DNA from: a virus
Lineage: Duplodnaviria; Heunggongvirae; Uroviricota; Caudoviricetes
Reading direction: 5' to 3' (one strand)
IMG/VR virus record: IMGVR_UViG_3300016472_000494
DNA: 64,000 bases
Part shown: piece after piece, positions 1-64,000 of the stretch
How positions within the stretch are numbered: the first letter of the stretch is position 1
Layout: each line of letters begins with the position of its first letter
Notes under the pieces: generated by a model
The model's input: only the letters and a program-made list of their open reading frames with translations
The model's database searches: none
Told to the model about the DNA's origin: nothing
Translations under genes and position numbers: made by a program

Positions 1-14
1 TTGCGCTATACAGA

Positions 15-1748
15 ATGCAATGGTGGGGTGGTTATCCAGCAGGTAGAAGAAATTTATATACTACAACAGAGTTTGGAAATGCTATATTTCCAGGAACTCT
101 TACTGCAACAGGTTTAGGAGGAAGTTTACTAAGTTCTGCAACACCTCAAGCAATAGGTACTGCTGCTGCAGGAACATCTACTATTCCCGCACGCCAAGAC
201 CACGTTCATCCAACAACAGGTCTTGCATTACTTGCTGGTTCTACATTTACAGGTCAAATTATATCAACACGTGCAAATGATGTAACGACGGGTGCTGCTC
301 AAATTTATTTGAACGGTGCTAGTGGTAACAGAATTGACTTTAATGCAAATGGTACATCTGCGCCAACATTTACAACCAGAAGTACTGGTACTAAAATAGT
401 ATTAAATCCTTCAATAACTACTAACTCTGTAGATACAGCAATTGGCTACTTAAGTGATGCAGGTGGTCCTGCAATGTGGTTTTCAACAGTAAGTAACGTC
501 AGTGGACGTTTTGCTTTCTTTGGTGGTCAAACAGAAGTTTTCAGAATAGCTGCTACAGGGCAAATTCAATTCTCTGCAGGCACAGCGGCATTACCTGTAA
601 TATCTGCAGGTTTGGCAAACAGCGGTGATTCAAATACTGGTATTTATTTTCCAGCTGCAGACACCATAGGTTTTGTTGAAGGAGGCGCTGAAGCAATGCG
701 TTTAGATGCTAATGCAAGATTGAATTTAACTGCTGGCACCGCTGCAAATCCTATTATCAACGCTGGTCTAAATAGTTCTGACACTGACACTGGTATATAT
801 TTTCCAGCTGCAAATTCTGTATCTATTTCTACAGGTGGAACAGAACGTTTCAATGTTAACAGTAGTGGTATTCCTACATTTACTTATGCTGATAATACTT
901 TTCAAGGTGTCAACATTAGAAATACATCAAATACCTCTAATGCACTAAATGGTTTGACCATTTATGATTCTGCCAATACAGCAGTAGGTCAGTTTAATTA
1001 TGTAAACAGTGTTTTTGCAAATGGTGCTTTACAAAATACAGTATTAATCAACAGTGTTGGTGATGTAAAGTTAGGTTTTGTGGCTAGCAACAACATTTCT
1101 GCTAGCACAAATTCTGACATTTACTTTCAAGCAGGGGTAACAACAGCTGGAAGAATGATCTATGTAGCAGGTCAAGCTGCTATGGTAGGCATTGGAATGG
1201 GTGCTACAGTACCTTCTGCAGCAAGATTGCAAGTAAGGGGTTCAGGATCTACTTCATCAACAACGACATTACATGTAGAAAACTCAGCAGCCACTGCTAG
1301 TTTGACAATCATGGATGATGGTCAGATTAGGGTAGGTGCCGGTTCAGTGTCACTTCCAGTAATATCAGCAGGCTTAAACAGTTCTGACACAAATACTGGC
1401 ATATACTTTCCAGCAGCTGATGCAATTGCTTTTGCAACAAATGGAATAAGAAGAGTAAGAATGGACAACACAGGTGTTGGTGTTCATACAGATCCTTCAG
1501 CGCATATACATTTGTCTACAGATCCTGCCACAAGCAAATGGCTCAGAATTGATGCTACAAGAAGCGCGCTGGCTCCAGATGAAAGAAACAACGGTGCACC
1601 TAATACTGGTGTAGGATCACTTGTAAATAATGGTAAGTATCTTGCTGAACCTAATTATTGGATGGAAATATACTTAGGAACAGTCAAAGTGTTAGTACCG
1701 TGCTATACAGAAGGATGTGGCGACTGTTCATTGCCTGGAGATCCATAA
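15..1748 (+). CDS. tail fibre / receptor-binding-like structural protein with internal repeats (upstream start may lie outside the window)
   Basis: 577-aa ORF, Gly/Thr/Ser/Asn/Ala-rich; three ~30-aa repeats P(V/I)I(S/N)AGL(A/N)(N/S)S(G)D(S/T)(N/D)TGIYFPAA(D/N) at nt ~590-690, 740-840, 1350-1440; composition typical of phage fibres. Confidence 0.5.
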   Translation: MQWWGGYPAGRRNLYTTTEFGNAIFPGTLTATGLGGSLLSSATPQAIGTAAAGTSTIPARQDHVHPTTGLALLAGSTFTGQIISTRANDVTTGAAQIYLNGASGNRIDFNANGTSAPTFTTRSTGTKIVLNPSITTNSVDTAIGYLSDAGGPAMWFSTVSNVSGRFAFFGGQTEVFRIAATGQIQFSAGTAALPVISAGLANSGDSNTGIYFPAADTIGFVEGGAEAMRLDANARLNLTAGTAANPIINAGLNSSDTDTGIYFPAANSVSISTGGTERFNVNSSGIPTFTYADNTFQGVNIRNTSNTSNALNGLTIYDSANTAVGQFNYVNSVFANGALQNTVLINSVGDVKLGFVASNNISASTNSDIYFQAGVTTAGRMIYVAGQAAMVGIGMGATVPSAARLQVRGSGSTSSTTTLHVENSAATASLTIMDDGQIRVGAGSVSLPVISAGLNSSDTNTGIYFPAADAIAFATNGIRRVRMDNTGVGVHTDPSAHIHLSTDPATSKWLRIDATRSALAPDERNNGAPNTGVGSLVNNGKYLAEPNYWMEIYLGTVKVLVPCYTEGCGDCSLPGDP

Positions 1749-1780
1749 ACTTTAGTTAATTTTTTAAAGCAAAAAAAAAC

Positions 1781-2113
1781 ATGGCTTTACAAGCAACATC
1801 ATCTCTTAAGTATAATCATGGAACTTATGAGAGCCCATATTTTCGCTTGGTGTTACACCTGAGCATCAACGGTAATGAAACACCTGTAGACTGCATCATG
1901 TACTCTTCTAAAGAAGATTACACAGATAATGCAGTTCCTATTACAGTGTTGCCGTTTTATATTGCAAATCAAGAACTGAGTGCATCAAACAATGCTCACG
2001 GAGTTGTTAACAAGTTTTTGCTTGAAGTAACCAAAAGAACAAAGTTTCTGTTAGAAGAAATGTTTTCAGGTGTAACTTTTGAAATTACAGGAATCCCTTT
2101 AGAAGGAGAGTAA
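1781..2113 (+). CDS. hypothetical protein
   Basis: 110-aa ORF co-oriented with flanking + genes; no recognisable motif. Confidence 0.4.
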   Translation: MALQATSSLKYNHGTYESPYFRLVLHLSINGNETPVDCIMYSSKEDYTDNAVPITVLPFYIANQELSASNNAHGVVNKFLLEVTKRTKFLLEEMFSGVTFEITGIPLEGE

Positions 2114-2129
2114 CTAATCCAATAACTTA

Positions 2130-2270
2130 ATGAAAGCTAAAACATCAACTTTGTCTACTTTTAGCAAACGACCAAAGGTTTCACGTCCTGGTGTTCATGC
2201 AAAGACAAAACAAAGCCGCGGAAAAGGTAGTAGAAACTACAAAAAACCTTATAGAGGTCAAGGAAAATAG
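2130..2270 (+). CDS. small highly basic protein (46 aa), hypothetical
   Basis: ATG 2130 to TAG 2268-2270; MKAKTSTLSTFSKRPKVSRPGVHAKTKQSRGKGSRNYKKPYRGQGK, ~35% K/R; below the 60-aa ORF-track cutoff. Confidence 0.25.
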   Translation: MKAKTSTLSTFSKRPKVSRPGVHAKTKQSRGKGSRNYKKPYRGQGK

Positions 2271-2278
2271 TTGCATGA

Positions 2279-2305
2279 TCTACAAAATGTAGTTATCTTT
2301 GTAGA
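2279..2305. promoter_or_regulatory. palindromic promoter-like element TCTACAAA-N11-TTTGTAGA containing Bacteroidetes-type -7 box TATCTTTG (2294-2301) 23 nt upstream of the ATG at 2324
   Basis: tctacaaaatgtagttatctttgtaga; the two 8-mers are exact reverse complements; TAnnTTTG consensus. Confidence 0.45.
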
Positions 2306-2323
2306 GTTTAAACACTCATTATT

Positions 2324-2773
2324 ATGGCCAAAAATAAAAAAACCAAACTTACAGTTCAACAATTACGTGATATTCATGTAGAACTGAATGGTAATCCTAC
2401 ATCAGGTGTGAAAGGATTGCTTCAAGAAAAACTTCCTTTTGTGCTTAAATTCCACATCACTACTGTTGCAAAAATCGCTTCAGAGGTTTATACTACAACA
2501 GAAGAGATGCGTATTGAACTTGTCAATCAATATGGAAAGCTCAATGCAGGAGGATTCATCAATGTGGAAGCTACTGTTATTGAAAAAGGTAAAAAAGGCG
2601 AACCAGATAAAGAGGTTGTTAACCCTAACTACACCAAATTTGTCAAAGAATGGAATGACGTAGTGCAAGTTGAAAAGGAAGTTGAGCATCATGCGTTTAC
2701 TATTGAAGAGTTTGAGGGTCTGGAAACAGACGCAAACTATCCTGCGTTCTTCAGCTTGTTAGATTTGGGTTAA
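2324..2773 (+). CDS. hypothetical protein
   Basis: 149-aa ORF, preceded by TAnnTTTG element, followed by a hairpin terminator. Confidence 0.5.
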   Translation: MAKNKKTKLTVQQLRDIHVELNGNPTSGVKGLLQEKLPFVLKFHITTVAKIASEVYTTTEEMRIELVNQYGKLNAGGFINVEATVIEKGKKGEPDKEVVNPNYTKFVKEWNDVVQVEKEVEHHAFTIEEFEGLETDANYPAFFSLLDLG

Positions 2774-2796
2774 ATCACATCTGTTAAAAAAAAGAA

Positions 2797-2834
2797 AAGG
2801 GCCAAGAGTTTCTACTCAAGGCCCTTTTTCTTTT
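2797..2834. terminator. bidirectional rho-independent terminator between convergent genes
   Basis: 7-bp stem aagggcc(2797-2803)/ggccctt(2819-2825) followed by tttttctttt; the reverse strand has an A/T run as well. Confidence 0.6.
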
Positions 2835-2852
2835 GCACTTAATTGAACTGTC

Positions 2853-3473
2853 TTAAAGTTCAAACGCCTGGATAGTTTTTGCAAAAGGAGCTCCAGGTAT
2901 CTCCTTTACAAGTTTCAGCATCTGTTGTGCCAGTTCGCGTACTTCTTTCTGAGCATGCTCAGAGTTGCGCAGCTTCAGAAAATGCACAAAAGAACGCCAA
3001 TTAAACATAACATCCATAGTAATTTGAGAGTTCATTGTTTTAAAGAACCTAGCAGATTCTTTTGCTCTCTTTCTACCTAACATAGGAGTCATTACTTCTA
3101 GCGCTCTATGATATAGAGAGTTAGACATTCTAGTAAACTCTTCAAGAGAGTGTTGCCATTCTGCATCCCAATCTTCAGGAATGTATGTTTTATCTTCTTT
3201 TAGTTCTTTGTAACGGGCACTCTCTCCATTAATTGAAACACCAATACGGTGTTTGAGTAAGTGGATATGCGTTGCTTGGTCTACAGTAACCAAAAAGTGT
3301 AAACTAGATTTCTCAAAAGGTGTGTGATGACCTTCACTGGCCAGCATCTTAAGCAGCTTGTCAACCCGTTCCAGTTTTTCTTCAGACAAGTCCCTGGACG
3401 TACTGGTCCACGCTGACTGTGCGTGAACCAGGTCTGTCCCATAGTATCCTAAAAGTTCTACTGTGTTTCTCAT
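2853..3473 (-). CDS. thyX: flavin-dependent thymidylate synthase ThyX-like
   Basis: 206 aa; ThyX signature (R/K)HR-x7-8-S-x-R present as KHRIGVSINGESAR; lies within a nucleotide-metabolism block beside RNR genes. Confidence 0.6.
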   Translation of the reverse strand: MRNTVELLGYYGTDLVHAQSAWTSTSRDLSEEKLERVDKLLKMLASEGHHTPFEKSSLHFLVTVDQATHIHLLKHRIGVSINGESARYKELKEDKTYIPEDWDAEWQHSLEEFTRMSNSLYHRALEVMTPMLGRKRAKESARFFKTMNSQITMDVMFNWRSFVHFLKLRNSEHAQKEVRELAQQMLKLVKEIPGAPFAKTIQAFEL

Positions 3474-3868
3474 GGCAGAGGTATTACAACAGCAGGGATG
3501 TCTTTAAGAAGATCGTAAAAATACTTGAGCTCATCATCTGTCAGGAATCTGACGCGCTTGGTAATTTCTTCTAGAGTCACTGTGCAGTCTGTGCTTTCAC
3601 CGGTTTCTGGGTCAACGCCCAGCATTAGAGCGTTGCCCAGCAGTGGTTGTGAAGGATAGAAATCTGCCCAGAAACCTCCTGGTATATCAGAAATATCTTT
3701 AAGTAGTGCTTCGTCGTCTACAATCAGATCATCTGTAACAGTAGGATCTTGAGAATATGCTACTGTAATGACTCTGACGTCCAGTGTTTTGTACAACTCT
3801 TCAAGACCAGGGTTAATGTCTATTTGTTCAACGCGCTTGTCGCGGGCGTTGATAAAAATTGCTTTCAT
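3470..3868 (-). CDS. hypothetical protein (start trimmed to internal ATG at 3868 to avoid out-of-frame overlap with upstream gene)
   Basis: track ORF 3470..4051 overlaps 3888..4505 in a different frame; the internal Met (MKAIFINARD...) gives a 132-aa product beginning 20 nt after the upstream stop. Confidence 0.4.
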   Translation of the reverse strand: MKAIFINARDKRVEQIDINPGLEELYKTLDVRVITVAYSQDPTVTDDLIVDDEALLKDISDIPGGFWADFYPSQPLLGNALMLGVDPETGESTDCTVTLEEITKRVRFLTDDELKYFYDLLKDIPAVVIPLP

Positions 3869-3887
3869 AAAGTGTTTGTGTTTTTGT

Positions 3888-4505
3888 TTAAGGCCCAAAG
3901 TAATGATAGCCTGAAGAAACTTCAGTGTCATTACCTTCAACAATGTTGTAGCACATTGTGGCCAAGGTTGATGTTGTTGTTTTACTCTTGTCATCTTTTT
4001 TGATGAAGTACTTGGAGGTTTGCATGTAGGTGAACCCTGTAGCTTCATCAAAGGTGCTTACGTATTTTTCTGTGGCCTGGAATACGTGTTCCCAGGTGTA
4101 CTCAGGATACTCTTTAAAGAACCACATAAAGCGATCCATCAGCTCACGCGGATTGGTGCGAAAGCTCACAGAGGAACCTTCTTTCTTGCCTTTAGGAAAC
4201 ATTTCATTGTACCTGACAACATTGTCTTCCCAGTCCTGCAAGTTAATAGCTTTCTTGGCGCGCTTCATTTTTGTCAAAACATGTTCTGCTTCTCTGAGTA
4301 GGTGCAGGCCTTTTTCTGTGACCTTGTAAATGATACTGACACCAGTATTCTCCTTGCGAAGATGACCGGTGATCTCCAGCCTGTACTGCTCATGGTTAAA
4401 GTTGACATAGTTAGGATACATGTACGAGCAGTGCGTACAATGTAGAACAAACAGCCCGTTGGGACTGACCTTGTTCTTTACCAGAAAATCATATAGCTCT
4501 TTCAT
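3888..4505 (-). CDS. hypothetical protein
   Basis: 205-aa ORF in a co-directional gene string; no recognisable motif. Confidence 0.5.
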   Translation of the reverse strand: MKELYDFLVKNKVSPNGLFVLHCTHCSYMYPNYVNFNHEQYRLEITGHLRKENTGVSIIYKVTEKGLHLLREAEHVLTKMKRAKKAINLQDWEDNVVRYNEMFPKGKKEGSSVSFRTNPRELMDRFMWFFKEYPEYTWEHVFQATEKYVSTFDEATGFTYMQTSKYFIKKDDKSKTTTSTLATMCYNIVEGNDTEVSSGYHYFGP

Positions 4506-4526
4506 AGTGTTGGTTTGAATTAAAAC

Positions 4527-6182
4527 TTATCCTGCACAGCTTTCGCAGGACAAAATATCCCTGGCAAACTCCTGGGCTGCGTTTTGACCAAGTTGGTAGT
4601 AAAGGGTCTTTACTCCCAGTTCATGGGCTTTCAACAGCAGCGTGTTTACATCTCTGGTTGCTGTCTGAGGATGTATCATCAGATTCAGACTCTGTCCCTG
4701 GTCAATGTACTTCTGACGGGCGGCAGCCTGGATGATAATCTCCATTTGAGAGATCTCCATGAAGGTTCTGAAAACAGGTTTTTCATGATCGCTCAAGAAA
4801 TCCAGGTGCTGCACAGATCCTGCGCGCTGAAGAATGGACTCCCAGACTTCAAAGTTGTCTTTGCCTTTTTGCTCAAGCAGTTGTTTTAGATAGGGGTTCT
4901 TGACAGCATGCTTGACCTTGGCGGTCTTCTTGATATAGTAGTTAGAGGTATAGGGTTCAACAGACTGTGACTGCTGGCCCATAATAAACGACGACGAGGT
5001 GTTAGGTGCAACAGCTGTAAGTGTTGTGTGTCGTCTTCCATAGCCTGCAAGTATTTCTGGTTCACCAAAGCGTTCTGCCATTTCTTTAGACGCAGCCCAT
5101 GCCTGGGTCTGAATTGTCTTGAAAATCTGCACGTTGATCATCTTGGCTTCCATAGACTCAAAAGGAACCATCTTGCTCTGCAGGTAAGAGTGATAACCAG
5201 AGGCGCCAATGCCAATAGCGCGGTGGCGTCTGGCAAAACGAATGGCGCGCTCAATAAATGGGGTGTCTTTGTAGCGGTTGATAAACTCTTCCAGTACAGC
5301 ATCAGCAATATAGACAGCCACGCCGACCGCGTCAGTGTCTTTCCACTCATCAAACTTTACCAGGTTCATACCTACCAGATCACATACAAAAGTTTCTTGT
5401 TCTGTAGAGGGAAGCAGGATCTCCGTGCACATGTTGGAAGAGTTGACCATCATCTTTTTGTCTTTGTAAACGTCTACAGTATTGTTGTTTACGTTGTCTG
5501 TAAAGAAGATGTATGGGAAACCTGTCCTGTTGCGGGAGTCAAGCACCATGGCCCAAAGCTCACGCTTGTCCATGTCACCAGCTTTCATATCTTCAATCCA
5601 CTTGTCAGAAACACAAACGCCAAAAGGAAAACGCTGCAGTTTGTGTCCTTCACCGTTGATCCTCAAAAAATCTTTAATGTCACCGTGGGTGATGTCAAGA
5701 TAAGCGGCAAACTCTCCTCGTCTGACGTTGCCTTGTGAGATGACATTCTTAGTGATGTCAAACATTTGCATAAAGTGTACAGCCCCGTGGGTCTCCCCGC
5801 CGGTTGAAATAGCAGTACCTGCAGGACGCAGTTCACCAAAGTAGCCAGAGGTGCCTCCGCCAATCTTGCAAAGCATACCTACTTCAGCATTGGCTCTGAC
5901 AATAGACTCAATGCTATCAGAAATATGCGTGTTAAAGCAGGAGATGCCAGAGCCACGGTTGGTGCCAGCGTTGGACCACACTGGTGAAGGCAACACATAG
6001 TAACCGCATCTGATGTAGTCTTTGACTTTTGCTCTGAGTGTTTCATCATTGAACGTATCACCCACCATATTACCTATGGATTCTATTCTGTCTTCAATAC
6101 TTTCATTATTGTGAAAATATCCTCGCCCCATAAATTCTTGACTGAGGGGTGTATACCAGTCCATGTAAGTTGTTGTTGTCAT
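4527..6182 (-). CDS. nrdA: ribonucleotide reductase large (alpha) subunit, short form without N-terminal ATP-cone
   Basis: 551 aa; conserved RNR alpha blocks (NTHISDSIESIVRANAEVGMLCKIGGGTSGYFGELRPAGTAIS...) and a C-terminal CxxC pair (CESCAG); immediately upstream of an NrdB-like gene. Confidence 0.8.
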   Translation of the reverse strand: MTTTTYMDWYTPLSQEFMGRGYFHNNESIEDRIESIGNMVGDTFNDETLRAKVKDYIRCGYYVLPSPVWSNAGTNRGSGISCFNTHISDSIESIVRANAEVGMLCKIGGGTSGYFGELRPAGTAISTGGETHGAVHFMQMFDITKNVISQGNVRRGEFAAYLDITHGDIKDFLRINGEGHKLQRFPFGVCVSDKWIEDMKAGDMDKRELWAMVLDSRNRTGFPYIFFTDNVNNNTVDVYKDKKMMVNSSNMCTEILLPSTEQETFVCDLVGMNLVKFDEWKDTDAVGVAVYIADAVLEEFINRYKDTPFIERAIRFARRHRAIGIGASGYHSYLQSKMVPFESMEAKMINVQIFKTIQTQAWAASKEMAERFGEPEILAGYGRRHTTLTAVAPNTSSSFIMGQQSQSVEPYTSNYYIKKTAKVKHAVKNPYLKQLLEQKGKDNFEVWESILQRAGSVQHLDFLSDHEKPVFRTFMEISQMEIIIQAAARQKYIDQGQSLNLMIHPQTATRDVNTLLLKAHELGVKTLYYQLGQNAAQEFARDILSCESCAG

Positions 6183-6184
6183 GA

Positions 6185-7231
6185 TTAAAAAAGGTCTTTA
6201 CTTGTAATAGATTTTTGAAACTTGGTGTAATTGGTTCCTTGAGTGTTAAAAAAGTCATTGCGTACATAGCCATAGATAGCTTCTACCATCCAGTAAAGTT
6301 CACTAAGCAAGTCCTGGTCAATCTCAAAAAGCTCCTCACCACCAATAGCAACAAGCGATGAGTTGAAACGCGACTTGATAAACTCAATAACAGCAGCCTT
6401 AGAGATAGAGTCTATCTCACCTTGCTCAAAGATCCAGTCAATGATGCGAACCTCGGCGTCAAAAGCTTTGTGACAAGCACGGTAGATCTTCTGATAGAAG
6501 TCTTCATCAAACCACTCAGGGTACTCTTTTTTGATTAGGTTGATCACGTGCATGCCCAGCTGAGCGTGAATGATCTCTTCTTTCATGGTAGCTTCAATGA
6601 CAGTGTCAACTTCTTTGAGCAGATTCTTCTTTTCAATAAAAGACTTGACAATGGCAAATTGTGAAAACAGTGATACGTTCTCAATAAACATGGAGAATAG
6701 GGCCAGGTTCAGGGTGTAAACCTGCTTTGCGTTTTCTCCTGAGTTTTTTAGGTATTTGGTCAAATACTCTACGCGGCCCCCAATGACAGGGTTTTGCAGG
6801 AGCATGTCAAATTCGTCGTTCAGACCCAGTACCTCCAGCAGCTTGCTGTATGCTTCTGAATGAACGACCTCGTTTTCTGCAAAGGTTATCCCTACAGAGT
6901 TAAATTCAGGCTTGGGAATGTGTTCTCCCAGCTTGGCCCAGAATGTTTTTACAGATACTTCTATCTGTGATATAGCCAATAAGGTTCTCTTTATAGCCTC
7001 TTTTTCGCGAGGTCTAAGTTTGTGTTTAAAATCAAAGGCGTCAGAGTCAAAATTGAACTCTTCTACGTCCCAACGACTGTGCTTGATAGCTTCCCTGAAC
7101 TTTATTATTTCAGGGTACTCATATGGCTTGAAAGCCACACGTTTGTCAAAAATTCCCATATATGTTAAATTTAGTTGAATATGTAAGCTGTTACATTTCA
7201 AAGGCTTGTTTTGAAAAAGCGCTAATGGCAA
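6185..7231 (-). CDS. nrdB: ribonucleotide reductase small (beta) subunit, di-iron ferritin-like
   Basis: 348 aa; iron-ligand motifs EVVHSEAYS and EEIIHAQLGMH, ferritin-like helices; adjacent to the RNR alpha gene. Confidence 0.8.
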   Translation of the reverse strand: MPLALFQNKPLKCNSLHIQLNLTYMGIFDKRVAFKPYEYPEIIKFREAIKHSRWDVEEFNFDSDAFDFKHKLRPREKEAIKRTLLAISQIEVSVKTFWAKLGEHIPKPEFNSVGITFAENEVVHSEAYSKLLEVLGLNDEFDMLLQNPVIGGRVEYLTKYLKNSGENAKQVYTLNLALFSMFIENVSLFSQFAIVKSFIEKKNLLKEVDTVIEATMKEEIIHAQLGMHVINLIKKEYPEWFDEDFYQKIYRACHKAFDAEVRIIDWIFEQGEIDSISKAAVIEFIKSRFNSSLVAIGGEELFEIDQDLLSELYWMVEAIYGYVRNDFFNTQGTNYTKFQKSITSKDLF

Positions 7232-7486
7232 AAAAACCTGGTAAAGCTTTCACTTTCCAGGTCATTTAATATGCAGGGCAAGAGAGTTGCCTACCCTAAT
7301 AAGTTACTAAAAACTGTAGCAATTGCCAAGAACTTTAGAACCAAAAAACAGCTCTGAGTAATCAGGGTTACAAATATCGCACAAATGTGTAGACCATCAA
7401 AATAAAATGCAGACTTTTTGGTCACAGATCTACAAAATAGTGTATATTATTAGTGAGGGTGGTAATGATATTGACTGTGCGTTTTT

Positions 7487-7551
7487 TGATATTATCAACT
7501 TATGCAAAATTTACAAGTTTTGATATTTTTAACTTATGCAAAATTTACAAA
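7487..7551 (+). repeat. tandem direct repeat (2 x 31 bp, 4-bp spacer) duplicating the promoter-proximal region and start codon of gene 7536
   Basis: copy 1 tgatattatcaacttatgcaaaatttacaag (7487-7517), copy 2 tgatatttttaacttatgcaaaatttacaaa (7521-7551); copy 2 contains the ATG at 7536, copy 1 creates an out-of-frame 27-codon uORF from 7502. Confidence 0.6.
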
Positions 7552-7880
7552 ATCACCCAAAAGAACAAGTTATTTCAGCCCTTAAGGAGTGGGCAAGCCC
7601 TGTTTTAATAGGAATTGTAGGGATGCTGCTGTGGCGCGATATCACAGAAATGCGGGCAGATATAAAGCTTCTGCTGACACAACAAAGCGCTGACAGAGTC
7701 AAGATAGAACAGCTGGAATATGACGTTAAATTACTTAAAGAACTGTATATGACAAGCGCTCGCACTGACGGTACATCCAGGACACCTTTTCAAGAACTGC
7801 CGTTGTTAGAACGACAACCTGCGTTTATTCAAAGAGATGAGGAACTGTATGTAAATAACAAGCACAAAAACAAAAAATGA
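7536..7880 (+). CDS. type-II membrane protein with periplasmic coiled coil (i-spanin-like or holin-associated), first gene of lysis cassette
   Basis: 114 aa; single TM VLIGIVGMLLW then heptad-like DIKLLLTQQSADRVKIEQLEYDVKLLKEL; basic C-terminus; ATGA overlap with the next gene. Confidence 0.4.
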   Translation: MQNLQNHPKEQVISALKEWASPVLIGIVGMLLWRDITEMRADIKLLLTQQSADRVKIEQLEYDVKLLKELYMTSARTDGTSRTPFQELPLLERQPAFIQRDEELYVNNKHKNKK

Positions 7881-8152
7881 ATAAGTTTATCAATTGGCTA
7901 CATGACTTGACAAAAGACGAGCGAGAAAACGTGTCTGTCAAGCCTGTAATCGCCATTATGGGTGCTGTGTTTCTCTGCGCAATAATGACTATCAACTGTA
8001 TTATAGATCCTGCTATCAAACCTGCGGATGTTCTTGTTGACGCCGTGGTTATTATTACAGCTATAGGAATGGGTGCTGACTCTTTTGACAAGTTTTCTCT
8101 CAGAGGAAAAGCATCTTTGACAAAAAAACCAAAATCAACTTCAGAAGAATGA
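7877..8152 (+). CDS. holin-like small membrane protein (2 TM)
   Basis: 91 aa; two hydrophobic helices (VIAIMGAVFLCAIMTINCII, VLVDAVVIITAIGMGA) and a charged C-terminal tail; start and stop overlap neighbouring genes. Confidence 0.45.
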   Translation: MNKFINWLHDLTKDERENVSVKPVIAIMGAVFLCAIMTINCIIDPAIKPADVLVDAVVIITAIGMGADSFDKFSLRGKASLTKKPKSTSEE

Positions 8153-8760
8153 ACAAATATAGCTTTGGCATCATTGTTTTTTTAATACTCATTATTTTTC
8201 TTCAGCGCAGCTGTAGACCAAAACAAAGTCCTTGCCCAGACACAGAACCATATACAGAAGTAATTGTTGACACACAGTATGTTTATAGGGACACTGTGAT
8301 CATCAAGTATGTTACTCTAATAAAAAGGGACACTATTCCTGTACCAGGTGATACAGTATTTCTTCCAGACAGCTGCTACGACTCTTTAAAGCTGCAGTTT
8401 GAATCTCTTGCCAGAAACTATGTTGCCAGAAATATTTACAGAGATACGCTGACACTTGACTCCATTGGACATGTGATACTTTATGATACTATACAATACA
8501 ACAGGTTAAGACAACACACTTACAAACTTTCATATGTAATTCCAACAATTACAAAAACGGTAGCTCTTCCTCCAAAAAGACAACTCTATGCCGGTGGAGG
8601 TCTTTCTGTAAACACAGCTCTTGATGATTTAAGCATTCAGGCAGGTCTTATGTACAAGAATAAGAAAGACCAGATGTACGGTGTGTATATTCTTTCTGAC
8701 GGTAAAAGACCTGCACAGGTTGGTGTTTCAAGTTACTGGAAAATTTCCTTAAAAAAATAA
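8149..8760 (+). CDS. secreted / lipoprotein-like protein (o-spanin or lysis accessory candidate)
   Basis: 203 aa; N-terminal signal peptide MNKYSFGIIVFLILIIFLQRSC with Cys at the end of the hydrophobic core; between holin-like and endolysin genes. Confidence 0.35.
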   Translation: MNKYSFGIIVFLILIIFLQRSCRPKQSPCPDTEPYTEVIVDTQYVYRDTVIIKYVTLIKRDTIPVPGDTVFLPDSCYDSLKLQFESLARNYVARNIYRDTLTLDSIGHVILYDTIQYNRLRQHTYKLSYVIPTITKTVALPPKRQLYAGGGLSVNTALDDLSIQAGLMYKNKKDQMYGVYILSDGKRPAQVGVSSYWKISLKK

Positions 8761-8763
8761 TCT

Positions 8764-9297
8764 ATGAAACTTCCTAAAAATCTTTCATGGCTTAGTCAAG
8801 AACCTGCACCAAGACACTTACTTAAAGCTGTAGAGCTATATGGTACTGAAGAAATTGTAGGGCCTAAGCACAATCCTGTAATAATGGGTTGGGCTAAAGA
8901 AACAGGTCTTCAAAGCATGTATACCAGTGATGAAGTTGCTTGGTGTGGTTTATTTATGGCAGTTGTGATGCACAGAGCTGGAAGGCCAGTTCCCTCTATA
9001 CCTCTCAGAGCACTTGCCTGGAATAGTTTTGGTGTGCAAGTAGATCCACAAAATGCAATGCTTGCAGATGTTTTGACGTTTACTCGCAAAGGCGGCGGGC
9101 ATGTTGGCATTTATATTGGTGAGGATACTAGCGCGTATCATGTGCTAGGTGGAAACCAAGGAAACAAGGTATCTATAGTGCGTATAGACAAAGCAAGACT
9201 CTCACAAGTCAGACGTCCTTTATACAACAGTATTCCTGAGAATATCAGAAAAATACACCTTGCTTCTAATGGCAGCTTGTCTGTCAATGAAGCATAA
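8764..9297 (+). CDS. endolysin, CHAP / NlpC-P60-like peptidoglycan hydrolase (phage TIGR02594-type)
   Basis: 177 aa; catalytic Cys context AWCGLFM and His context GGGHVGIYIG, HVLGGNQGN block; position at the end of the lysis cassette. Confidence 0.7.
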   Translation: MKLPKNLSWLSQEPAPRHLLKAVELYGTEEIVGPKHNPVIMGWAKETGLQSMYTSDEVAWCGLFMAVVMHRAGRPVPSIPLRALAWNSFGVQVDPQNAMLADVLTFTRKGGGHVGIYIGEDTSAYHVLGGNQGNKVSIVRIDKARLSQVRRPLYNSIPENIRKIHLASNGSLSVNEA

Positions 9298-9344
9298 AGA
9301 TATACTACCAGAGGTAGTTGGTTATTTCTTTCTTCTGTTCAGAA

Positions 9345-9375
9345 AGGCCCCCTTATTCAGGGGGCTTTTCGTTTT
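9345..9375. terminator. hairpin terminator between convergent genes
   Basis: gccccc(9347-9352) ttattca gggggc(9360-9365) followed by ttttcgtttt. Confidence 0.5.
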
Positions 9376-9691
9376 ACAGCAATTGGCGCAGGTTAATGAC
9401 ATTCACCATCTGATACTCCAAAGGGTTTTTGTCTTTCTTTTCAAGAAAATTAAGCAGCAGTGTGAGTTCTGCAGCTGCACTATAGTCCATTACTCTTGCA
9501 GGTTTTTCTTCCCAGTCAATTTTGTAACCTTCACCGGTGTCTGTAATAGACAAAATCTTTGAGTAGTGAACGTTTTCAGACCATGTTTTTGAGTTGGATC
9601 TTCTGAGCACGTGACAATCATCATTGCTTTCTATGATGTACTCTATATCCATAGTGTCATTGTTGATGACAAGATATCTTTCTGTGCTCAT
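9374..9691 (-). CDS. hypothetical protein
   Basis: 105-aa ORF, ATGA-type overlap with the upstream kinase-like gene. Confidence 0.45.
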   Translation of the reverse strand: MSTERYLVINNDTMDIEYIIESNDDCHVLRRSNSKTWSENVHYSKILSITDTGEGYKIDWEEKPARVMDYSAAAELTLLLNFLEKKDKNPLEYQMVNVINLRQLL

Positions 9692-10398
9692 GCAGGATTG
9701 GTTTGAAGGTCAATAAGATTTAGAACACGACACACGTATCTGACACTGCTGATTAGATCTTCCATAGTACCATTATTGTCAATGATATAGTCAAAACTAT
9801 AATTGTCAAGCGCTGTCTCACTGGGATGAGTTCCATTGTCAATGTCGCGGTTGATGCGTATCACTACGCCGCCTCGCTTCCTGATAGCTTGTGCTTCATT
9901 AGGAAAGCGTGTGTCAGTAATAATCCATTTGGAGGCCATTTCTTCATACTCACTACCTCTTGCTGAATAGGGAATAAACTCAGACATAAGCGCATTTACC
10001 CATGTGTCAGGATGCAATCCGTTACGCATGGCTTCAGTGCCCAACTTTTGTAAGAGTTTACGCACGGTCATAGGTGCCATGTAAATTTGTCCAGGAGCTA
10101 CTTCAACAGGATAGTCCCACATTGCAGGTAGCGTTTGTTTTTTAAACTCCTGGTCTTCAAATCTGTACATAGGAATGCCTGTCAAAGCTGAAGCTACTTC
10201 TTTAAGTTTTCCTGCAAACTTTTTAATAGCCCAGTGACTTAGATCAATACTAGCTGGAGTGTTTTTAAGAAAATGCAACACAAGACCGTCAGAATAATGG
10301 TGCTTGTGTGTAAGCAGTTGTATAATTTTTCCAACAGTGTCTTTGCCAGAACCAATCTTGCCAGAAATACCAATAAGGTTGACGGGTGTTGTTATCAT
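9688..10398 (-). CDS. deoxynucleoside monophosphate kinase-like P-loop protein
   Basis: 236 aa; N-terminal Walker A GISGKIGSGKDT as in phage dNMP kinases. Confidence 0.5.
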   Translation of the reverse strand: MITTPVNLIGISGKIGSGKDTVGKIIQLLTHKHHYSDGLVLHFLKNTPASIDLSHWAIKKFAGKLKEVASALTGIPMYRFEDQEFKKQTLPAMWDYPVEVAPGQIYMAPMTVRKLLQKLGTEAMRNGLHPDTWVNALMSEFIPYSARGSEYEEMASKWIITDTRFPNEAQAIRKRGGVVIRINRDIDNGTHPSETALDNYSFDYIIDNNGTMEDLISSVRYVCRVLNLIDLQTNPA

Positions 10399-10562
10399 GT
10401 TGTTTTAGAATAAGTTTTTATGCGGTTAAACAAACAGTTTTTGGAAATTTCCAGCCTGTATTTGAGACGCAGGTAGCGTTTTAGAATGTAAAACTTGCTA
10501 ATACGCGTCTTCTTTTTGTGAAGTTTGCGAAAAGCATCTTCAATAATGTCAGGGGTTTGCAT
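10395..10562 (-). CDS. small basic protein (55 aa), translationally coupled to the kinase-like gene
   Basis: ATG at 10562; MQTPDIIEDAFRKLHKKKTRISKFYILKRYLRLKYRLEISKNCLFNRIKTYSKTT; its TGA stop overlaps the ATG of gene 9688..10398 (ATGA); not in the ORF track (<60 aa). Confidence 0.3.
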   Translation of the reverse strand: MQTPDIIEDAFRKLHKKKTRISKFYILKRYLRLKYRLEISKNCLFNRIKTYSKTT

Positions 10563-10571
10563 AGTAATTGG

Positions 10572-10619
10572 TGGTTAAAAAAGATAGAGAGAGGACAATG
10601 CCTCTCTCTTTTCTTTTTG
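10572..10619 (-). terminator. rho-independent terminator (usable in both orientations) downstream of gene 10629..11459
   Basis: 9-bp stem agagagagg(10586-10594)/cctctctct(10601-10609), loop acaatg; A-run 10576-10581 (T-run on the minus strand), T-run 10610-10618 on the plus strand. Confidence 0.55.
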
Positions 10620-10628
10620 TATTACAGA

Positions 10629-11459
10629 TTAAAAAGGAAACGTTGACATATCTTCTACTACTTCTGATTCTTTTTCTTCTTCATAAAGCACTTCTGCTTC
10701 AGTTTCAGTTTCAGTAGATGAATCGTCGTCCTCACCTAAGCCAAGCATTTTTTCAAAAAGCTCATGAACCATAACCTGATGATTCATCCAGTCTGAAGGA
10801 TGCGAGTCTTTCAGTGCAATGGTAATGTGATTATACAAGGCCCAAGCAGAGTCGTTGTCAACCTTGTAGTCAAAGCTGGGATTGACCATTTCTGCACGAA
10901 TGGTGTTGAGCTGCATAGTGTTCAGAAGTTTCTTTCTGAAAAACAGCTCACCTAATATGTCATGTTGCGCGGTGCTTGGCAGAAGCACTTCTTTAAGTTG
11001 GTCTTTGTGCTGAACAAGCGTGCTCCAGTAAACATCAGAGTCGTTGATAAACTCTGAGATCTTGCCTTCTGCCAGCATTCCTGCGGCACCTGTGTGCACA
11101 CGCTTGTAGCTGCCAAACTTGTTATTGGACAGCATCATGCCGTTATTGCAAATCTTTACAAGACCGCCCAGGCTAAAGCGAAACGCGTACTGTTTGTTGT
11201 AAGAGTTCAAAAAGCTTGCGCTTAGTTCTATGTCTGGGTCAGTTTTGTAGTTCATGCGAAATGTACCAATGGCTATTTGACCGTCGTTGGTGGCGCGGTA
11301 CTCTTCACCAGTGATAATATAGCCTGCTGATGTGATTTCACTTCTCACACGGTTGATTACTGCTGTGTGAGCAATCGGTGTGTATGTAGCTGTTTTTGCT
11401 GGCAATGGTGAACCAATCATCTTGGAGTAAGCCATCATGCCGTTTATGGTTCTTTTCAT
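10629..11459 (-). CDS. hypothetical protein with poly-acidic C-terminal tail (DUF932-like size and context, unverified)
   Basis: 276 aa; C-terminus DDDSSTETETEAEVLYEEEKESEVVEDM; immediately downstream of the DNA polymerase gene. Confidence 0.4.
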   Translation of the reverse strand: MKRTINGMMAYSKMIGSPLPAKTATYTPIAHTAVINRVRSEITSAGYIITGEEYRATNDGQIAIGTFRMNYKTDPDIELSASFLNSYNKQYAFRFSLGGLVKICNNGMMLSNNKFGSYKRVHTGAAGMLAEGKISEFINDSDVYWSTLVQHKDQLKEVLLPSTAQHDILGELFFRKKLLNTMQLNTIRAEMVNPSFDYKVDNDSAWALYNHITIALKDSHPSDWMNHQVMVHELFEKMLGLGEDDDSSTETETEAEVLYEEEKESEVVEDMSTFPF

Positions 11460-11460
11460 C

Positions 11461-13443
11461 TTAAAAAAATGTTAGTTGAATGTGTTGTTCTTTACGTGGT
11501 AATACAGGAGAAGACTTTTCTATCTTCTTGATCTCTTCATAGATCTTGTCCAAATAAAACTGTTCATTGACGTTGTACTCAGACCAGGGCTTGTTTTCAT
11601 GTCTGTTGAAAATGGTCTGAAGAGATCTACCACTTTCAAGTTGTATTTCCCTGCCATCAGGGTTGCACTTAATGATCTTGCATCCTTGGTTGGATATGTA
11701 GTAACGAACTAGTTTCTGCAGTTTTTCTTTGATAAAGGATGTGTTTTCAATACTGTGTTTCATAAAGTACCAGTCACCTCTGAGCTTGGCACCAGCGCAA
11801 TAGTCATAGATGTTGCGGTTGGCTTGTAAAAACTCAGCAGGATCAATGCCATGTACAAAGTAGGCATACCAGGCCTTAGGAATAATCAGCATAGACTTGT
11901 TTTTGTGCAGTGGGAGCTCTTCAAACTCAAAACGTCCTTTGCACTTGGTCTTGCCAGAAGTATCTATGGCAATGTAGTTATTGACATCACCAATGATCAT
12001 CTTCTTATACTCTACTGTTTCCAGCTGCAGCTGTGTCATTGCTTCCCATTCTTTGCAAATCTGGTAAAACAATTCTTCGTATTGCTCATCAATAAGAAAC
12101 TCCAAACCATCTGTGTTCTGCATCAGTGGCTGTGCTCCTGGAATGCGTGTGGCAATCATCTCATAGAGCATGGTAAGCAGCAACTGGCCGTTGATTGTAA
12201 TCCTGAAAGTAAACTCAGGGTCATACAGGAACGAATACTTGTTCTTGCTCAAACCATAGGTAGAGTTCAGGATAATCTTGAACAGATAGTTCAGAGGAGA
12301 AGACTTAGGGTACTTTTTGCGCTCTTCAAAAAACCACTCATACAGCTCACAGAAATCATCCTTAGGGATGTGTGCAGGAGCCCAGCGGTTCTTGATAGCC
12401 AGGTTAGGATAAAACGACGTCACGTCTGCTGAGAGGATCTTTTTACCTTTGGCTGCAGTGTAGATGCCAGAGGCCGCACAACCGTGTAGTCCTCCCAGAC
12501 CATAGTCTGTGGGAACCTCTTTAAAGATCACACGATGCTTGGGACCTTTGCTTTTTTGAGACTCTTCTGTTTCATCTAGGATCGCTGTATCTACCACCAG
12601 AGATTTAAACCAGTTGTGAACACTGGTAAACTCTGGGGTAGAAAAGCATACATAAGGAAGTATGATGTCTCTCACAGTAACATGGGAGCGTTCTGTGCGC
12701 ATGTTTTTGATGTCGCGCTTATCCCTGTTTAGCTTTTCACTTAAGAAGTGCAAGAACATCTCCTTGCTAATTCTAGGCTCTGAGGCACTGTACAGGGTAA
12801 GATTATAGGTTGCACTAAGTTCAGCACGCAGGTTAATCTGCGAAGCCATAATCTGCTCACCTTTAGCGTTTTTAAGCAAAAAGATCTGCTTGGTGGACGC
12901 CACGTCATTGATACAATACGACACTACTTTTTGCAAAGTGTCATCATCTCTTACGGGTTCATAGTGATGATGCGGCATCTCTTCAACGTTATTCCAGTCC
13001 ATTGAGAACTGAACCCATTTCAGAGAAGTACGCTTGGCATTACTGTCCCAGTGATTGAGTTTGAAGATGTCTACACAAGGTATGCTCAGCTTATATTCTG
13101 GATAGTCAAGAAACTCCTTGCGATCAGTCTTCCCAATGACATATTGGGCGTACTGATAAATTGTTGTGGTAATTTCTTCTGCAGATCTGCCAGTAAAGTA
13201 GCCAGCGTTCTGTATGATGTACTCGGTAATCTGAGCATCAAAGGACAGGTTGTTGTAACCAAAGTGCCAGTCTTTGCGTGCCAAGTTCTGCTTAAGAAAC
13301 TCCAAAAAAGCAGGCATGTCGTTTTTATCGCGATTGACAACAAAAACATGCTGCTCTTCGGAGTCATAAGCACTGAACACAGCAACAAAGCAGTTGACAA
13401 TGGTCTCATAGTCCATTACCCAGAACTTTTGCTGTGGTTGCAT
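11461..13443 (-). CDS. family B DNA polymerase (compact, 660 aa) with N-terminal 3'-5' exonuclease region
   Basis: motif A DVTSFYPNL (Dx2SLYPS-like), motif B KIILNSTYG (Kx3NSxYG), motif C-like QNTDG; N-terminal DYET exo-I-like. Confidence 0.7.
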   Translation of the reverse strand: MQPQQKFWVMDYETIVNCFVAVFSAYDSEEQHVFVVNRDKNDMPAFLEFLKQNLARKDWHFGYNNLSFDAQITEYIIQNAGYFTGRSAEEITTTIYQYAQYVIGKTDRKEFLDYPEYKLSIPCVDIFKLNHWDSNAKRTSLKWVQFSMDWNNVEEMPHHHYEPVRDDDTLQKVVSYCINDVASTKQIFLLKNAKGEQIMASQINLRAELSATYNLTLYSASEPRISKEMFLHFLSEKLNRDKRDIKNMRTERSHVTVRDIILPYVCFSTPEFTSVHNWFKSLVVDTAILDETEESQKSKGPKHRVIFKEVPTDYGLGGLHGCAASGIYTAAKGKKILSADVTSFYPNLAIKNRWAPAHIPKDDFCELYEWFFEERKKYPKSSPLNYLFKIILNSTYGLSKNKYSFLYDPEFTFRITINGQLLLTMLYEMIATRIPGAQPLMQNTDGLEFLIDEQYEELFYQICKEWEAMTQLQLETVEYKKMIIGDVNNYIAIDTSGKTKCKGRFEFEELPLHKNKSMLIIPKAWYAYFVHGIDPAEFLQANRNIYDYCAGAKLRGDWYFMKHSIENTSFIKEKLQKLVRYYISNQGCKIIKCNPDGREIQLESGRSLQTIFNRHENKPWSEYNVNEQFYLDKIYEEIKKIEKSSPVLPRKEQHIQLTFF

Positions 13444-13850
13444 TAGCCTTGTTGTTTAGGTTCTTCGTCTTGCTTACTCTGTTTAATTACTGCAAGTGAT
13501 GGATGGTCTGGGTTAAAGGCAAAAAGCTCTACAAACCGCTCAATGTCTTCCTGGTTGTCCAGGTAGTACTCATAGTAGGTTTCCATCATGCGGCGCTCTT
13601 CAATAAAGCGCGGCTGTGTCGCATCACTGCCAGCTTTTAAAGGAATAGGCATACCTTTGTCGTTGAGCTTGGGCAGCATGTGAGGCTTCTCCTTCTGATC
13701 GCGACTAATGACTGCCAGCACACCAGTGTTGGGGTCAAAGATCACTTCATTAAAAGGACATTCCTCATGCATTGGAAGCATGCGAAAAGACTTACGCCCG
13801 TACCAGTCAGTGCTGTATACAAGCATGTTGTTAGTGGTCAATACACTCAT
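13443..13850 (-). CDS. hypothetical protein
   Basis: 135 aa, start overlaps the polymerase stop by 1 nt. Confidence 0.45.
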   Translation of the reverse strand: MSVLTTNNMLVYSTDWYGRKSFRMLPMHEECPFNEVIFDPNTGVLAVISRDQKEKPHMLPKLNDKGMPIPLKAGSDATQPRFIEERRMMETYYEYYLDNQEDIERFVELFAFNPDHPSLAVIKQSKQDEEPKQQG

Positions 13851-13877
13851 GGATTTTTGTTTGTTAAATTTTAAAAG

Positions 13878-14438
13878 TTAGTGAAGCTGCTCAATGTCAA
13901 TGGGTACCTGAACAGTGCAGGTTTCCTTTGTAATGTCAAGCAGGTCGCAGAGCTCACCCACTTCTCTGAGTACACATTCTTGCATGTTGAGGATGTCTGC
14001 GTATTGCTTGAAATATTTGCTAGGAAATAAAAATGACTCTATGTAGACCCACTCAGGTGTATGGGTTCCATAATAGTCTGTCAGAAGTTTCTTCACCTGA
14101 ACAGAAAACAATGAGTATTTGCCATTGATAAAATTATCATAATCAGCAGCAAAACTGTGCAAATCAAAGATATATACTACAATGCTGTCATCAATAGGAA
14201 CGATCTGCTCCAGCATTTTGTGCGTGACTAAAAAGTTAGCCTCAAAGTTTTTCCATTCTTCTGTGTCTTGTTTTTCAAAAACGCAGATCAGCTTGCGCTT
14301 ATCTGCAGAAAAACCTGTGCCTTGCCAACAGATATATGTCTGCAATGGCCGCGGGTGCTTTGCTCTTTTGAACCCCAACAAGGGGTATAAGAACGTGAAG
14401 GACTTTTGAAAGTACTTCTTATAGATTTCAGATATCAT
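13878..14438 (-). CDS. hypothetical protein
   Basis: 186 aa, 4-nt overlap with the upstream gene. Confidence 0.45.
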   Translation of the reverse strand: MISEIYKKYFQKSFTFLYPLLGFKRAKHPRPLQTYICWQGTGFSADKRKLICVFEKQDTEEWKNFEANFLVTHKMLEQIVPIDDSIVVYIFDLHSFAADYDNFINGKYSLFSVQVKKLLTDYYGTHTPEWVYIESFLFPSKYFKQYADILNMQECVLREVGELCDLLDITKETCTVQVPIDIEQLH

Positions 14439-15490
14439 AGTACTACTTCAGTGTTGATCAAAAATTCATAGGGTAACTCAAAGTCTCTTGTTTCAAAGTG
14501 ATGCACTGCTTGTGCAAGTTTTTCATCCAAGATGTTAAGCCACTCTTGCATTTTTTCATCAGACACGCGAATAGGTGCTATCTGCATATAAGGATCTACT
14601 ACCACAAAGCGAAAGACAATCTTGAAGTCTTTGTACTCAGGACGACTGAGATAAACGTGTTCTACCAGCCGGTGGTAAATAGCAGCCTGCAGGTAGTAAC
14701 GGTAGTACTCAATAGAGTCTTTGAAAGAAGAGATGTCTTTGCTTGACTTTTTAAGGTCATTGACCTTAATAGTCTTTGTGGAAGGATCAATCACCAGGTT
14801 GTCAATAAAACCTCTGATGCCAAAAGGATGATTGTTAGAAAACTTGACCAACTCTACCTCATTTTGCTTAATCACTCCACGCAGTGGATCTTCAAAGAAA
14901 CCCATGACATCAATAACAGCAGGAGTGTCTTTAATTTTTTGCACTACACTTTTTGCAAAATTGTATGTATCATGATCTACAATAGTGCGATTTTGTGATT
15001 GCTTAAGATAGTCCCAGTAAGACACATGCTTTTCAGTAATAATCTTGTCCAGACGCTGCGTGTCAGTCTTCAGTGACTGGTACAGGTTCATGTCTGAAAG
15101 AATGTCAATGATTGCACCTGAAAATTCATGCAGTTCTTCGCGCGTGTCTTCAGGGTTATGCTGCTTGAGTTCTTTGTAGTGATTGAATAACGTCTGCAAA
15201 AGCTGACGTGGATTGTCAGAAGGAATGTCCTGTGCGCTCAGCACAAACTCTTTGTCAAAATTTTCTGGATTGAGCAGCAAACAGTGAATAAGTTTACCTT
15301 CAATCGTGTTGCGGTCTTCTACATCATCGCGCTGACCCAGCACATAATGATTGTAGAAAAGTGCAGGACTGTACAAGAGTCTGTTAAGTCCTGAATATGA
15401 CAATAAAAAGGGTCTAGAAAAAAACTCTTCCTCTTTTTGCATGCGATCTGAAAAAGAGATGTCGGGTGCTATAAACTTGGGTGTTGCCAT
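14435..15490 (-). CDS. putative PD-(D/E)XK-family exonuclease
   Basis: 351 aa; candidate catalytic triad region ...FIDNLVID...IKVNDLKKS (D...D-x-K); replication-module context. Confidence 0.35.
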   Translation of the reverse strand: MATPKFIAPDISFSDRMQKEEEFFSRPFLLSYSGLNRLLYSPALFYNHYVLGQRDDVEDRNTIEGKLIHCLLLNPENFDKEFVLSAQDIPSDNPRQLLQTLFNHYKELKQHNPEDTREELHEFSGAIIDILSDMNLYQSLKTDTQRLDKIITEKHVSYWDYLKQSQNRTIVDHDTYNFAKSVVQKIKDTPAVIDVMGFFEDPLRGVIKQNEVELVKFSNNHPFGIRGFIDNLVIDPSTKTIKVNDLKKSSKDISSFKDSIEYYRYYLQAAIYHRLVEHVYLSRPEYKDFKIVFRFVVVDPYMQIAPIRVSDEKMQEWLNILDEKLAQAVHHFETRDFELPYEFLINTEVVL

Positions 15491-15509
15491 TTACTTTTTT
15501 TTTGTGATG

Positions 15510-15965
15510 TTAACATTTGCAGTTTTCCATGTCTCTGCCATAATACCTTCCTAGGATGTTACCATTGTAGCTGTTTGATTTCAGCACATCATGCTTGATC
15601 TGCCAGGACAACTCGCAAAAGGTCAGGTATTTTTTAGTGCAGCAGAGCTCAAGGATCTCTCGTTTAAAATTCTCAGGTCCCAGTCTTGCTACATCATGTT
15701 TCAGGTCAGCTGAAGAACCATGATATGTAAGCCAATCAGACTCTTTGACAACCTTTTTAAAGATTTTTCTGGTACCTGTAGTTGTCTTTTCTCTTTTTGA
15801 TAGTCTTGTTTTCCTTGAGGAGTGAAGACTTTTTTTACCAATGTAAAACTTGTCAGTTTTTAGATTAGTGATTTTGTAGACAAAACCTACAATTTCATTG
15901 TGGTTAGGCAGATCTTCTAATTGCAGAACAGCTTTGCCTGTAAGAGAATAAATCCAATGGTTCAT
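15510..15965 (-). CDS. free-standing GIY-YIG homing-endonuclease-like protein
   Basis: 151 aa; GFVYKITNLKTDKFYIGKKS matches GIY-x10-YIG; inserted between exonuclease-like and primase genes. Confidence 0.5.
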   Translation of the reverse strand: MNHWIYSLTGKAVLQLEDLPNHNEIVGFVYKITNLKTDKFYIGKKSLHSSRKTRLSKREKTTTGTRKIFKKVVKESDWLTYHGSSADLKHDVARLGPENFKREILELCCTKKYLTFCELSWQIKHDVLKSNSYNGNILGRYYGRDMENCKC

Positions 15966-16008
15966 AGGGTTTTGGGATTAATGAAGCTCTACAAAAGTAG
16001 TTAAAACT

Positions 16009-17073
16009 CTATAATAAACCAAAGTGATCAGGGTCTTCTTCAAGATATTTGCTTACTGCAATGTCCAGGCGAGGTACAAATTCTGCCATCGCTTTCTGCA
16101 CACCATGTATTCTTACCACTTCAGCAATGTCTTTTTCCAATGGTATATAGATAAATGGTAGGCCGTGGCGTTCTTTGTAGTTCTTCATCGCTTGAATACC
16201 TGCCTGGTCACTATCAAAAACAGTGACAATAGCCAAATAAACCTGCTTAAATTCTGTCATTAAGTCATCGCTAAACATGGTGTTTTCGCTGTCAGGAGCA
16301 ATAACATCACAGTTTAGATTCATACTTTTGATAGCAAGACAGTCTTTCAAAGAGGATGCAATTACCAAATAAGGTTTGTCCTCCAACTGGTCATAGCCCT
16401 GGGTGTGATTACAAAGTTTGATAAATTTGCGCTCACGGTTTTTGGGCTGATAGATTTTGTAGAGCTGACCTTCTTGGTTAAAGTAACCATAGATAAACTT
16501 GCTGACCACTTCAAACTCTTGCTCAACATTGTTGTCACCACTTTTTTTCTGCATAATATAGCGCGCTATAGGTACGACATTGTACTTTTCTAAAAGCTTG
16601 CTAGAAATATTGTAAGAGCCCCAAAAAGCAGCGTCATCTTTGGTCCATTGTCTGACTTTGTAGTCAGCCACTTGCCAGCGTGCGTGTTCAATGATCTTGG
16701 TCTCACAGATTTTACCAGAACGCTGATACGCTACATAGTCGGTGATGATTTTTTTAGAAGCTTCTACAAAGCTCACATTCCACAGGTGCATCATCAAATC
16801 CACTGCACTGCCTCCCTTGCCGGTAGAAAAACACTTGTAGCGGTATGATTCTGCCTCTTTGTTGTAGTACAAGTACATGGACGGTGTCTTGTCATTGGGA
16901 TTAAACAAAGAGTTAATGCGTACACGTTGGCCTGTCAAAGGCTCTGGAAGACCCAGGTAGTTTTCAAAGATCCAAGTAACTGGAACATGATTGACATCCT
17001 CAATAAACTGTTTGCTTGAAAACATAACTGCTGGGAAAAGCACAGAAAAAAAGGGATGAGAAATGCTTCCCAC
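16009..17073 (-). CDS. DnaG-like DNA primase (zinc-binding region plus TOPRIM)
   Basis: 354 aa; KCFSTGKGGSAVDLMMHL resembles DnaG HCFGCGAHGNAIDFLM; TOPRIM motif FDSDQAG. Confidence 0.6.
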   Translation of the reverse strand: MGSISHPFFSVLFPAVMFSSKQFIEDVNHVPVTWIFENYLGLPEPLTGQRVRINSLFNPNDKTPSMYLYYNKEAESYRYKCFSTGKGGSAVDLMMHLWNVSFVEASKKIITDYVAYQRSGKICETKIIEHARWQVADYKVRQWTKDDAAFWGSYNISSKLLEKYNVVPIARYIMQKKSGDNNVEQEFEVVSKFIYGYFNQEGQLYKIYQPKNRERKFIKLCNHTQGYDQLEDKPYLVIASSLKDCLAIKSMNLNCDVIAPDSENTMFSDDLMTEFKQVYLAIVTVFDSDQAGIQAMKNYKERHGLPFIYIPLEKDIAEVVRIHGVQKAMAEFVPRLDIAVSKYLEEDPDHFGLL

Positions 17074-17101
17074 CCCTTTAATTCTGTTGCTGGGTTAAAG
17101 A

Positions 17102-17887
17102 TTAGGGAAGTCTCAAATCTGCAATACCTGGGGTAGTAGTTTGAAACTGAACTTGTGTAGTTGTAATCCCATTAGAAGACGAGACATTCAACATGTCCAT
17201 AGGATTTCCTTGTGGCATTTGCTGGCCAGAAAAACTACCCACAGTTTCAGCTACATCTTCTGTTTTTACTACAATGTGCTTGGCACGATCAAAAGTAAGC
17301 AGGTTCAGCGGCTGACCGTTTTCATCTTCCACTCCAGCAAAAGGAAGCAGTTTTCCTTCAGGCTTTGGGTAAAACATGCGGTAGTTAGGCTTGTCATAAC
17401 CTTCAGTGAAGTATTCTTGACCGCCAATGGTGTGATAGGCCCACAATTCTGGGTTAACCACATAGTTTCTGACAGCATCAACATATTCCTCAATAGTAGT
17501 CGCCTCTACGTTGTCAGCATTCATCTTGTCCAGTACACCTAGTTGCTTGGCAAGGTTGTTCACCCAGCGAAAAATCTGGTCATCGCGCTGAATAGTACGA
17601 CCCTCATAGGTGTAGGTGGTAAAAGGATAGCGTCCTGAACGCACGTTGGCAATCTGCCCACGGTAGTTTCCACGTGAAGGGTCATTCTTGTCAATGGCAA
17701 TGCCCTGAAAATCATCACCTAGATCAACACCTTCCAAAGTCAGCACTACAAAGTAGGGCTCTTTTTCTGGAGAGTAGGGTGGCCTGTCAAGCTTCAGGTC
17801 AATGATGCGACAATAATGAGTGCCTGGACTCATAATCTTAGGATAGTTACTTCCTGCGTTGGGGTTGAATTTTTTTGAATTAAACAT
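17102..17887 (-). CDS. hypothetical protein
   Basis: 261 aa in the replication module; no motif recognised. Confidence 0.45.
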   Translation of the reverse strand: MFNSKKFNPNAGSNYPKIMSPGTHYCRIIDLKLDRPPYSPEKEPYFVVLTLEGVDLGDDFQGIAIDKNDPSRGNYRGQIANVRSGRYPFTTYTYEGRTIQRDDQIFRWVNNLAKQLGVLDKMNADNVEATTIEEYVDAVRNYVVNPELWAYHTIGGQEYFTEGYDKPNYRMFYPKPEGKLLPFAGVEDENGQPLNLLTFDRAKHIVVKTEDVAETVGSFSGQQMPQGNPMDMLNVSSSNGITTTQVQFQTTTPGIADLRLP

Positions 17888-17916
17888 AGTTTTTTTGTTT
17901 TTAAGGTTTTAAATGG

Positions 17917-18690
17917 TTAGTCAATAAAAATTTTATTCCAGTTATGTGTCACTGATCCATCTTCATTTACTTCAGAAACAACAATTTCTGCATTGCGAAG
18001 ATGTTCAGGACGAGCACCACAGGCAATGTCATCTGAAGTTTTGAAACTTAGAATGTTTTTGTTGCCTTTGCGGTACAAATAGCCAATTGCATCAGCATTA
18101 GAACTGGTGATGCGTTTTAGTTTACCTGTAAGGTCAAGGTCCAGTGAATTAAATTCTGAACCATTTTTTTCCAGAAGCGTGTCCTTAATGTGTCCTACCA
18201 AAATCACATGTGGAGCAAGACCTTTCAGCATGTTTAGCATAGTTTCAAATGCCTGACGTAACCATGGGTAACCAGCACCATTGGCCATGTTCAGGATAGA
18301 ACCATACTTTTCTTTACCTCCACCAGCTTTGAACCAGTTGGTACCCATAGAGCTTTTAGAATAGTTGTATTCCGCCAGTGGAATACACATTTCTTCTAAC
18401 GCAGTAATTGTGTCAACTGCAATGTACTTATATGGTTTACCTGCTTCTAAAATAGCACGTGCTATATTACTAAGTTCAGTAACATTTGAAGCTTTGATTT
18501 TCATAGCGTCTATGTAATCTGTACCATTCTCAAGATCTATAATCAAGCAGTTCTCAAGTTTGGAAAGCAGTGTGGTTTTACCCACCTTAGGTTTTGAGAA
18601 AATGATTAAGTTTTTGGGACTTTTTACAGCAGACTTTATTACGCTGGTAGGTAGAACTACACCCTGGGGTTTTACTTCTGTTGTTGCCAT
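17917..18690 (-). CDS. RecA-fold ATPase, Sak4/AAA_24-like recombination protein
   Basis: 257 aa; Walker A SKPKVGKTT near the N-terminus, Walker B-like LIIDLENG; typical phage Sak4 size. Confidence 0.5.
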   Translation of the reverse strand: MATTEVKPQGVVLPTSVIKSAVKSPKNLIIFSKPKVGKTTLLSKLENCLIIDLENGTDYIDAMKIKASNVTELSNIARAILEAGKPYKYIAVDTITALEEMCIPLAEYNYSKSSMGTNWFKAGGGKEKYGSILNMANGAGYPWLRQAFETMLNMLKGLAPHVILVGHIKDTLLEKNGSEFNSLDLDLTGKLKRITSSNADAIGYLYRKGNKNILSFKTSDDIACGARPEHLRNAEIVVSEVNEDGSVTHNWNKIFID

Positions 18691-19322
18691 TGTTTACCTT
18701 TTGAAATGAGTTGGTTTAGCCATTTTTTGTTACTCATAGGAACATTCTGCAACATGCAATACAGATCACGAATGGTCATTGAAGAGTAATGATTGTCATC
18801 TTTGTCAACAAAAAGTTCTGACAGTTCTTCTTCCATGTTAAAAAGACCTGTAGCATCGTCATTGTCAATTGCATTTCCTAAAAATGCAGGTTTTGAAGAA
18901 ATTTCAGGAGTCAGTGCTCTTGCGTCAGTTCGGTTTACAAGATCAAAGTCAGACAACTTTACAGCATAAGTAGAAGTTGAAAGCTTGTCAGAAAGAACTT
19001 CAACATATTTGCTAGTTTCTAAACTCCAGTTAGGATTAAACTTTAGCCTGTAAAGTGTGCGATGTTGTGGATCATAATAATTCTGATTCCAGTCAAACAG
19101 TTCTAAGTAATAATCTTGACCACTGTTAAGTTCATTAGGAAAGAAACGTACACAAGGAACACGAGTGCCATCATTGCTGAACTCTATACCCATGTAGCAC
19201 AGCTTAGCGCCAAATTTAGGGTTGCTCAAGCCCATGTTATCAAAGAGCGGTTGCCAAAAAGTACGATACTCTGCTGTAATCACAGGTATTTGTTTTTTTG
19301 GCTTTTCAACACTTGTTGTCAT
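18672..19322 (-). CDS. hypothetical protein
   Basis: 216 aa between the Sak4-like and helicase genes. Confidence 0.45.
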   Translation of the reverse strand: MTTSVEKPKKQIPVITAEYRTFWQPLFDNMGLSNPKFGAKLCYMGIEFSNDGTRVPCVRFFPNELNSGQDYYLELFDWNQNYYDPQHRTLYRLKFNPNWSLETSKYVEVLSDKLSTSTYAVKLSDFDLVNRTDARALTPEISSKPAFLGNAIDNDDATGLFNMEEELSELFVDKDDNHYSSMTIRDLYCMLQNVPMSNKKWLNQLISKGKQWQQQK

Positions 19323-19347
19323 AGAAAATTGTTTTTTTTTTGTTAAG

Positions 19348-20427
19348 TTATTTTTTAGGAATCATTCTTGGTATTGGTGCTTCAGTTATTGTCATAGTTT
19401 CATATTGAGCTTTGTACCAGTGTATTGCAGGTTCACCAAATCGATTTTTAAGCACGTGCATTGCTAATAGGTATTTGTCAGTAATTTCAAAACGCTGTGG
19501 TCCATAAAGAGCCAGGTTATATTTTGCAGGACGGTTGTATGCAATCATAACATCTGCACACTGCAAAAGATAATCACTGCCAAATACATCAGCCTCTGTG
19601 GGATAATTGCTCAGCATTCCTGGTTTTTGACGTTCTGCGTCATCAATGTCACGATTTAGCTGAGTCAAAATCAAAAATGTAACAGGAAGCCTGTTCTTCA
19701 TCTCTGTCAGCATGGTTGCTAAGTTTTGCAAGGTTTGCTGTCTGCTGGTTTCAGAAGCTCCTTGCTTTACAAGCAAAGTATGGTCAAGAGTAACTACCAC
19801 CGGTTTTCTTATCTCAGTGTAAAAACTTATAATTGCAGCTTGCATTTCATTGACAGTAAGCGCTTTGTCAATAATGTACTCCTGTCTTTCTCTTTGAGTA
19901 GAGGCATATCTCTCAAGTTTTTTTAAGTCTTCACTTTTGAGAGGTGGAAGACCATCATCTTGGGCGCTTTGCATGTAGCGAATGTTCAAGTTGGTAGCAC
20001 TTGAAAGTTCTCGCATAGCCATGTTGCGTCCAAGCATTTCAAATTGAAAATGCAACACTGCAAAGTTTTGGTCGTGATTAAGCACCTGAAGCTCTCTAGT
20101 TAAAGATGCTGCTATAAGTGTTTTACCAACACCAGGTCTTGCAGCAATTACGTACAGTGACTGCCACTCAATGCCGTTTAAACCTATCTTGTTAAAAGTA
20201 GGCCATTGAGTTTTCAGTGACTTGAGTGAACCATCAGAACGCCTTGTAAGATAATCAATGCTCTCAGACATAATATCTCCATAGCGTTTCCAGGGTTTTT
20301 TGGTGGTAGCATCAACTGGTGATGCTGAATGTGTCATAGTTAATGGTGGTTTTGAAGCGTTTGAAGATATAGGTGCCTCTGCATTAACAGACTTAAACAT
20401 AAATAGGATACTGGGATAAGAGTTCAA
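19348..20427 (-). CDS. DnaB-like replicative helicase (C-terminal RecA-like domain form)
   Basis: 359 aa; Walker A AARPGVGKT in DnaB-like context (VIAARPGVGKTLIAASLT), Walker B VVTLDHTLLV. Confidence 0.6.
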   Translation of the reverse strand: MNSYPSILFMFKSVNAEAPISSNASKPPLTMTHSASPVDATTKKPWKRYGDIMSESIDYLTRRSDGSLKSLKTQWPTFNKIGLNGIEWQSLYVIAARPGVGKTLIAASLTRELQVLNHDQNFAVLHFQFEMLGRNMAMRELSSATNLNIRYMQSAQDDGLPPLKSEDLKKLERYASTQRERQEYIIDKALTVNEMQAAIISFYTEIRKPVVVTLDHTLLVKQGASETSRQQTLQNLATMLTEMKNRLPVTFLILTQLNRDIDDAERQKPGMLSNYPTEADVFGSDYLLQCADVMIAYNRPAKYNLALYGPQRFEITDKYLLAMHVLKNRFGEPAIHWYKAQYETMTITEAPIPRMIPKK

Positions 20428-20432
20428 ATATA

Positions 20433-20478
20433 CAAATACTGTAGAACATAAACAAGTGAACGTCTACAAAATAGTCAA
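20433..20478 (-). promoter_or_regulatory. Bacteroidetes-type promoter elements upstream of the helicase gene
   Basis: minus-strand TATATTTG (TAnnTTTG) ~10 nt and TATTTTGTAGAC ~35 nt upstream of the ATG at 20427. Confidence 0.4.
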
Positions 20479-20485
20479 ATTGTCA

Positions 20486-21241
20486 TTACTGCCAGTTTAT
20501 TTCAGGTTTTCCCAATGCGCGCAGGTTATTGTTGACTTTGTTGAATATATCCTCACAATTCCAATGTTGTTCTCGCTGGTAAGCTGCAGACGCAGGGTGA
20601 GAAGCATAGAGTTTAATGTGGTGATCTCCAATAAGATCACTATATTCTTGTGCTTTTTTGCCCAAAAACACCCATATTATGTCCTTTTTTTGGGTATTTA
20701 ACATGTCAAACAAATACCCTATTAAACTTTTCCACAATTCTAAGTGTTTACCAATTTTACCTATCTCTGTTGTCAGAGAGGTGTTCAACATAAGAATACC
20801 TTGCCTGGACCAATTGGATAGGTCTGGACTAAGCTCTTTGACAGTTATTTTACCTTCGTAAACAGTGTCAATTATTGCCCTTTGCATGTATCGCAAGGAT
20901 GCTTCAGGTTTCATTGTGTTGCTACAACTAAATGCAATGCCGTCTGCTACACCCATTTGTGGATATGGATCTTGCCCTACAAAAACTACTTTAAGTTCTG
21001 CAATAGGACACTCTTGAAAAGCTCTAAAAACCTGTCTTAAAGGAGGTGTAAAACGCTTATTATCAGCTACATACGTTTTTAAGGTTTTGATAATATTTTC
21101 AAAATCTTCTGATACCAGAAAACCTTTAAGCAAGTTGTGCCAGCCAGATGGTCTTAGCATTTCCTGCAGTTTGTCAATAACTTGCTCATGGTCAAGTGCT
21201 TGCTCATGAGTAAGTGTAGAATTTTCAATTTTATTTTGCAT
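20486..21241 (-). CDS. uracil-DNA glycosylase (family 1-like); start placed at internal Met 21241
   Basis: GQDPYP (GQDPYH motif) and HPS block; the track start 21319 would overlap the divergent + gene and its promoter, so Met at 21241 (MQNKIENS...) is preferred. Confidence 0.55.
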   Translation of the reverse strand: MQNKIENSTLTHEQALDHEQVIDKLQEMLRPSGWHNLLKGFLVSEDFENIIKTLKTYVADNKRFTPPLRQVFRAFQECPIAELKVVFVGQDPYPQMGVADGIAFSCSNTMKPEASLRYMQRAIIDTVYEGKITVKELSPDLSNWSRQGILMLNTSLTTEIGKIGKHLELWKSLIGYLFDMLNTQKKDIIWVFLGKKAQEYSDLIGDHHIKLYASHPASAAYQREQHWNCEDIFNKVNNNLRALGKPEINWQ

Positions 21242-21270
21242 AATGTGTAGAACTTGTGTTTTTTTGATTG

Positions 21271-21290
21271 TATTTTTGTAGACTATAATC
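21271..21290 (+). promoter_or_regulatory. -7 promoter element TATTTTTG plus GTAGAC, 20 nt upstream of the ATG at 21298
   Basis: tatttttgtagactataatc; TAnnTTTG consensus. Confidence 0.4.
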
Positions 21291-21297
21291 AAATCCC

Positions 21298-21624
21298 ATG
21301 GAAAACCAAAACAGCACATCTAGCACAGGTTCTGTAATGATTGATGTCATTAAACCTGAAACTTTGGTCAGTATCTCAATGAGTTCTGGCTATTATAGGA
21401 AAATTCAAAGCGCTCTTGCGTTCTTTATTTCTGGTAAATCAACAGAAGAACTTAATAGCGCACATCAACAGATTTCTTCCCAGGATATTACAGAAGAGTG
21501 GGTAAGTCACTATGAAACACTGTTAATCTTAGCAAAAGAATTTGAAGATGTTGCTAGAAAAGAAGGGTTCATTGTGCAAGTCACACAAGAGAAGGCAGCA
21601 GAAATGCTGAAAGAGTCTCTTTAA
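21298..21624 (+). CDS. hypothetical protein (lone + gene in a - block)
   Basis: 108-aa ORF with its own TAnnTTTG element. Confidence 0.4.
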   Translation: MENQNSTSSTGSVMIDVIKPETLVSISMSSGYYRKIQSALAFFISGKSTEELNSAHQQISSQDITEEWVSHYETLLILAKEFEDVARKEGFIVQVTQEKAAEMLKESL

Positions 21625-22013
21625 ACAAGGTGATGGCCAAGCAAATGACCTATTTCAATGCATGTGTCTATTGCTTTTGACAATTCATTCTTACTGCAAT
21701 CTGCAAAACTTTTGAGCTTCCAGTCCTGAGAGCGGGTCCCTGTAACAACATGGAGACCCGCTTTTCTTTTTACTTCATCTTTGATTTCATCAAAGGTGTG
21801 ACCTGTAAATTCTGCAAGTTCTCTCATCATTGTGTGAATCCTTGCAAGTTGAGGTAGTGTTTTGTCATTTTTTGAAGCTAAAGACATGTACACTTCAATA
21901 GTGCTATTTTCTTTTAAAGCCATCTTAAACTGTTTCAGCTTGCCCATTTCTCTTTCAGAGGCTGGAATAAGCTGCCCATTTTTTTTGACAAATGTAAGAG
22001 TAGTGCTATGCAT
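21621..22013 (-). CDS. hypothetical protein
   Basis: 130 aa. Confidence 0.45.
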   Translation of the reverse strand: MHSTTLTFVKKNGQLIPASEREMGKLKQFKMALKENSTIEVYMSLASKNDKTLPQLARIHTMMRELAEFTGHTFDEIKDEVKRKAGLHVVTGTRSQDWKLKSFADCSKNELSKAIDTCIEIGHLLGHHLV

Positions 22014-22027
22014 CTGTTGATGTTAAT

Positions 22028-23137
22028 TTAAAACATAGGATCCATGTAGATTATTTTTTCAGAGTCTAAGTCTCTGAGCGCTTCACCCACCCACTCTGCG
22101 TCTATTGTGTCTTGATACATTAGGATGTGCACAGTAGCTTTTTTGTCAGGGCTTAAACGCAGAAGCCTGCCCAATCTCTGAGAACTTTTACGCTCATTAC
22201 TGTAAGCGTGCAGAATAATTCCTGCGCCCAGTTCTGGAATATTCACACCTTCGTTTAACTGCTGCACACAAGAAAGCTGCAATACTTTGCCAGTCTTGAA
22301 CATCTCAAGATTGGTTTCGCTCTCAGGGTTTTTGCTGTGATAAGAAAGCGTACACACCCTGTCTGCTTGTTCTGTAGTGTTGCAAAACACCAGGCATTTT
22401 TCATGAATCATGTTTAGCAGCCTTCTTGCATAACGTTCTTTTGATGAAAATTGCATGAGTGCTTGCATGCGCATGATGCGAAAGATTTTTTGCTGGGTGC
22501 TATTAGGGTTTGCACTTAAAATCCTGTCTGTCCAATACTGATAGTTGGCTTGCTCAGAAGTCATAAAATAACCACCTTTTTTAAGCTGTACGCGATGATT
22601 CTTTACAGTGTCTAAAGGAATGGTGTGTACAACAACCCGATAGTCATTGAGGATCTTGTCCTCTACGGCATCATCAGTGATGTAAGTGTAAACGATAGGG
22701 CAGTACTTTGACACCATCTCACCCTTTTCTGATTTTTTGAAACGCGGTGGTGTGCCGGTCAAACCCAGGATCTTGCCTGGAAAAGTTGACAGATAAAAAT
22801 CGTGAGTGTACAGCATACTGTGACACTCATCTAGGTAAACCACATCATAGTCCCTAGTCTTTTTGCTCAAAGACAGGTAAGTGGTAAATTCAATATGTTC
22901 CAGCAAGTGGCTGAGTCCAAACTTTTCAGCATCTTCTTTCCAGGACTCAAAGATGCTGACCTTTGGGGCTACGACCAGAAACTTTCTGTAGCCGTTAGCG
23001 TACTCCTGCTCCATGTGACGCAGCCCTATAAGAGTCTTTCCAACTCCCATACTTATAGCCAACCCAGAACGATACTTGTTGTGTATCGCTCTGAGGGCTT
23101 CTTGCTGAATCAACTCACGTTTGGTTAATTCAGTCAT
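22028..23137 (-). CDS. superfamily-2 DNA/RNA helicase (DEAH-like)
   Basis: 369 aa; Walker A ISMGVGKT, motif II VVYLDECHSM, SAT-like TGTP, C-terminal helicase domain blocks. Confidence 0.6.
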   Translation of the reverse strand: MTELTKRELIQQEALRAIHNKYRSGLAISMGVGKTLIGLRHMEQEYANGYRKFLVVAPKVSIFESWKEDAEKFGLSHLLEHIEFTTYLSLSKKTRDYDVVYLDECHSMLYTHDFYLSTFPGKILGLTGTPPRFKKSEKGEMVSKYCPIVYTYITDDAVEDKILNDYRVVVHTIPLDTVKNHRVQLKKGGYFMTSEQANYQYWTDRILSANPNSTQQKIFRIMRMQALMQFSSKERYARRLLNMIHEKCLVFCNTTEQADRVCTLSYHSKNPESETNLEMFKTGKVLQLSCVQQLNEGVNIPELGAGIILHAYSNERKSSQRLGRLLRLSPDKKATVHILMYQDTIDAEWVGEALRDLDSEKIIYMDPMF

Positions 23138-23149
23138 TATGATTTTGTA

Positions 23150-23467
23150 TTAGTTATCTTTTACTTTACGCGATTTTTGTGGCGCAGGTGTTTTGCGGAC
23201 ACCAGAGGTTTCTTCTGTTTTTACTGGAGAAAGCTTTTGCATTTCTGTTACAGGTTTGTCAGAAACACTTGTTTGACTTTGTGCAGTCTTACCGCGTTCT
23301 TCCAAGATTCTGTCTTTGTCAATCCAGTAGATACCTAACAGCGTTGAACAAAGAAATCTGCGTAGTGCAGAAGGTTTTTTTTCAGTCCATAATAACAGAC
23401 CTTTTTCATCTTGTGCGTCTTGTTTAGTAGTTGCACCAATGATGTAGTAGCCAATGAATTTTTTCAT
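23150..23467 (-). CDS. hypothetical basic protein (start trimmed to Met 23467)
   Basis: the track ORF extends to 23545 and overlaps the next gene by 52 nt; the internal Met MKKFIGYYIIG gives 105 aa without overlap. Confidence 0.35.
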   Translation of the reverse strand: MKKFIGYYIIGATTKQDAQDEKGLLLWTEKKPSALRRFLCSTLLGIYWIDKDRILEERGKTAQSQTSVSDKPVTEMQKLSPVKTEETSGVRKTPAPQKSRKVKDN

Positions 23468-23493
23468 AAAAAGTGTGAAGTGTTTTTTTAGGG

Positions 23494-23841
23494 TTAGAGT
23501 ATAGACCAGTCTTCCGCAAGCATATCTGTCTGAGATGCCAGCCAACCGGTGAGAATTTTCTTGTCAGCAGTAAACATTCTGATGCTGCCAAGTGCCTCAA
23601 AAGTCTCTCCTCCTACCTGCTCTTCAATAACCTGGCGAAGCACGGGGTCATGAATGGCTTTTGTGGGAACAGTTTCTGCTGGAAGCAAAAACAAAAACAT
23701 ATTCTTGCCATTCCAGCCACTGCGTGCAACACGGTGTCCTTGTTTAAGCGCCTCAAGGGCTTCTCCAAAAGTGCCTTTGCCAAGGTGAAGTAGACCTAAA
23801 AGTCCAAAACCAAAAGGTCCAGATGATTCTGATTGTTCCAT
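23494..23841 (-). CDS. DUF2829 / Tad2-like protein (candidate anti-Thoeris cyclic-nucleotide sponge)
   Basis: core TFGEALEALKQGHRVARSGWNGKNMFLFLL matches the DUF2829 N-terminal signature (FxEALxALKxGkkV.R.GWNGK); start is uncertain (Met at 23841 used; the track extends to 23889). Confidence 0.5.
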   Translation of the reverse strand: MEQSESSGPFGFGLLGLLHLGKGTFGEALEALKQGHRVARSGWNGKNMFLFLLPAETVPTKAIHDPVLRQVIEEQVGGETFEALGSIRMFTADKKILTGWLASQTDMLAEDWSIL

Positions 23842-23849
23842 TACGTTTT

Positions 23850-24025
23850 TAAGATTTTGACTTAGAGTAGATAGACCATACAATAGCAATAGAGGCTAAT
23901 ACTGCACCTGTCAGTTCCTGCACCTGATCATCAGAAGCCCACCCATTGGTGGCCAAAATAGCACCAAATGCAGAAAAAAGGTGTCTAACCACACCAAGCC
24001 ATTGTTCAAGAGTTAAGTTTTTCAT
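23850..24025 (-). CDS. small membrane protein (58 aa)
   Basis: MKNLTLEQWLGVVRHLFSAFGAILATNGWASDDQVQELTGAVLASIAIVWSIYSKSKS; two hydrophobic segments; below the track cutoff. Confidence 0.25.
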
Positions 24026-24045
24026 AAGATTATTGTTTAATAAGG

Positions 24046-24462
24046 TTAAACTCTGGATTCTGTGAGAAACATTTCTTTAGCGTCAGCGGGGTGTTCCTCA
24101 ACCCACCGGTGACAGCTTAAACACAAAGGGATCCAGGTAGTACTGTCTAAGTAATACTTACCACGACCACGCATGTGATGTATTGTCAAGTCTTGTCCTG
24201 TGTGATAAGTGCAGACATGCAGCTTGGCCCTACAGGTGCTGTTTTCTGGTTGATCCAGGAACTGTCTTCTAAGTTTGGAGTACAGCTGATCCAATGGCTT
24301 GCGTTTGTCAGAAACAGGCTTGATCAGTTTTGATGTAACTGGCTTTGCATCAGGCCTTTTCTTCATCCAGCAATCTTTACAGAATTTCTGTCCTTCAAAA
24401 TTTTTCCAGATAAGTCTATCCTCCCCACAGCCAGCGCAAGGCTTGAGTTTTGCTTTAATCAT
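24046..24462 (-). CDS. HNH endonuclease
   Basis: 138 aa; N-terminal CxxC...CxxC zinc ribbon, HNH core TIHHMRGRG...LCLSCHRWVEEH. Confidence 0.55.
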   Translation of the reverse strand: MIKAKLKPCAGCGEDRLIWKNFEGQKFCKDCWMKKRPDAKPVTSKLIKPVSDKRKPLDQLYSKLRRQFLDQPENSTCRAKLHVCTYHTGQDLTIHHMRGRGKYYLDSTTWIPLCLSCHRWVEEHPADAKEMFLTESRV

Positions 24463-24489
24463 GACATACGCGCTTACGTTAGCGGCTTC

Positions 24490-24786
24490 TTAAATATCAT
24501 CAGGTCCTGTATAATCAATATCATTAAGCTTTTCCTCAGATGGAATGTCTGTGAGTTCTTTTATGCCAAGCTCTTCTTCAATGCTTGGTTCTTCAAAAAA
24601 ATCAAAGTCATCATAATCAGCTTTTTCGTTGCTTGGACCATGTCTAAGGACACTTAAGGCAAAAGGGTCGTTAACCTCTTCACCAATGTTGTATGCCATA
24701 AACATATTAAGTTCATCATCGCTCATACTGAGGTATTGCTCTAGTGAAATCTCTATACACTTTCCGTTAGGTAGTTGGTATAGCAT
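24490..24786 (-). CDS. acidic hypothetical protein (ATG start at 24786; the track ORF begins at a TTG at 24846)
   Basis: the track ORF start codon is TTG; the first ATG gives 98 aa and leaves two TATATTGTAGAA promoter-like copies (24821-24864) upstream. Confidence 0.4.
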   Translation of the reverse strand: MLYQLPNGKCIEISLEQYLSMSDDELNMFMAYNIGEEVNDPFALSVLRHGPSNEKADYDDFDFFEEPSIEEELGIKELTDIPSEEKLNDIDYTGPDDI

Positions 24787-24889
24787 TTTAAGTAGGCAAA
24801 TAGTTGCCACTAAAATACTATATATTGTAGAAATGCACTTCTGCAAATATACATATTGTAGAAGTATTTTGCACTATATTGCTATGATT

Positions 24890-25258
24890 TTAAATATCAG
24901 CTTTTGATAAAAAGTTTGCAACAAAGTCTTCAAAAGAATTTTTAATTTTATAGTGTTTGTCAGTTGCAGTTTGCAATGATATTTTTTGAGTTATTGTATC
25001 AACTGTGATAAGCAAATTTATATCTGCGTATAGTTGCGTACCTATACCAAAACCAGTATCAGTATTCCAGCACTCAACTGGTACCATTTTACAAAACACC
25101 ATTTTTGCAAGATAATCAGGGTCATCCCAGCGTTGGCGCATTGATAGCACACTGTGTACATCATTAACTAAAGAACCAGCACCACTGTGTGTGTACAGAT
25201 AGACTCGCCCATAGGGTCCTACAATTTCTACCTGGCCGCTGTTTTTGTTGATATTCAT
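24890..25258 (-). CDS. hypothetical protein
   Basis: 122 aa. Confidence 0.45.
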   Translation of the reverse strand: MNINKNSGQVEIVGPYGRVYLYTHSGAGSLVNDVHSVLSMRQRWDDPDYLAKMVFCKMVPVECWNTDTGFGIGTQLYADINLLITVDTITQKISLQTATDKHYKIKNSFEDFVANFLSKADI

Positions 25259-25330
25259 GTCACAAATTTTTTAAATATTTGTGACAAAAGAGCCTTACTT
25301 AAAAAGCTCTTTTGCCATCAAATACTGTTG

Positions 25331-25750
25331 TTAATTTCCTGTAGAACCAAATCCTCCTGCTGATCTTTCTGTGTCAGAAAGAGTATCTGTTTCTTCAAAT
25401 TCCACTTGAGGATAAGGAATGATCATCAGCTGCACGATTCTGTCACCAACCTGGTAGTGGTTTTTATCCATACCTCTCCAGTTGAAAGTAGCCATAATCT
25501 CACCACGGTATCCTGAGTCAATCACCCCTACTGAATTGCTCAGTGAAAGGTTCTTGTTGCGTACAGAGCTGCGTGGGAAGATGAGTCCTACATATCCTTC
25601 AGGGATTTCAACAGCAAGACCAGTTCTGTAGTGCACCTGTTCTTGTTGTATATCAATTGCAATTGCTTGTAGATCCATGCCAGCATCTCCAGGTTTTGCA
25701 TAGCTGGGTATGACAGCGTTAGGATGTAGCTTTTTTATTCTGATTTTCAT
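25331..25750 (-). CDS. dut: dUTP diphosphatase (trimeric dUTPase)
   Basis: 139 aa; five dUTPase motifs: AGMDL, PRSS, GVIDSGYRGEI, GDRIVQL, RSAGGFGSTG. Confidence 0.9.
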   Translation of the reverse strand: MKIRIKKLHPNAVIPSYAKPGDAGMDLQAIAIDIQQEQVHYRTGLAVEIPEGYVGLIFPRSSVRNKNLSLSNSVGVIDSGYRGEIMATFNWRGMDKNHYQVGDRIVQLMIIPYPQVEFEETDTLSDTERSAGGFGSTGN

Positions 25751-25910
25751 TTCTATTATTTATTTCAAGTTGGACAATATGTTTTTTTTCAAAAGCTATT
25801 TTTTTACTTTCTATTCCAAAGTCAGAACACCAGCACATATTTGAATACTCCTGGTGTAATTGTGTAATGCTTAATTTTCTAAGCCATTCAGTATATTGAA
25901 CATTATCCAT
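25719..25910 (-). CDS. small hypothetical protein
   Basis: 63 aa; TATTTTGTAGAC promoter-like element ~35 nt upstream (25941-25952). Confidence 0.25.
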   Translation of the reverse strand: MDNVQYTEWLRKLSITQLHQEYSNMCWCSDFGIESKKIAFEKKHIVQLEINNRNENQNKKATS

Positions 25911-26005
25911 TAGGTACAGTAAAGTTTTACAAATATGATAAAAGTCTACAAAATAAGCAAACTGAAAAGAGGGTTGCCCCTCTCTTCAGTGCTTATCTGT
26001 ATGTT

Positions 26006-26257
26006 TTAGTCAAAAATCCTTGAAACAGAGTTGTCAAAAGGGTTAAACTCTACCTGGTTGGTCTTGTAATAGACACCAGCAGGCAAACGAATAGTACCAT
26101 GTTCTTCATGAGTAACAAGAGCAAACTCGTCCTTAATTTCAAATTTGATCGTTTCTTCACGCATTTCTGAAAAACTGATCTTAGAAGCAGCAATTACTGC
26201 ATGTGTATTGGCGCCCTCACCTGTGGCAAGTACAAGCCGGTCGTGTGTTTTGCTCAT
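26006..26257 (-). CDS. hypothetical protein
   Basis: 83 aa. Confidence 0.4.
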   Translation of the reverse strand: MSKTHDRLVLATGEGANTHAVIAASKISFSEMREETIKFEIKDEFALVTHEEHGTIRLPAGVYYKTNQVEFNPFDNSVSRIFD

Positions 26258-26258
26258 C

Positions 26259-26954
26259 TTAGCTTTGTGATTTTAACAGTTTCAGATACTCTTCTTTTTC
26301 AAGATGATGCAGACTGCATTCTTTAGAGCTTTTAGAAGCTTTGGCGATAATAATATCACCTTGCCTTACAATGTATTCTGGATTTGTAATATTGATTCTA
26401 AATGTCCAGGCGATAGCTTTGATAGCGTCGCGACTTTCACCAATCCACCTTGGAACATATATCCAATACTCGCGTCCTGTGGTAGTACACCAACAACGCA
26501 CCGCGTAAGCATCTGCGTTGGAGCGACGCCAGCCCTCTTTTTCTTCAGGAAAAAGCTTATCACCAGGGATTTTGTACAGTTGATACTTGTCCTGAACAGT
26601 TTCAACATAAGGATTGTCGTTGATGTCTGTCAAATTATTTTGAAACTCAATCACTTGTTCGTCTACAAGTTCTGGCTTAAGTTCTTGAAACACTTTTTCA
26701 ATACCCAGTGCCTTAAAGAAAAGCCTGCGCATCTCAAGATTTGTCTGAGACATTGCTATTGCCACTGTTGCAGGAAGAATGCTGTCCCACTCTTTGGCAC
26801 AATGCTCGCCAAAAGCTTTAAGAGGTTCTTGTGTAATTACTTTTTTTTCAAAGTCGCTGAAGTTTGGGTATGCCGTTTTCCAATACATCAGAGCGTTGTC
26901 ATAAGACACACCTGTGTGTCCTTCTACATGGTAAGTTAATTTTTCAAAGTTCAT
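26259..26954 (-). CDS. hypothetical protein
   Basis: 231 aa. Confidence 0.45.
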   Translation of the reverse strand: MNFEKLTYHVEGHTGVSYDNALMYWKTAYPNFSDFEKKVITQEPLKAFGEHCAKEWDSILPATVAIAMSQTNLEMRRLFFKALGIEKVFQELKPELVDEQVIEFQNNLTDINDNPYVETVQDKYQLYKIPGDKLFPEEKEGWRRSNADAYAVRCWCTTTGREYWIYVPRWIGESRDAIKAIAWTFRINITNPEYIVRQGDIIIAKASKSSKECSLHHLEKEEYLKLLKSQS

Positions 26955-26956
26955 GG

Positions 26957-27646
26957 TTAATCCTCCTCGTTAGTTTCTTCAAGCATTTCTTCAAGACAAA
27001 CATCTATATCACGTGGGTCGTAGACATGTACACTGTAACAGTATTCTTCAATTACACCTACTAAATACTCTCCTTCTTCTGTAAGATTTTCTCTTTCAAA
27101 AGTCACCCACTGATAAGAACTTACAATTTCTTCGTCTGTAGATCCTTCTACTTGTTCTGAAACTGCTTCAAATTCTTTTGTAAGTTGTTCTTCAAGAATT
27201 TTTTGTACAACAACTCTTTCAGGATGGTCAAAACCATTGGCTATTGTCAAGTTAACATTAGATGTATTGCTTTCATTAGCCTCAATCAATACTCTGTCAA
27301 AAGGAATGTGTTTTGGAATTTTAACTGTGATGTGACAGTCAAAAGTTTTTCCTTCTTCTTCAGAATAATTATCTTCACCTTGAAAAGACTTTGTGATAGG
27401 ATCGTAAGTTGCACTGCCTGAAGCACTAAATTCTCCTGCCCACGATCCATAATCTAACTGGCTATGCATCATGTCCACTAAAGCTTCTGCTTCAGGTTTT
27501 GATGTTTGTTTGCCATCAATTTCAAAGTAAACCCAGCCACTATCTCCTCCACCTTCCCACTTAATCTCAAGCAATTTGCCTTCTGCTACTTGTGCATTGC
27601 ACCAGTTCATCAGGTCTTTTATTGTAAAATCTTTTGTTTTACTCAT
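26957..27646 (-). CDS. acidic hypothetical protein
   Basis: 229 aa, Glu/Asp-rich. Confidence 0.45.
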   Translation of the reverse strand: MSKTKDFTIKDLMNWCNAQVAEGKLLEIKWEGGGDSGWVYFEIDGKQTSKPEAEALVDMMHSQLDYGSWAGEFSASGSATYDPITKSFQGEDNYSEEEGKTFDCHITVKIPKHIPFDRVLIEANESNTSNVNLTIANGFDHPERVVVQKILEEQLTKEFEAVSEQVEGSTDEEIVSSYQWVTFERENLTEEGEYLVGVIEEYCYSVHVYDPRDIDVCLEEMLEETNEED

Positions 27647-28041
27647 GGTAATTTAGGTTGTTTATGTGTAACAAAATCAGACTTTTCTTCTGTCATTTGC
27701 TTAAGCATTTTTCTACCGTCTCCTGGCTTATACATCCAGCCTACAATAGTCATGTTGTCAAGGTAGTCTTTGATGGTTGGTATCCATCCTAAGTCTTCTT
27801 TAATGTGTTGTTCACCAATAGCTCTTACAGGGACCATGCGTCCATCAGAGTTGGTGATATAGGTGCCAAATTGTTTTTCACACCAGAAGATACCTTCTGA
27901 GTGATGGCGCAGTGCCCGGTGACGCATGTCTGGGTAGTGCGCTTTGGTTTCATCAAACCAGTTGTGAAGCGGCAGATAGTCATCTACCTGACCGCCCCAC
28001 TGTTTCTGGCTTGAAATAGCATGATGTAATGGATGGCTCAT
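27643..28041 (-). CDS. hypothetical protein
   Basis: 132 aa, His-rich N-terminal half. Confidence 0.45.
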   Translation of the reverse strand: MSHPLHHAISSQKQWGGQVDDYLPLHNWFDETKAHYPDMRHRALRHHSEGIFWCEKQFGTYITNSDGRMVPVRAIGEQHIKEDLGWIPTIKDYLDNMTIVGWMYKPGDGRKMLKQMTEEKSDFVTHKQPKLP

Positions 28042-28472
28042 GTTTTTTGTTTAAATAACTTTTGCATTCTTTGCTCAAGATTTTCCCAGTAACCTGAAGA
28101 GTTCATGTACTTGTAAGCAACTTCAACATGTTCTGGAAGTCCTTTGGCAAGTTTTGCCTGGTTGTGAATGTCAGCACTCATAATACACTTGAACAAGCTT
28201 GTCATAAAACTGCCTGCTGTGTTGTGTATAAAAAAGTAAAGCTGCTGCTCTGCTTCAGACGGTTCTGTGTCATTCAAAGAATTAACAAGTGACTCTGCTA
28301 TATGTAAAGCGTCGTCTCTGTTTTTTGCCATAAAAGGTCCTACAACATGTTTGCAAAATGGAGATTCATTTGCTTCAATGATGTCAAGCGCCTCACGATA
28401 TGGTTTTACTTGATAGGTGCCAGAAACATGCTGATAACCCCACCATTCTTGTTGGTCGCTTAAATCACTCAT
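28038..28472 (-). CDS. hypothetical protein
   Basis: 144 aa. Confidence 0.45.
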   Translation of the reverse strand: MSDLSDQQEWWGYQHVSGTYQVKPYREALDIIEANESPFCKHVVGPFMAKNRDDALHIAESLVNSLNDTEPSEAEQQLYFFIHNTAGSFMTSLFKCIMSADIHNQAKLAKGLPEHVEVAYKYMNSSGYWENLEQRMQKLFKQKT

Positions 28473-28686
28473 CTTTACTCCCAGCTACAAGATCAAACTG
28501 GTCACCAATAGCTCTTACTGTTTTGGCAAGGTGCTTTGCCAGGTGCTTTACAGCGTCAGGATCAAGCGTATTTAACCACTCAGATTGTTTTTCATCTGGG
28601 CAGTCTTCAAAGCAGGTAGGTTCCCTGCGTTCTTCGTCGTCAAATTTGTGGAAGATGTACACTCCACTTAAGTTCCTGCGATTCAT
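28465..28686 (-). CDS. hypothetical protein
   Basis: 73 aa. Confidence 0.35.
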   Translation of the reverse strand: MNRRNLSGVYIFHKFDDEERREPTCFEDCPDEKQSEWLNTLDPDAVKHLAKHLAKTVRAIGDQFDLVAGSKDE

Positions 28687-28698
28687 TTTTTGGTCCTA

Positions 28699-28950
28699 TT
28701 ATTTTGTACCACATAGCTTGGAGATGTAGCTTTCTACTTTAGACGTCTCCTCATTAGTGAGACCTTCACAGTAGAATCTACCCATGCCAAACTTTGACTT
28801 GATCTGACTGTAGCTAAAGCCAGGTTTTTTAATAAACTCCTGGAACTTCTGGTCCAGCCAGGCGGTCAGCTCAGGAATGTCTATTCCCAAGCCATAGTGA
28901 CCTTCTTCTAAGAAGTCTTTGTACTTCTCATTAAACTGTTCTGATGTCAT
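28699..28950 (-). CDS. hypothetical protein
   Basis: 83 aa. Confidence 0.4.
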   Translation of the reverse strand: MTSEQFNEKYKDFLEEGHYGLGIDIPELTAWLDQKFQEFIKKPGFSYSQIKSKFGMGRFYCEGLTNEETSKVESYISKLCGTK

Positions 28951-29204
28951 TCGACGATTTTGTTGAAAAAGTTAGCATTAATCCAATCTTCTGCTTCACC
29001 CACATTAGGTGGAGCCTGGATGACCCAAGTGATCTCCATGATTTCCTCTAATCCATTTTCATGGTCTTCAGACACAATGACTGTAAATTCAAAAGTTTCA
29101 GTCTGAACTTCATCTTCCCACTGAGAACAATCGCAGGTGTACTGTCCACTATAGTATTTGGTAGAGGAAAACGGAGTCTTTTCTATTGTAAACTTTCCTT
29201 TCAT
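28947..29204 (-). CDS. hypothetical protein
   Basis: 85 aa. Confidence 0.4.
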   Translation of the reverse strand: MKGKFTIEKTPFSSTKYYSGQYTCDCSQWEDEVQTETFEFTVIVSEDHENGLEEIMEITWVIQAPPNVGEAEDWINANFFNKIVE

Positions 29205-29209
29205 GGTTA

Positions 29210-29704
29210 TTATTCTTCATTATTAAAGTGAACAGATACAGACACCAGTTCTCCCTGGTCGTCATAGTTGGCAAACACTGGATAAATTCCATCACCACAA
29301 GCAGTGCTGAAAGCAACAGCTACACCGTCATGTCCCAGCTTATAATTAAGCTGACCATGTCCTTTGGCAGACAAAGTAGCTTTACAGCAAGCGTTGTAAC
29401 TGAAATTGTGCATGGAATCAGGACTATCAAGTTTTTTCCATTCACCGGATGCTATTAGCTGGTTCATGGTTTGACCACCATATTTTGAAATTGGTGTATC
29501 ATACTTAGCAAAGTCTACACGATACTGCAGAACATCACCTGTAGTTTTATGCTGATACTTTCTGATGTCCTGAAACTCTTCTTTTTCCCATTCAGAGTCA
29601 ATGTAGCAAGGATCACATAGGACAAGCTGACCTGAGTCAACTCCTACTACTCCAATTTGTACTTTTTTCATTAGTAAGTTTTTTAAGTTCTTCAATTTCA
29701 GCAA
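29210..29704 (-). CDS. hypothetical protein
   Basis: 164 aa; blocks VGVDSGQLVLCDPCY and ACGDGIYPV resemble a conserved DUF but cannot be assigned. Confidence 0.45.
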   Translation of the reverse strand: MLKLKNLKNLLMKKVQIGVVGVDSGQLVLCDPCYIDSEWEKEEFQDIRKYQHKTTGDVLQYRVDFAKYDTPISKYGGQTMNQLIASGEWKKLDSPDSMHNFSYNACCKATLSAKGHGQLNYKLGHDGVAVAFSTACGDGIYPVFANYDDQGELVSVSVHFNNEE

Positions 29705-30053
29705 GCACCCTGTCCATCTTCTCAGAAATTTTCAGGTTTATTTTATTTGTGCTGCCATGTACATAACATTCGCTCAGCTCACGATAAACAGCTTGCAGCT
29801 GTTTCATTTTATCGCTGTTCAATAAGGTTTTTGTTTCTTCTTTGCGATTCTTGTGAATGATTTCTACAGCGTCATCTAAAGAAAAGTCTGCACCTTTCTC
29901 ATGCAGCTTTGCAAAAACATCTTGAATAATTTCTATAATTCTCAAATTGTCAATATGAACCTCAGTCATTGCAAGAGCTGTTCTTACAAGCTCAGGTTTC
30001 AGGGTCAGTAATGGATATGTTGTTTTCATGTCGGTATTGAAGTTCTTTAGCAA
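29637..30053 (-). CDS. hypothetical protein
   Basis: 138 aa; its 3' end overlaps the next gene by 68 nt. Confidence 0.4.
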   Translation of the reverse strand: MLKNFNTDMKTTYPLLTLKPELVRTALAMTEVHIDNLRIIEIIQDVFAKLHEKGADFSLDDAVEIIHKNRKEETKTLLNSDKMKQLQAVYRELSECYVHGSTNKINLKISEKMDRVLAEIEELKKLTNEKSTNWSSRS

Positions 30054-30411
30054 TAAGTTTTAAGTGCCACTCCGCACCACCAAACGCTAAAACAGCTGCC
30101 AAATGTTCATCAGTCATTTCAGCAAGTTTTACCCAGGTGAGTGGTTCTTTGCCACTTTTACCTCTTGAGCCACGTGTAGCATGCTGTCTTACTTTTTCAA
30201 AAGGTTCATCTGCATATACAGTCAAAAGCTCAATTAATTCAAGATCTAATGCACCATAATGCAGATAGCTCATACCTCCATCAACAGAAGCATGATTAGG
30301 ACAACCACAAGTATTGTAATCATGGCGATGACGACTCACAATTGTTTTTGAACAAACTTTGCATAAAACAGCGTTATACACAATCTGTCTTTCAGTTATT
30401 TCTTTACTCAT
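29992..30411 (-). CDS. Cys/His-rich hypothetical protein (possible zinc-binding)
   Basis: 139 aa; CKVCSK...HRHDYNTCGCPNH. Confidence 0.4.
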   Translation of the reverse strand: MSKEITERQIVYNAVLCKVCSKTIVSRHRHDYNTCGCPNHASVDGGMSYLHYGALDLELIELLTVYADEPFEKVRQHATRGSRGKSGKEPLTWVKLAEMTDEHLAAVLAFGGAEWHLKLIAKELQYRHENNISITDPET

Positions 30412-30419
30412 AGGATCAG

Positions 30420-31277
30420 TTAAAAAATGTAACGAATGTAATTCCAGGGGATGATACTTTCATGCAGCTTTCTAAAATCAGCAATGTAACCAGCTTTCAG
30501 AGAACCTTTGTACCTTAGGTTTACACCTCCATATTGAGATACTTTATCTTCTTGTATCTCAGGGTGCCAGATAAGACTCTCACCGGCGGCATTGTTTTTA
30601 AGATTTTGATGATGTCTTTCTGTGTTATGCGTAAGAAAAATAACTTCTGCTTTTACAGCAGGTTTGTACTCATCTTTGACAGCATTGTTCAAGTCTTCAA
30701 ATAATTTCTGATAGTTTTCAAGCCAGTTATCTGTGACAATTACTGGTGAAAAGTTCACATGTACATCATAACCTGCCTCAACAAACATGTTGATAGCATC
30801 AAGACGTTCTTGAATGCTTGATGTTTCAGGCTCAAGCACATCTGCATAGCATTGTGGCATTAAAGAAAACCTGATGCGTATTTTTTTCTGAGGATTGTAT
30901 AACAACAGCTTCTTGTTCACATACTTGGTTGCAAAAGAACCCATAATTTTTTCGTTCATCTTGAAAAAATCAAATATCTGTTGCCAGTTGTGGTACTTCA
31001 GATGCAACGCAAAGTCTTCATTGCAAGAAATGTCGTAAGTGATCAGACTTTCATGTGTCTGATTAGGTTTTTCTACCTGAGCAAACCAGCTATGATTGTT
31101 GATAGCAGTGAGGATCTCTCCTGTGTTTTTGGCAATGTCCAAGCCAGTAGGCTTATGTCGCTTCATATAGCAGTAGACACACTCAAACAGACATCCATGC
31201 CCAAAGCTGGGTGAGATGAAGTCTGTGCTTCTACCACTTTCGCGTATGAGCATGGATTTTCTGTTGACTATTTTCAT
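30420..31277 (-). CDS. radical SAM enzyme, SplB/COG1533-like (spore-photoproduct-lyase family)
   Basis: 285 aa; canonical CX3CX2C cluster GCLFECVYCY (C-x3-C-x-Y-C-Y as in SplB-like proteins). Confidence 0.5.
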   Translation of the reverse strand: MKIVNRKSMLIRESGRSTDFISPSFGHGCLFECVYCYMKRHKPTGLDIAKNTGEILTAINNHSWFAQVEKPNQTHESLITYDISCNEDFALHLKYHNWQQIFDFFKMNEKIMGSFATKYVNKKLLLYNPQKKIRIRFSLMPQCYADVLEPETSSIQERLDAINMFVEAGYDVHVNFSPVIVTDNWLENYQKLFEDLNNAVKDEYKPAVKAEVIFLTHNTERHHQNLKNNAAGESLIWHPEIQEDKVSQYGGVNLRYKGSLKAGYIADFRKLHESIIPWNYIRYIF

Positions 31278-31293
31278 AGCAGATCTTTGTGAT

Positions 31294-31488
31294 TTACAAC
31301 CAACCTGGTTTTAAGTGTTTGATTTCAGTGCGTTGACCGGTGTAACTCTGATAGTCATCCCAATCATCATTGCAGTGATACACCACAAATGCGTGGTAAG
31401 GGTCTTCTGGAAAAGACTTGATGATACCATGTTCTTTAGCTCCTTTGTGCACATATGTGACTTTGGTGCCTTCAGTCATTAATTGCAT
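31294..31488 (-). CDS. small hypothetical protein
   Basis: 64 aa. Confidence 0.3.
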   Translation of the reverse strand: MQLMTEGTKVTYVHKGAKEHGIIKSFPEDPYHAFVVYHCNDDWDDYQSYTGQRTEIKHLKPGWL

Positions 31489-31552
31489 GATTGTGTAAGT
31501 TATAGAAACAAAGAGTCCAGCGCATTAACACTGGACCCTTGTTCTCTACTAA

Positions 31553-32401
31553 TTAATTAACAGGTTTGTAAAGCATGGGTGCTTGACCGTATACAGGTAA
31601 CTTGCCATCCCAACGCTCAATCCATTGCTGTTTAAGCAACATTTCTGTAAGAGTGCGTTGTTTTAATGCATTAGCTTCTGCTTCTGCTTTAGCAGATGTC
31701 AAAAGTGCTTGTGCATTACCTTCAGCAGTAGCAACTTTAATTTTAGCTTGTGCTTCAGCAGATTTAACTTGGTTTTCAGCAGTAAGTGCTGCTTGAACTG
31801 CATTGTTCTTAGCTTCAATAGCTTTCTTGAAAGTTTCTGGATACACAAGGTTAGAAGTAAACTGTGCCAAAACAAATCCTTCAGGATACAACTGTGACTC
31901 TAATACTTTACGCACTTTAACTTCAAACTGCTCACGATTAGAAATAAGTTCATCAGCAGTATAAGAGTTGGCTACAATACGAAAAGCGTCATACACAGCA
32001 GTTTTAAGAAATCCTTCTTCAATAGCGTCAAGAGTTAAGCGATACTTACCAAAAATATAAGGCACACGATCACGTTTGACAGCGTAGTTAACTATTGGAG
32101 AAACATGAAACTCTGAACCATCTTTTGAGTTAACAATAAATGACTCATCAACAGCATCTTCACCGTTGTTTTTATACTCTTTATGCTGTACAAATGTGGG
32201 AAACTCAATAATCTTTGTGCTGAAAGGATTGTAGAAGACCCATCCTGTAACTTCAGTGGCATCGTCCACACCTTTACCATCTCCATAAAGATTTACTTTA
32301 ACACCTACGTGTCCTGCGTCAATACGCTCGCAACAAGACAAAGAAAATATCATTAGTAGCGCCGCAACAGATGATAATAAAATTATTTTAGCTTGGTTCA
32401 T
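31553..32401 (-). CDS. SPFH (stomatin/prohibitin/HflK-C band-7) domain protein with lipoprotein-type signal peptide
   Basis: 282 aa; signal peptide ending LSCC; SPFH N-terminal block AGHVGVKV; long Ala/Glu/Lys coiled-coil tail (AEAQAKIKVATAEGNAQALL...) as in HflC/prohibitins. Confidence 0.55.
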   Translation of the reverse strand: MNQAKIILLSSVAALLMIFSLSCCERIDAGHVGVKVNLYGDGKGVDDATEVTGWVFYNPFSTKIIEFPTFVQHKEYKNNGEDAVDESFIVNSKDGSEFHVSPIVNYAVKRDRVPYIFGKYRLTLDAIEEGFLKTAVYDAFRIVANSYTADELISNREQFEVKVRKVLESQLYPEGFVLAQFTSNLVYPETFKKAIEAKNNAVQAALTAENQVKSAEAQAKIKVATAEGNAQALLTSAKAEAEANALKQRTLTEMLLKQQWIERWDGKLPVYGQAPMLYKPVN

Positions 32402-32639
32402 TGTTTTTTGGTTTTTTGATATTGTTGATAACCTTTTGAAATACTGTCACAATTATCGTGGACAGTGCAATGACAAGGGATAAGGCTATAATAAAACCCA
32501 TGTACACTGCTATATTGCTGTCTTGATTCATCAGCCAAAACGCAAGGCGTGATAGCTCCATAATGAGTGCAAAGACAAACAAATAGACAAAAATTTTAAT
32601 ATAAATGTTTTTGAATTGATTCATAAGCATTGGTAACAA
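32388..32639 (-). CDS. small 2-TM membrane protein
   Basis: 83 aa, two long hydrophobic helices; adjacent to the SPFH gene. Confidence 0.4.
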   Translation of the reverse strand: MLPMLMNQFKNIYIKIFVYLFVFALIMELSRLAFWLMNQDSNIAVYMGFIIALSLVIALSTIIVTVFQKVINNIKKPKNNEPS

Positions 32640-32680
32640 ACCCAGATGCAGAAGTTACTCTGCACCTGGTGTTCATTTTG

Positions 32681-34519
32681 TTAAAGAGTGACCCGTTCTT
32701 TGATAAGCTTGTTTACTTTGCGTGACATATAATTGATCATGTCATTAGGTAGATTTTTGATGTCAGTCATCTTGATAAAGTAGTCAAACATTTGAGCTGA
32801 AGGCACTGATTCTTCAATAGCAATCTGAATTACCTGAAAACCTAAAGCCTGTGCTTTTTGAACTTTAGATTTAGTGTCTTCAATAGCAGATCTACCACTG
32901 TAATCTGAAGCTGCGGGCTGACCATCTGAGAGTACAAACAACAAGCCCTGATTAGGTGTGTTTTTACGTACTCTTTTTGCAAAAGCAAGTATAGCATCAC
33001 CGTCCCGGTTGTTGCCTCTTGCTTCAATAGATCCTAAGGAAAAAGGATCTGTGACATATCCTTTCTCACGGTAAACACGCAAATAAGTTACAGATGTAGA
33101 AGGTGTATCTGCAGTATGACCATACATATACAAGTCTACATCAGGCATATTTTTAAAAACTTCGTTTATGAATATAGCAGCTTGTCTTGCTTTTTCAATT
33201 TTGCTACCTCCCATAGAGCCTGATTCATCAATCAAAACGCCCACACAAATTTTATTTGTAGTGATCCGTCCCATTCTTTCATAGATAGTAGGAACATTCT
33301 GAGCAGCTTCTGCAATTTTGTTGGTATCAAGTCTACCAGAGCGCATTGACTTCATTACAAAAGCCTGGTCTTTACTTTTTCTTGCAAAAAGCTTTTGAAG
33401 TACAGCAGCTTTAGTACTGTCTACTTTGTGCAACGCATTTTTGTATGCAATAGCATTAGTATCAGCTTTTAAGAATACTACAGTACTGTCTTCAGCAAAA
33501 CCTTCTTCATCATAATCTTTAGAATTAGGTATATGATGCGTGCCAGGTATCATGTCCTCAGTAAAATCTTCAAACTCTTTTTTGAAAGATCCTTCTTTGT
33601 TACCTTCTTCAGCATTGATCAAAGATTTGATCATCTCTTTAGCTATCTCATTCAGGTCTGATTTACTCAGCTTTGGTTTTGATTTGCCAGAAGATGACTC
33701 ACCGTCTTCTTCATCATCTCCCTCACCTTCTCCAGGTGGAGGTGGTTCTTCGTCTTCGGTATATTTGACAATGATGTTGGTTAAAGAAGTAGCCATGCTA
33801 GCACATTCTGCAGTTGTATTAGGTATGCCGTCATACTTTTTCAAAAGACGTTCAATAGCTGTTACAGGCTTTTCAAATTCTTCAAGATCACTTTCAGAAA
33901 TATTAGCAGGATAGCGTAACATTTTGACAATAAGATCCATCAAACGCTTTTGAGCAGGTTCTTCTTCCCCTACAACTGGTGCATTTTCATAGCGATGGTT
34001 CTTGAACTTTTGAACAAACTTAAGATAACCTGGCAGACGATCTGCAAGTTTTTTGTCAATACGTTCTGTATTCAACACAGTAAACAAAAGATCTTTCAGA
34101 CCTACGTCTTTAGAGGTGTCTCTTGCTTTCATAGTCTGATAATACTCAGAAGTAGTCTGCATTGTGGCCAGTGCAGCATTTTGAATGGAAGCACCGTAGA
34201 ACGCATCCAGCAGCTCTGTGTCTTTGTCTAGGTAGTTTCCTTTCTTATCGCGCAACATGCTCAATGGAATTTGCACTGAAGGATTACTTGAATTTGCTTC
34301 TACGTTATTGGTGTATTCAAAGTCTTTAGGAACACCAATTACCCTGAATATAGAACCAATCATCTTAGCAGCTACTTTCAGAGAGTCATTATTGCGGACA
34401 AAGAATGAGGAGTAAGAATCTCTGCCTCTGTCCCAGCTGAAAAATCTTTTAGAGTCATCAGCAAATGTGTAGGCATCTTCTGCCCTACGGTTAAACCAGT
34501 CTCTTGACAGTTTACTCAT
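32681..34519 (-). CDS. von Willebrand factor A (VWA) domain protein, CobT-like (mid-protein poly-acidic stretch)
   Basis: 612 aa; MIDAS motif DESGSMGG, later LSDGQP; acidic block EEPPPPGEGEGDDEEDGESSSGKSK; downstream of an AAA+ gene as in CobS/CobT or MoxR/VWA pairs. Confidence 0.6.
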   Translation of the reverse strand: MSKLSRDWFNRRAEDAYTFADDSKRFFSWDRGRDSYSSFFVRNNDSLKVAAKMIGSIFRVIGVPKDFEYTNNVEANSSNPSVQIPLSMLRDKKGNYLDKDTELLDAFYGASIQNAALATMQTTSEYYQTMKARDTSKDVGLKDLLFTVLNTERIDKKLADRLPGYLKFVQKFKNHRYENAPVVGEEEPAQKRLMDLIVKMLRYPANISESDLEEFEKPVTAIERLLKKYDGIPNTTAECASMATSLTNIIVKYTEDEEPPPPGEGEGDDEEDGESSSGKSKPKLSKSDLNEIAKEMIKSLINAEEGNKEGSFKKEFEDFTEDMIPGTHHIPNSKDYDEEGFAEDSTVVFLKADTNAIAYKNALHKVDSTKAAVLQKLFARKSKDQAFVMKSMRSGRLDTNKIAEAAQNVPTIYERMGRITTNKICVGVLIDESGSMGGSKIEKARQAAIFINEVFKNMPDVDLYMYGHTADTPSTSVTYLRVYREKGYVTDPFSLGSIEARGNNRDGDAILAFAKRVRKNTPNQGLLFVLSDGQPAASDYSGRSAIEDTKSKVQKAQALGFQVIQIAIEESVPSAQMFDYFIKMTDIKNLPNDMINYMSRKVNKLIKERVTL

Positions 34520-34635
34520 GGTATTTTAGTTTTAAATTTTTGTCGTACATTTGATAAATATTTGCGACATAAGGAGTGTGAGCAACAATATTGTCACCCA
34601 CACCCTTTCTGTCACAAACCAGCTGATCCTACAGC

Positions 34636-35922
34636 TTAAAACGCAGAAACAATAGACAGCACCTTGCTACGCTCACTCACGCCAATGCTGTCTTCAAACA
34701 GCGGCATAATGGTAGCAAGCAATGCTTTGTCTACTTCAAAACCATCAGAAATCAATGACGCAGCCTGCAAGGTGTGACGAACTGACACAGGAGTAGATAA
34801 CTCCTGTTCTTTGTACTGCTTGCGGATCTCATTAGAGACCCTGACAATAGCAGTAGCAGCCTTTTCGTCTATGCCGGTGCGCAGTTTCAGTACATTAATC
34901 TCATCACGCTCTGAAGGATAGCCCAACTCTACAGGAAAGAACCTGTCAAGCAAAGCGCGGTCAATGCTGTGGGTGCCAGAATACTCTGAACCCAAGTTTG
35001 CAGTAGCAAAGAACACAGTGTTTTCATTCACAGCAATCCTGCGCTCACCATCTTCACATGCAATATCTATGGGTAAGTAACGTCGCTTGTCCAAGCATGG
35101 AAACAAGATATTATTGGCTGCGAGCGGAGAGCGGTTAAGCTCATCAAGCAGTACAATACCACCACTTTGAATGCGAGAAACAAAGGGTGCCTGTTCAAAG
35201 ACAGAGTGACCTTCCTTGTTCAGACGGTGTACACCTAACAGAGCGCTTTGGGCGTCTTGTACAGTACCCATGTCTTGGATGTAAAGTTCTTTTCCCATAG
35301 CAGTTGCCAAGTGGTAAAGAATTTCTGTTTTACCGCTACCAGTAGGTCCTACAAGTAAGGTGTTTTCACCACGCAGCGCGTTACGGCATATCAAAAACCA
35401 GATGTCTGGATCAATGTGAAAGCCAACATCTTCTGTTTTAGGTACAGGATAATGCGCTGCAATCGTGCGACGAATGTTGGTTCCAGCAGGTGTTGTTCCT
35501 GGCTCTTCAGGCTTAGGAGCAATCTTGTCCTCCCAGACATATTCATAGCCGTATGAAGCCATCTGTTCAGCCATTTTCTTGGCGTATTCTACACCATAGT
35601 CAGCGCTGTCCAGGAAATAATCAACAGCAAAGTCACAAAGTTTCTGCAAACGCTCTTTGTTAAGTGATGACAAAGGAAATAGGTTACCTTCAAAGGAAAG
35701 AGCGATGATGTTCTCTTTGCGAATATGCAAGTGATCTGCTTCAGGAAAGTCATAGCCGTCAGAAACAAAAATGGTTTCCAAAGGAAATTTGGCAAAATCA
35801 GCAATAGAAGTTGTAATCTTCAAATCTTCAATACTGCGGGTGAGAGTTTTCTCAAATGCCTGTTTAGGCAATGTTTTAATTTGGTAGCTAGTACCTTGAA
35901 TAAAGCTTTGTAGTAGGATCAT
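34636..35922 (-). CDS. AAA+ ATPase, MoxR/CobS (AAA_5)-like
   Basis: 428 aa; Walker A LLVGPTGSGKTE, Walker B IVLLDELNR, sensor region FFATAN; ~150-aa N-terminal extension. Confidence 0.6.
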   Translation of the reverse strand: MILLQSFIQGTSYQIKTLPKQAFEKTLTRSIEDLKITTSIADFAKFPLETIFVSDGYDFPEADHLHIRKENIIALSFEGNLFPLSSLNKERLQKLCDFAVDYFLDSADYGVEYAKKMAEQMASYGYEYVWEDKIAPKPEEPGTTPAGTNIRRTIAAHYPVPKTEDVGFHIDPDIWFLICRNALRGENTLLVGPTGSGKTEILYHLATAMGKELYIQDMGTVQDAQSALLGVHRLNKEGHSVFEQAPFVSRIQSGGIVLLDELNRSPLAANNILFPCLDKRRYLPIDIACEDGERRIAVNENTVFFATANLGSEYSGTHSIDRALLDRFFPVELGYPSERDEINVLKLRTGIDEKAATAIVRVSNEIRKQYKEQELSTPVSVRHTLQAASLISDGFEVDKALLATIMPLFEDSIGVSERSKVLSIVSAF

Positions 35923-35949
35923 TTTTGTCTTTTTGTTAGAGTTAAATGT

Positions 35950-36543
35950 TTAGTAAATCGCAAAACCATTGCAGTTTTGAAGAAAGAGCGCAAAGTCTCT
36001 CATGTTGTCAGTAGTTGTACCGTGTGAGGTTTGATAAGCAATGCCGTCTAGTTCTGCATCTCCTAAAAAGTATGTGTCGTACTTTTCATTGAGACGCTCA
36101 ATTTTTGTTGGATCATCTAAGAGACAATCAACAATGTTTTCGTGTTCATTTACAGTTTTAAACGTCCAATGACCCATATTCAAGCTAACTGCTTTGTATC
36201 CTGCAGATTCTATTAAAGACGCATGTGATTCAAAAGCTTCAGCTAGCTTTACACAGTGCTCAGGGTCTGAAACACCCTTGCCGTCGTTGCTTCCAAGAGA
36301 CTTGATCTCATTTTTAGGTATGCCTATGTCATATTCTTTGTTGAAGTAACCCACCAGCATTTGCAAGGGTCGCCAGTGCCACCAGTTGTTTCTGAAGTAA
36401 TAACCAGGGTTTTGGTTTTCCCATTTGTCAAGTTTATCGTAATACTCAGTGCGTTCTTCAGCAGAAAGTTCGCTGAAATTGTCAGGATAAGAGGGTTTTT
36501 CGCTTGTCAGCGCAGGCTTTAAGCCATAAATGTCTACTCCCAT
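35950..36543 (-). CDS. hypothetical protein
   Basis: 197 aa. Confidence 0.45.
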   Translation of the reverse strand: MGVDIYGLKPALTSEKPSYPDNFSELSAEERTEYYDKLDKWENQNPGYYFRNNWWHWRPLQMLVGYFNKEYDIGIPKNEIKSLGSNDGKGVSDPEHCVKLAEAFESHASLIESAGYKAVSLNMGHWTFKTVNEHENIVDCLLDDPTKIERLNEKYDTYFLGDAELDGIAYQTSHGTTTDNMRDFALFLQNCNGFAIY

Positions 36544-36563
36544 AAACAGTAAATTTTTATAAG

Positions 36564-36700
36564 GGGGTGGTCACCAGTGACCAGGGGGGTAGTCATGGGT
36601 GACCACACCCCCTAGTCATGGGTGACTAGTAAGGAATAAGAAGAAAGAAAAAGAGAAAGGCGCGCATTTGAGGGGTGGTCATGGGTGACTACCCCCCATG
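36564..36700. repeat. array of four imperfect palindromes GGTCA(Y)(S)(S)(R)GTGAC(C/T) flanked by G5-7/C5-7 runs (operator or iteron candidate)
   Basis: ggtcaccagtgacc (36569-36582), agtcatgggtgacc (36591-36604), agtcatgggtgact (36614-36627), ggtcatgggtgact (36677-36690); arms GGTCA/TGACC are reverse complements. Confidence 0.6.
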
Positions 36701-36701
36701 C

Positions 36702-37190
36702 TTAAAAGCCTTCTTTAAAGTCGTCAATTCTAAACTCTCCAGAGTCAGAAGACCCATCGTTGTCATCGTCATCTTGACCATCACTATTGTTAAATTTTAT
36801 CTCTTTAAGCAGATTAATGAGCTCTATTTTGATTGAGTCTAACTTTTCATTATCACCATTTTCTGCTGCCTTGCGAGCGGCATCTTCAAGTTTTTGCCAA
36901 CGAGCACGGTGTGAAGAAGTAGCTGATTTAAAAGTGTCATTCAGTTTATCAGCTTCATTGAACTTTTTGACAATGTTTTCTCTGATAGCAGAAAGTTGTT
37001 CAGTTATCAGGTCAATCATGCCAAGCAAACCAAAAGGATGTCCTTTGACTTTTATCATTTTGCCGTTAGGTAAGCCGTTTTCATCGCTTTCCAAAACGAT
37101 CATAATGTGGTCATGTATTGACTTTTCATTTAGTTCATCTGAAACATTTTCAAGGATTTTGATCAATGATGTTGAAGTGGGCTTGTTCAT
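36702..37190 (-). CDS. acidic hypothetical protein
   Basis: 162 aa; C-terminus GQDDDDNDGSSDSGEF. Confidence 0.45.
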   Translation of the reverse strand: MNKPTSTSLIKILENVSDELNEKSIHDHIMIVLESDENGLPNGKMIKVKGHPFGLLGMIDLITEQLSAIRENIVKKFNEADKLNDTFKSATSSHRARWQKLEDAARKAAENGDNEKLDSIKIELINLLKEIKFNNSDGQDDDDNDGSSDSGEFRIDDFKEGF

Positions 37191-37497
37191 AGGTGGATTT
37201 GGATTTTTTAGGGTCTAAAAGATTAACAGTAACTGTTTTGTTCAGGGTAGTATTAAAACCACGTGTCACAACGCCTTTCTCAGAAAGTTCTTTAAGGATT
37301 CGCTGCACTGTAGATTTGCTTTTACCTGAAAGCTTTGCCAATTTTAATAAAGAAGGGTAGCAGTAGTCTTTGCTACCGCACATACAACAGATAATTCCAT
37401 AAAGGCCTTTTGCCTCTAAGGACAAATGCTCAGACATTGCAACATGGTTATTGAGTCTACCGTAACTCATTGGCCAGAGATTGCAAAGAGTCATCAC
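37150..37497 (-). CDS. winged-helix (HTH) DNA-binding protein, putative transcriptional regulator / replisome-organiser N-domain-like
   Basis: 115 aa; LSLEAKGLYGIICCMCGSKDYCYPSLLKLAKLSGKSKSTVQRILKELSEKGVV matches the common phage wHTH pattern; alternative start at 37437. Confidence 0.45.
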   Translation of the reverse strand: MMTLCNLWPMSYGRLNNHVAMSEHLSLEAKGLYGIICCMCGSKDYCYPSLLKLAKLSGKSKSTVQRILKELSEKGVVTRGFNTTLNKTVTVNLLDPKKSKSTYEQAHFNIIDQNP

Positions 37498-37783
37498 ACT
37501 CCATGATTACTTCAGCAATAGGTTCAAGTTTTTCAACAACCAGCTTGGTGAGCCTGTAGTATTCTGTTTTTCTGAAACGCTCCACATGTTCTGGAGGAAC
37601 TTTTTTGATAACTACTCCTTTGCCCATTGGAGTGTCAATTGGCTTAGAGATCTGCTGCTGGTCAAGATTGCTGTCCAGGTTTTCTAGGTACTTTTTAAAA
37701 CGAAAGTAGACCAGTAACAGTTCAGCATTGGTGAGACCACCGTACTTGACGATGGCCTCACTGTTTGCAATGGATTCACTCAT
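37457..37783 (-). CDS. hypothetical protein
   Basis: 108 aa. Confidence 0.4.
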   Translation of the reverse strand: MSESIANSEAIVKYGGLTNAELLLVYFRFKKYLENLDSNLDQQQISKPIDTPMGKGVVIKKVPPEHVERFRKTEYYRLTKLVVEKLEPIAEVIMECDDSLQSLANELR

Positions 37784-38343
37784 GGCATGGAAACATTTTC
37801 TGGAGTGATGGTGTAAAAATTCTTAGGAAGAAGCCGGCGTGTGATAAACTCATCAATAACCTCTTTGGTAGAGATTCCTAAGCTGCGTAAAGTAACATGC
37901 TTGGGAACATCTAAATACCAGTCAAAGTCTTTAGTGCCAATTTCCATATCAGGAAAAATAGCATTCAAAAGCTTGGTTTCAGCTTGATAATGACGTTTAG
38001 CTTTTAACACATGCAAAGCGCGTTTGGCTTTTTTGTAGTCTTCTACAATATTTGTAATGGCAGTAAGAGACATTGATGCCATTTGTTCTGGTGTGTATTC
38101 TTTTAATCCATACATGAGTCTTCTGAACATTTGGCGTTGAATCATGTTCAGATGAATTTTCTCAAGATTTTCAGATGTTTCAAGAATATGTTTAGGTTTA
38201 AAATCAGATTTTTTCTGATAAGTATTATCATAACGCTGTATGATTTGTTTACCATTTTTGTCATAGGTTATGATACCTTGTGCTGTGGCAGTAATTGAAG
38301 GGTACTTTTTCATAAAGTAGTATTTTTTATTTTTGATTGTCAA
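37780..38343 (-). CDS. hypothetical protein
   Basis: 187 aa, basic. Confidence 0.45.
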   Translation of the reverse strand: MTIKNKKYYFMKKYPSITATAQGIITYDKNGKQIIQRYDNTYQKKSDFKPKHILETSENLEKIHLNMIQRQMFRRLMYGLKEYTPEQMASMSLTAITNIVEDYKKAKRALHVLKAKRHYQAETKLLNAIFPDMEIGTKDFDWYLDVPKHVTLRSLGISTKEVIDEFITRRLLPKNFYTITPENVSMP

Positions 38344-38406
38344 TGTGGGTTTTAGATGTGATAGATCTCACAATATTTGTCAAAATAACTAGTTCAATAA
38401 AATGAA

Positions 38407-38616
38407 CTAAAATCTGGAACTATTTTTTTTAAAAATAGGCTTGTCAAGGTCAACAACACGACTCAAGATGAACACAGCAAAAATTGGAATTGCTGTAAAA
38501 GGTGCTAATAAAAACATTATAACATCTGACCAAGTAATTTCACCATCTTGTTCGCTAAAACAGCTAGAAAGTATCATTATTGCTGAAACTATATAGGATA
38601 TAATCAAGTAAAGCAT
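38407..38616 (-). CDS. small membrane protein
   Basis: 69 aa, two hydrophobic segments. Confidence 0.35.
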   Translation of the reverse strand: MLYLIISYIVSAIMILSSCFSEQDGEITWSDVIMFLLAPFTAIPIFAVFILSRVVDLDKPIFKKNSSRF

Positions 38617-38621
38617 AATTA

Positions 38622-38888
38622 TTAAAAGAGGTGTTTTATAGGAGACATGATTGTAAACTTTCCTTCAAGATTATGCTTTTTAGCTATGTGCATGATTTCT
38701 TGAGGAGTATTTCCCTGAAGCATTATGAGATCTCCATTTTGATCTGCCATAAAACATACATGGGGTGGTGACATATATTTGTTTTGTATGTAGAGTTGAT
38801 ATTGATAATCATCATCAATGTTATCAAATCCTTCTACATTAGCTTCATGTTCACGCATTTGCATGAACAGTTCTTTCATTTTTCCCAT
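38622..38888 (-). CDS. hypothetical protein
   Basis: 88 aa. Confidence 0.4.
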   Translation of the reverse strand: MGKMKELFMQMREHEANVEGFDNIDDDYQYQLYIQNKYMSPPHVCFMADQNGDLIMLQGNTPQEIMHIAKKHNLEGKFTIMSPIKHLF

Positions 38889-38902
38889 TAAGTAAAAGTG
38901 GT

Positions 38903-39244
38903 TTAATAATCTTCAAAAATGCTTGAATCAGACTCTACTTGAAGTTTTAGGTAGTTACTGCGACCCAAAAACTCTTTGATTATATACTTGTCAGTACTTA
39001 TTAACAAAGGGTTTTGAGAATCTAAATCAATGCTGAAAATCACAGAAATATTTGGTTCATCTGTTACAGGATCTGTAAAATTCAAAGGACTGACAGTGCA
39101 TGTTTTCTTATCAGTGTCATAGTGTAATTCAAGAGATTCAAATTTTTCATCAAGTCCTGGATAAGATACAGGATCACTGAAATTGTACAATTTTATTACG
39201 TTTTGACCTGTGCGATAAGATTCTGAGCTTAGAATTGCATTCAT
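38903..39244 (-). CDS. hypothetical protein
   Basis: 113 aa. Confidence 0.4.
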   Translation of the reverse strand: MNAILSSESYRTGQNVIKLYNFSDPVSYPGLDEKFESLELHYDTDKKTCTVSPLNFTDPVTDEPNISVIFSIDLDSQNPLLISTDKYIIKEFLGRSNYLKLQVESDSSIFEDY

Positions 39245-39545
39245 GGTAGATTTTGTTTAGTCTAATAAAAGAATTGTTTTTTGAGAGTTTGTTGAAAAGC
39301 AAGTATTCATGTTCTTTGTCAAACATTATTTCAGGTGAAACTGATTCAATGGCATCTTTTATAGTGTAAAAGCGTTTAAAATTTGCTTTTCTCGTTTTTT
39401 TACAAACTACCATCAGCTCATAGCAAGGACTATACATCATGGGATTATAGACCATGTTTTTACCATTGTAAAAGTCAATAAACTCCCGCTTTAAGCTTTT
39501 TAGCGACATGTTCAACTTGTGAAGCATATGTTGGAGATTCTGCAT
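39174..39545 (-). CDS. hypothetical protein
   Basis: 123 aa; its 3' end overlaps the downstream gene by 71 nt. Confidence 0.35.
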   Translation of the reverse strand: MQNLQHMLHKLNMSLKSLKREFIDFYNGKNMVYNPMMYSPCYELMVVCKKTRKANFKRFYTIKDAIESVSPEIMFDKEHEYLLFNKLSKNNSFIRLNKIYHECNSKLRILSHRSKRNKIVQFQ

Positions 39546-40038
39546 AGTTTTCTTTTAAATATTGATAATAACTTTCTTCTGTATGTATTTTGCTTAAAAA
39601 AGCGCATTGATATAGTGCGTAATCAAGTACACTTTCACGCCAGTGATAATATACTGCATGACCTAGTTCAGAACCTGAATTAGTAGTTGCACGGCTTCGC
39701 GCTTGCTTCATGCCAAAAAGATTATGGTTGTTTTTGAATATCTGTGATTTGAAATGACCAGATTCAATAACAGCCTGAGCATGAACAATGTGAGGAAATT
39801 TCACATTCAGTTCTACAAGATAATTTTTCAGTTTTTCTTCTGAAAATTTGTCTTCTTCTTTGATTATGAATGCCTTTTCAGCATCTGTTAAACTTTTTGT
39901 TCCTTTTGTATAACCTGCGTTATGGCCCATGTAATATGCCAATGATGCAGATAGTAAAGAAAACAGAACTACAAATTTAATAAAATATTGTAGAGCTGAA
40001 ACATATCTTAAAGTTTTTTTGCAATATTTGTAGAGCAT
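39475..40038 (-). CDS. membrane-anchored N-acetylglucosaminidase (GH73 / FlgJ-type glucosaminidase domain) peptidoglycan hydrolase
   Basis: 187 aa; N-terminal TM FIKFVVLFSLLSASLAYYM; glucosaminidase block AQAVIESGHFKSQIFKNNHNLFGMK. Confidence 0.55.
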   Translation of the reverse strand: MLYKYCKKTLRYVSALQYFIKFVVLFSLLSASLAYYMGHNAGYTKGTKSLTDAEKAFIIKEEDKFSEEKLKNYLVELNVKFPHIVHAQAVIESGHFKSQIFKNNHNLFGMKQARSRATTNSGSELGHAVYYHWRESVLDYALYQCAFLSKIHTEESYYQYLKENYAESPTYASQVEHVAKKLKAGVY

Positions 40039-40675
40039 GGGTCATTTTTTAAAGTGAAACAAATATATGTAGACTCAATTTTTATAATATCGTTTTATAC
40101 ACTATAAAAACTTGAGACTGAATTTGCTTTATAACCAAGAGTTCTTTGTGGGATCTGATGTAAAGTCTTTACCTGAACTACGCTGGCGCTGCATCATGCT
40201 CTTACGTCTAACAGCAATGTGTTGCAACTTTCAAAGAGATACCTTCTGACAAACCCATTTAAAAAGTCAATCCTCTTACCAGTAAGTTGAGGGTATGCGT
40301 GTTCATTTTGTGTTTGGTTTTCATGGTTTTGTTTTAAAAAGTAAAACAAAAAATAGAATCAGCATGATAAATACTGTAGATGTAGCAGGAGAGACTCACG
40401 CTGCTGATGCTTAAACTTGTCTCTGTATTTTTTCATCTTGACAGTATAAACTAAATAACTTGTTATTTAATGACAGACCTGCTTATACTCATGTCATGCC
40501 TAATATGCAGTTTCCTACACATAGGACTTGGCCCCAGTTTTAAAGATGAAACTTCAGGGATATCAAACTTGTTTGGGCTGCTTTTGTTACTAAAAACTGT
40601 GTAATTTCTCTTGGAACTTAACTAGTATTCACCATCTGGAAACTGTGTAGCTTAACTTCACAAAAGCAGCGTTTG

Positions 40676-41125
40676 CTAATAGGTTTTAAGATATTCAATG
40701 TCAAGTGTCCACTCGTGTTGAGAACGATCAATCCATTTCAAAAAACTTTCTTGTAAATACTCTGCTGCTTCTTCAAATGTCATTGAGTTAACTTTTTGAA
40801 GTTGTCTGATAACTGTTTCAAGTTTGCCCTTTGTCGTTGCTAATCCAGGATGTTTAACTGTATGACAGTTGGGGCAAAGTGAAATAAGTCCTGTGAGTTT
40901 CTGTACATGATTTAAATCATCATATTGCCATATTTCATGACATTCAACAGGATGCTTGTGGTTTTGATTAAGACCTGTGTCACCACAGATTTCACAAACA
41001 TAACTAGCGTTTTGATAACTCTTTTTGCGTATGCGGTCCCATTCTTTTTTAGAAACATTGGACCTTACATTTGTATACCACGCAGTTTTAGGCACCAGTT
41101 CTATGGTGAGTGGATAATGTTTCAT
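40676..41125 (-). CDS. HNH-like zinc-finger nuclease (tentative)
   Basis: 149 aa; CEICGDTG...HPVECHEIW...LCPNCHTVKH arrangement (CxxC ... H ... CxxCH). Confidence 0.4.
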   Translation of the reverse strand: MKHYPLTIELVPKTAWYTNVRSNVSKKEWDRIRKKSYQNASYVCEICGDTGLNQNHKHPVECHEIWQYDDLNHVQKLTGLISLCPNCHTVKHPGLATTKGKLETVIRQLQKVNSMTFEEAAEYLQESFLKWIDRSQHEWTLDIEYLKTY

Positions 41126-41292
41126 GTGTCAGTGTTTTGAGATTTAGATTTAGATCTGTCGTACACTTTAGCAGATGGCTTACTACGCGTTATCATTTTG
41201 CGGCGTATGATCTGTGCTATGTGTCTTATAGACAAACCTTGTTGCCAAGTGGATGTGTTTTTTGACATTTGATATGTGAATTAGTTTGTGTG

Positions 41293-41661
41293 TCATTGGT
41301 TTTGTTTTACAATTTCAATTAATTTTCTAAGACAAGCAAGTTCTGCTTCTTCGTAGGTATGAAAGTATGCCGCATACTGAGTGCTAGTATGTTCACCTGA
41401 TAATACCCAACAAAATGTAGATTTATTACCTAACTCAATTGTTATCCAAGAGTACAATCCATACTTCTCTCTAAGCCATCTGAATGCTTGTGAGAATGTC
41501 GGTGCTGAGCATTTTGTAATACCAATCACTTGCTCATCTTCCCATATTTTAAAAAGTTTTTCACTTTTATTGTATGATGTTATACAAGGTTCATCAAATC
41601 CAAGGTCTTTGAGTGCTAATGCTTGTTCGTAGGGGACAAATTCTTTTTCTAAGGTGTTCAT
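41293..41661 (-). CDS. hypothetical protein
   Basis: 122 aa. Confidence 0.45.
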   Translation of the reverse strand: MNTLEKEFVPYEQALALKDLGFDEPCITSYNKSEKLFKIWEDEQVIGITKCSAPTFSQAFRWLREKYGLYSWITIELGNKSTFCWVLSGEHTSTQYAAYFHTYEEAELACLRKLIEIVKQNQ

Positions 41662-41732
41662 AATAAGTTTTTTAAAGTCTACTTGATATCAGTTTTATAA
41701 GCTTCTTTTGTTTACAGTTTCATTGGTTGGTT

Positions 41733-41936
41733 TCAGAAGTTTATGGTTTGAAACAATTTGTACTTATCACAACTTTCATTGATCTTTTTGACTTGTGGAC
41801 CAAAACCATTGCTGCGTGAAAGCACATACTCACAAGTGCTGTCGTTTATGTTACGCACATTTACAACTTTGTAAGGGCGTTTGTTCTCACAACTTGTGAT
41901 AAACAAGCTTGTCAGAAAGATGAAAAGGTTTTTCAT
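41733..41936 (-). CDS. small lipoprotein (start at Met 41936)
   Basis: MKNLFIFLTSLFITSC lipobox-like signal; the track ORF extends to 41984. Confidence 0.35.
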   Translation of the reverse strand: MKNLFIFLTSLFITSCENKRPYKVVNVRNINDSTCEYVLSRSNGFGPQVKKINESCDKYKLFQTINF

Positions 41937-42032
41937 GATAAGTAATATTTTAAGTTTAAACTGTACAAGTTTTAACAACAACAAGTGAGGTGCCTGGGTA
42001 TGATAAGCCAGACACCTTGCACTTGCCGCGTT

Positions 42033-42212
42033 CCCTCTGCACTCAGTTGTTATTGGTTGTACTCAAGACCAATATTCATCACATCTTACCTATCAGGACA
42101 TCCTGTGGTATTATCCACATTACTACCTGCTTTTTATGCAGCACCCATAACTTATGGGTAGTGAGGAGACGCTCTGTGTGATTACAACTGCTCATCCTTG
42201 GGAGGCTGATTA
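42033..42212 (+). repeat. composite structured repeat, unit A (left arm CCCTCTGCACTCAGTTGT ... right arm TTACAACTG plus hairpin)
   Basis: left arm 42033-42056; right arm ttacaactg 42182-42190 then imperfect hairpin tcatcc-ttggga-ggctga 42191-42209. Confidence 0.6.
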
Positions 42213-42427
42213 ACTAGCCGTTAGTGTACATTTCTGTTCCTCATACGGTACGTTTATTAATCAGTGTGGTTTTACATCTTAGCTGAACAGTGTACATACA
42301 AGTGGGTTATCCCTTGCTTGATTGCAATGAGCTGGTCTAAGAAGTCTTCATATCCACGTGAGACTGGTGCATTAAACGCGTGTCTTTCCACGCTGTCACC
42401 ACGTTTCTTGTCTTAGTGTGGTTAACT

Positions 42428-42630
42428 TGGTAGTCAGGACAGGAATCGAACCTGTATGCCATTTGTGGTTTTCTCTTATTACTGTTGCAACAGTACCACC
42501 AGCGTTTTGCAAATTCTGTATGTTGTCCGCTTACTTCTAACATACAATATCAACCTTGCGGGTCAATCTTCGCGTCTACCATATCCAGCACATACTATTA
42601 CTCTTTGTGCCTTCATTCCGCCACCTGACT
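42428..42630 (-). ncRNA. tRNA-like element 1: acceptor stem, T-arm and encoded CCA present, but ~200 nt long with an insertion in the D-region (disrupted or intron-bearing tRNA, or tRNA-derived sRNA)
   Basis: minus strand 5'-AGUCAGG UG GCGG AAU [33-nt insert] UGGUAGACGC ... ACAGG UUCGAUU CCUGU CCUGACU A CCA-3'; acceptor arms exactly complementary; T-loop GGTTCGATTCC seen as ggaatcgaacc at 42441-42451. Confidence 0.45.
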
Positions 42631-42825
42631 AGGTAACACCCTAATTTATCCAACTTACAGGTGTTGTGGCTGTCCTCATCACTGAGTTAGGACTAATCAT
42701 TCGTCCTTACAAGGTCGGGCTGACTTGCCCTGGTGTTCTGCCTATACACCAATGTACGTTCCCATACGGACATCACTCCGTTTCTCATCATGTTGGGCAC
42801 ACTATCCGTTGTATGTTTCGGAACG

Positions 42826-42967
42826 TGTAGTCAGGACAGGATTTGAACCTGTAAGCAGGATTAAGGTCATGCTTTTTCAAGTTTTCCAGTATCCACTTCA
42901 AGTTCCCTTACCTTTGAAGCGATAACTTTCAAATTCACTTGGCGTCTACCAATTCCGCCACCTGACT
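42826..42967 (-). ncRNA. tRNA-like element 2 (paralogue of element 1, 137 nt): canonical acceptor, D-arm and T-arm with a ~60-nt insertion in the anticodon region
   Basis: 5'-AGUCAGG UG GCG GAAUUGGUAGA CGC ... ACAGG UUCAAAU CCUGU CCUGACU A-3'; D-loop with GG; candidate anticodon stem CAAGU...ACUUG split by an insert. Confidence 0.45.
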
Positions 42968-43364
42968 GTGTTGAGGATGAGAAGTCCTCTGTGTTGTAGA
43001 GGTAAGTTGCAGAAGCGACTCTCTTGACATTCCTTTCTCAAGGGAACAACACAATGTCTAAAAACAACTACAGTGCTACGTTTCAAGTGGCTTATTAAGC
43101 CTTCGTAGGTACAATAAGGTGATCAACCCTCGTAAATACCCTTCATGCACTGCAGTTGTTTTAGACAAAGTATAGCACTAAGTTGTAACTGGTTCTGCGT
43201 CATAAATCCCCTATTTAACTCCACAAAGGAGATTACAACAGCTTACCTCGTATTAATACCCTTTGCACTCAGCTGTGCGGTCAGATTGTTAAGGTATAAT
43301 AGAGAATTAGTAAGTTTTCATGCTAAAAGCATACTTTAACCAGTATGCCAGTGGTGGGTCAAAC

Positions 43365-43733
43365 CTAAACTAGGTTTTTGGTTACCTCTGCTCTCTCAGC
43401 AGGAGTAAGTCTTGTGAACAGCGTTCTGACAAATGAAACAAGCTGAATGTTATGCTCAGACATGTTTGTTTGCTTAGTTTTACTACTATTGACTGCTGTT
43501 TTTTTCTGGACATTGACTGAAACTGTTGGTTGCGAGTCAGCGTTTCTCAGATTTGTGTAATAGTGAATGGCAACAGCTTGAGCAGTCCGGTTGGTAGCGC
43601 GTGCTGCTTTATCAAATGCCTTACAAAGTGTTCTGTACTTCCGTCGCTTGTTTACAATAGACATGACAAGAGTTTCTTGTTCTTTTGTCCAGAAGCGCGG
43701 GTGCAATGATTGTGAGCTAGTAGGATTTTTCAC
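43365..43733 (-). CDS. hypothetical basic protein
   Basis: 122 aa within the repeat island. Confidence 0.4.
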   Translation of the reverse strand: MKNPTSSQSLHPRFWTKEQETLVMSIVNKRRKYRTLCKAFDKAARATNRTAQAVAIHYYTNLRNADSQPTVSVNVQKKTAVNSSKTKQTNMSEHNIQLVSFVRTLFTRLTPAERAEVTKNLV

Positions 43734-43747
43734 AGGATTTGAAGATT

Positions 43748-43999
43748 TTAGGGTTGTAAAATAAAAAAGCCAATTTTGTCTAACGCGTCACCTGGGTCGT
43801 TGTCTAAGACAACATACTCATCACCATCAAGGTCCTCAAAAATAGACGCTAAAGTGTAACCATTGTCTTTGTAATGGGTAGCAGTAGAGCATTCTTCAGG
43901 ACAAAAGAGTCTGAAATTGCCAGTTTCAGAGTCATCTTCATGAAGTTTTATCAGTTGAGAACCGTGTTGTTTAAAGAACTCATCAACAGTCATTGTCAT
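43748..43999 (-). CDS. hypothetical acidic protein
   Basis: 83 aa. Confidence 0.35.
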   Translation of the reverse strand: MTMTVDEFFKQHGSQLIKLHEDDSETGNFRLFCPEECSTATHYKDNGYTLASIFEDLDGDEYVVLDNDPGDALDKIGFFILQP

Positions 44000-44252
44000 C
44001 AGGTAAACTTTTAGGTTGTGAATTTTGATCGCGAAGTTTTTTGATGCAAAAATCCAGGTTGAGTTTGTAAGTCTCTAACTTGATGATCATGGATGAATCA
44101 GTGCATTCAGCTATGTCATACTCAACCCACTCTTTCATATCCTCAAGGGTATTAAGAACCTCATAATCAACATAGGCTTTAATACCAAAAGAAGACAAGC
44201 TAATCACACTCACAAAAAGTGTGAGAAATACAAATAGTTTTTTAAGGTTCAT
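43983..44252 (-). CDS. secreted small protein
   Basis: 89 aa; signal peptide MNLKKLFVFLTLFVSVISLSSFG. Confidence 0.4.
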   Translation of the reverse strand: MNLKKLFVFLTLFVSVISLSSFGIKAYVDYEVLNTLEDMKEWVEYDIAECTDSSMIIKLETYKLNLDFCIKKLRDQNSQPKSLPDDNDC

Positions 44253-44515
44253 GTTAATTACAAGATTTTAGTGGTCAAAATAATACAAGTAGAAATTTAG
44301 AGCACCAGCGCCAGACATACCAACGCCGCTCGTTGGTCTGCTTTTATCGTTTGATTGTAGTTTGTACCAGGTCAGAAACATTGGGGTGCTTCTGTGTTAA
44401 AGCGCCTGTACAAACCAGAGGAGAGGAGCGGAAATATTTTTCTCACAGATCTGCCTGGCGCGGGTGACTCTAATGCTTCTACAGGGAGAGAGAGACAAGA
44501 CAACAAGGTCTTCCT

Positions 44516-44640
44516 CTTAGCACTTAGTTGTAACAAGTGGCACCCATTTGCAGGTAGGTGTTCTCCAATGGTTTCCTATTACAGCATACGTTCTGTAATA
44601 TTCCCTGCTTGTTCTTGTTACAACTGCTCACGGTAGTGAG
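44516..44640 (+). repeat. composite structured repeat, unit D
   Basis: left arm cttagcacttagttgtaa 44516-44537; right ttacaactg 44618-44626 plus hairpin ctcac-ggta-gtgag 44627-44640. Confidence 0.55.
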
Positions 44641-44865
44641 TTAGTGCTTTGAGAATAATATAAACAGTTGCAATAGTAAGATTAGTGGCGCTATTGCCCT
44701 TAATACCTTGCTACCAAAATACAACTATGCTGCCTAGCATACAACCTCAAGCCATAAATGAATGGCATAGTCAGGTTTACATAGTACTTAATGTGTAGAC
44801 TTACTAGTAAGATAAGTTAATCTACTATTGCAACTGGTGTTTAAAAAAGATCCCTCTGCACTCAG

Positions 44866-45072
44866 TTATAATGTATAAGAAACACCAAAATGTTGCTCAA
44901 TAGCATATAGAGCTTCCCAATCATTACCTAACATTTTATTGTCTATGCAGACATCAACATTTAATTCTTTAGCTCTTTTCCATACATGAAAAGCTTCTTC
45001 AGGTGTATGTGCTATTGAAAATAGCTGCATATATTCTTCACCTGATTCTTTGTTTTTAATAAATTCCACCAT
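44866..45072 (-). CDS. small hypothetical protein
   Basis: 68 aa; its stop is overlapped by a left-arm repeat copy (44849-44873). Confidence 0.3.
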   Translation of the reverse strand: MVEFIKNKESGEEYMQLFSIAHTPEEAFHVWKRAKELNVDVCIDNKMLGNDWEALYAIEQHFGVSYTL

Positions 45073-45118
45073 ATAGTTAAGTTTTATAGTTAAGTTTTAA
45101 GTTTTACAAATCTATTAA

Positions 45119-45269
45119 CCCCTCTGCACTCAGTTGTAATATAGTTTTCACAAAACATGGCTTTACATAGTCATTATGCTATGAAGGTCTTCACCTCACG
45201 GATGTTTGTCACTTTTATTACAACTGCTCACCCTTGGGAAGTGAGTTATGGTGCATTAAAATTGGTTGA
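45119..45269 (+). repeat. composite structured repeat, unit B (most complete copy)
   Basis: left arm ccctctgcactcagttgtaa 45119-45138; right ttacaactg 45218-45226; hairpin ctcac-ccttgggaa-gtgag 45227-45245; tail ttatggtgcattaaaattggttga 45246-45269. Confidence 0.65.
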
Positions 45270-45397
45270 TAACCCACAACCTTTCTAAAGGGGTTCTAGT
45301 AAAAGCTATAACCAAATGGTTAATACAAGGCAGCTAAACCTAGAAACAATTGCAAGACTGAATCTGCCTATCACATTCTTGCTTTACAATTAATATT

Positions 45398-45549
45398 CCC
45401 TCTGCACTCAGTTGTAACAGGGTCCGGTGGTACCTATTTCAATTACCTTTTTTCAAGGAGCTATTTCAGCCTTACTTTCAACCCTTTACGTACAGGTTAC
45501 TTCAGTAGTGTTATTCACACTGGTAATTATTACAACTGAGTGCAAAGAG
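45398..45549 (+). repeat. composite repeat, unit E: perfect-type terminal inverted repeats (~20 bp) flanking ~110 bp (MITE-like)
   Basis: ccctctgcactcagttgtaa (45398-45417) versus ttacaactgagtgcaaagag (45530-45549), reverse complement with a 2-nt indel. Confidence 0.65.
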
Positions 45550-45792
45550 AATAAGTTAATCAAGAAATGAAAAAGACATTGTATGGCAAAAACTGATAGA
45601 TTATAGCCATTTAGTGTCAAAATTTGAGCGTTCTGAGAGGTTTTTGAGGTGATTAAGAGGATGAGGAGGGGTGTGCTACCACTCACGTAACTTCTTGCTC
45701 ATCAACAACTTACTGAACACTTATGTGTCAAAAAAGCAACTGAGAAAGCGCTGTGTAAATACAGCAACTTTCTCAGAAACTTGTTCAAGTGC

Positions 45793-46284
45793 TTAAAGAC
45801 TTGCGTTTTTAGCACTACGTACAGCGTTGAACTCACGTACAGCGTCTGTATTATTATGCTGTACATAGACGTCGTGGTCTTGACCTGTTGGGTCATACAC
45901 AGAAAACCTGATGATGCGTTCACCGTCTACGCAGAGTTCTATACCGTCTTGTCCTGCGCGTTTGACAAAACTGTCAAGGGCTTGAGAAGCGGGGAGACTC
46001 TTGTTGGCAAACTGCTCAAAGAGACTCTCAGGTACTTCGCTCTCCAGGTACTCTTTGATGACGATGTGTCCTGGAAGCGACAGTGTCTTGTTAGACTGCA
46101 CAAAGCGCTGTAGCACTTCGCACTTAGCGCGTAACAGGGTACTACGCTTGCGTTCTCTAATCCAAGTCCCTTCAGGGATCATAGAGGATTGAGACAGTTG
46201 TAAATAGCCGTACTCAGGTTTGTTTTTAAACGGAGTAATGAGGCTGCCTGTGGTGGAGTTGGGGATGATTTGAACTTGAGACAT
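45793..46284 (-). CDS. hypothetical protein, paralogue 1 of a tandem pair (start at Met 46284)
   Basis: 163 aa from MSQVQIIPNSTTGSLITPF...; ~45% identity by eye with the 46540..47040 product; the track N-terminal extension is low-complexity and lacks homology. Confidence 0.5.
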   Translation of the reverse strand: MSQVQIIPNSTTGSLITPFKNKPEYGYLQLSQSSMIPEGTWIRERKRSTLLRAKCEVLQRFVQSNKTLSLPGHIVIKEYLESEVPESLFEQFANKSLPASQALDSFVKRAGQDGIELCVDGERIIRFSVYDPTGQDHDVYVQHNNTDAVREFNAVRSAKNASL

Positions 46285-46317
46285 AGGTAAAAAGTTTGGT
46301 TTTAAGTGTGAATTGAT

Positions 46318-46400
46318 GGGGGGGTTGAAGGTTGTCTGTACTAAGTCTGTTCTCAGAGTTGTACTCAAAGGGGGTTTGAGGGTTGTGTTGAGGGTTGTAC
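46318..46400. repeat. G-rich degenerate tandem repeats GGGTTGA(A/G)GGTTGT upstream of paralogue 1
   Basis: ggggttgaaggttgt (46321-46335), gggtttgagggttgt (46371-46385), gttgagggttgt (46386-46397); similar ggggggttgcaggttgcag at 47089-47107 upstream of paralogue 2 and gggggttgaaggttgg at 47736-47751. Confidence 0.55.
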
Positions 46401-46539
46401 TTAAGAAAAAAAACAGACGCCCTCGTGAATTGTGAGCAGACACCAGAGCACTTTCTTCACTTGTGGTTTAGAAAAAACTGACCTGACTTGCACCAAGGCT
46501 GGGAGACGAATCTCCCAACCTGGTGTGTCAAGTTCAGCG

Positions 46540-47040
46540 TTACGCAGGCAGTGTGGCACTGTTTGCGTTGACAGCTGCGCGGAACTCTGCGACCTCACTG
46601 ACATTGTCGTGGGCTACAGAGATATCAGCCTGCGTGCCAGAGGCATCGTAGTCTGAGAAACGCAGAATGCGCTGACCGTTTTTGGTGAGCGCAACGCCGT
46701 CTTTGCCTGCGCGTTTCAGGAACGGCTGAACAGCCTGCTCGTAAGAGAGGTTCTTGTTCAGGCGCGTAGCATAGTTTTCAGGGAGTTCGTCTTCAAGGAA
46801 CTCGCGAACAACAATGCGTCCTGGCAGCGTGAGCGTTTTGCCGTGCTGTGCTACAAAGCTCTCCAAGACAGAGGTCTTAGCGCGTAGCAAAGCACTGCGG
46901 CGTTTTTCCTCCAACCAGCCGCCGTCGCGCTGAATCATTTCAACAGACTGCAGTTGGAGGTAGCTGTAGTCTGGGTTGCTGTTAAACGGTGTGATAAGAG
47001 CACCTGTCTGAGCATTGGGGGTGATTTGAACTTTGTTCAT
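46540..47040 (-). CDS. hypothetical protein, paralogue 2 of the tandem pair
   Basis: 166 aa; MNKVQITPNAQTGALITPF...; shared blocks LLRAK, TL(S/T)LPG(H/R)IV(I/V)(K/R)E(Y/F)LE, KRAG(Q/K)DG. Confidence 0.5.
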   Translation of the reverse strand: MNKVQITPNAQTGALITPFNSNPDYSYLQLQSVEMIQRDGGWLEEKRRSALLRAKTSVLESFVAQHGKTLTLPGRIVVREFLEDELPENYATRLNKNLSYEQAVQPFLKRAGKDGVALTKNGQRILRFSDYDASGTQADISVAHDNVSEVAEFRAAVNANSATLPA

Positions 47041-47130
47041 GGTAGTTTGGATTTGGGTTTAGTGAAACAAAATGAACTGAATGAAAAGGGGGGTTGCAGG
47101 TTGCAGTGAGCCACAAAGGCTGTGAGAGGA

Positions 47131-47358
47131 CTAATCCTCCCACAACCATGTGCCTACAGATACCAGAAAGCCTATGAACATAAGTAAACTCATGAACCAC
47201 ATAGGTGCTGCGTCGCTGACGTCTGCAAATGTCACGCTGCTGCTAAGCATGCTGATAGCGCCTGCAAGGAACGCATGCCAGATAACTGTCATAGTACCTG
47301 CAACGAGTAGCCATGCAAGTACCTGGGCAGGCATGACGAAATTTTTGATCTTGTACAT
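47131..47358 (-). CDS. small membrane protein (2-3 TM)
   Basis: 75 aa, hydrophobic. Confidence 0.35.
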   Translation of the reverse strand: MYKIKNFVMPAQVLAWLLVAGTMTVIWHAFLAGAISMLSSSVTFADVSDAAPMWFMSLLMFIGFLVSVGTWLWED

Positions 47359-47586
47359 GAGAATTGGGTTTATTGGTTAATGGTGTATCAGTGTGGTTTC
47401 ACATCTTAGATATTTTACAAGAGTTAAGCCTTGATATAAATCTGGTTTCCTCAAAACTAAGAAGTCTTCATACCCAAAGGTTAGTGCAAAGAGAAATTTG
47501 ATTAACTAGACGAGTCTGCTATCGTCCACCTACGTTTTAGTGCAACCTTTCTTGAGGTGTAGTTTCGGTTAATCAAATGAGTTATC

Positions 47587-47730
47587 TCTTTGCACTTAGT
47601 TGTAAGTCTGCCTGGCAAATATTATTACAGTTTAAATCGTGATCTGATTAGTACACGAAGGCTGTAAACCAGGTATTTCTTACAACTGTCAGCCCTTGGG
47701 AAGCTGAAATGGTGCATTAAAATTGGTTGA
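47587..47730 (+). repeat. composite structured repeat, unit C
   Basis: left arm ctctttgcacttagttgtaag 47587-47607; right ttacaactg 47680-47688; hairpin tcagc-ccttgggaa-gctga 47689-47707; tail aatggtgcattaaaattggttga 47708-47730. Confidence 0.65.
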
Positions 47731-47832
47731 ACACCAATGGGGGTTGAAGGTTGGTCAAACGCTTTAAAGACCAAGAGAGACGCTCCTGTGCAGAGCGTCC
47801 CTCCTGTGTCTGCGTTGCAGGTTGGATAACTT

Positions 47833-48036
47833 TTATCCATTGACATTCACGCAGTAGTCTCTGAAGTAAGCAATGGCTTCCTTCATAGTCTTAGCAATGA
47901 TGTCGTGTCCTGCAATGTGCCATGTTTGATACATAGTGCAAAGGATTTGACCTGCATCACCAGGGGGGTCAAGGGTTGCTGTGTTTGGTGGGGGGATGGT
48001 TGTCATAGGGACTCCTCCCACTCTCATCCTCATCAC
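47833..48036 (-). CDS. small hypothetical protein
   Basis: 67 aa. Confidence 0.25.
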   Translation of the reverse strand: MMRMRVGGVPMTTIPPPNTATLDPPGDAGQILCTMYQTWHIAGHDIIAKTMKEAIAYFRDYCVNVNG

Positions 48037-48160
48037 GTTTTTGCACCCGTGTGGTCAGCAGTTCAGTCAGTATGTTCCTGTGTCAGCTCTCTCTCCCTAG
48101 TGTTTGTTCTCTCTCTCTTTATAGGAGAAGTATGAGAGCGCCCGATTTTTATGCAGTGCG

Positions 48161-48192
48161 CCCAAAAATGCAAAAACCCCCAGGGGGGTACC
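48161..48192 (-). terminator. candidate terminator downstream of gene 48227..48439
   Basis: on the minus strand a C5/G6 hairpin (48177-48188) is followed by TTTTTGCATTTTT. Confidence 0.35.
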
Positions 48193-48226
48193 TGAGGGTT
48201 GCTTAGAGGGAGGGGGATGTTTTTTG

Positions 48227-48439
48227 TCAGTTACTGGTAGTCATCATGACGTCTTTCTCTGCTGAGATTTCCACCTCATAGTGCCAGGTTTCTTCTGTTT
48301 CTTGGCAGAGTCTGTACATGATTGGTGCTGTGCTGTCACCTGCCAGTTGCATGGCGTTGACTAGCCTAGGTAGCTGCATGGTGTCAGACTTTAGATAGAC
48401 AATCTGGCCAAAGTCAAAGTTGTTGTGTAAACGTATCAT
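48227..48439 (-). CDS. small hypothetical protein
   Basis: 70 aa. Confidence 0.35.
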   Translation of the reverse strand: MIRLHNNFDFGQIVYLKSDTMQLPRLVNAMQLAGDSTAPIMYRLCQETEETWHYEVEISAEKDVMMTTSN

Positions 48440-48456
48440 AGTATCTGTCAGGTTGG

Positions 48457-49104
48457 TTAGTTGTACTCAAAGTCAAGGATCTTTCCCACCAGGTCAGAGC
48501 GGTGGTTCTCTTTAAGCTTGATCCACTTGATCTCAGGGATCTTCTTGCTCAGCTCTATAGCATAGGACAGCCCATTGTAATCGTCTCTGATGTCTTTTTG
48601 CTCATTGTCACCATTGACAATAATCTTGCCTGTTTTGCCCAGGCGTGTCAGAATGGCCAGCATCTGCGCCTTGCTCAGGTTCTGTGCTTCTTCTACTACC
48701 AAGACATCGTCAATAGTCTTTCCTCTAATGAACTGCACAGGATAGGCCACGATCTGTTTGTTTTTGACCATCTCCTGTATCTTGGCTTTCTCATAGCACT
48801 TTTCCAGGTTCTCTACAAAAGCTTCTAGGTAAGGGTTGAACTTCTCGTCCAGTGACCCTGGTAGCAAGCCCATGGTGGCACCCACCTCAATGGTGGCGCG
48901 CGTCACATAGATGTTGTCACACTCTTTTTTGAATAAGAAGTCCAGGGCTGTTTGTGCAGAGACTAATGACTTGCCTGAACCTGCGCGCCCTGTGACAATC
49001 ACTATCTGGTTCTCTCTTATTAAACGCTTGGCATCTCTTTGCTCTTCGTTAAGCTCTACTAAATACTTGATTTCTGTCTTGCGTGATCTACTGGCGTCTC
49101 TCAT
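48457..49104 (-). CDS. phoH: PhoH-like ATPase
   Basis: 215 aa; Walker A VTGRAGSGKS, Walker B VVEEAQN, overall PhoH layout. Confidence 0.7.
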   Translation of the reverse strand: MRDASRSRKTEIKYLVELNEEQRDAKRLIRENQIVIVTGRAGSGKSLVSAQTALDFLFKKECDNIYVTRATIEVGATMGLLPGSLDEKFNPYLEAFVENLEKCYEKAKIQEMVKNKQIVAYPVQFIRGKTIDDVLVVEEAQNLSKAQMLAILTRLGKTGKIIVNGDNEQKDIRDDYNGLSYAIELSKKIPEIKWIKLKENHRSDLVGKILDFEYN

Positions 49105-49116
49105 AGTGGGGGGTCA

Positions 49117-49380
49117 CTATAAGTTAATAATAAAATCTGTAAGTATATCACTTGTGAATAACCCAAGCAGACTACCTGTGGTAGCGCCTAAAGAGTACAA
49201 CACCCTATCAGTTATGGTGCCAAAGACAATCTTCTTGATGTTGTAAGACCAGACCATAGAGATCATAAATGCTGCAAAGAAAACCCCTACATAGAGCTCT
49301 TTGCTTAAAAAGACTGTGTTAATGGCCACAAAGTAGACCTGCACCACGCCGGTCATGAACAGTTTCATCCAGGTTTTCAT
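49117..49380 (-). CDS. small membrane protein
   Basis: 87 aa, three hydrophobic helices. Confidence 0.4.
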   Translation of the reverse strand: MKTWMKLFMTGVVQVYFVAINTVFLSKELYVGVFFAAFMISMVWSYNIKKIVFGTITDRVLYSLGATTGSLLGLFTSDILTDFIINL

Positions 49381-49841
49381 TTTCTTCTTGGCAGCCAGAC
49401 CACATCAAGCTCTTGTTTAGGGATATTAAACTCAATGCGTTTTTCAGCACAGCTTTTACAGCAGGTTACAATCCAGCCTTTGGTCCAGGTGCCTACATTA
49501 TCTGTTGACCCACAGGTCTCACAGGTGTTTTCAGACTCATCTTCTGCAGCTTCTATCGCATCCCAGTTCTTATCTAGTGTTCCACCCAAAGGATAGAATC
49601 TCAAGCTGCCATACTTTTCTTTGATGTCAGAAACCTTTGTCACAACCTTGGTTCCATTTTCAAGGTTGTACTGGTCGTCGTTTTCCTTTATGGTAGTGAC
49701 CAGGCGCTTTATGATAGGATACCAACCCAAGTCTACACCCAGACCTGCTGACCAGGGGGTGTAGTTGGGATCTGTGCCCTGGAACATTTCAGGGTAGATC
49801 TTAATGATCTCAGCTGTTAGTCGCTTGGTTTCTGTTTCCAT
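49377..49841 (-). CDS. hypothetical protein with C-terminal zinc ribbon
   Basis: 154 aa; CETCG...CCKSC. Confidence 0.45.
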   Translation of the reverse strand: METETKRLTAEIIKIYPEMFQGTDPNYTPWSAGLGVDLGWYPIIKRLVTTIKENDDQYNLENGTKVVTKVSDIKEKYGSLRFYPLGGTLDKNWDAIEAAEDESENTCETCGSTDNVGTWTKGWIVTCCKSCAEKRIEFNIPKQELDVVWLPRRK

Positions 49842-50263
49842 TGCAGTAGGTAATTAGAGTTTTTGGTAGAAAATCTTATGGAGTCGGGGTTCTGTTCAGT
49901 GATTTTGACAATTTGGGTGGTCATCCAGGTAAAGAACCTGCCGTACTGAGGGTCCAGAATCAAAGATCTCCCTTCAGCTGCCTGGTCATGACCTTTTTCA
50001 AAGGTACCGTCTTCTTTCCATTCAATGAACTTGATCTCTTTTGCAGTCAGTGTCAGGCCATCTTCTGCGCGAACCAACATATAGTCAGGTACTTCTATAC
50101 TAGGTTTGCACTCTTCACAGTATTGTGGTCCTATGACACCTTCTCCTTGGGATGCTGCTAGTTCATCTAAAGTGAACTCATGACCTTTTTTTACAATCTT
50201 TCTACAATTAGAGCACAGCAGCGCCATTTTGCCGCCATTGAACTTAAAGAGGGCCTTTTTCAT
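49817..50263 (-). CDS. hypothetical protein with N-terminal zinc ribbon
   Basis: 148 aa; CSNC...CEEC. Confidence 0.45.
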   Translation of the reverse strand: MKKALFKFNGGKMALLCSNCRKIVKKGHEFTLDELAASQGEGVIGPQYCEECKPSIEVPDYMLVRAEDGLTLTAKEIKFIEWKEDGTFEKGHDQAAEGRSLILDPQYGRFFTWMTTQIVKITEQNPDSIRFSTKNSNYLLQWKQKPSD

Positions 50264-50745
50264 TTCCAGTGATTGTTGTCTTTTTCAAAGTAAAACTCTA
50301 ATGGTTCAACGTTGTGGTCATAGTAAAAACCTACCACATCGCTTTGAAACTTGCTGTGTACGTTCTCAAACAAAGCTGCTGTGACTACTTTAAAGCCCAT
50401 GTCAATAAGGTGGTTGGCAAAAAAGTTATAGTTACCACCGGTGATTACCCCTGCTTCTACCAGGACTACTGTCTCAAAAGGAAAAAACTCAAAGCAGGTG
50501 CGGTTGGCAAACTGCTTGCAGTAAGGTTCAGGATCCTCGTCAGGATAAGGCACCTCCACACACACTATGTCCAACATTTCTCCTCCCTGGCTCAAATGGT
50601 GCGCTATGTGCATGGCTGCTGTAGCGCTGTAGTCTGGACTGACCATGGCTACTGCCGCTTTGCCTGGCACCAGACCTTCTTTGTTTTGAAGCATCTGGCA
50701 GACTTTGACCAGGGCATCCCATTCTTTTTCTCTGGTGACGTACAT
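50260..50745 (-). CDS. hypothetical protein (weak phosphoribosyltransferase-like block)
   Basis: 161 aa; TVVLVEAGVITGG resembles a PRTase PRPP loop, but this is weak. Confidence 0.3.
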   Translation of the reverse strand: MYVTREKEWDALVKVCQMLQNKEGLVPGKAAVAMVSPDYSATAAMHIAHHLSQGGEMLDIVCVEVPYPDEDPEPYCKQFANRTCFEFFPFETVVLVEAGVITGGNYNFFANHLIDMGFKVVTAALFENVHSKFQSDVVGFYYDHNVEPLEFYFEKDNNHWK

Positions 50746-50754
50746 AAATCAAGT

Positions 50755-51129
50755 TTATTTAAGGTGGTTTTTTTGCAGGTACTGGTACAAGGAGCGCACA
50801 GAATAACAGATAGGTTTTCCTTTACTGTCATGCGCTCCATAACCATCGTGTTCTTCAGAAACAACCATGTTTCCTTCATTGTCCAGATGGTACAAAGGCC
50901 CCTTCCACTTTTTCTTGCCCCACTCGTTCTCATAGATAAACCAGCTGATCCACTCTAAACCTTCCTCTGTGTAGTAGCAGCCCATGGAACGCATTAGCAT
51001 CTCTTCAAGGACGCTGCTCAGCTCATAAGGACTTTCTATAAGATCCATGCCTATTTTATCTAAAGCCCTAATGTTCTCAGTGCCCTTTTTATAGATGAGC
51101 AAAATGCTCTTAAAGTTTTGATATTGCAT
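50755..51129 (-). CDS. hypothetical protein
   Basis: 124 aa; last gene of the long minus block. Confidence 0.45.
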   Translation of the reverse strand: MQYQNFKSILLIYKKGTENIRALDKIGMDLIESPYELSSVLEEMLMRSMGCYYTEEGLEWISWFIYENEWGKKKWKGPLYHLDNEGNMVVSEEHDGYGAHDSKGKPICYSVRSLYQYLQKNHLK

Positions 51130-51145
51130 GATGTGGAATAACTTC

Positions 51146-51215
51146 TCTACAAATATACAGACAAATTTGTAGAAGTTAAACTTTTGAAGTATATTTGTAG
51201 TGTAGAAACTCTATA
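51146..51215. promoter_or_regulatory. divergent promoter region with palindrome TCTACAAAT-N9-ATTTGTAGA and repeated TATATTTG -7 boxes
   Basis: palindrome 51146-51173; plus-strand tatatttg at 51190-51197 upstream of the ATG at 51236; minus-strand tatatttg upstream of the ATG at 51129. Confidence 0.45.
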
Positions 51216-51235
51216 AAATGTAAACCCTAACTCCT

Positions 51236-51457
51236 ATGTCACAAAACCAAAAAGACAGAGAACCCACCAAAGAAGAGGTAATTGCCTGGTACAAAGAGCA
51301 AATTGAGCTGGCAAAGCTGCGCCATGAGCTTGCAGAACTTCAGAGCAAAGCTGTACAGGAAGAGGCCAAGCGCCTGCAGGCTATGGCAATCATTGCTCAA
51401 TTCAAGACTCCTCTAAACAGCAACGAGGATGATGCAGAGTCTGAAAACGCACACTGA
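51236..51457 (+). CDS. hypothetical coiled-coil protein
   Basis: 73 aa. Confidence 0.4.
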   Translation: MSQNQKDREPTKEEVIAWYKEQIELAKLRHELAELQSKAVQEEAKRLQAMAIIAQFKTPLNSNEDDAESENAH

Positions 51458-51527
51458 AAAACCAAATAGCAGAAGTTTAACCCCCTTAGATTAAACTTCT
51501 CAGATTTCCATGTTCCTTGAAAACCTA

Positions 51528-51600
51528 GCCACTTTAGCTCAGATGGTAGAGCGACTGATTTGTAATCAGTAGGTCGTGGGTTCAATTCCTACAAGTGGCT
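51528..51600 (+). tRNA. tRNA-Thr (anticodon UGU)
   Basis: 73 nt; acceptor GCCACUU/AAGUGGC, D-arm GCUC-AGAUGGUA-GAGC, anticodon arm ACUGA-UUUGUAA-UCAGU, T-arm GUGGG-UUCAAUU-CCUAC, discriminator U; CCA not encoded. Confidence 0.85.
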
Positions 51601-51629
51601 CTAATTTTTCTTAAACCAACTCCAACCCT

Positions 51630-51920
51630 ATGTCAAAACCCTTTAAAACACTACTTGGAACCAGGATCTTGTTAAACAAACCTGACAAACCAGAGTCTGT
51701 CATTCAGCTTTCACCGGAAGCAGAAGCTGAACTAGAACGTGAAATGATGCAAAAGTGGACTATGCTGGAAGTTTTTGCTACAGGTGATGAAGTCACGCAT
51801 GTAGTTCCTGGCGACAAAGTCTATGTTCCCACCCAATACTTGCAGCATGCAGATGTAGTACAGTTAGATGACAGCATAAAACTCATGATTGCAGAGCGCG
51901 ACATTGCCATTGTATGGTAA
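51630..51920 (+). CDS. GroES / T4 gp31-like co-chaperonin (tentative)
   Basis: 96 aa; pattern RILL(N)KP...V..LS...(mobile-loop-sized insert)...ATGDEV...V.PGDKVYV......DD.IKLMIAERDIAIV resembles the GroES fold layout. Confidence 0.4.
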   Translation: MSKPFKTLLGTRILLNKPDKPESVIQLSPEAEAELEREMMQKWTMLEVFATGDEVTHVVPGDKVYVPTQYLQHADVVQLDDSIKLMIAERDIAIVW

Positions 51921-51953
51921 TTTTTTGTTTAACCCTCAACCCTCCAAAAACCA

Positions 51954-52211
51954 ATGCTTAGATTTTTAATCAACCTGTTCAAAGGCAGTTCCACTTTGGC
52001 CACCCTTGAGCGCAAAAAACATAACATCCTGAGCACTTTTTACAAGATGTCCACAGAGCTAACCGCATTGCATAAAGAGCAGATTATCGCCATTGAAAAT
52101 CTGCAAGTAAAACTTGATGAACTAGAAAATGAAAAAGATGAAGTAGAGCGGATGGCTCTTAGCACAGAAAAAACTGTTGCTCAGATCTCAAAGATCATAG
52201 GACAATCTTGA
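51954..52211 (+). CDS. hypothetical coiled-coil protein
   Basis: 85 aa. Confidence 0.4.
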   Translation: MLRFLINLFKGSSTLATLERKKHNILSTFYKMSTELTALHKEQIIAIENLQVKLDELENEKDEVERMALSTEKTVAQISKIIGQS

Positions 52212-52217
52212 CAACCA

Positions 52218-52292
52218 TGCGGGCAGCCCTGGTGGCAGTCGTGGCTCATAACCACAGATGTGTGGCAGGTTCGACCCCTGCGCCCGCTACCA
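52218..52292 (+). tRNA. tRNA-Met/Ile2-like (anticodon CAU), noncanonical: compact D-arm and U1-U72 mismatch, CCA encoded
   Basis: anticodon loop CUCAUAA (CAT at 52247-52249), T-arm GCAGG-UUCGACC-CCUGC, acceptor 3' strand GCCCGCU, discriminator A, CCA at 52290-52292; D-region only ~15 nt (3-bp stem GCC/GGC). Confidence 0.5.
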
Positions 52293-52294
52293 AA

Positions 52295-52328
52295 GTCCAG
52301 TTTTTAACTCAAAAAACTGGACATTTTA
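52295..52328 (+). terminator. strong rho-independent terminator after the tRNA/small-gene cluster
   Basis: 11-bp stem gtccagttttt(52295-52305)/aaaaactggac(52312-52322), loop aactca, then atttta. Confidence 0.65.
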
Positions 52329-52483
52329 CAACATAAGTGCCTGTACCTCACACTGATGTAAGCGTAGAAAAGCATGTCCTGGCAGTATGGTGGAACTGCA
52401 GCCCACACTCTCGCAAGGGTGTGTAAAGCGGGGGAATGTTCAGGTGAAACTCCTGAGTGTATGGTATCTAATCTTGAAAAACC

Positions 52484-52879
52484 ATGGAAGTAAACAAAGT
52501 TCAAAAAAAAATCAGGGTCACACCTTACGACCTTGTCAAATACCAGATAATTACCAATTTTATCTTCTTTAAGAAAGAACACCTGATTCCTTCAGACATA
52601 GAGATTCTTACAATGCTTGCTCTTTGGGGGCCTGTTGAGCTGAGTAAATTTTGCAATGCTGCTGCAAGAAGACTTTATGGATCTGTAGAACTTGAAGAGT
52701 TTTCTGTGAGAGCGCAACACGTGCGCAATCGCATTTCTAAGCTTGAAAAGCGCAAGATTGTGGTAAAGAGCAAGGATAATAAGAAGCTGATACAAATTAC
52801 ACCCAGCATTGATATCTACCGTAAAGGAAACATTTTACTAGATTATAACCTATTGTCCATTGAATCCAGCAAAGCGTAA
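52484..52879 (+). CDS. hypothetical protein (position compatible with small terminase / DNA-binding protein)
   Basis: 131 aa, first gene of the packaging-module string; no motif. Confidence 0.35.
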   Translation: MEVNKVQKKIRVTPYDLVKYQIITNFIFFKKEHLIPSDIEILTMLALWGPVELSKFCNAAARRLYGSVELEEFSVRAQHVRNRISKLEKRKIVVKSKDNKKLIQITPSIDIYRKGNILLDYNLLSIESSKA

Positions 52880-53258
52880 AGAGTTGTCTTTGCTTACAGC
52901 AAAGAAACTTGACAGAAATTTTCAAGAGGTTGATGACATTGTTGCTTTCTTCTATCGCTATGTGCAAAAACGTCTCAGCAGCGTGGAAAGCATTGCTGTA
53001 AATGTTCCCAATTTGGGAACTTTTGTGCTTAAAAAAAGAAGGGTTCAAAAAAAGATTGAGCGCCACAAAAACTTTATAGACAGTCTTGATGAGACTGCTT
53101 CTATAAAAGCTTTTGAGATTAAGCAGGATGTTAAAAAAGACATTGAAAAATATGAAGCCATCTTAGATATGATGGACCAGGAAGAAGAAAGAAAACTTAA
53201 AGTGCAAACCTTAAAAGAAAAACACCATGCTAATCAAGTTGTGGAAGGATCGCAATAA
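52860..53258 (+). CDS. hypothetical protein
   Basis: 132 aa, Lys/Glu-rich. Confidence 0.4.
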   Translation: MNPAKRKELSLLTAKKLDRNFQEVDDIVAFFYRYVQKRLSSVESIAVNVPNLGTFVLKKRRVQKKIERHKNFIDSLDETASIKAFEIKQDVKKDIEKYEAILDMMDQEEERKLKVQTLKEKHHANQVVEGSQ

Positions 53259-53544
53259 AATTTTAGAAGGAGTCGCCAACAGCGTTTTTAAGACAGAACA
53301 TGTTGAGGAGATTCATGATCACCGCATGGCCATATGCCAGAGTTGTCCATTTTTGCAATCAAAAGGCCAAAAGAACTGCGTTGCACCTGGCACTCATCCA
53401 TGCTGTCCTCAGTGTGGGTGTTCTTTGAAATTTAAGTTGCGTTCTCTCACATCTTCATGCCCTGAGGGCTATTGGGATGCTGTCCTCACGCAGGATGAAG
53501 AGGATGCTGTAAAGAAAAGTATTGATAACCAAAACCCCCTATGA
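53227..53544 (+). CDS. Cys-rich hypothetical protein
   Basis: 105 aa; CQSCPF...CVAPGTHPCCPQCGC...SCPEG. Confidence 0.4.
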   Translation: MLIKLWKDRNKILEGVANSVFKTEHVEEIHDHRMAICQSCPFLQSKGQKNCVAPGTHPCCPQCGCSLKFKLRSLTSSCPEGYWDAVLTQDEEDAVKKSIDNQNPL

Positions 53545-54389
53545 GCATACTCTTTGAACCCTCTACACACAGTTACACATCTTTAGACCCTCAGGATACT
53601 ACTCAATGGGTCAGTGTTACCACCCTTTTGGGCGCACTCAAGCAACCTTTTGATGGTAAGAATGTCGCCACTAAGAGCGCCACTAACAAGCGCTCCAAGT
53701 GGTTTGGCATGACACCAGAGCAGATTCAGCAGATCTGGAAAAAGGAAGCTGATCGTGCTTGTAATTTAGGCAACTGGTACCATGACCAGCGCGAGCGTGA
53801 CATTCTGGGCTGCCAGACCATTGTGCGTTATGATACAGAGTTGCCAGTGATTCGTCCTATGCAAGATGAGACAGGTAAAAAAATAGCACCTTCTCAGAAA
53901 CTTATTGACGGTATTTATCCTGAACACATGGTTTACCTGCGCTCTGCAGGCATCTGTGGACAAAGCGATCTGGTAGAAGTGGCTAATGGCCAGGTGTTTA
54001 TAACAGACTACAAGACCAATAAAGAGATCAAGACAGAAAGCTTTAAGAACTGGGAGGGTGTTTCTAAAAAGATGCACATGCCGGTGTCTCACTTGGATGA
54101 CTGCAATCTGAACCACTACACGCTGCAGCTTTCTATTTACATGTACATGATTCTTAAGCATAATCCTACACTAAAACCAGGCAAGCTTACCATTCATCAC
54201 ATTCTTTTTGAAGAAGAGGACCACAAGGACGAGTATGGATATCCTTTGCTAAAGACCAATACTGATGGTGATTTTATCATCCGCGATATTGTGCCTTATG
54301 AACTGCCTTACCTTAAAGACGAAGTGCTGGCAATCATGACATGGTATAAAGACAATCAGAATAAGGTGCTTAAAACCGAAAAATCATGA
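53541..54389 (+). CDS. PD-(D/E)XK nuclease, Cas4 / RecB-family-like
   Basis: 282 aa; motif II-III ITDYKTNK (D-x-K) and QLSIYMY (QxxxY); upstream of the terminase gene. Confidence 0.45.
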   Translation: MSILFEPSTHSYTSLDPQDTTQWVSVTTLLGALKQPFDGKNVATKSATNKRSKWFGMTPEQIQQIWKKEADRACNLGNWYHDQRERDILGCQTIVRYDTELPVIRPMQDETGKKIAPSQKLIDGIYPEHMVYLRSAGICGQSDLVEVANGQVFITDYKTNKEIKTESFKNWEGVSKKMHMPVSHLDDCNLNHYTLQLSIYMYMILKHNPTLKPGKLTIHHILFEEEDHKDEYGYPLLKTNTDGDFIIRDIVPYELPYLKDEVLAIMTWYKDNQNKVLKTEKS

Positions 54390-54901
54390 TCAAGCTATTT
54401 GACATAGAAAACGGGAGGATTGTTCCCTCTGAACACTGCTTTACGCTTACACTGCTTAAACAGATTATGAAGGACTATCCTGAAGATTACATGGACGTGT
54501 ACGCGTATTTGTTCTACATGAGCTGTCCCAACCCTGACCTGAACCCTTTCTTTGACGTTCCTGAAAACGAAAAAGAAGAGCTGATCCTTTCACAGCTTAA
54601 TGTCACTTTTTCTGTAGAAGACGAGCTAATCTTGCAGGCACTTACTTTTTGCAAGAAGCTGTATGAAACACCCACCTATCGTGCATTTATGGGCATCAAG
54701 CACATGTTGGACCGTCTTGCACGCTACATGGAGACCACCACTATTGAGCATGGTCGCGATGGCAACATTAACTCCTTAGTCAATGCAGCTGCCAAGTTTG
54801 AGCAGATCCGCCTGTCTTTCAAAGGTGCCTACAAAGACCTTATGGAAGAGCAGAAGTCTCAGGTTAGAGGTGGACAGCACATTGCATACGACCAGGGTTA
54901 A
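54386..54901 (+). CDS. hypothetical protein
   Basis: 171 aa. Confidence 0.45.
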   Translation: MIKLFDIENGRIVPSEHCFTLTLLKQIMKDYPEDYMDVYAYLFYMSCPNPDLNPFFDVPENEKEELILSQLNVTFSVEDELILQALTFCKKLYETPTYRAFMGIKHMLDRLARYMETTTIEHGRDGNINSLVNAAAKFEQIRLSFKGAYKDLMEEQKSQVRGGQHIAYDQG

Positions 54902-54919
54902 ACCAAAAACCAAACTATC

Positions 54920-55135
54920 ATGACCGCAGAAATTCTTTACGACTGGGTGTTTCACTACAACCACTTTACCAACCAATGGGCAGCCTACCACCGCGATGAC
55001 CACAGGGCTTACTTCAATGCAGAAACTTCAGTGCATCCCATCTTTAAACACAAGGACGTAAAAGTTCTTGTAAAGCACCTTGTCAAAAGCAATGGTGACC
55101 CTGCGCTGCTTATGAGTTTTTCCCCTAAAAAATAA
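54920..55135 (+). CDS. hypothetical protein
   Basis: 71 aa; its stop overlaps the start of the next gene. Confidence 0.35.
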   Translation: MTAEILYDWVFHYNHFTNQWAAYHRDDHRAYFNAETSVHPIFKHKDVKVLVKHLVKSNGDPALLMSFSPKK

Positions 55136-57333
55136 TGTACATCAAGGTTCCCACATACACTGCTGCTACAGACACATGGTCGCACACTGAGTTTGCGTCC
55201 AGGGATGCGTTTGTGGAGTTTTTGTGGAGTATGTTCAAAGAACCAGGTCAATACAACTTTGACAAGACCTGTGAGATGTTCAATCAGCAGGCCAGGCTTT
55301 TCAACAAGTATAAAGTTTACTGTACAGCGCCCAGTCGCAGCAAAGACTTTGTTTACTACTGGGACACCCAGAAAGAACGCTGCCGCAACGGGGTGATCAT
55401 ACATGGTCCTAAGAACACCTGGTATCTGACCAGATATTACTACATGTGGCTGAACTTTATGCCTATCTACAACAAAGAGGTGGGCAAGTTCACCTTTGCT
55501 GACGTGCGTGATGCGCAGTACCACATGGCCCTGTATGAAGACATTGCCAAGCACAGCTACAAACATTGCGCGATTCTAAAGAAGCGACAGATTGCCTCTT
55601 CTTACTATCACGCTGCCAAGATTATCAATCTGTACTGGTTTGAAGAAGGTGCTGTCAACAAGATGGCAGGTTCTCTAAAAGACTACATCAACGAAAAAGG
55701 TACCTGGAGGTTTTTGGAAGAGTACCGCAACTTCTTGAACAGCCACACTGGTTGGTACCGTCCCTCCAATCCTGACAAAGTACTCAACTGGGAACAGAAA
55801 ATTGAGGTAAACCAAGGTGGCAAGAAGCGTGACGTGGGCTTAAAGTCTGTTGTCTTTGGTCTTGCACTGGAGAAAGACCCTACCAATGGTGTTGGTGGTC
55901 CCTGTACTTTTTTCTTTCATGAGGAAGCAGGTATTGCCCCGCGCATGAATGAGACCATAGAGTACCTGCTACCTGCCATGAAATCAGGTATGATCTATAC
56001 AGGGATGTTTGTGGCGGCAGGTTCTGTGGGTGACCTGGAGCAGTGTGAACCGCTAAAGGAACTAATCTTAAACCCAGACTCTAAAGATGTACTGGCAGTA
56101 GAGACCAACCTAGTCAATGAAGCCGGTGAGATTGCCAAGTGTGGGTTGTTTATACCTGAGCAGTGGAGTATGCAGCCTTGCATTGATGAGTATGGAAACT
56201 CCCAGGTAGAAAAAGCCCTGGAGATGATTCTTGCAGAAAGACTTGAGTGGAAAAAGAAACTTAAGCCTGATGACTATCAGCTCAGGATCTCTCAGAAACC
56301 TATTAATATTGAAGAAGCGTTTGCTTACCGCAAAGTCTCCAAGTTTCCGCTAGCACTGGTCAGTCGCCAGGTACGCAGGATTGAGGATGGCGAATATCAT
56401 AGGGAATTTGTAGAATTGTACAGAGATGATACTGGCAAGGTTACAACACGTGACTCACGCAAGCTGCCTATCTCAGAGTTTCCAGTATCTCCTAAAACCC
56501 AGGACAAAGAAGGTGTGGTGGTCTTGTATGAGCGTCCTGTAAAGGATCCTCAGTTTGGTATGTACTACGCGTCTATTGACCCTGTCAGCGAAGGAAAGAC
56601 TACGACTTCTGAGTCGCTCTGCTCCATATTTGTCTACAAGACCGCGCAGGAGATTACTAAACACAAGATGGACGGCTCCATTGAGCAGCACATTGAGCGC
56701 GATGGTATTGTAGCGTCATGGTGCGGCAGGTTTGATGACCTTACTAAAACCCATGAGCGTCTGGAAATGCTCATTGAATACTACAATGCATGGACCATTG
56801 TAGAGAACAACGTCAGCTTGTTTATACAGTACATGATCTCCAGGCGCAAACAACGCTATCTGGTTCCCAAAAACCAGATCCTGTTTCTAAAAGAGCTGCA
56901 AAGCAACACCAACGTCTTCCAGGAGTATGGTTGGCGCAACGTGGGAACAATCTTTAAAACCAACCTGATCTCCTACGCAATCCAGTTTTTGGAAGAGCAG
57001 TTGGACGTAGAGACCAAGCCTAATGGAGAGATTGTCAAGACTACCTATGGCATTGAGCGCATCCCTGACATCATGCTGCTAAAAGAGATGGCAGCGTATC
57101 GCGATGGACTAAACGTGGACAGACTGGTGGCTTTTTGTGCGCTGGTGGCTTTTGCAAAGGTGCAGGAATCTAATAGAGGATACTCTAAGCGTGTAGAACG
57201 TGAAGATTCTAATTTGGATAACTCTAAAAAACATGCTAAATTAAGAGTGACCCCTTTCCGTCATATGGGAAACGTTCACAACTCCTCTACTATGGTTAAG
57301 GTTCCCAGAAGCCCTTTTAAAAACATGAGGTGA
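55135..57333 (+). CDS. terminase large subunit (candidate; deviant Walker A)
   Basis: 732 aa; ATPase-region KHCAILKKRQIASS (KxRQxxxS in the usual Walker-A position but lacking GK), Walker-B-like CTFFFHEEAG, nuclease-domain start YASIDPVSEGKTTTSESLCSIFVY typical of TerL RNaseH-fold domains. Confidence 0.5.
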   Translation: MYIKVPTYTAATDTWSHTEFASRDAFVEFLWSMFKEPGQYNFDKTCEMFNQQARLFNKYKVYCTAPSRSKDFVYYWDTQKERCRNGVIIHGPKNTWYLTRYYYMWLNFMPIYNKEVGKFTFADVRDAQYHMALYEDIAKHSYKHCAILKKRQIASSYYHAAKIINLYWFEEGAVNKMAGSLKDYINEKGTWRFLEEYRNFLNSHTGWYRPSNPDKVLNWEQKIEVNQGGKKRDVGLKSVVFGLALEKDPTNGVGGPCTFFFHEEAGIAPRMNETIEYLLPAMKSGMIYTGMFVAAGSVGDLEQCEPLKELILNPDSKDVLAVETNLVNEAGEIAKCGLFIPEQWSMQPCIDEYGNSQVEKALEMILAERLEWKKKLKPDDYQLRISQKPINIEEAFAYRKVSKFPLALVSRQVRRIEDGEYHREFVELYRDDTGKVTTRDSRKLPISEFPVSPKTQDKEGVVVLYERPVKDPQFGMYYASIDPVSEGKTTTSESLCSIFVYKTAQEITKHKMDGSIEQHIERDGIVASWCGRFDDLTKTHERLEMLIEYYNAWTIVENNVSLFIQYMISRRKQRYLVPKNQILFLKELQSNTNVFQEYGWRNVGTIFKTNLISYAIQFLEEQLDVETKPNGEIVKTTYGIERIPDIMLLKEMAAYRDGLNVDRLVAFCALVAFAKVQESNRGYSKRVEREDSNLDNSKKHAKLRVTPFRHMGNVHNSSTMVKVPRSPFKNMR

Positions 57334-57353
57334 GGACTTAACTGAAAATAATT

Positions 57354-60083
57354 ATGCCTAAAGTATACAACGCACTACAGCTCAAGAATGGAGCTAAGGT
57401 AGACCATAACAGAATGGGCACCTTGACCCAACCTGTGCAGTTTTTGAACAGAAAAGACAAAGACGAAGCATGGGGCGCGTGGAACATGGACTGGTTGGAA
57501 ATGCAAGGTCTCAAGCAGATTCGCAGAAACGCCCGCCGGCTCTTGAAAAACTACAAGCTGGCTAATGGTATCATTGACAAGACAGACTACATTGTAGAAG
57601 AAGACAATGAAGTAGCAGATTTGATTGACGTGTTGACCAAACAAGATGAGTCAGCTTTTGAACTAAAGTTTTTTCCCATCATTCCCAACGTTATCAACGT
57701 AATGTGTGGGGAGTTTGCTAAGCGCAATGACAAGATCACCTATAGAGCAGTAGATGATCTGTCTTATAATGAAATGATGGAAGCTAAGCGAATGATGGTG
57801 GAGGAAGTTCTGGTGCGCCAGGCGGAGGTCAAGATGCAACAGACCATTGAGGCCATGGGTCTGAACATGGAAGATGAAGAGCAGGCTGCTCAGGCACAGC
57901 AAATGATGTCGCCAGAAAGCCTCAGGTCTCTGCCAGAAATTGAGGAGTTCTTCAAGAAAGATTACCGTTCCATGGTAGAGGAATGGGCTACACACCAGCA
58001 TGAGGTAGACGAAGAGCGTTTTACCATGAAAGAGTTAGAGAACCTTGCTTTTAAAGACATGCTCATTGCTGATCGCGAGTTCTGGCATTTTAAGATGAAT
58101 GAAGATGATTACGAGGTGGAGCTTTGGAACCCAGTGCTTACTTTTTACCACAAGTCTCCTGAGGCCAGGTACATATCACAGTCAAACTGGGTAGGCCGTG
58201 TGGATCTGATGACGATTGCTGACGTCATTGACAAATATGGTTACATGATGACAGACGAGGAGCTTGCTTCTTTAGAGGCGATCTACCCTGTACATTCAGC
58301 GGGTTATCTGATCCCAGGACTGCAAAATGATGGTTCTTTTTATGATGCTACACGTTCTCATGAATGGAATACACAAGGTCCATCTTTAGGAATGCGGCAG
58401 TTTTTAAGTGCGCGTGATTCATTTATGAACACTGGCGATGATATCATCATGAAAATTGTAAATGAGTCTGAAAGTGTTCAAGATTTTCAAGACATCAGTC
58501 TTCTCAGAGTTACGACTTGCTACTGGAAAAGCCAGCGTATGGTGGGTCATCTTTCTAAAGTAGACGAGAATGGTGAGCTTACTGATATGATTGTTAATGA
58601 GAACTACAAGATTACCACTAAACCCCTGTATGACACTTCAGTACTTAAGAAAAAAAGTCGTGAGAACCTTGTTTTTGGTGAACATGTTGATTGGATATGG
58701 ATTAATGAAGTGTGGGGAGGCACTAAGGTTGGCCCCAACAGACCTGCATTCTTTGGCAATAATGACACTTTTGGATTTCAGCCACTGTATCTAAACGTAA
58801 AACCCTTGCGCTTTCAGTTTAAGGGTGACTTTACGTTGTATGGCTGCAAGTTGCCGGTGGAAGGTGCTGTGTTTACAGAACGCAACACCAAGTCTATGTC
58901 ATTGGTAGACAAGATGAAACCCTACCAGATTGGATACAACCTTGTCAACAACCAAATTGCTGACATTTTGATTGACGAGCTTGGCACAGTAATTATGCTG
59001 GATCAGAACGCTTTACCACGTCACTCCATGGGAGAGGACTGGGGCAAAAACAACTACGCTAAAGCGTATGTGGCTATGAAAAACTTTCAGATGTTGCCGC
59101 TAGACACATCTATTACCAACACAGAAAACGCAGTGAACTTTCAGCACTACCAGGTTCTTGACCTTGAGCAGACGAAGCGCCTGATGTCAAGGGTACAACT
59201 GGCTAGCTACTTTAAGAACCAGTGCTTTGAGTCTATAGGTATTTCGCAGCAGCGTCTAGGTGCAGTAAACGCACAGGAAACTGCTCAGGGTATTGAGCAG
59301 GCTATTAACATGAGCTACTCACAGACAGAGGTGTATTTTACGCAGCACTCTGAATACCTAATGCCGCGCGTACATCAGATGCGCACAGATCTTTCACAGT
59401 ACTATCACTCTAATCGTCCTTCACTGCGTTTGCAGTATGTGACATCTATGGATGAAAAGGTAAACTTTCAGATGAATGGCACAGAATTACTGGCCCGCGA
59501 TCTGAATATTTTTATCTCTACCAAGGTTAACCAGCGCCAGGTTATCGAACAGATCAGAAGTCTTGCCATCAACAACAACACTTCTGGTGCTTCTATCTAT
59601 GATTTGGGTAACATTGTCAAGGCTGACTCCATGGCTGAAATTACCCACGTCATGAAAGGTATTGAAGAGAAAACTACCAGGGCCAAGATGCAGGAAACAG
59701 AAGCCTTGCAGCAAACAGAACAGATGCGTCAACAAGCTGAAACAGAGCGTCTTGAAGCTAAGTTACGTTTTGAAGCTGAGCAAAACGCGCTGGATCGTGA
59801 GACTCAAGAGCGCGTTGCAGAAATCAGAGCTGCAGGCTACACTGCAATGAACGATCGCGACATGAACCAGCAGAACGACTACATTGACACTTTGGAATAT
59901 CTTGACAAGAAAAACGCAAAAGAAACTGATCAGGCCATTGCCAGAGATCGCGAGTTAAATCGCACTGTTACAGAACAGAAAAAACTAGAGCTTAAGCGTC
60001 AAGAATTACTCTCTAAAGAGCGCATTGCTGAGAAAGAATTGCAAGTTGCGCGTACTAATAAAAACAAATATGACAAAAAGTAA
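57354..60083 (+). CDS. portal protein candidate (by size and position) with C-terminal coiled coil
   Basis: 909 aa immediately after the TerL candidate; C-terminal ~120 aa Glu/Gln/Arg-rich coiled coil. Confidence 0.4.
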   Translation: MPKVYNALQLKNGAKVDHNRMGTLTQPVQFLNRKDKDEAWGAWNMDWLEMQGLKQIRRNARRLLKNYKLANGIIDKTDYIVEEDNEVADLIDVLTKQDESAFELKFFPIIPNVINVMCGEFAKRNDKITYRAVDDLSYNEMMEAKRMMVEEVLVRQAEVKMQQTIEAMGLNMEDEEQAAQAQQMMSPESLRSLPEIEEFFKKDYRSMVEEWATHQHEVDEERFTMKELENLAFKDMLIADREFWHFKMNEDDYEVELWNPVLTFYHKSPEARYISQSNWVGRVDLMTIADVIDKYGYMMTDEELASLEAIYPVHSAGYLIPGLQNDGSFYDATRSHEWNTQGPSLGMRQFLSARDSFMNTGDDIIMKIVNESESVQDFQDISLLRVTTCYWKSQRMVGHLSKVDENGELTDMIVNENYKITTKPLYDTSVLKKKSRENLVFGEHVDWIWINEVWGGTKVGPNRPAFFGNNDTFGFQPLYLNVKPLRFQFKGDFTLYGCKLPVEGAVFTERNTKSMSLVDKMKPYQIGYNLVNNQIADILIDELGTVIMLDQNALPRHSMGEDWGKNNYAKAYVAMKNFQMLPLDTSITNTENAVNFQHYQVLDLEQTKRLMSRVQLASYFKNQCFESIGISQQRLGAVNAQETAQGIEQAINMSYSQTEVYFTQHSEYLMPRVHQMRTDLSQYYHSNRPSLRLQYVTSMDEKVNFQMNGTELLARDLNIFISTKVNQRQVIEQIRSLAINNNTSGASIYDLGNIVKADSMAEITHVMKGIEEKTTRAKMQETEALQQTEQMRQQAETERLEAKLRFEAEQNALDRETQERVAEIRAAGYTAMNDRDMNQQNDYIDTLEYLDKKNAKETDQAIARDRELNRTVTEQKKLELKRQELLSKERIAEKELQVARTNKNKYDKK

Positions 60084-60202
60084 AAGTACTATAGCGATAT
60101 AGTGCAAAATATTTTATGTCATACATCTGCCAGATGTAAATCTTAGAGGTTTATTTGGTAGATTATATATGAAGAAGAAAAACAACCAACTTAAACCTAC
60201 TT

Positions 60203-61453
60203 ATGGACAGTAACAACCAACAAACATCTGTATCCAGCGTAAGTCTTGACAGTATTGATGATTTTTTACCAATGCCAGGAGCTGAAAGCGTTGTGACCGC
60301 AGATGATGATCAAAGCTCAAAACCAGGATTCTTTTCTAAGGAAGGTTCTCCAGATCTAGGGTTTCTTGATGAAAACCAAAATGATGGTGATGATCCTGAT
60401 GACAAAGAAAAAACCCCAAATGCTGCAACAACTCAAGCAGCCATTGCTGAGTTAGACGCAGATTTGGAAGATGATGACGAGGGTTTTGCTTCTAAGCAGA
60501 AGCCTGGTCGCAAAAAGATTGACAAAAGCGGGCTGGTAGAAACATTCTCCAAGCTTTTTGAAGAAGGCATACTAGTCCCTTTTGAAGATGACAAACCACT
60601 GGAGGAATACTCTGTAAAGGATTGGAAAGAGTTGATCTCTGCCAACCTGGAAGAAAGAGAGAAATCTCTGAGAGAACAGACTCCAAAAGAGTTCTTTGAA
60701 TCGTTACCTCAAGAGTTGCAGTATGCTGCAGAATATGTAGCAAAGGGCGGCACTGACATCAAGGGGTTGTTTAGAGCACTTGCTCAGACTGAGGAAGTGC
60801 GTGAACTTAACCCTGCGGCACCTGAGCACCAGGAACTTATTGTAAGACAATACTTACAAGCCACTGGATTTGGCAATGGTGACGCAGAACTGATGGAAGA
60901 ACAAGTCCAAGAGTGGTTGGAATCAGGGATCATTGCAAAAAAAGCACAGCAGTTCAAGCCAAAACTTGATGCCATGCAGGAAGAAATGATCCAATCCAAG
61001 CTTCAGCAACAAGAGCAGTTCCGTCAGGAGCAGCAGCGTAAAAAGGAAGAGTACATGGAAAACATCTACAACACCTTAAAACCTGCTGAAGTTAACGGTA
61101 TCAAGCTGGACGCTAAGCGTCAGAAGTTCCTCTGGGAGGAGCTGACAACAGCCAAGTACCAAAGCATGACTGGACGCCCTACAAACCTGTTGGGCAAGCT
61201 CTTAGAAGACCACCAATTTGGAAAAACCCCCCGCTATGACCTTATTGCTGAAACTCTGTGGTTGCTATCTGATCCTGATGATTACAAGGAAAATATCAGA
61301 AGGCAAGCTAAAAACGAGGTGACACAGGACACTGTCAGAAAACTAAAAACTGAAGAAGCACGCAAAATTGCGTCTAACGTCAGAGAAGAGGAAGAAGACA
61401 AAGCACCTGTGAGAAAGATTCCACGACCTGCTGCAAACATTTTTAAACGATAA
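60203..61453 (+). CDS. acidic coiled-coil protein, scaffolding-protein candidate
   Basis: 416 aa; Asp/Glu-rich N-terminus, long Gln/Glu/Lys coiled coil, located between portal-sized and capsid-sized genes. Confidence 0.4.
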   Translation: MDSNNQQTSVSSVSLDSIDDFLPMPGAESVVTADDDQSSKPGFFSKEGSPDLGFLDENQNDGDDPDDKEKTPNAATTQAAIAELDADLEDDDEGFASKQKPGRKKIDKSGLVETFSKLFEEGILVPFEDDKPLEEYSVKDWKELISANLEEREKSLREQTPKEFFESLPQELQYAAEYVAKGGTDIKGLFRALAQTEEVRELNPAAPEHQELIVRQYLQATGFGNGDAELMEEQVQEWLESGIIAKKAQQFKPKLDAMQEEMIQSKLQQQEQFRQEQQRKKEEYMENIYNTLKPAEVNGIKLDAKRQKFLWEELTTAKYQSMTGRPTNLLGKLLEDHQFGKTPRYDLIAETLWLLSDPDDYKENIRRQAKNEVTQDTVRKLKTEEARKIASNVREEEEDKAPVRKIPRPAANIFKR

Positions 61454-61500
61454 CCCGCATATACTAACCCTTTAAATTCACTTTTTAACAACAAAATCCT

Positions 61501-63144
61501 ATGAGCACACCAGTTTTAAACAACGGTCTCTTCCTGCGCGACACTAACTACAAGGTTAGTTCGCACGTGGACAGCTACCACTTGGTGAACATGCTGAAGA
61601 GTGCAGAACCCATGGACTTGGGTCCTGTTGATCTTTGGGCCATGACCCAAAAGGTAGAAATGCCTCTTTACCAGATGGCATCTTTCGGTGGCAAGAACAC
61701 CATCACTGTAGACAACCCTCGTGGTGAATACAAGTGGCAAACCCCAATTGTTCAGGACCTTCCCTACATTGTAGAGGACGTGGAGCCTAGCTTAACATCT
61801 CTTGGTCAAGATGGTACAACCTTCAAGATCAAATTGAATAAGCGCAGCTTTGGTCATGGTGACATCATCACCTATGACAAGTACAAAGGTGCTGAACTTT
61901 ACATTACAGCTGAGGACATTCTTCCTTCTGGCGATGGTTTCGTATACACTGTTCAGTTGGTGAACAACGACAATCAGAAGACTTTGAGCAAAGTGTATCT
62001 TAAGCCTGGCACCAAATTCTTCCGCAAAGGTTCTGCCCGCGGGGAGTATGGTGAGCGTTTCTCTGACATTGGAGAACTGAGCGCTGGCTTCCGCGAGTTC
62101 TACAACTTTGTAGGTGGCGCAGAAGCTCACGTTCACTACTCTGTTTCTAGCCGCGCAGAGCTTATGATGAAAGGTGGCATGAACGCTGATGGTACTGTAC
62201 CTGTTACAGAGATCTGGCGCTCATTTGACGCCAACATTGCCAAAGATCCTTCTTTGACCAACATTGACGCTATGGTGTCTAAGATGGGTAAAGAATACAT
62301 CAAGAAGGCTTATGACTCTGGAACCTTGACTCGTTCTTTTGTCACCAAGATGGAAGCTGCTCACTTGACCAAAATTGCTAATGACATTGAAACATACCTC
62401 ATGTGGGGACAAGGTGGACGCATTAAGCAAGATGGTCCAGACGACATTCGCCTGTCTGTAGGTTTGTGGAGCCAGCTTGACAACTCTTTCAAGCGTATCT
62501 ACAACAAGAGCTCTTTCAACCTTGAGTTGTTCCGCTCTGAGATCTTCAACTTCTACAATGGTAAAGTTGAGTTCAAAGGTCCAGATCCTCAGCGTCAGAT
62601 CATTGTTCAAACTGGCATGGCCGGTATGAAGATGGTCAATGAAGCTATCAAGAAAGAAGCCTTCAACACTGTAGGTGCTGGTTTGGTTGCTAACATTGAC
62701 AAGTCTGGTTTGAACGCTATCAGCGGTAGCAACGCCATGGACCTGAACTTTGGTTTTGCTTTCACCAGCTATACTATTCCTTTCTTGGCAAACGTAAAGT
62801 TTGTGTTGAACCCAGCGTTTGACAACGTACATACCAACGACATTGAGAATCCCATCATTGATGGCTTCCCATTGTCTTCTTACAACTTCATCGTGTTTGA
62901 CATCACTGACAACACCAACGACAACATCTTCTTGCTGAAGTTGAAGTGGGACAGTGAGCTCAAATGGTTCTATCAAAACGGTACCATGGATTACATGGGT
63001 CGTACTCAAGGGTTCGCTTCTTCTGGAAACTTTAATGGATACCGCGTATTCATGACCCAGACTATGCCTTCCATCTGGGTGAAAGACCCTACTAAGGTTC
63101 TTAAGATTGTGATGAGGAACCCCATCACTGGCGGCTCGTTCTAA
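61501..63144 (+). CDS. major capsid protein candidate (by position and size)
   Basis: 547 aa following the scaffold-like gene; followed by two hairpins. Confidence 0.45.
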   Translation: MSTPVLNNGLFLRDTNYKVSSHVDSYHLVNMLKSAEPMDLGPVDLWAMTQKVEMPLYQMASFGGKNTITVDNPRGEYKWQTPIVQDLPYIVEDVEPSLTSLGQDGTTFKIKLNKRSFGHGDIITYDKYKGAELYITAEDILPSGDGFVYTVQLVNNDNQKTLSKVYLKPGTKFFRKGSARGEYGERFSDIGELSAGFREFYNFVGGAEAHVHYSVSSRAELMMKGGMNADGTVPVTEIWRSFDANIAKDPSLTNIDAMVSKMGKEYIKKAYDSGTLTRSFVTKMEAAHLTKIANDIETYLMWGQGGRIKQDGPDDIRLSVGLWSQLDNSFKRIYNKSSFNLELFRSEIFNFYNGKVEFKGPDPQRQIIVQTGMAGMKMVNEAIKKEAFNTVGAGLVANIDKSGLNAISGSNAMDLNFGFAFTSYTIPFLANVKFVLNPAFDNVHTNDIENPIIDGFPLSSYNFIVFDITDNTNDNIFLLKLKWDSELKWFYQNGTMDYMGRTQGFASSGNFNGYRVFMTQTMPSIWVKDPTKVLKIVMRNPITGGSF

Positions 63145-63170
63145 AACGACTGCTGAAGGCGCTATGCAAA

Positions 63171-63200
63171 CCAGGGGGTGAGATTCCCCCTGGTCACTGC
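63171..63200 (+). terminator. hairpin downstream of the capsid-protein candidate
   Basis: ccaggggg(63171-63178) tgagatt ccccctgg(63186-63193); second hairpin cacctgg/ccaggtg at ~63259-63280; weak T-tracts. Confidence 0.4.
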
Positions 63201-63372
63201 ATAAAATAGATGCACATTCCACCTCCCTTGTGCCCCTCTGTAGGTAGCACCTGCAGATCCACCTGGTGTAAAAGCCAGGTGTCCTCCTGAGAGCTGACAA
63301 CCTTGACGTGGTTCAGGAGCTTTTAACCAATAGCCAGCAGAACAGAAACCAAAAACCAACCTTTAAAAACCT

Positions 63373-64000
63373 ATGGAAGTATCAATTATTGAAAAGCATC
63401 AAGCTTTTAAAACTAATAGTACGATTGCTGTTAGACCGTTTGTTGACAACACAAACGCCAACATGGGCCTTGAAAAGTATCAAATGGTGCTTTTTGAAGG
63501 TGTGTTCCACGAGGAACAATTAGCATGTCTGGAGTACAATGGCATCAAACGCTATGTCACAGGACTTAATGAGTTTGCTCCTGAAATAAAGCAGATGAAT
63601 GAAGATGAGCGTGAAGCTGCCATCAAGCAGATTCGTATGACAGTATCACAGCTTGAAAAAGAACTTGCAGCAAACATCATTGACCCTGACGACAAGGATT
63701 TTTGGAACAAAGTAAGATTGCTACGTCCTGACAATGATGAGTTTTGGGGTAAGATTGTGATGCGTTTTGGCAATGAGCCAATCTTTTTAGACGCTTCTTC
63801 AGATCCTTATGACTTGATTAAACTCAGAGCAATTGAAGCAGGAGGTTTCTCTATTGTTGCAAAAAGTCTTGAAGAAGCGCGTTCTTCTGCCATTCCTTTC
63901 AAGTTTTATCTTGATCGTTATGAAGAGACAGCTTCTATTCGTACAGAAGTTAAAAAGATGCGTAACAAGGCTTTGGCAGAGCTTCAAAAGCTATTTGACA
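63373..64000 (+). CDS. hypothetical protein, 3'-truncated by the window edge
   Basis: ATG 63373, open to the window end (209 codons, no stop): MEVSIIEKHQAFKTNSTIAVRPFVDN...; not in the ORF track because no stop lies within the window. Confidence 0.45.
   Translation, partial: MEVSIIEKHQAFKTNSTIAVRPFVDNTNANMGLEKYQMVLFEGVFHEEQLACLEYNGIKRYVTGLNEFAPEIKQMNEDEREAAIKQIRMTVSQLEKELAANIIDPDDKDFWNKVRLLRPDNDEFWGKIVMRFGNEPIFLDASSDPYDLIKLRAIEAGGFSIVAKSLEEARSSAIPFKFYLDRYEETASIRTEVKKMRNKALAELQKLFD

Follow-up and report, generated by a model that had tools for sequence, protein, structure and literature searches.

Predicted twister-type ribozyme cores and tRNA-Leu-like shells with hypervariable structured inserts in a non-coding island of a distant crAss-like phage

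Results

The island and its protein genes

The window analyzed in this study, by which we mean the whole 64,000-nucleotide stretch of the IMG/VR record IMGVR_UViG_3300016472_000494, belongs to a phage that was identified from its ORFs for terminase, portal, major capsid protein, DNA polymerase, RNR and PhoH, and its terminase is ~25% identical to those of crAss-like, Flavobacterium and Cellulophaga phages. Computed with the ORFs that are conserved in relatives, the coding share is 38% between 41990 and 47800 (3578 nt non-coding) versus 91% in the rest of the window, which bears out the collapse in coding density reported in the original prediction. That prediction also held four stretches of the interval to be free of ORFs of ≥60 aa, but mechanical ORFs of 63–80 aa are present there, for example at 41990-42181, 42725-42925, 43145-43339 and 44394-44636 on the plus strand and at 42337-42543, 45486-45686 and 47625-47846 on the minus strand. 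These ORFs overlap RNA elements, and at least the last of them lies mostly inside a segment (47373-47722) that is missing from a ~90%-identical relative, L001. Reassignment of TAG, TGA or TAA gave no long ORF spanning 41990-43360 (longest 163–166 aa), and several shorter ORFs appeared across the island. Assembly-collapsed repeats, raised earlier as an alternative, do not account for the island, as it is collinear in three contigs of other metagenomes (L001–L003).

The protein genes and the features outside the repeat units and tRNA-like elements are as follows:

42970..43170, minus strand (by context): structured non-coding module with a 16-bp inverted repeat, 43061-43076 with 43147-43162
43365-43664, 43748-43999 and 43983-44252, minus strand: three small conserved protein genes (tblastn)
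44270..44510, minus strand: structured non-coding module (z = -4.7; 0/200 shuffles fold equally well)
44866-45072, minus strand: ORF68
45560..45790, minus strand: structured region directly 3' of paralogue A (z = -3.7 on the minus strand, -4.1 on the plus strand)
45793-46284 (163 aa) and 46540-47040 (166 aa), minus strand: tandem paralogue genes, 51% identical
47131..47358, minus strand: small conserved ORF of 75 aa
46320-46334, 46371-46385, 47089-47103, 47739-47753 and 47964-47978, minus strand: five copies of the C-rich motif CAACCUUCAACCCCC

The three small genes are conserved in L001, L002, L003, L028 and L009 and had no Pfam or PHROG match. ORF68 has 95.6% amino acid identity to its copy in L066, where its 291-nt cassette is 91% identical. 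The tandem paralogue pair that had been predicted is present, and its family is confined to this phage group. The G-run motif GGGGGTTGAAGGTTG noticed earlier is likewise over-represented (6 matches versus 1.2 expected); its minus-strand reading is CAACCUUCAACCCCC, the first three copies of which lie ~35–100 nt upstream of the starts of both paralogue genes and may represent a promoter or leader element.

The inverted-repeat arms of the module at 42970..43170 resemble the P2/P5 sequence of the units described below, and its fold (z = -4.8) scores equally on both strands; the segment that includes it (42947-43356) is 91% identical to L028, as is 44319-44451 at 89%, and the region at 45560..45790 is conserved in L001–L003. 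The non-coding modules fold far better than their shuffles (z about -4 to -5), whereas three coding control segments do not. The interval, which had been likened to the tRNA and stable-RNA regions of large phages, is a genuine non-coding island of structured RNA.

Repeat arms and twister-type cores

The repeat arm TGCACTCAGTTGTAA, whose partner arm begins TTACAACTG, has 13 matches at ≤3 mismatches versus 4.1 expected, a number that 0 of 100 shuffles reached, and nine of these lie on the plus strand of the island between 42038 and 47605, so that the repeat family in one orientation is real and non-random. The original prediction could not assign it to a known element. In their minus-strand reading, however, the arms match the 5' and 3' halves of type-P1 twister-type self-cleaving ribozyme cores, in which cleavage is predicted. 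The orientation given in the original prediction is therefore antisense to the functional strand.

The minus-strand consensus of the units is P1-U/AA-UGCA-CC-AUAA-P4-UUCCCAAGG-P4'-P5(cargo)-AG-UGCA-GAGGG-P1', with the slash at the predicted cleavage site and the cargo being the insert within P5. The twister class was described in 2014 (Roth et al. 2014; Rfam RF03160, RF03154 and RF02684), and nearly every conserved unpaired nucleotide of the consensus (UAA, UCCCAAG, GAGGG) agrees with the rice twister, UAA-CACU-GCC-AAUG-CCGG-UCCCAAGC-CCGG-AUAAA-AGUG-GAGGG. In an expanded subtype (type B), there are two further insertion sites ahead of loop L4. Within the window, U5 and U1 are apparently intact, U7 has a mutated GAGGG, and four or five more copies are partial:

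42027..42380, minus strand: U1, expanded (type B) twister-type ribozyme placed by motif positions; P1 42380-42375 with 42032-42027 (CGCGUU/AACGCG); predicted cleavage between U42374 and A42373; P2 UGCA 42371-42368; CC 42367-42366; P4 5' strand 42362-42358; extra domain P4a 42357-42337 with 42282-42266; extra hairpin P3x 42265-42256 with 42217-42206; L4 (CUCCCAAGG) 42204-42196; P4 3' strand 42195-42191; P5 42190-42182 with 42052-42044, enclosing cargo 42053-42181; GUGCA-GAGGG 42042-42033
43174..43290, minus strand: U2, partial twister-derived unit without an L4 loop; P5-like stem carrying 44 nt of cargo; orphan 3' half AGUGCAAAGGG (43269-43259)
44510..44659, minus strand: U3, twister-derived scaffold of P2, P4 and P5 with 84-nt cargo
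44665..44836, minus strand: U3b, cargo hairpin without ribozyme core; covarying P5-type stem CAGUUGCAA/UUGCAACUG
44871-44852, minus strand: U4, orphan twister 3' half (UUAUAACUG-AGUGCAGAGGG) directly after ORF68
45112..45266, minus strand: U5, apparently intact type-A twister-type ribozyme; predicted cleavage between U45258 and A45257; P4 45245-45241 with 45231-45227; L4 (UUCCCAAGG) 45240-45232; P5 45226-45218 with 45139-45131, enclosing cargo 45140-45217; GUGCA-GAGGG 45129-45120
45394..45556, minus strand: U6, long hairpin of P2 and P5 arms only; 24-nt inverted repeat around a 112-nt cargo, without P4/L4 (z = -5.1)
47373..47581, minus strand: X, pieces of type-B insertion domains, namely two from P4a (47469-47457 and 47409-47393) plus a stem resembling P3x
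47582..47727, minus strand: U7, type-A twister-type unit whose 5' half, P4, L4 and P5 are intact; would-be cleavage site between U47719 and A47718; GAGGG mutated to AAGAG (47590-47586)

In U3, the P4 loop UACC replaces UUCCCAAGG, so the pseudoknots cannot form and the unit is presumably non-catalytic. The mutation in U7 means that this unit is probably impaired; its orthologue in L006, to which it is 95% identical, is intact, and X together with U7 forms the 350-nt block missing from L001. U3b (z = -3.7 on the minus strand, -4.4 on the plus strand) matches L053 and a 151-nt cargo unit of L035 at 85–87% identity.

Both pseudoknots and the stems P1, P4 and P5 show covariation. Across 42 units, 90.9% of cells are paired compared with 82.7% in shuffles and 34–45% when partners are slid; all five P4 pairs covary, pseudoknot T1 (L4 CCC with GGG) changes from CG to AU three times, pseudoknot T2 (L4 GG with CC) is 97.6% paired, and P1 has many pair types. 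A CCA prefix is invariably accompanied by a UGG loop. When P1 partners were shuffled, the mean contiguous helix was 3.01 +/- 0.18, compared with 3.57 for the true partners, although P1 is weak (2–3 bp) in both type-A copies of the window. The 129 unique complete copies have 25 P4 stem types between them, with P4 fully paired in 123, and the type-B architecture, in which P3x and P4a covary, occurs in 10 unique copies. Since P2 and most of P5, whose base is near-invariant (CAGUUGUAA/UUACAACUG), never vary, they supply no covariation evidence. Minimum free energy folding of the minus strand recovered the twister-type fold for U5 (P2, P4 and P5) and U7, and P1, P2 and P3x for U1. Units of this type occur in at least 120 IMG/VR contigs.

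The three Rfam 15 twister models (RF03160, RF03154 and RF02684) gave no match on the window, on 17 loci or on the shortest natural copies, with P5 of 19–59 nt; the GOLLD and ROOL models were likewise silent within the window. A ceiling on Infernal hit length, to which the failure of a purpose-built model to span the cargo points, would account for missed long copies, but not for those of 75–100 nt.

tRNA-Leu-like shells

The two tRNA-like elements that had been predicted on the minus strand are real:

42431..42630, minus strand: shell T1; acceptor stem AGUCAGG/CCUGACU plus A73
42828..42967, minus strand: shell T2; elongated arm at the anticodon position without a 7-nt anticodon loop

Shell T2, which has a short hairpin at the variable-arm position, passes the gathering threshold of the Rfam tRNA model (33.7 bits versus 29; E 3e-4) with a 76-nt insertion, and shell T1 has the same acceptor and T arms (T arm ACAGG-UUCGAUU-CCUGU), a D arm with a ~34-nt insertion, and a structured cargo of ~120 nt that replaces the anticodon and variable arms. 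Alignment of shell T1 with L001 and L099 revealed four compensatory pairs, one of them in the T arm (CG to UA), and comparison of shell T2 with its L236 homologue revealed eight, three in the acceptor stem. ARAGORN called neither shell; with introns allowed, it assigned scattered "anticodons" to such elements. A total of 149 unique shells of 50–190 nt, up to six within 3.4 kb, were found in at least 120 IMG/VR contigs, and only 4 of 85 had any 5-bp/7-nt hairpin at the anticodon position, these without a consistent U33. Lacking an anticodon stem-loop, the shells cannot decode. Both T1 and T2 consist of a constant frame and a variable insert, a design that they share with the twister-type units.

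Variability and exchange of the inserts

P5 of the twister-type cores carries a structured insert of 40–156 nt, and hardly any two copies have the same one: 100 unique cargos fell into 82 sequence clusters, and the cargos are structured with compensatory changes (four compensatory pairs in the five-member family of the U1 cargo). The cargo at the orthologous U1 site measures 129 nt in the window, 42 nt in L001 and 99 nt in L003, and genomes that are ~90% identical differ in the presence of whole units, the breakpoints falling in the arms. Cargos can also be 90–96% identical between phages whose terminases are ~62% identical, and that of U5 recurs in L049 and L071 at 92–93% identity. Inserts are thus replaced among close relatives and common to distant phages. 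Complementarity of the cargos to the rest of the window did not rise above chance.

Discussion

We consider it probable that the island between 41990 and 47800 consists of small structured RNA genes clustered on the minus strand, with a few small protein genes among them, and that its phage is a distant crAss-like (Bacteroidota-type) one from fresh water. Several observations concern the strand. Of the canonical tRNAs within 3 kb of such units, 22 share the twister-reading strand and two are on the other one, a GOLLD RNA match in L066 is on the twister-reading strand, two C.A mismatches of U6 on the plus strand become G.U wobbles on the minus strand, and G.U pairs outnumber A.C pairs by 30 to 20, a modest signal. 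Promoter and terminator signals did not exceed background.

An unlikely alternative to this cluster of ribozyme-type RNAs is that the twister-like fold, a three-way junction with two pseudoknots, does not cleave and serves as a structural or protein-binding handle that would present the cargo or shield it from nucleases, with RNA ends made by host RNases. Such a handle would fit the failure of curated twister models on even short copies, the extra U in L4 and the non-conserved G-C pair closing P4, as well as U3, U3b, U6 and the mutated U7, which are without catalytic parts yet retain the P2/P5 stem and cargo. The base of P5 and P2 are, moreover, conserved in sequence beyond pairing, which suggests sequence-specific recognition. 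Against it, the conserved nucleotides are those that build the twister active site (the U and A of the cleavage site, the next A, GAGGG, and UCCCAAG in L4), compensatory change keeps both pseudoknots, and a published high-throughput study found natural twisters to be tolerant of many imperfections in P4, at position 1 of L4 and in the auxiliary stems.

The original prediction proposed a novel RNA-based or mobile-DNA system, and only its RNA-based part finds support. It is quite improbable that the units are mobile palindromes at the DNA level (MITE- or REP-like), or recombination or regulatory cassettes resembling the promoter-stem-loops of T4-type phages, with inverted arms that are protein or recombination sites and not RNA helices. 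Terminal inverted repeats of up to 24 nt around 40–156 nt interiors, the gain or loss of units among close relatives at breakpoints within the arms, and the recurrence of a unit in otherwise dissimilar contigs would all suit such elements, but core-to-core recombination fits the RNA cluster too and makes them superfluous. Segments that are unpaired in the hairpins covary (CCC/CCA prefix with GGG/UGG loop; CC with GG), which is sensible only for a folded single strand and inexplicable on duplex DNA, and the hairpin combines a covarying stem with an invariant loop. In addition, Pfam or PHROG scans of ~60 window ORFs revealed no transposase, integrase or reverse transcriptase, the 47373/47722 junction has no clear target-site duplication, and promoter-like and terminator-like sites are at background. 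Decay into functionless tRNA pseudogenes and degenerate repeats, which the truncated or mutated U2, U3, U4, U6, U7 and X and the missing anticodon loops of T1 and T2 might suggest, is very improbable given cores and shells that are near-identical over hundreds of contigs, compensatory changes that preserve the helices of cores, shells and cargos, and the strong folding of the non-coding modules relative to their shuffles, which the coding controls do not show.

The cores share with the type-P1 twister with P5 (Roth et al. 2014) the order P1, UAA with cleavage after the U, 4-bp P2, "NC", P4, L4 of the form U-CCC-AA-GN, optional P5, P2', G-A-GGG and P1', as well as both pseudoknots. Bacterial twisters occur near phage genes, where their role is unknown, and the phage setting of the window units fits this. 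However, elements of the window type are invisible to the Rfam twister models; their P4-closing pair is C-G or A-U, although a G-C pair beside L4 has been described as essentially invariant; L4 has an extra 5' U; and pseudoknot T2 is CC/GG instead of GC/GC. They also differ in a sequence-invariant P5 base bearing a hypervariable structured RNA of 18 to >300 nt, in a subtype with two additional stem insertions ahead of L4, and in their arrays with many partial derivatives that are probably non-catalytic.

The shells resemble bacterial class II tRNA-Leu in their 7-bp acceptor stem, discriminator A73 and T-arm loop UUCGAAU, and their D arm UGGCGGAAUUGGUAGACGC is one that we take to be identical to that of E. 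coli tRNA-Leu. They differ in that variable structured RNA (40–120 nt) occupies the position of the anticodon stem-loop and, in T1, the D loop has an insertion. GOLLD and ROOL are large structured RNAs of unknown function beside tRNAs in phages, often in lake metagenomes, and the GOLLD match in L066 (100 bits, E 4e-25) lies ~600 nt from one of the units, near the ORF68 copy; the window elements, in contrast, are small modular units and not a single large RNA. Theta/HDV-like ribozymes adjoin phage tRNAs and process their transcripts, and MHV68 encodes tRNA-miRNA RNAs, which are tRNA-like fusions. Both share with the window the concept of a self-cleaving or tRNA-like module as the processing signal for an RNA attached to it within a polycistronic viral transcript, but they involve another ribozyme class or host domain and attach a tRNA or pre-miRNA, whereas here a hypervariable insert is nested within the scaffold.

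If the island is an RNA gene cluster as we propose, it would be transcribed leftwards with the flanking genes, and the intact ribozymes U5 and U1 would each cut themselves between U and A at their own 5' edge, freeing a ribozyme-plus-cargo RNA with a 5'-OH and leaving a 2',3'-cyclic phosphate on the upstream RNA. The shells would be excised by host RNase P and 3'-end enzymes and may be recognized by the CCA-adding enzyme and by LeuRS, an enzyme that ignores the anticodon in E. coli. Given the predicted self-cleavage and excision, the frames would be handles for processing and stability and the hypervariable cargos the functional parts. The conserved cores would potentially also act as homology arms for the exchange of cassettes between co-infecting phages. 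Our leading guess, made with low confidence, is that the cargos are decoy or binding RNAs in phage–host or phage–phage conflict. The novelty of the island lies in its hypervariable cargo on ribozyme and tRNA-like scaffolds, combined with cassette-like swapping among phages.

An ORF-poor island in an uncultured phage

The window encodes a terminase, portal, major capsid protein, family-A-type DNA polymerase, RNR, ThyX, PhoH and a CobS/CobT-like pair. Almost every gene between 2.8 and 51.1 kb is on the minus strand, and the plus strand carries the structural module from 52.5 kb onwards. Its terminase is only ~25% identical to those of crAss-like, Flavobacterium and Cellulophaga phages, and its relatives, both the close ones (L001 at ~90% nucleotide identity, L002 and L003 at ~85%) and dozens that are more distant, are IMG/VR contigs of 50–135 kb. 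Searching the island (41990–47800) against deposited phages by blastn gave no match. The sole canonical tRNA in the window, a tRNA-Thr (51528–51601), lies outside the island. At ~41800 the GC content steps from 31–35% (37–41.8 kb) to 40–54% over the island and beyond, and a SegE-like GIY-YIG homing endonuclease gene (15510–15965, minus strand; Pfam PF19835, E 3e-28) sits amid the replication genes.

The low coding density of the original prediction was borne out, as 38% of the island is coding versus 91% elsewhere when only ORFs conserved in relatives are counted. The long stretches proposed to be free of ORFs do contain mechanical ORFs of 63–80 aa, but these overlap RNA elements; reassignment of TAG, TGA or TAA produced no long ORF across the gaps. 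The repeat arm is strongly over-represented (13 matches vs 4.1 expected) and does not occur outside the island, where nine of its copies are on the plus strand. The island also contains the tRNA-like pair, the paralogues (51% identical) and the G-run motif. Collapse of repeats during assembly, which together with a known tRNA cluster had been named as one outcome that would refute the prediction, is not the explanation since the island is collinear in three independent contigs. Rfam scans with both thresholds matched only the tRNA-Thr and, within the island, one tRNA-like element (T2), and no ribozyme.

The features of the island, all read on the minus strand except where no strand is given, are as follows.

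Elements of the island (units U1 to U7, U3b and X)
U1, 42027–42380, minus strand: expanded form with a clean 6-bp P1
U2 and U4, minus strand: orphan pieces
U3, minus strand: P2, P4 and P5 kept, tetraloop instead of L4
U3b, minus strand: P5-type hairpin
U5, 45112–45266, minus strand: intact
U6, minus strand: P2 and P5 hairpin only, around a cargo
U7, 47582–47727, minus strand: complete save for GAGGG changed to AAGAG, predicted to be weak or inactive; its orthologue in contig L006 is intact
X, minus strand: fragment of the insertion domains of the expanded (type B) form
42970–43170, 44270–44510 and 45560–45790: structured non-coding stretches, fold z −3.7 to −4.8 versus shuffles
46320–46334, 46371–46385, 47089–47103, 47739–47753 and 47964–47978, minus-strand reading: copies of CAACCUUCAACCCCC

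Coding control segments did not show this excess of structure. The motif CAACCUUCAACCCCC is the minus-strand reading of the G-run motif, and its first three copies lie ~35–100 nt upstream of the start codons of the paralogue genes (45793–46284 and 46540–47040, minus strand). In L001, which does not have a 350-nt insert present in the window, the 47739–47753 copy is directly upstream of the 47358 gene. CAACCUUCAACCCCC may be a phage promoter or leader element. The paralogue-pair protein had a single named homologue, in a lake MAG labelled Cytophagia; the gene had no family match, and no significant structural neighbour was found although the structural model was confident.

ORF68 (44866–45072, minus strand) is flanked by two twister 3' halves, those of U4 and U5 (44852–45139). 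The P5 5' strand of U5 could pair with either, the CAGUUGUAA/UUAUAACUG pairing needing one G.U only, and pairing with the U4 half would place ORF68 inside an alternative giant P5. The ORF68 cassette (44852–45139) is 91% identical in the related contig L066. That contig also has a match to GOLLD RNA (RF02032) at 1538–1937 on its plus strand (100 bits, E 4e-25, below the gathering score of 150). The match is on the twister-reading strand with a twister unit ~600 nt away, and a copy of ORF68 with 95.6% identity is found at this locus. L066 had the only GOLLD match, and there was none in the window.

A twister-type core read on the minus strand

On the plus strand the units have the order CCCTCTGCACTCAGTTGTAA, a variable 40–156 nt, TTACAACTG, a small hairpin and, further on, GGTGCATTA. 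This composite pattern led to 85 further viral contigs, in which the hairpin stem covaries and the loop CCTTGGGAA is fixed. In these contigs canonical tRNAs within 3 kb of units number 22 on the other strand and 2 on the same strand. In the window that other strand also carries T1 and T2, which are the tRNA-like elements, as well as the flanking genes; the units are therefore read on the window minus strand. A strand test by counting G.U versus A.C pairs gave a weak preference (30 to 20).

The minus-strand consensus is P1, U/AA (the slash marks the predicted cleavage site), UGCA, CC, AUAA, P4 (5 bp), UUCCCAAGG, P4', CAGUUGUAA, cargo, UUACAACUG, AG, UGCA, GAGGG and P1', the cargo being a structured insert enclosed by stem P5. 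The rice twister ribozyme reads UAA-CACU-GCC-AAUG-CCGG-UCCCAAGC-CCGG-AUAAA-AGUG-GAGGG. Twisters as a class have helices P1, P2 and P4 and may have P0, P3 and P5; the other defining features are two pseudoknots, nucleotide conservation in L1 and L4, N/A as the cleavage site, and an 'NC' dinucleotide that forms the small pseudoknot. All of these defining features are present in the phage elements in identical order, and P5, which is optional in the class, is always present in them.

P1, P2 and P4 are arranged canonically around internal loops L1 and L2 and terminal loop L4, as judged by alignment, pair counts and MFE, and minus-strand energy minimisation returned the expected arrangement of P2, P4 and P5 for U5 and U7. 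Across 42 distinct units 90.9% of cells are paired, versus 82.7% in column shuffles and 34–45% with slid partners. P4 is 99.5% paired with covariation in five of five pairs, and P1 is 63% paired with many pair types, its partners pairing better than shuffled ones (mean contiguous helix 3.57 versus 3.01 ± 0.18). P2 has exactly four Watson-Crick pairs, UGCA/UGCA being invariant in 41–42 of 42 units, and a possible fifth pair (C-G) would compete with pseudoknot T2; since P2 and most of P5 are invariant, neither provides covariation support. The predicted cleavage dinucleotide lies in U-A-A, in which both A's are invariant and the U exceeds 90%; the class descriptor is N/A (usually U/A) beside P1 followed by a conserved A.

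Both pseudoknots of the core were found. In pseudoknot T1 (PK2) the CCC of L4 pairs with the GGG of the L1 3' strand (96.8% paired), with CG replaced by AU in three of the 42 aligned units; four unique units combine a CCA prefix with a UGG loop, and no CCA unit occurs without UGG. The GAGGG of the phage units is the rice sequence. Pseudoknot T2 (PK1), between the CC after P2 and the GG of L4, is 97.6% paired and differs from its rice counterpart in being CC/GG rather than GC/GC, the first pair having been flipped in a compensatory manner. The L4 consensus is not reproduced exactly, the phage loop UUCCCAAGG having seven of eight positions identical to rice UCCCAAGC, the eighth compensated, and one extra 5' U. 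The P4 pair closing L4 is C-G (34), A-U (7) or U-A (1) and never G-C, whereas a closing G-C pair has been described as essentially invariant in twisters.

A second scan placed units in at least 120 contigs. Pooling of all loci gave 129 unique complete copies with 25 P4 stem types, fully paired in 123 of the 129, and P5 elements of 18 to >300 nt. Units were inventoried by regular-expression scans; our purpose-built core covariance model, R1, finds the 5' halves but fails to bridge the cargo and is therefore useless for an inventory. The models RF03160, RF03154 and RF02684 had no match, at gathering score or E ≤ 10, in the window, 17 loci or the short copies (L035, L218, L244), and the Rfam twister models missed even the shortest natural copies (P5 of 19–59 nt). 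For long copies the miss can be attributed to the Infernal hit-length limit, as R1 also fails to span the cargo, and for short copies it is probably due to the absent P3, the added P5 and the changed letters of pseudoknot T2 and L4.

Our sequence comparisons thus point to twister-type ribozymes of a variant subfamily, with predicted catalysis. That label was chosen because of the lack of an Rfam match, the P4-closing pair, the extra U in L4 and the invariance of P2 and most of P5. The serious alternative, which we consider rather unlikely, is a twister-like handle that keeps the fold and does not cleave.

U1 represents an expanded form of the putative ribozyme. Two further elements, each with a variable tip, are inserted between its P4 5' strand and L4: P4a, an irregular but conserved stem, and P3x, a second hairpin that covaries. 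Compensatory changes are seen in both of these stems among the ten unique copies that have this architecture. At 30239–30275 (plus strand), within a coding region, an exact twister 5' motif, CUAAUGCACCAUA, is followed by UGCAGA (R1 12.8 bits, E 0.24); with neither L4 nor P4, it is probably a chance occurrence.

tRNA-Leu-like shells

The two tRNA-like elements of the island, T1 (42431–42630) and T2 (42828–42967), have in common AGUCAGG..CCUGACU-A, a D arm of tRNA-Leu type and the T arm ACAGG-UUCGAAU-CCUGU. They thus have the acceptor stem, D arm and T arm with T-loop of a tRNA, but not the 5-bp anticodon stem with a 7-nt loop (U33, purine 37), and ARAGORN called neither. A 5-bp/7-nt hairpin at the position of the anticodon arm was found in only four of 85 family members, and forced ARAGORN calls gave scattered, arbitrary anticodons. 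Intron-containing or anticodon-shifted tRNAs were rejected, there being no consistent anticodon arm. Eight compensatory pairs separate T2 from its homologue in L236, three of them in the acceptor stem, and four occur among T1, L001 and L099, one of them in the T arm. The shells are non-decoding tRNA mimics that have been maintained and in which one arm varies.

The 3' motif of the shell alone matched at least 120 viral contigs, which yielded 149 unique shells of 50–190 nt. As many as six shells with different fillings lie within 3.4 kb. Shells occur in contigs of up to 270 kb, mostly with no island-type twister nearby, and since most shell contigs have no such twister the two families are independent. 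Their spread extends far beyond the phage group of the window (L099 280–3380 and >120 other IMG/VR loci, L091–L169). To our knowledge, these anticodon-less tRNA-Leu-like shells are an undescribed family.

Structured cargos and cassette exchange

The 100 unique P5 inserts fall into 82 sequence clusters, and no common motif or loop was found among these 100 cargos, their loops being heterogeneous. Cargos are nevertheless structured and under selection; in a U1 cargo family from five phages a multi-branched fold is kept by four compensatory changes. Antisense or spacer-like cargo was rejected, as cargos matched the remainder of the window no more than shuffled controls did. A 16-nt exact match of the U5 cargo (45140–45217), AAAACATGGCTTTACA, elsewhere in the window lies at the upper edge of those controls. 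T-arm-like hairpins (for example GGUUCAAGUCC, GCAGUUCGAUUCUGC and GGGUUCAAUUCCC) are present in some P5 cargos (L055, L047) and P3x cargos (L029, L001), so some inserts may be tRNA-derived or use T-loop modules.

The inserts at the orthologous U1 site measure 129, 42 and 99 nt in the window, L001 and L003, respectively, with flank and arms shared by all three. Two segments of the window are additional to the L001 sequence, one of 940 nt (U4, ORF68, U5, U6) and one of 350 nt (X, U7); one breakpoint falls within the TTACAACTG arm of U3 and a second immediately upstream of the 5' edge of U7. The cargos of U1, U5 and U7 are 92–96% identical in contigs whose flanks do not align, and L006, which matches the U7 cargo, has a terminase only ~62% identical. 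As read from these alignments, the pattern of swapped and present or absent inserts is cassette behaviour, for which homologous recombination within the invariant cores would be the simplest mechanism.

Mobile or regulatory cassettes acting as DNA are improbable, since the pseudoknot covariation contradicts a DNA-level role; inverted arms, a MITE feature, are present. A plus-strand reading as promoter/terminator cassettes or MITEs was rejected because of that covariation and because promoter- and terminator-like sites are at background level. No clear target-site duplication was seen at the one clean indel junction examined, and the ~60 window ORFs scanned, the window being part of the genome only, included no transposase; nor did they include an RNA ligase, RtcB, RNase, RT or recombinase. 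Decay, as which the partial units might be read, is highly improbable, being contradicted by conservation and compensatory change.

In bacterial genomes the twister pattern matched only L089 and L090, MAG contigs labelled Alphaproteobacteria (Lake Lanier) and Saccharibacteria; because these are probably mis-binned phage DNA, no host is named from them.

Proposed function and significance

The architecture, covariation, distribution, strand bias and cassette exchange of these elements are observed, and the ribozyme core appears to be a reusable handle with a different structured RNA in almost every copy, arrayed with tRNA-like shells of the same building principle. The island would be co-transcribed leftward, each intact core would cleave itself at U/A, and the shells would be processed by RNase P and 3'-end processing, so that the scaffolds would act as processing and stability handles and the cargos as effectors. 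Tentatively, and with low confidence, we propose that these phages keep a hypervariable structured-RNA library displayed on two processing scaffolds, namely twister cores that cleave themselves and tRNA-Leu-like shells that the host processes. The inserts would be exchanged as cassettes through recombination in the invariant arms and, in conflict with hosts or other phages, would serve as decoys, sponges or aptamers.

Twisters are known, including near phage genes where their role is unknown, and a preprint reports hatchet, another self-cleaving class, to be largely confined to Crassvirales. In the literature we found no description of a large, Rfam-invisible twister subfamily with a sequence-invariant P5 and hypervariable structured inserts, of an expanded form with three insertion sites, of such arrays with partial derivatives, of a parallel anticodon-less tRNA-Leu shell family or of such cassette exchange across divergent phages.

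The elements occur in hundreds of uncultured phage contigs and are unannotated by current Rfam models; tRNA finders and Rfam will miss them or mislabel them as odd or intron-containing tRNAs. The shells may still serve as substrates for RNase P, the CCA-adding enzyme and LeuRS, and bear on how phages exploit the host tRNA machinery. If the cores cleave, they constitute a large natural data set on the tolerance of twisters in P5 and L4, and their testable function would be self-processing and delivery of diverse small RNAs. The question of what twisters, and most other small ribozymes that cleave themselves, do in bacteria and phages dates back to their discovery. If it exists, the RNA library would parallel integron or CRISPR-style cassette arrays at the RNA level, and the twister ribozymes of bacteria and phages would gain a definite biological role.

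Follow-up and report, generated by a model that had tools for sequence, protein, structure and literature searches.

A repeated RNA element of a crAss-like phage with the probable fold of a type-P1 twister ribozyme

Among described RNAs, the closest to the elements reported here are the type-P1 twister ribozymes (Rfam RF03160, clan CL00120; Roth et al. 2014), whose Rfam consensus reads ccuu UAA cgCc GC..cCG GUCCCAAGCC CGg UAAA gGcg GAGGG aagg. In twister, P1 is dispensable and P5 is optional, variable and tolerated (PMC11662667); conserved nucleotides reside in L1 and L4 (PMC5408937). The 4-bp P2 has been reviewed as critical, and CHiTA indicates that twisters are sensitive to defects at T2-region positions (T2, L2 and the end of L4). 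The Theta ribozymes of gut phages, which are HDV-like, are presumed to mature neighbouring RNAs (PMC10879173).

The window, the whole stretch of 64,000 nucleotides analysed here (IMG/VR record IMGVR_UViG_3300016472_000494), comes from an uncultured crAss-like phage and contains repeats between genes and in front of tRNAs. A preliminary description had listed five units (A to E) bounded by inverted arms, together with solitary arms, and these repeats are real and lie where it placed them. The motif CAGTTGTAA occurs 8 times against 1.17 expected, a count that none of 100 shuffles gets to, and the 19-mer CCTCTGCACTCAGTTGTAA occurs 6 times with at most 3 mismatches against 0.03 expected. The arms were recovered as repeat families D1, D2 and D5 and as inverted repeats I1-I7, among which the long inversion noted in unit E appears as a 24-nt inverted repeat (92%). 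The repeats are pieces of a larger RNA element that is strand-specific and lies on the minus (gene) strand of the window. The arms of the proposed architecture stand, but its strand does not: the neighbouring genes are all on the minus strand, as is the element, so that the former "left arm" is the 3' end. Likewise, the units are larger than first listed. A covarying hairpin (CTCAC CCTTGGGAA GTGAG) and the block ATGGTGCATTA, both situated rightward of TTACAACTG, are part of the unit as well, and unit A, once given as 42033-42212, truly spans 42027-42381. Of the right-arm-like end described in tRNA-like element 1 there is left a weak partial resemblance (GCACAAAGAG).

We conclude that the arms belong to a structured RNA family transcribed with the early, leftward genes of the phage. 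The order of its blocks (P1, U^AA, P2 as UGCAC/GUGCA, CAUWW, the P4 hairpin with loop UUCCCAAGG, P5, A, P2', GAGGG, P1') equals that of the type-P1 twister consensus, with its UAA, loop GUCCCAAGCC and GAGGG. Covariation shows an outer helix, P1, flanking an internal loop whose 5' side reads U-A-A and whose 3' side reads G-A-G-G-G; helix P2 comes next and then hairpin P4, the CCC of whose loop pairs with the GGG of GAGGG as pseudoknot T1. The arm (CAGUUGUAA/UUACAACUG) opens a long helix, P5, bearing a variable structured domain of 22-350 nt. The arms had been foreseen to form, as RNA, a long-range helix closing each variable domain, and this helix is P5, 96% paired over 104 copies and with one-sided changes to G.U. 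Judged from the sequence, the RNA probably takes the fold of a type-P1 twister ribozyme and would likely cleave itself at U^A. The features in the window are as follows.

45112..45266, minus strand: unit B, canonical "type 1" twister-like element (CM R1 74.8 bits, E 2.7e-19)
45258-45256, minus strand: UAA of unit B, predicted cleavage between 45258 and 45257
45255-45251 and 45129-45125, minus strand: P2 of unit B, UGCAC and GUGCA (from sequence)
45250-45246, minus strand: L2 of unit B, CAUAA (from sequence)
45245-45241 and 45231-45227, minus strand: P4 of unit B, CUCAC and GUGAG (from sequence)
45240-45232, minus strand: L4 of unit B, UUCCCAAGG (from sequence)
45226-45218 and 45139-45131, minus strand: P5 arms of unit B, around a 78-nt variable domain (from sequence)
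45130 and 45124-45120, minus strand: A and GAGGG of unit B (from sequence)
45264..45281, minus strand: hairpin GGUUGUGGGUUAUCAACC then AAUUUU, directly 5' of the unit B UAA (terminator-like scan)
47578..47727, minus strand: unit C, type 1, decayed (CM R1 64.6 bits)
47719-47717, minus strand: UAA of unit C, in an intact 5' core with L4 UUCCCAAGG
42027..42381, minus strand: unit A, "type 2" element (from sequence)
42381-42376 and 42032-42027, minus strand: P1 of unit A, CGCGUU and AACGCG, perfect 6 bp
42375-42373, minus strand: UAA of unit A
42372-42368 and 42042-42038, minus strand: P2 of unit A, UGCAC and GUGCA
Between the P4 5' strand and L4 of unit A, minus strand: two extra stems (GUGG...CCAC; CUGAUUAA...UUAAUCAG)
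42204-42196 and 42037-42033, minus strand: L4 (CUCCCAAGG) and GAGGG of unit A
42190-42181 and 42051-42044, minus strand: P5 arms of unit A, around a 128-nt domain
44514..44655, minus strand: unit D, "zipped" derivative (from sequence)
45394..45553, minus strand: unit E, fully zipped derivative (inverted repeat I3)
44849..44873, minus strand: solitary conserved 3' strand (UUAUAACUGAGUGCAGAGGGAUC), overlapping the stop codon of ORF 44866..45072, as noted before
43139..43284, minus strand: three degenerate 3'-strand copies (43256-43284, 43169-43188, 43139-43163)
47385..47503, minus strand: element fragment (repeat families D9, D13, D17; inverted repeat I12)

The hairpin at 45264..45281 is either terminator-like or P0-like; among 113 copies elsewhere, 15 have a similar terminator hairpin and U-tract abutting the UAA. 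In unit C the 3' strand has decayed to CUAAGUGCAAAGAG, which removes the T1 partner GGG, and the unit is probably inactive; a close relative in another phage (L003), 95% identical, keeps the canonical GAGGG. The type-2 consensus and the covariation of its inserted stems come from 15 copies besides unit A, whose P5 domain is present at 90-96% identity in three other contigs (L117, L179 and L004). Unit D pairs its 5' strand UCUCAAAGCACU with AGUGCUAAGAG, and has CAGUUGUAACAAG with CUUGUUACAACUA as P5; its P4 is retained as CUCAC-UACC-GUGAG, with a tetraloop in place of the CCCAAG loop, and UAA is absent. Elsewhere, 12 of 110 copies are of this zipped class. Unit E, which lacks P4/L4 and UAA, encloses a 112-nt domain with a continuous 24-bp stem, 92% complementary (G.U on the minus strand). 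The degenerate copies lie in a non-coding stretch upstream of tRNA-like genes, a region 91% identical in L089, and the fragment joins a zipped-type 5' arm (UCUCUUUGCACU) to a type-2 stem (GGGUAUGAAGACUUCUUAG...CUAAGAUGUGAAACCAC), the rest of the element being missing.

The structure was assessed in an alignment (A1) of 104 distinct copies drawn from IMG/VR phage contigs, in which the paired share of cells is 91.5%, compared with 83.2% in shuffles, none of 500 of which matched the observed value. P1, P2 and P4 covary (>100 distinct copies). P2 is 100% paired, with covariation at 3 pairs (UGUAC/GUACA, UGCGU/ACGCA, UGCAU/AUGCA), and P4 is 99.8% paired, covarying at all 5 pairs in ten different stems. 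In the exact twister register, P1 has a mean pair run of 2.31 against 1.19 +/- 0.09 with shuffled partners, and reaches at least 4 bp in 35 of 110 copies against 1-11 at other offsets. For T1 (loop CCC with GAGGG), copies with an altered L4 were sought and the partner was then inspected for a matching change; all three pairs covary. UUCCAAAGG accompanies GAUGG in 12 copies (2 further also have U, and 2 are uncompensated) and UUCACAAGG accompanies GAGUG in 6 of 6 copies (7 are listed under a looser filter). Single copies combine UUGCCAAGG with GAGGC and UUCCUAAGG with GAAGG, and UUUCCAAGG occurs with GAGGA (1 copy) or, as a U.G pair, with GAGGG (2 copies). One-sided changes in P2, P4 and P5 give U.G or G.U on the gene strand, where the other strand would carry C.A, and the gene strand gives the more stable fold for 69 copies, the other strand for 40 (p = 0.0015). 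A10, A11 and most loop columns are invariant or conserved above 90%, and every block proved conserved in a scan made without selecting for that block. Covariation with G.U pairs, combined with a pseudoknot, makes sense only for RNA.

With type-P1 twisters the element shares P1, UAA, P2, P4 with loop xUCCCAAGxx, P2', GAGGG and P1', the CCC-GGG pairing of T1 in the same register, a P5 corresponding to the optional stem between P4 and the P2 3' strand, a short and often weak P1, and an occurrence near other self-cleaving ribozymes and phage genes. It differs in P2 (5 bp, twister 4), in L2 (CAUWW 5' and a single A 3'; twister GC and UAAA) and in an L4 of 9 nt that ends in GG where twister has GCC, so that the 2-bp T2 pseudoknot of twister has no evident counterpart. 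Furthermore, P5 is obligatory in practice, with a sequence-conserved base and large cargo, and the type-2 form inserts two stems beside L4. No copy, the shortest included, scored with the Rfam twister models (E up to 10), and the element's own model did not detect the canonical twister of L095. The missing T2 and the 5-bp P2 would suit a non-catalytic scaffold, an explanation we consider unlikely, in which the twister-type fold is a stable nuclease-resistant frame or protein handle presenting functional P5 domains, these being small regulatory RNAs, decoys or 5'-UTR stabilisers. In the same direction point the P5 domains, which are structured (mean z -1.2), 90-96% conserved between phages with compensatory changes, and also present, with no ribozyme core, at the corresponding place before genes (L117, L004), as well as the zipped copies, which retain P5 and not the catalytic loops. 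However, the invariant nucleotides are those of the twister active site (UAA, GAGGG, UCCCAAG), of which a scaffold alone has no need, given that a plain helix can close P5 in the zipped copies; T1 is upheld by compensatory change, and a search of the window for antisense targets of its own P5 domains gave none.

The genomic setting bears on a different alternative, that of a DNA-level element, a MITE-like transposon or the boundary of a PeSL-like recombination cassette, whose arms matter as DNA sites; we hold this to be quite improbable. The arms are indeed inverted repeats, and an 18-mer is identical in >120 contigs. The window and L003 are 63-66% identical in structural genes and 95-98% in the element, and L003 has the unit C body fused to the unit E flank, with the junction exactly at the arm; the same P5 domain can have differing 5' halves (L001 vs L008; L018 vs L027). 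Nevertheless, recombination between repeats is expected as a side effect of many near-identical copies, and orientation with genes is strict: of 92 decisive cases, all 92 have the downstream gene on the element's strand, and for upstream genes the tally is 66 to 4. A start codon often follows 20-60 nt downstream, a tRNA follows at ~7 nt in L088, and in L095 and L075 canonical twister, Hatchet and hammerhead ribozymes adjoin elements on the same strand. The suggestion of MITE-like mobile DNA is further contradicted by unrelated interiors, by the G.U covariation, ribozyme loop nucleotides and pseudoknot, by the lack of consistent target-site duplications flanking the units, and by the lack of a transposase or integrase among the window ORFs scanned. 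A MITE with terminal inverted repeats was also rejected since the flanks are complementary (helix P1), not directly repeated. Of the proposed spread within the phage there survives an exchange of copies between divergent phages, recombining at the conserved arm, and not transposition.

Nor did the arms prove to be a promoter/terminator pair of ordinary tRNA genes. A promoter, for example one of the hairpin-dependent kind that serves the virion RNA polymerase of phage N4, or a unit combining terminator and promoter, with the conserved 3' strand and the following A/T-rich GGRTATTAA as promoter, would fit the location after terminators and before start codons or tRNAs, the conservation of the 3' strand even in solitary copies, and the transcription of single-stranded DNA by the phi14:2 virion polymerase, for which no early promoter motif is known (bioRxiv 10.1101/2020.03.07.982082), but is highly improbable: P1 pairs upstream sequence with sequence past GAGGG, and GAGGG itself is paired to the loop by T1, so the whole unit must be one transcript, it is implausible for a promoter to contain a 22-350 nt insert, the downstream A/T-rich block holds <=0.7 bit per position, and sigma-70-like sites are not enriched (11 vs 10.0 +/- 3.7).

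Returning to the twister-type ribozyme, self-cleavage at U^A is the likely function and would process early polycistronic transcripts. The RNA would cut itself directly after the U of UAA, before the first A (for unit B, between 45258 and 45257 of the minus strand), parting the upstream cistron, often just past its terminator hairpin, from the gene or tRNA that follows; a 5'-OH and then a compact structure of ribozyme and cargo would form the start of the downstream RNA. The type 2 variant (unit A) adds two stems beside L4, and the zipped copies (D, E) have lost the catalytic loops and are plain long hairpins, which, speculatively, are possibly cut by RNase III instead. The near-identical arms double as recombination points for cassette exchange between phages. 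A second, sequence-specific role of the 3' strand is hinted at by its persistence in zipped copies and in solitary ones, neither of which can be ribozymes; sequence conservation of P5 and P2 is far above what a ribozyme stem needs. The element provides a natural setting for asking what purpose such ribozymes have.

Among other known systems, twister-sister is related to twister and resembles it in helical connectivity and conserved loop residues (PMC5660989), but it cleaves C-A in the L1 3' strand and has other loop sequences, whereas the element retains twister's own UAA, GAGGG and UCCCAAG and has no Rfam hit. Theta ribozymes likewise are self-cleaving and occur inside phage tRNA/ncRNA arrays, yet they belong to another class and lie 3' of tRNAs, the elements being 5' of genes and tRNAs. 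MITEs resemble the element in being short, non-coding, multicopy and bounded by inverted repeats, and the element departs from them in its lack of target-site duplication, single orientation relative to genes, unrelated interiors and RNA-type covariation. The PeSL cassettes of T4-type phages, reportedly described by Arbiol and colleagues in 2010, are said to consist of a promoter and a simple stem-loop; they too are conserved intergenic motifs between small variable genes and sites of modular recombination between phages, but the element, a ribozyme-type RNA with a pseudoknot, contains no recognisable promoter. Finally, in engineered cassettes such as RiboJ-type hammerhead insulators and twister-flanked "Tornado" RNAs, a 5' self-cleaving ribozyme strips away the RNA context upstream, and the RNA downstream is left with a structured 5'-OH end. 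The same outcome is predicted for the element; those cassettes are synthetic, whereas here a natural arrangement would recur along a phage operon.

The repeated arms that the preliminary description placed at the borders of units A to E (five repeats within 42033-47730) are present as it reported. CAGTTGTAA or its complement occurs eight times in the window against 1.17 expected, the 19-mer CCTCTGCACTCAGTTGTAA occurs six times with up to three mismatches against 0.03 expected, and a repeat finder recovered a left-arm family of seven copies, a right-arm family of four copies with the extension TTACAACTGCTCACCCTTGGGAAG, and a 24-nt inverted repeat in unit E. The window is that of a phage, encoding a terminase, portal, major head protein, DNA polymerase and ribonucleotide reductase; its terminase shares ~25% identity with terminases from crAss-like phages of Bacteroides, Flavobacterium and Cellulophaga. 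All ORFs of the element region lie on the minus strand, hereafter the gene strand. In IMG/VR viral contigs the 18-mer CTCTGCACTCAGTTGTAA has at least 120 exact matches; 596 Gb of bacterial and archaeal genomes gave only 13, of which eight are genuine elements; each of the eight sits on a MAG contig, probably mis-binned phage, and thus we identify no host copy and no host target. A blastn search of the region and of the core consensus against 50,697 deposited phage records produced no DNA-level match, and a literature search for the element sequence itself found nothing.

The alignment of flanking sequences indicates a larger element than the arms suggest. Every copy, among the matches listed, extends past the right arm into a hairpin whose 5-bp stem varies in sequence while its loop, CCTTGGGAA, is constant; ATGGTGCATTA follows. 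Read on the gene strand, the unit is 5'-N4-6 / UAA / UGCAC / CAUWW / CUCAC-UUCCCAAGG-GUGAG / CAGUUGUAA-[22-350 nt]-UUACAACUG / A / GUGCA / GAGGG / N4-6-3', in which an outer helix P1 encloses P2, the P4 hairpin with its loop L4, and P5, whose strands are the arms and which carries a variable cargo. We aligned 104 distinct copies (alignment A1), deleting the interior of the variable domain and keeping 4 + 4 nt. The named structure is 91.5% paired in A1 against 83.2% in shuffles, any of five measures being reached in 0 of 500 shuffles, and pairing falls to 31-50% in slid controls. The P4 stem exists in at least 10 different Watson-Crick versions with covariation at all five pairs. P2 (UGCAC/GUGCA) has the compensatory versions UGUAC/GUACA (eight copies), UGCGU/ACGCA, UGUAU/AUACA and UGCAU/AUGCA, and its single-step intermediates are U.G on the gene strand. 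P1 is formed by the nucleotides directly 5' of UAA and those directly 3' of GAGGG (e.g., AUUGC/GCAAU, UGGU/GCCA, AUAUC/GAUAU, AUUAU/AUAAU), with a mean pair run of 2.31 against 1.19 +/- 0.09 for shuffled partners; the signal has a sharp maximum at the exact register. Where only one side of a P5 pair has changed, the result is G.U, not A.C, and folding energy favours the gene strand in 69 copies versus 40 (p = 0.0015). The suggestion that the arms act in RNA, closing each variable domain as a helix, was thus right in outline. In most copies the sequences of the P5 base and of P2 hardly vary; the fold does not demand this, since two mini copies have divergent P5 stems (a 70-nt element in contig L131, with CAGUA..UACUG, and one in L150; L-numbers denote other IMG/VR phage contigs or loci with related elements). 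In the window the following copies were recognised, scored where indicated with R1, a covariance model built in this analysis:

Element copies in the window
45266-45112, minus strand: unit B, canonical; 74.8 bits with R1
47727-47578, minus strand: unit C; 64.6 bits with R1; 3' strand decayed to AAGAG
42381-42027, minus strand: unit A, type 2; perfect 6-bp P1, CGCGUU/AACGCG
units D and E: zipped form (a hairpin derivative without the catalytic loops)
44849-44873 and 43139-43284: solitary or degenerate arms
47385-47503: element fragment

A relative of unit C in L003, 95% identical, retains GAGGG.

Abundant in uncultured crAss-like phages, these elements are best regarded as a new twister ribozyme variant, with predicted catalysis. 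As reference we took the Rfam type-P1 twister consensus, as displayed in the alignment of a canonical twister in L095: ccuu-UAA-cgCc-GC-[P3]-cCG-GUCCCAAGCC-CGg-UAAA-gGcg-GAGGG-aagg. Common to both is a UAA between the outer helix and the next, with GAGGG opposite. In the 104 copies both A residues of the UAA directly 5' of P2 never vary and the U shows at least 90% conservation, P1 pairing in that exact register. GAGGG follows directly after the 3' strand of P2 and is likewise conserved at 90% or more; a scan without constraint on the 3' arm found the exact 20-mer ending in GAGGG in 76 of the 110 copies with an identifiable arm. The strongly conserved nucleotides of twister are located in loops L1 and L4 (PMC5408937), and L4 of the element, UUCCCAAGG, shares the 7-mer UCCCAAG with the twister loop GUCCCAAGCC, the last two loop positions being different. 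In twister, CCC of L4 pairs with GGG of GAGGG to form the T1 pseudoknot. We scanned IMG/VR for copies with L4 changed at each C, reading the partner strand unconstrained. This yielded 27 distinct copies differing in L4 and with a 3' strand that could be identified, of which 23 are Watson-Crick-matched, two are U.G and two are uncompensated:

L4 variants and their T1 partner strands
UUCCAAAGG: GAUGG in 12 copies; two more also with U; two uncompensated
UUCACAAGG: GAGUG in six of six copies (seven under a looser filter)
UUGCCAAGG: GAGGC in one copy
UUCCUAAGG: GAAGG in one copy
UUUCCAAGG: GAGGA in one copy, or GAGGG (U.G) in two copies

All three T1 pairs thus covary in the twister register. P5 corresponds to the optional twister stem between P4 and the 3' strand of P2, a stem reported to vary and not to affect cleavage (PMC11662667).

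Contig L003 is 63-66% identical to the window in the terminase and portal genes and 95-98% identical in the element, and it contains a chimera that joins unit C's body and unit E's flank precisely at the conserved arm, a junction across 2.2 kb of the window. In L089, L117, L118, L149 and L159, modules of the region are found again in other combinations. These patterns and the lack of target-site duplications speak for homologous exchange at the repeated arms and against transposition. Such a conserved intergenic motif where phages exchange modules is a trait shared with PeSL-like cassette boundaries. A PeSL-like early promoter in the motif was not found, since the sequence downstream of the arm lacks a conserved -35/-10 or Bacteroidota -33/-7 pattern, and promoter-like sites are at background level; without an informative motif at that position, the promoter reading was set aside. 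The arms had also been taken for the termini of a small mobile element, and as inverted repeats they do resemble those of a MITE. No consistent direct repeat flanks the units: the longest word shared by the flanks averages 3.0 nt versus 2.75 in the control and reaches 5 nt or more in 8 of 104 copies only, and the flanks are complementary to each other, not directly repeated. Moreover, a MITE would be expected to insert in either orientation and to have a related interior, whereas downstream genes are co-oriented with the element in 92 of 92 decisive cases (upstream genes, 66 vs. 4) and the interiors, which range from 22 to 346 nt, are unrelated in sequence between copies. The MITE reading is therefore unsupported. 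Finally, tRNA-like, Y-RNA-like, retron and attC readings, prompted by the three-way junction, were dropped on recognising the twister register, and kinship with Hatchet, suggested by a shared GUGCAGA, was rejected on account of a different helix topology.

The element occurs in several forms. Of 110 distinct classifiable copies with an exact 3' arm, 65 are compact (type 1), 19 have L4 with a distant 5' core (type 2 and similar), 12 are zipped and 14 have no recognised 5' partner. In type 2, two stems are inserted between the 5' strand of P4 and L4, GUGG-AUAUAAAGA-CUUCUUAG...CUAAGAUG-UGAAA-CCAC and CUGAUUAA...UUAAUCAG. Both covary (e.g., GUAG/CUAC, AUGAUUAA/UUAAUCAU) and have entirely different sequences in L041 and L069. 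The variable type-2 inserts of L014 and L095 contain T-loop-like GGGTTCAATTCCC segments resembling a tRNA T arm. Zipped copies have a 5' strand complementary to GUGCAGAGGG in place of UAA and L4, P4 bears a tetraloop, and their G.U pairs on the gene strand would be C.A on the opposite one; the twister mechanism cannot be available to them.

The P5 domains are moderately structured. That of unit A (125 nt) recurs at 90-96% identity without the ribozyme core in L117 (394-550, minus strand), L179 (251-411, minus) and L004 (6468-6625, plus). There a covarying A/U stem of its own closes the domain, and a gene lies just downstream; this cargo is thus an independent RNA module. Within the window no antisense targets of the variable domains were found, the sole match being one of 16 nt on the same strand. 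It is exact, joins 1776-1791 (plus), just after the tail-fibre ORF, to 45152-45167 (plus) in the variable domain of unit B, and has E ~1e-3 in a short-word search; it is probably due to chance.

In gene context, a start codon is often found 20-60 nt 3' of the element, and at some loci the next feature downstream is a tRNA (~7 nt away) or another element (3-8 nt away). A terminator-like hairpin with a U-tract abuts UAA in 15 of 113 copies, the U-tract there serving as the P1 5' strand; in unit B a terminator-like hairpin of this kind lies at 45281-45264. Other ribozymes are located next to elements and on the same strand: a Hatchet in L095 (3239-3088, minus; 81.7 bits) and, in L075, a hammerhead-like core (RAGATH-1-hammerhead, 2710-2795, plus; 35.5 bits, under the gathering score of 56.3). 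The latter directly adjoins a twister-like or zipped element, as does the canonical twister-P1 match of L095 (2187-2124, minus; 49.4 bits, under the gathering score of 67.2). A recurrent motif, AACTTAATAACTTCCCAAGTTGTTGAGGGCAC, composed of a hairpin and a tail, occurs just 3' of elements in eight loci (including L035 at ~770, L038 at ~6709, L095, L123, L157 and L183).

The surroundings of the units in the window have further features of their own. Two tRNA-like genes on the minus strand (42828-42967 and 42430-42639) have a common acceptor stem AGUCAGG/CCUGACU and T arm, with large insertions in both. The former reaches 33.7 bits against the Rfam tRNA model, its D and T regions being separated by a 76-nt insert; ARAGORN called neither. 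The same tRNA type is seen ~7 nt after twister-like elements in other contigs, such as L088. Among the elements are two paralogous minus-strand ORFs, 45793-46443 (probably starting at the ATG at 46287) and 46540-47040, with ~72% DNA identity over 83 nt; Pfam and PHROG searches of these and of the other small ORFs neighbouring elements gave no match. A C-rich motif, CAACCTKCAACCCCC(C), occurs on the minus strand at 46309-46334, 46360-46397, 47078-47103, 47728-47753, 47948-47983 and 48175-48200, two of its copies ~30-45 nt upstream of the paralogous ORF starts. It is unrelated to the arms and may be a promoter or leader element. In phi14:2, a cultured crAss-like phage, transcription of two long intergenic regions close to the genome start exceeds that of most genes from the earliest time point on (bioRxiv 10.1101/2020.03.07.982082); they may be counterparts of the non-coding array of the window.

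With the fold, strand and position of the element established, we infer from the retained active-site nucleotides and T1 that the RNA self-cleaves at U^A, and the neighbouring Hatchet, twister and hammerhead-like ribozymes fit this prediction. Where the terminator-like hairpin and U-tract abut UAA, cleavage there would give the upstream message the same 3' end with or without termination; the gene or tRNA downstream would be freed, bearing a 5'-OH and a compact, structured leader. Processing of polycistronic transcripts has been proposed for bacterial and phage ribozymes (PMC6765202), in agreement with this scheme, and the theta ribozymes adjoining phage tRNAs (PMC10879173) offer a parallel. 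In this context, we tentatively put forward, with slightly less than even confidence, that the elements constitute an unrecognised twister subclass specific to uncultured environmental crAss-like phages, with a 5-bp P2, no classical T2 and an optional four-way elaboration beside L4, in which P5 would be a slot for interchangeable structured cargos that also exist alone; the units would serve, between early genes and upstream of tRNAs, as natural self-cleaving "insulators", as well as joints for shuffling gene and RNA cassettes between phages.

What self-cleaving ribozymes encoded in bacterial and phage genomes do biologically is regarded as an open question (PMC6765202). Here a twister-type RNA is found in hundreds of copies at one defined place in the operon, after terminators, before genes or tRNAs and always in sense, and so leads to testable predictions on transcript processing and stability. 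The elements are also markers of recombination joints in mosaic phage genomes. Furthermore, the variant illustrates the limits of twister drift, T1 and the active-site nucleotides being kept despite a 5-bp P2, no evident T2 and a P5 cargo of hundreds of nucleotides. Such tolerance of change in P2, T2 and P5 is relevant for engineered ribozyme cassettes and, since current Rfam models miss all these copies, the variant has a bearing on ribozyme search descriptors. In effect, Rfam at gathering and permissive E-values assigned no family to the units, in the window or in short natural copies; the twister-clan models (RF03160 and others) gave no match, at the gathering score or at E up to 5-10, in the window or the shortest natural copy; and R1 misses the canonical twister of L095.

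The differences from known twisters concern P2, L2 and T2. P2 has five pairs in the element and four Watson-Crick pairs in twister, according to a review, the fifth (columns 16 and 68) being a covarying pair (CG in 95 copies, UA in 7, UG in 2). L2 has CAUWW (5' side) and a lone A (3' side) where twister has GC and UAAA. The twister T2 pseudoknot is formed by 2 bp between GC in L2 and GC in L4; given that L4 of the element ends in GG and not GCC, the 2-bp T2 has no evident equivalent, and natural variants at these positions among IMG/VR copies are too few for covariation. It is conceivable that a C17:G34 pair is stacked on the 5-bp P2, in which case the fifth P2 pair might stand in for the first T2 pair of twister and C17:G34 for the second.

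Follow-up and report, generated by a model that had tools for sequence, protein, structure and literature searches.

Two elements on the minus strand of a 64,000-nt stretch of tailed-phage DNA (IMG/VR record IMGVR_UViG_3300016472_000494; the whole of this analyzed stretch is called the window) begin and end like a tRNA, yet at 200 and 140 nt they lie outside the canonical tRNA span of ∼70–95 nt. What do they encode? A sequence-only reading of the same DNA proposed three explanations: tRNA genes invaded by local mobile repeats, tRNAs with unusual small introns, or tRNA-derived small RNAs. The tRNA-like anatomy that it described stands; the first two explanations are rejected here, and the third comes nearest to the evidence, even though it missed that both elements are part of a very large family whose frame is constant and whose inserts can be exchanged. 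We consider it probable that the two elements, E1 and E2, each encode a stable non-coding RNA with a tRNA-Leu frame, in which the inserted sequence (the “cargo”) is the working part.

Anatomy of the two elements

On the minus strand, E2 starts with AGUCAGGUGGCGGAAUUGGUAGACGC and ends ACAGG-UUCAAAU-CCUGU-CCUGACU-A, and E1 starts with AGUCAGGUGGCGGAAU and ends ACAGG-UUCGAUU-CCUGU-CCUGACU-A-CCA; re-reading of the sequence confirmed both elements and their ends as first described (Table 1). In both, the 7-bp acceptor stem is perfect, the D arm is that of tRNA-Leu with G18-G19, the T arm is canonical with the loop UUCRANU, and the discriminator is A, so that the full complementarity of the acceptor arms and the regular T arm reported earlier, like the canonical D arm of E2, were borne out. 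The terminal CCA ascribed to both is encoded in E1; downstream of its discriminator E2 continues …ACACG. The estimate of about 200 nt for E1 was right, and E2, given as 137 nt, measures three more to its discriminator. The 16-nt 5′ motif and the 21-nt 3′ motif each occur exactly twice in the window, against chance expectations of 0.18 and 0.01, respectively.

Table 1. Features of the E2–E1 region, in order of minus-strand reading (window positions)
Feature	Position	Strand	Remarks
Local 18-nt repeat ACAGCUGAGUGCAAAGGG, one copy	43259–43276	minus	∼290 nt upstream of E2
Conserved leader motif directly upstream of E2	42968–43052	minus	kept in L269 and L073
E2, tRNA-framed RNA	42967–42828	minus	140 nt through discriminator A73; CCA not encoded
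E2 5′ frame	42942–42967	minus	acceptor 5′ strand, U8, G9 and D arm
E2 acceptor 5′ strand AGUCAGG	42961–42967	minus	
E2 D arm GCGG-AAUUGGUAGA-CGC	42942–42958	minus	
E2 cargo, 89 nt	42853–42941	minus	replaces anticodon and variable arms; orphan sequence
E2 3′ frame	42828–42852	minus	T arm ACAGG-UUCAAAU-CCUGU, acceptor 3′ strand CCUGACU, discriminator A
E2–E1 spacer	42631–42827	minus	whole spacer z = −1.39
E1, tRNA-framed RNA	42630–42431	minus	200 nt to discriminator (42431)
E1 D-loop hairpin insert, 33 nt	42582–42614	minus	GGCACA-AAGAGUAAUAGUA-UGUGCU, between A14-A15-U16 and G18-G19
E1 cargo, 116 nt	42456–42571	minus	conserved multi-helix domain
E1 3′ frame	42431–42455	minus	T arm ACAGG-UUCGAUU-CCUGU, acceptor 3′ strand CCUGACU, discriminator A
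E1 encoded CCA	42430–42428	minus	directly after discriminator

Among ordinary tRNAs the frame compares with bacterial type II tRNA-Leu. E2 matches E. coli tRNA-Leu genes at 100% identity over its nucleotides 5–26, a 22-nt piece of the acceptor/D-arm region, and the elements share with tRNA-Leu A73, A14, U8, G18-G19, U48 and the T loop. They differ from it in having no anticodon stem-loop, in their A1-U72 pair (which is unusual among elongator tRNAs), and in lengths that run from 57 to 203 nt in the family described below. The anticodon arm (5-bp stem, 7-nt loop, U33) is absent from E1 and E2 as judged by ARAGORN and Rfam. ARAGORN, which sees no anticodon loop in either, called neither element, and Rfam, searched at the gathering threshold and at E up to 10 with its tRNA, tmRNA and Y-RNA models included, returned only a tRNA match for E2 (33.7 bits, with a gathering score of 29) and nothing for E1 or for the leader upstream of E2. 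In the E2 alignment the model skips the entire anticodon arm, 76 nt standing in for 18 anticodon-arm model positions. A covariance model of the frame itself (R1) scores E2 at 73.2 bits (E = 2.6e-15) and E1 at 58.6 bits (E = 7.9e-12), and gives the genuine tRNA-Thr of the window only 15.6 bits. Single-sequence minimum-free-energy folds of whole elements are unreliable (they break the D arm), and comparative analysis was used instead. E1 and E2 lie outside any tRNA array, and the only tRNA of the window is 8.5 kb away on the opposite strand.

It is very unlikely that E1 and E2 function as tRNAs, of leucine or another amino acid, whether with a greatly enlarged anticodon or variable arm or with an insert removed by splicing as an intron. 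Some short members of the family are plausible tRNAs on the same acceptor/T arm, namely 71–74-nt tRNA-Lys(UUU) genes in three related loci (L019, L051 and L079) and a tRNA-Leu(CAA)-like gene in L047, and group I introns do occur in cyanobacterial tRNA-Leu(UAA). However, the Rfam group I model (Intron_gpI) has no match in the window at E up to 10, and the same model finds an intron in L011; the helices of E1 are conserved as a unit; and removal of any contiguous insert fails to leave a 7-nt loop on a 5-bp stem. The canonical tRNA-Leu genes present in the same arrays as family members also have different acceptor and T-arm sequences. The small introns suggested by the sequence-only reading find no support in these results.

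The E1 cargo is conserved in ∼12 distinct phage contigs, always within a tRNA-like frame, and contains five helices that covary across the homologues. Helix P5 closes over P1, with the loop CGCAA, and P2, whose loop AGAnGUAAGCGGAC is invariant; the junction GCAAAACGCUG comes after this P5 domain and leads to P3, which encloses P4 (loop UGCA) and the internal loop AAGAGAAA. A pseudoknot of AGCG with CGCU is also proposed for E1. The homologues were collected with a specific gapped pattern (a scan with an E1-cargo 15-mer gave mostly chance matches in coding DNA) and were aligned with their D-loop inserts removed. In their alignment (A3) 96.7% of cells are paired and compensatory changes are present in 25 of 44 pairs, whereas slide controls are just 33–45% paired. 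RNAalifold predicts the same helices, P5 excepted, and long loops are invariant across the ∼12 phages. The E1-type cargo is also found on frames with different acceptor, D and T sequences (L194 and L264).

The 33-nt insert in the E1 D loop lies where the sequence-only reading placed it, but it does not resemble the terminus of a repeat family: it is single-copy in the window, it can form a hairpin, and the local repeat (ACAACTGAGTGCARAGGG) is a different sequence. The hairpin is an optional module. E1-type elements without it exist (L012, L217 and L270–L274), so it must be an insertion; it recurs in L269, a close relative of the window, and on another cargo in L029, and its pairing is kept in these two copies through one-sided changes. 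Other D-loop hairpins are present in L067, L194 and L086.

The E2 cargo has a minimum free energy of −17.6 kcal/mol (z = −1.37), and its predicted hairpins are CAAGU…ACUUG and AAGCA…UGCUU. The first of these had been proposed as a split stem; the sequence is there, but the pairing is ambiguous because ACUUG occurs twice. No homologue of this cargo was found in IMG/VR, where a 19-mer gave one chance match inside a gene, and in a single scan of metagenomes the sole match was the same phage at 99.98% identity. Since it has no homologue outside this phage, its structure and function are without comparative support.

The idea that E1 and E2 are decaying tRNA-Leu pseudogenes broken by mobile or repeat DNA has in its favor that the D-loop hairpin is marked as an insertion by the E1-type elements that lack it, and that the region is rich in the local repeat. 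It is nonetheless already contradicted, and we regard it as hardly tenable. Within the window the inserts occur once each and are not related to the local repeat; the cargo of E1 is conserved and covaries across ∼12 phages; more than 100 elements show strong purifying selection on the frame; and E1 is 95.6% identical in L269 despite different neighboring elements there.

A family of constant frames and exchangeable cargos

E1 and E2 belong, by model R1, to a large and apparently undescribed family of phage small RNAs. Its frame reads AGUCAGG-UG-GCGGAAU(U)GGUAGACGC … U-ACAGGUUCRAWUCCUGU-CCUGACU-A-C, with a variable cargo of ∼20–130 nt between the D stem and U48. Among the matches listed, the exact 3′ motif is present in more than 120 IMG/VR contigs in a total of 163 copies, with up to seven copies per locus. 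Model R1 has 230 matches in 0.9 Mb, with at least 10 of them within 3.5 kb of L012, and 343 matches over 173 sources. The elements are often located inside the tRNA/tmRNA islands of phage contigs, where tRNA finders miss them or give them spurious anticodons; Rfam applied to 16 related loci reports only tRNA, tmRNA and a group I intron. A description of the family was found neither in Rfam 15 nor in the accessible full-text literature searched, and no cultivated phage in INPHARED matches the elements. A search for host tRNAs that the elements might mimic found the family 3′ end in no normal tRNA among the genomes of 185,579 species. There are 28 matches in species genomes, mostly in MAG contigs that resemble phage DNA; just one comes from an isolate, a Hymenobacter, where a tRNA-Arg-like gene has had its 3′ end replaced.

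In a model-fitted alignment of 111 distinct elements, pairing reaches 99.4% in the acceptor stem and 99.5% in the T stem, against 32–42% in slide controls, and each of the 16 frame pairs has compensatory changes. Positions with tertiary or identity roles in tRNA are conserved as well (U8 in 93%, A73 in 91%, A14 in 86% and U48 in 83%), and the elements have U at −1 in 79% and C74 in 98% of cases. C74 is also seen in ordinary tRNAs of the same arrays. Between these nearly invariant ends the entire stretch from the D stem to U48 is hypervariable (196 elements), and 165 cargos fall into 140 clusters. As a population the cargos fold better than their dinucleotide shuffles (mean z = −0.56, p = 7e-11).

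The elements behave as cassettes. The close relative L269 has the order leader-E1-E3 where the window has leader-E2-E1, and the breakpoints of homology between the two fall inside the constant ends. At least 17 pairs of elements have cargos that are at least 90% identical and 250-nt flanks whose similarity is at noise level. These breakpoints, the identical elements in unrelated flanks, and the near-identity of the frame in unrelated phages (for which recent spread or gene conversion, and not functional constraint, could also be the cause) would all suit a function mainly at the DNA level, in which the constant ends are recombination sites or repeats of cassette shuffling, in the manner of integron attC sites or of promoter stem-loops in T4-type phages, and the tRNA likeness is a relic of their origin. 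We think this improbable. Compensatory base changes preserve pairing in the stems of the acceptor, D and T arms as in the helices of the cargos, so that selection acts on RNA pairing and not on DNA sequence; conservation extends to tertiary positions that are single-stranded (U8, A14, U48 and the T loop); and no recombinase or integrase was found linked to the elements in the loci checked.

Possible roles and known counterparts

In the explanation that we favor, RNAs on a tRNA-Leu frame with a working cargo, the frame comprises the top half and elbow of tRNA-Leu, that is the 7-bp acceptor stem, U8, A14, G18-G19, the D stem, U48, the T arm and A73. Such a frame should be a substrate of the host tRNA maturation enzymes, with RNase P cleaving at the 5′ end, followed by 3′ trimming and CCA completion, and these would excise the element precisely. 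The U at −1 and C74 are signatures of tRNA-type maturation; together with A73 they are indirect signs that the RNA may mature as a discrete, stable species with tRNA-type ends, possibly leucylated. The L-shaped fold would shield the RNA against decay. Leucine identity is set by A73 and A14, and leucylation does not require an anticodon arm (PMC9976931). Since bacterial LeuRS depends on A73 and the elbow and can do without that arm, the RNA may be charged with leucine and bound by EF-Tu. The covarying helices of E1 and the better-than-shuffled folding of the cargo population indicate that the cargo is a functional RNA rather than junk, and we infer that it is a folded module, perhaps an aptamer for a protein or ligand, a decoy or a regulator, acting on host or phage factors. 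The constant ends would meanwhile serve as portable homology, recombination at which would let phage genomes gain, lose and swap elements.

The frame could instead be the point. The RNAs would then be leucine-charged tRNA mimics that take part in translation or counter tRNA-directed immunity, working like tmRNA or as decoys or competitive inhibitors, with cargos that tune their specificity. Their targets would be host enzymes that read the acceptor/T-arm half of tRNA, such as toxins that modify the acceptor end, tRNA nucleases or aminoacyl-tRNA-dependent transferases. The exact leucine identity set (A73, A14, U8 and the elbow) that suffices without an anticodon arm is kept in the frame, the topology of tRNA ends with an inserted domain is that of tmRNA, the elements are found alongside phage tmRNAs and tRNA arrays, and an arms race would fit the rapid turnover of cargos. 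On the other hand, no feature of the sequence calls for charging, hyperdiverse cargos would be superfluous in a decoy of the constant half, and no linked defense or anti-defense genes were found in the loci checked. This account seems to us rather unlikely, and comparison with tmRNA itself bears on it further. Like tmRNA, the elements form a tRNA-like acceptor stem and T arm from their two ends and place a structured domain where the anticodon arm would be; a synthetase identity that is independent of the anticodon and processing by RNase P belong to tmRNA as well, and phage tmRNAs share RNA islands with the elements. Unlike tmRNA, their frame has a U-A pair at 3-70 with leucine-type elements, not the alanine G3:U70, and a full D arm; their cargo has 20–130 nt in place of ∼250 nt of pseudoknots plus a tag reading frame, for which there is no equivalent in the elements, and it is hypervariable where the tmRNA domain is conserved. 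Neither ARAGORN nor Rfam finds a tmRNA in the window, and the same tools detect true tmRNAs in related loci.

Stable RNA species 1 of phage T4 (rnaC) is also phage-encoded, is 139 nt long and lies in a tRNA cluster; its function is not known. Its 3′ end consists of a canonical T arm (CCGGG-UUCGAAU-CCCGG) and an acceptor-like strand, but its acceptor pairing is imperfect, it has no evident Leu-type D arm, and it is a single gene, in contrast to a multi-copy family with a constant frame and interchangeable cargos. The region has no match in the phage database that would indicate homology to rnaC, and by eye the generic T loop alone is common to both.

Ponchon and Dardel reportedly engineered a tRNA scaffold for the expression of recombinant RNA. 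In it an arbitrary RNA replaces the anticodon arm, and tRNA processing and folding yield a precisely cut, stable product; the phage elements look like a natural version of this biotechnologists' device. The engineered scaffolds are man-made and use tRNA-Lys3 or tRNA-Met frames, whereas the phage family is natural and tRNA-Leu-based, occasionally uses the D loop as a second insertion site, and exchanges its cassettes. Another counterpart is YrlA, a non-coding bacterial Y RNA with a tRNA-like domain that imitates the elbow of tRNA (its D and T arms) and is reported from bacteria and some phages (bioRxiv 10.1101/312249). The ends of YrlA form the Ro60-binding stem and its tRNA-like module is internal (permuted), whereas the ends of the elements form the acceptor stem. 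Rfam gave no Y-RNA match at E up to 10, and no Ro60 gene lies nearby.

A broader picture, which we offer tentatively as one possibility, is that phages of freshwater Bacteroidota, and possibly others, carry modular RNA cassettes in which the frame would be a handle for processing and stability, possibly also for aminoacylation, and a site of recombination, and the cargos a very large, fast-evolving repertoire of structured aptamers or decoys, shuffled between genomes in an integron-like way and acting in host takeover or counter-defense. If the elements are expressed as proposed, phages would use the tRNA-scaffold principle on a large scale, some genomes with at least 10 differently loaded frames, and hundreds of short, naturally selected folded RNA domains would be available. 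Each of these domains is exactly delimited by the constant frame, which would make it unusually simple to collect and express them and to test them for ligands or protein partners. The family would also provide a comparative handle on the function of T4's stable RNAs. In phage genomics, elements that are missed or misannotated affect tRNA counts and arguments from codon usage, and cassette exchange at ∼25-nt constant ends is a testable mechanism for the modular evolution of non-coding genes.

Leader, repeats and neighboring genes

Transcription of E2 and E1 would take place within one RNA-gene unit that runs from the local repeat at 43276 through a structured leader, E2 and the spacer to E1. 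The local repeat has eight copies between 42033 and 47603, seven of them on the minus strand, against 0.07 expected by chance. The copy upstream of E2 (Table 1) is a candidate phage promoter for the unit; the next copy, at 42033–42050, lies downstream of E1. A scan for sigma-70 promoters and terminators gave counts equal to those expected from shuffled sequence.

The ORFs that flank E1 and E2 have no Pfam matches from which a protein partner could be named, and other ORFs of the window are replication, nucleotide-metabolism or structural genes. A search for a linked protein across 148 loci gave terminase as the commonest ORF cluster, in just 16 loci. Neither in the window nor in their own loci do the cargos find more complementary sequence, as possible antisense targets, than shuffled controls do; one 17-nt match was seen in L002.

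The leader consists, in order, of GUGUUGUUCCCUUGAGAAAGGAAU, a variable hairpin, ACAACAC, the hairpin GAGGA-CUUCUCA-UCCUC, and AACAC. A 20-mer from it has more than 120 exact IMG/VR matches among the matches listed, and 31 of 59 “type A” leader copies sit 2–6 nt upstream of a tRNA or tRNA-like RNA. The last ∼45 nt of the E2–E1 spacer (UGAGGACAGCCAnnACACCUGUAAGUUGGAUAAAUUAGGGUGU) are likewise a hairpin leader, which also precedes an E1-type element in L270.

Two elements with a tRNA-Leu frame

Two tRNA-like elements, E2 and E1, lie on the minus strand in a 1.3-kb non-coding stretch inside a minus-strand block of small ORFs, which have no Pfam matches. Each consists of a frame (constant acceptor, D and T-arm ends) and a cargo (variable RNA that replaces the anticodon-arm region). 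E2 begins with AGUCAGG-UG-GCGG-AAUUGGUAGA-CGC, followed by a cargo of 89 nt and then by ACAGG-UUCAAAU-CCUGU-CCUGACU-A. E1 has the same ends with a T loop of UUCGAUU, a cargo of 116 nt and a 33-nt D-loop insert that separates A14-A15-U16 from G18-G19. The common 3′ and 5′ end motifs are present in two copies each in the window (chance expectations 0.01 and 0.18, respectively), and R1, a covariance model of the frame, has exactly two matches there.

Coordinates of the tRNA-like elements and associated features
Feature	Sequence	Coordinates	Strand	Remark
E2	window	42967-42828	-	140 nt; read from sequence
E1	window	42630-42431	-	CCA encoded directly after; read from sequence
Leader	window	42968-43258	-	291 nt, directly upstream of E2
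Conserved leader motif	window	42968-43052	-	final ∼85 nt of leader, adjoining E2
18-nt repeat	window	42033-42050, 43259-43276, 44514-44531, 44852-44869, 45120-45137, 45398-45415, 47586-47603	-	
18-nt repeat	window	45532-45549	+	
tRNA-Thr(UGU)	window	51528-51601	+	72.9 bits; sole canonical tRNA in window
Segment missing from L269	window	44655-45567		∼900 nt, mostly non-coding; four 18-nt repeat copies
tRNA-Arg(CCU)-like gene	L133 (Hymenobacter montanus BT664, NZ_JACXAD010000011.1)	∼6800-6885		family T-arm/acceptor 3′ end
Phage tmRNA-island features	L083	553-939		
	L097	5724-6218		
	L066	4975-5349		
	L011	7832-8193, 7609-7837		
Cargos with extra T-arm-like hairpin (examples)	L038	3721-3808		
	L132	2961-3079		
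	L110	291-416		
	L029	484-643		

The acceptor, D and T arms that the sequence-only reading had described were confirmed in both elements on the minus-strand sequence. ARAGORN calls neither of them; its only call in the window is the tRNA-Thr gene, which lies at the switch from the minus-strand to the plus-strand gene block. The Rfam tRNA model recovers E2 only in a sensitive search (33.7 bits vs a gathering score of 29) with an alignment that skips the entire anticodon arm, 76 nt replacing 18 model positions, and it misses E1 even then. Over nucleotides 5-26, E2 is identical to E. coli tRNA-Leu genes; the frame is thus the top half of a tRNA-Leu and not a generic pair of hairpins. A working decoder tRNA is ruled out because the anticodon arm is absent, and the earlier proposal of intron-bearing tRNAs is excluded because there is neither an intron core nor a residual anticodon arm.

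A large family with a conserved frame

The 21-nt 3′ motif GGTTCRAWTCCTGTCCTGACT occurs in over 120 IMG/VR contigs, with at least 163 copies and up to seven per locus among the matches listed. In family members, a middle of variable length and sequence is flanked by the constant ends AGUCAGGUGGCGGAAU(U)GGUAGACGC ... (U)ACAGGUUCGAAUCCUGUCCUGACUAC. R1 has 230 matches in 0.9 Mb of related loci (designated by L-numbers), ten or more of them inside 3.5 kb of L012, and 113 additional matches in a second locus set. In an alignment of 111 distinct sequences from the second set, fitted to R1, pairing is 99.4% in the acceptor stem and 99.5% in the T stem, and compensatory changes are found in 16 of 16 frame pairs; sliding the partners by one to three columns leaves only 32-42% pairing.

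Bacterial RNase P favors U(-1) as leader base, and the core tertiary contacts of tRNA include U8-A14 and the 15-48 pair. Among 196 unique elements (median length 103 nt), position -1 is U in 79%, position 8 is U in 93%, position 14 is A in 86%, discriminator position 73 is A in 91% and position 74 is C in 98%; U48, the final base ahead of the T stem, is kept in 83% despite its direct contact with the hypervariable cargo. The compensatory changes and the conservation of unpaired tertiary positions make it unlikely that the constant ends act purely at the DNA level. In E. coli, leucine identity resides in A73 and A14, and leucylation does not require the anticodon arm (PMC9976931).

Cargo diversity, structure and exchange

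The 165 unique cargos of at least 25 nt form 140 BLAST clusters, 123 of which are singletons, and no Rfam family matches any of them. Against dinucleotide-shuffled controls they fold better, as a population, by a small but significant margin (mean z = -0.56, p = 7e-11); the cargo is hyperdiverse yet not junk. The E2 cargo (predicted fold z = -1.37) has no homolog in IMG/VR, and its sole metagenome match, at 99.98% identity, comes from this same phage. An additional T-arm-like hairpin (NNNN-UUCGAUU-NNNN) lies in some cargos and suggests that T-loop modules may be reused there.

The E1 cargo is a recurrent type, with gapped pattern matches in about 12 distinct contigs; a tRNA-like frame surrounds every copy found, and in L194, L264, L276 and L277 that frame has other acceptor, D and T sequences. 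Its structure, derived from an alignment of 11 sequences, comprises the acceptor, D and T stems, P5 around P1 and P2, and P3 around P4. In this alignment 96.7% of cells are paired (33-45% in slid controls), with compensatory changes at 25 of the 44 pairs; RNAalifold independently recovers all of these helices except the 3-bp P5. Long single-stranded stretches (AGAnGUAAGCGGAC, AAACGCUGGUGGUAC and GAGAAAACCACA) are invariant, which points to a putative tertiary structure or binding surface, and an AGCG/CGCU pseudoknot, both sides of which are invariant in the alignment, is possible.

The D-loop insert of E1 had been likened to the terminus of a repeat family, but it is single-copy in the window and bears no relation to the local 18-nt repeat ACAACTGAGTGCARAGGG. 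It folds as a hairpin, GGCACA-AAGAGUAAUAGUA-UGUGCU, also present in L269 (a close relative of the window phage) and, on another cargo, in L029 as GGUACA-...-UGUGCC with pairing preserved. Two further kinds of D-loop hairpin occur, one in L067 and L194 and one in L086. Since E1-type elements that lack a hairpin exist (L012, L217 and L270-L274), the D loop is an optional second insertion site and not a site of disruption. The idea that the elements are pseudogenes disrupted by repeats is excluded by the covariation together with the single-copy inserts.

L269 was reached through an ORF flanking the elements, and its flanks are 88-95% identical to those of the window. The order in the window is leader, E2, spacer, E1, downstream; in L269 it is leader, E1 (95.6% identical), spacer, E3 (with a third cargo), downstream. 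Homology changes partner inside the frame: window 43169-42952 (leader and initial 16 nt of E2) aligns with the L269 leader and initial nucleotides of E1, and window 42455-42338 (E1 T arm and downstream) aligns with the E3 T arm and downstream. At least 17 cross-contig element pairs have cargos that are 90-100% identical within 250-nt flanks that are, on both sides, only 55-63% identical, which is aligner noise. The segment absent from L269, where ∼90 nt take its place, is a second insertion/deletion hot spot near the RNA genes.

Diverse phages carry the elements; terminase, the most frequent neighboring protein cluster, is present at only 16 of 148 loci. The window phage is distantly crAss-like, its TerL sharing ∼25% identity with the TerL proteins of crAss-like and Flavobacterium phages. 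Genome-collection matches are chiefly freshwater MAG contigs, many labeled Chitinophagia, Sediminibacterium, Flavobacterium or Saprospiraceae and others binned in unrelated phyla; the family 3′ end was absent from host tRNAs in that search. In the L133 tRNA-Arg(CCU)-like gene the family-type 3′ end is unpaired with the gene's own 5′ strand, and this gene may record past integration or recombination involving a phage element. Canonical tRNA-Leu genes of the same arrays have different acceptor and T-arm sequences. A few short members resemble true tRNAs on the same acceptor/T arm, for example tRNA-Lys(UUU) in L019, L051 and L079, which suggests how the frame may have arisen. Phage tmRNAs share RNA-gene islands with family members; the tmRNA gene in L011 adjoins a group I intron (97.8 bits).

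Leader motif, possible roles and known relatives

The leader has a predicted fold of -93 kcal/mol (z = -6.2). Its conserved motif consists of GUGUUGUUCCCUUGAGAAAGGAAU, a variable hairpin, ACAACAC and the hairpin GAGGA-CUUCUCA-UCCUC, and is common to the window, L269 and L073. Exact IMG/VR matches to its 20-mer core number more than 120 among those listed; in one subtype, a tRNA or tRNA-like RNA follows 2-6 nt downstream of 31 of 59 copies, and the continuation of a second subtype is different. It has no Rfam match and is a second RNA motif that travels with tRNA-framed RNA genes. Its loop UCUCA could pair with the complementary UGAGA of the 5′ part in a kissing interaction or pseudoknot. Upstream flanks of family members are structured overall (mean z = -0.7). 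In L012, L110, L045, L194 and L276 a small hairpin with loop GAAAGA (e.g., CCUCG-GAAAGA-CGAGG) and then AACAY precede the element 5′ end. The 18-nt repeat has eight intergenic copies at 42033-47603 (chance expectation 0.07), seven oriented with transcription of the minus-strand block; one precedes E2 by ∼290 nt and another lies shortly downstream of E1, so positioned that they may be candidate phage promoters bracketing an E2-E1 RNA unit.

The best-supported reading of these comparisons sees the frame as a handle that would draw in tRNA maturation and provide a stable L-shaped fold, on which the cargo would be held as a functional module. The main rival, or sub-hypothesis, is that the RNAs may be charged and act as tRNA mimics or decoys. 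Leu, Ser and Ala identities are anticodon-independent, which is why tmRNA uses Ala; a leucine frame is therefore a suggestive choice. Neither antisense targets (window and cargo loci compared) nor partner proteins (among flanking ORFs, other window ORFs and ORF clusters of the 148 loci) were found.

In design, the closest known relatives are three: tmRNA, whose topology is the same but whose identity is different and whose cargo is conserved; T4 species 1 RNA, a stable RNA that the phage encodes within a tRNA cluster and whose 3′ end carries a T arm; and the engineered tRNA scaffold. Membership tests place the family in none of the three. INPHARED phages carry no copy, and a viral structured-RNA survey names only generic "tRNA-like" candidates (PMC10690425). 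The family falls among the tRNA-like non-coding RNAs, with no model in Rfam 15 and no published description found in full-text literature searches, and there is a real chance that its organization of constant frame and exchangeable cargo is categorically new. ARAGORN labels many members wrongly (in L012, L018, L051, L078, L097 and others), for example as tRNA-Pro(agg), as a 93-nt tRNA-Glu(ctc) or as "???" with 2- or 4-base anticodons; because of such spurious identities, automated tRNA counts are inflated in these phages.
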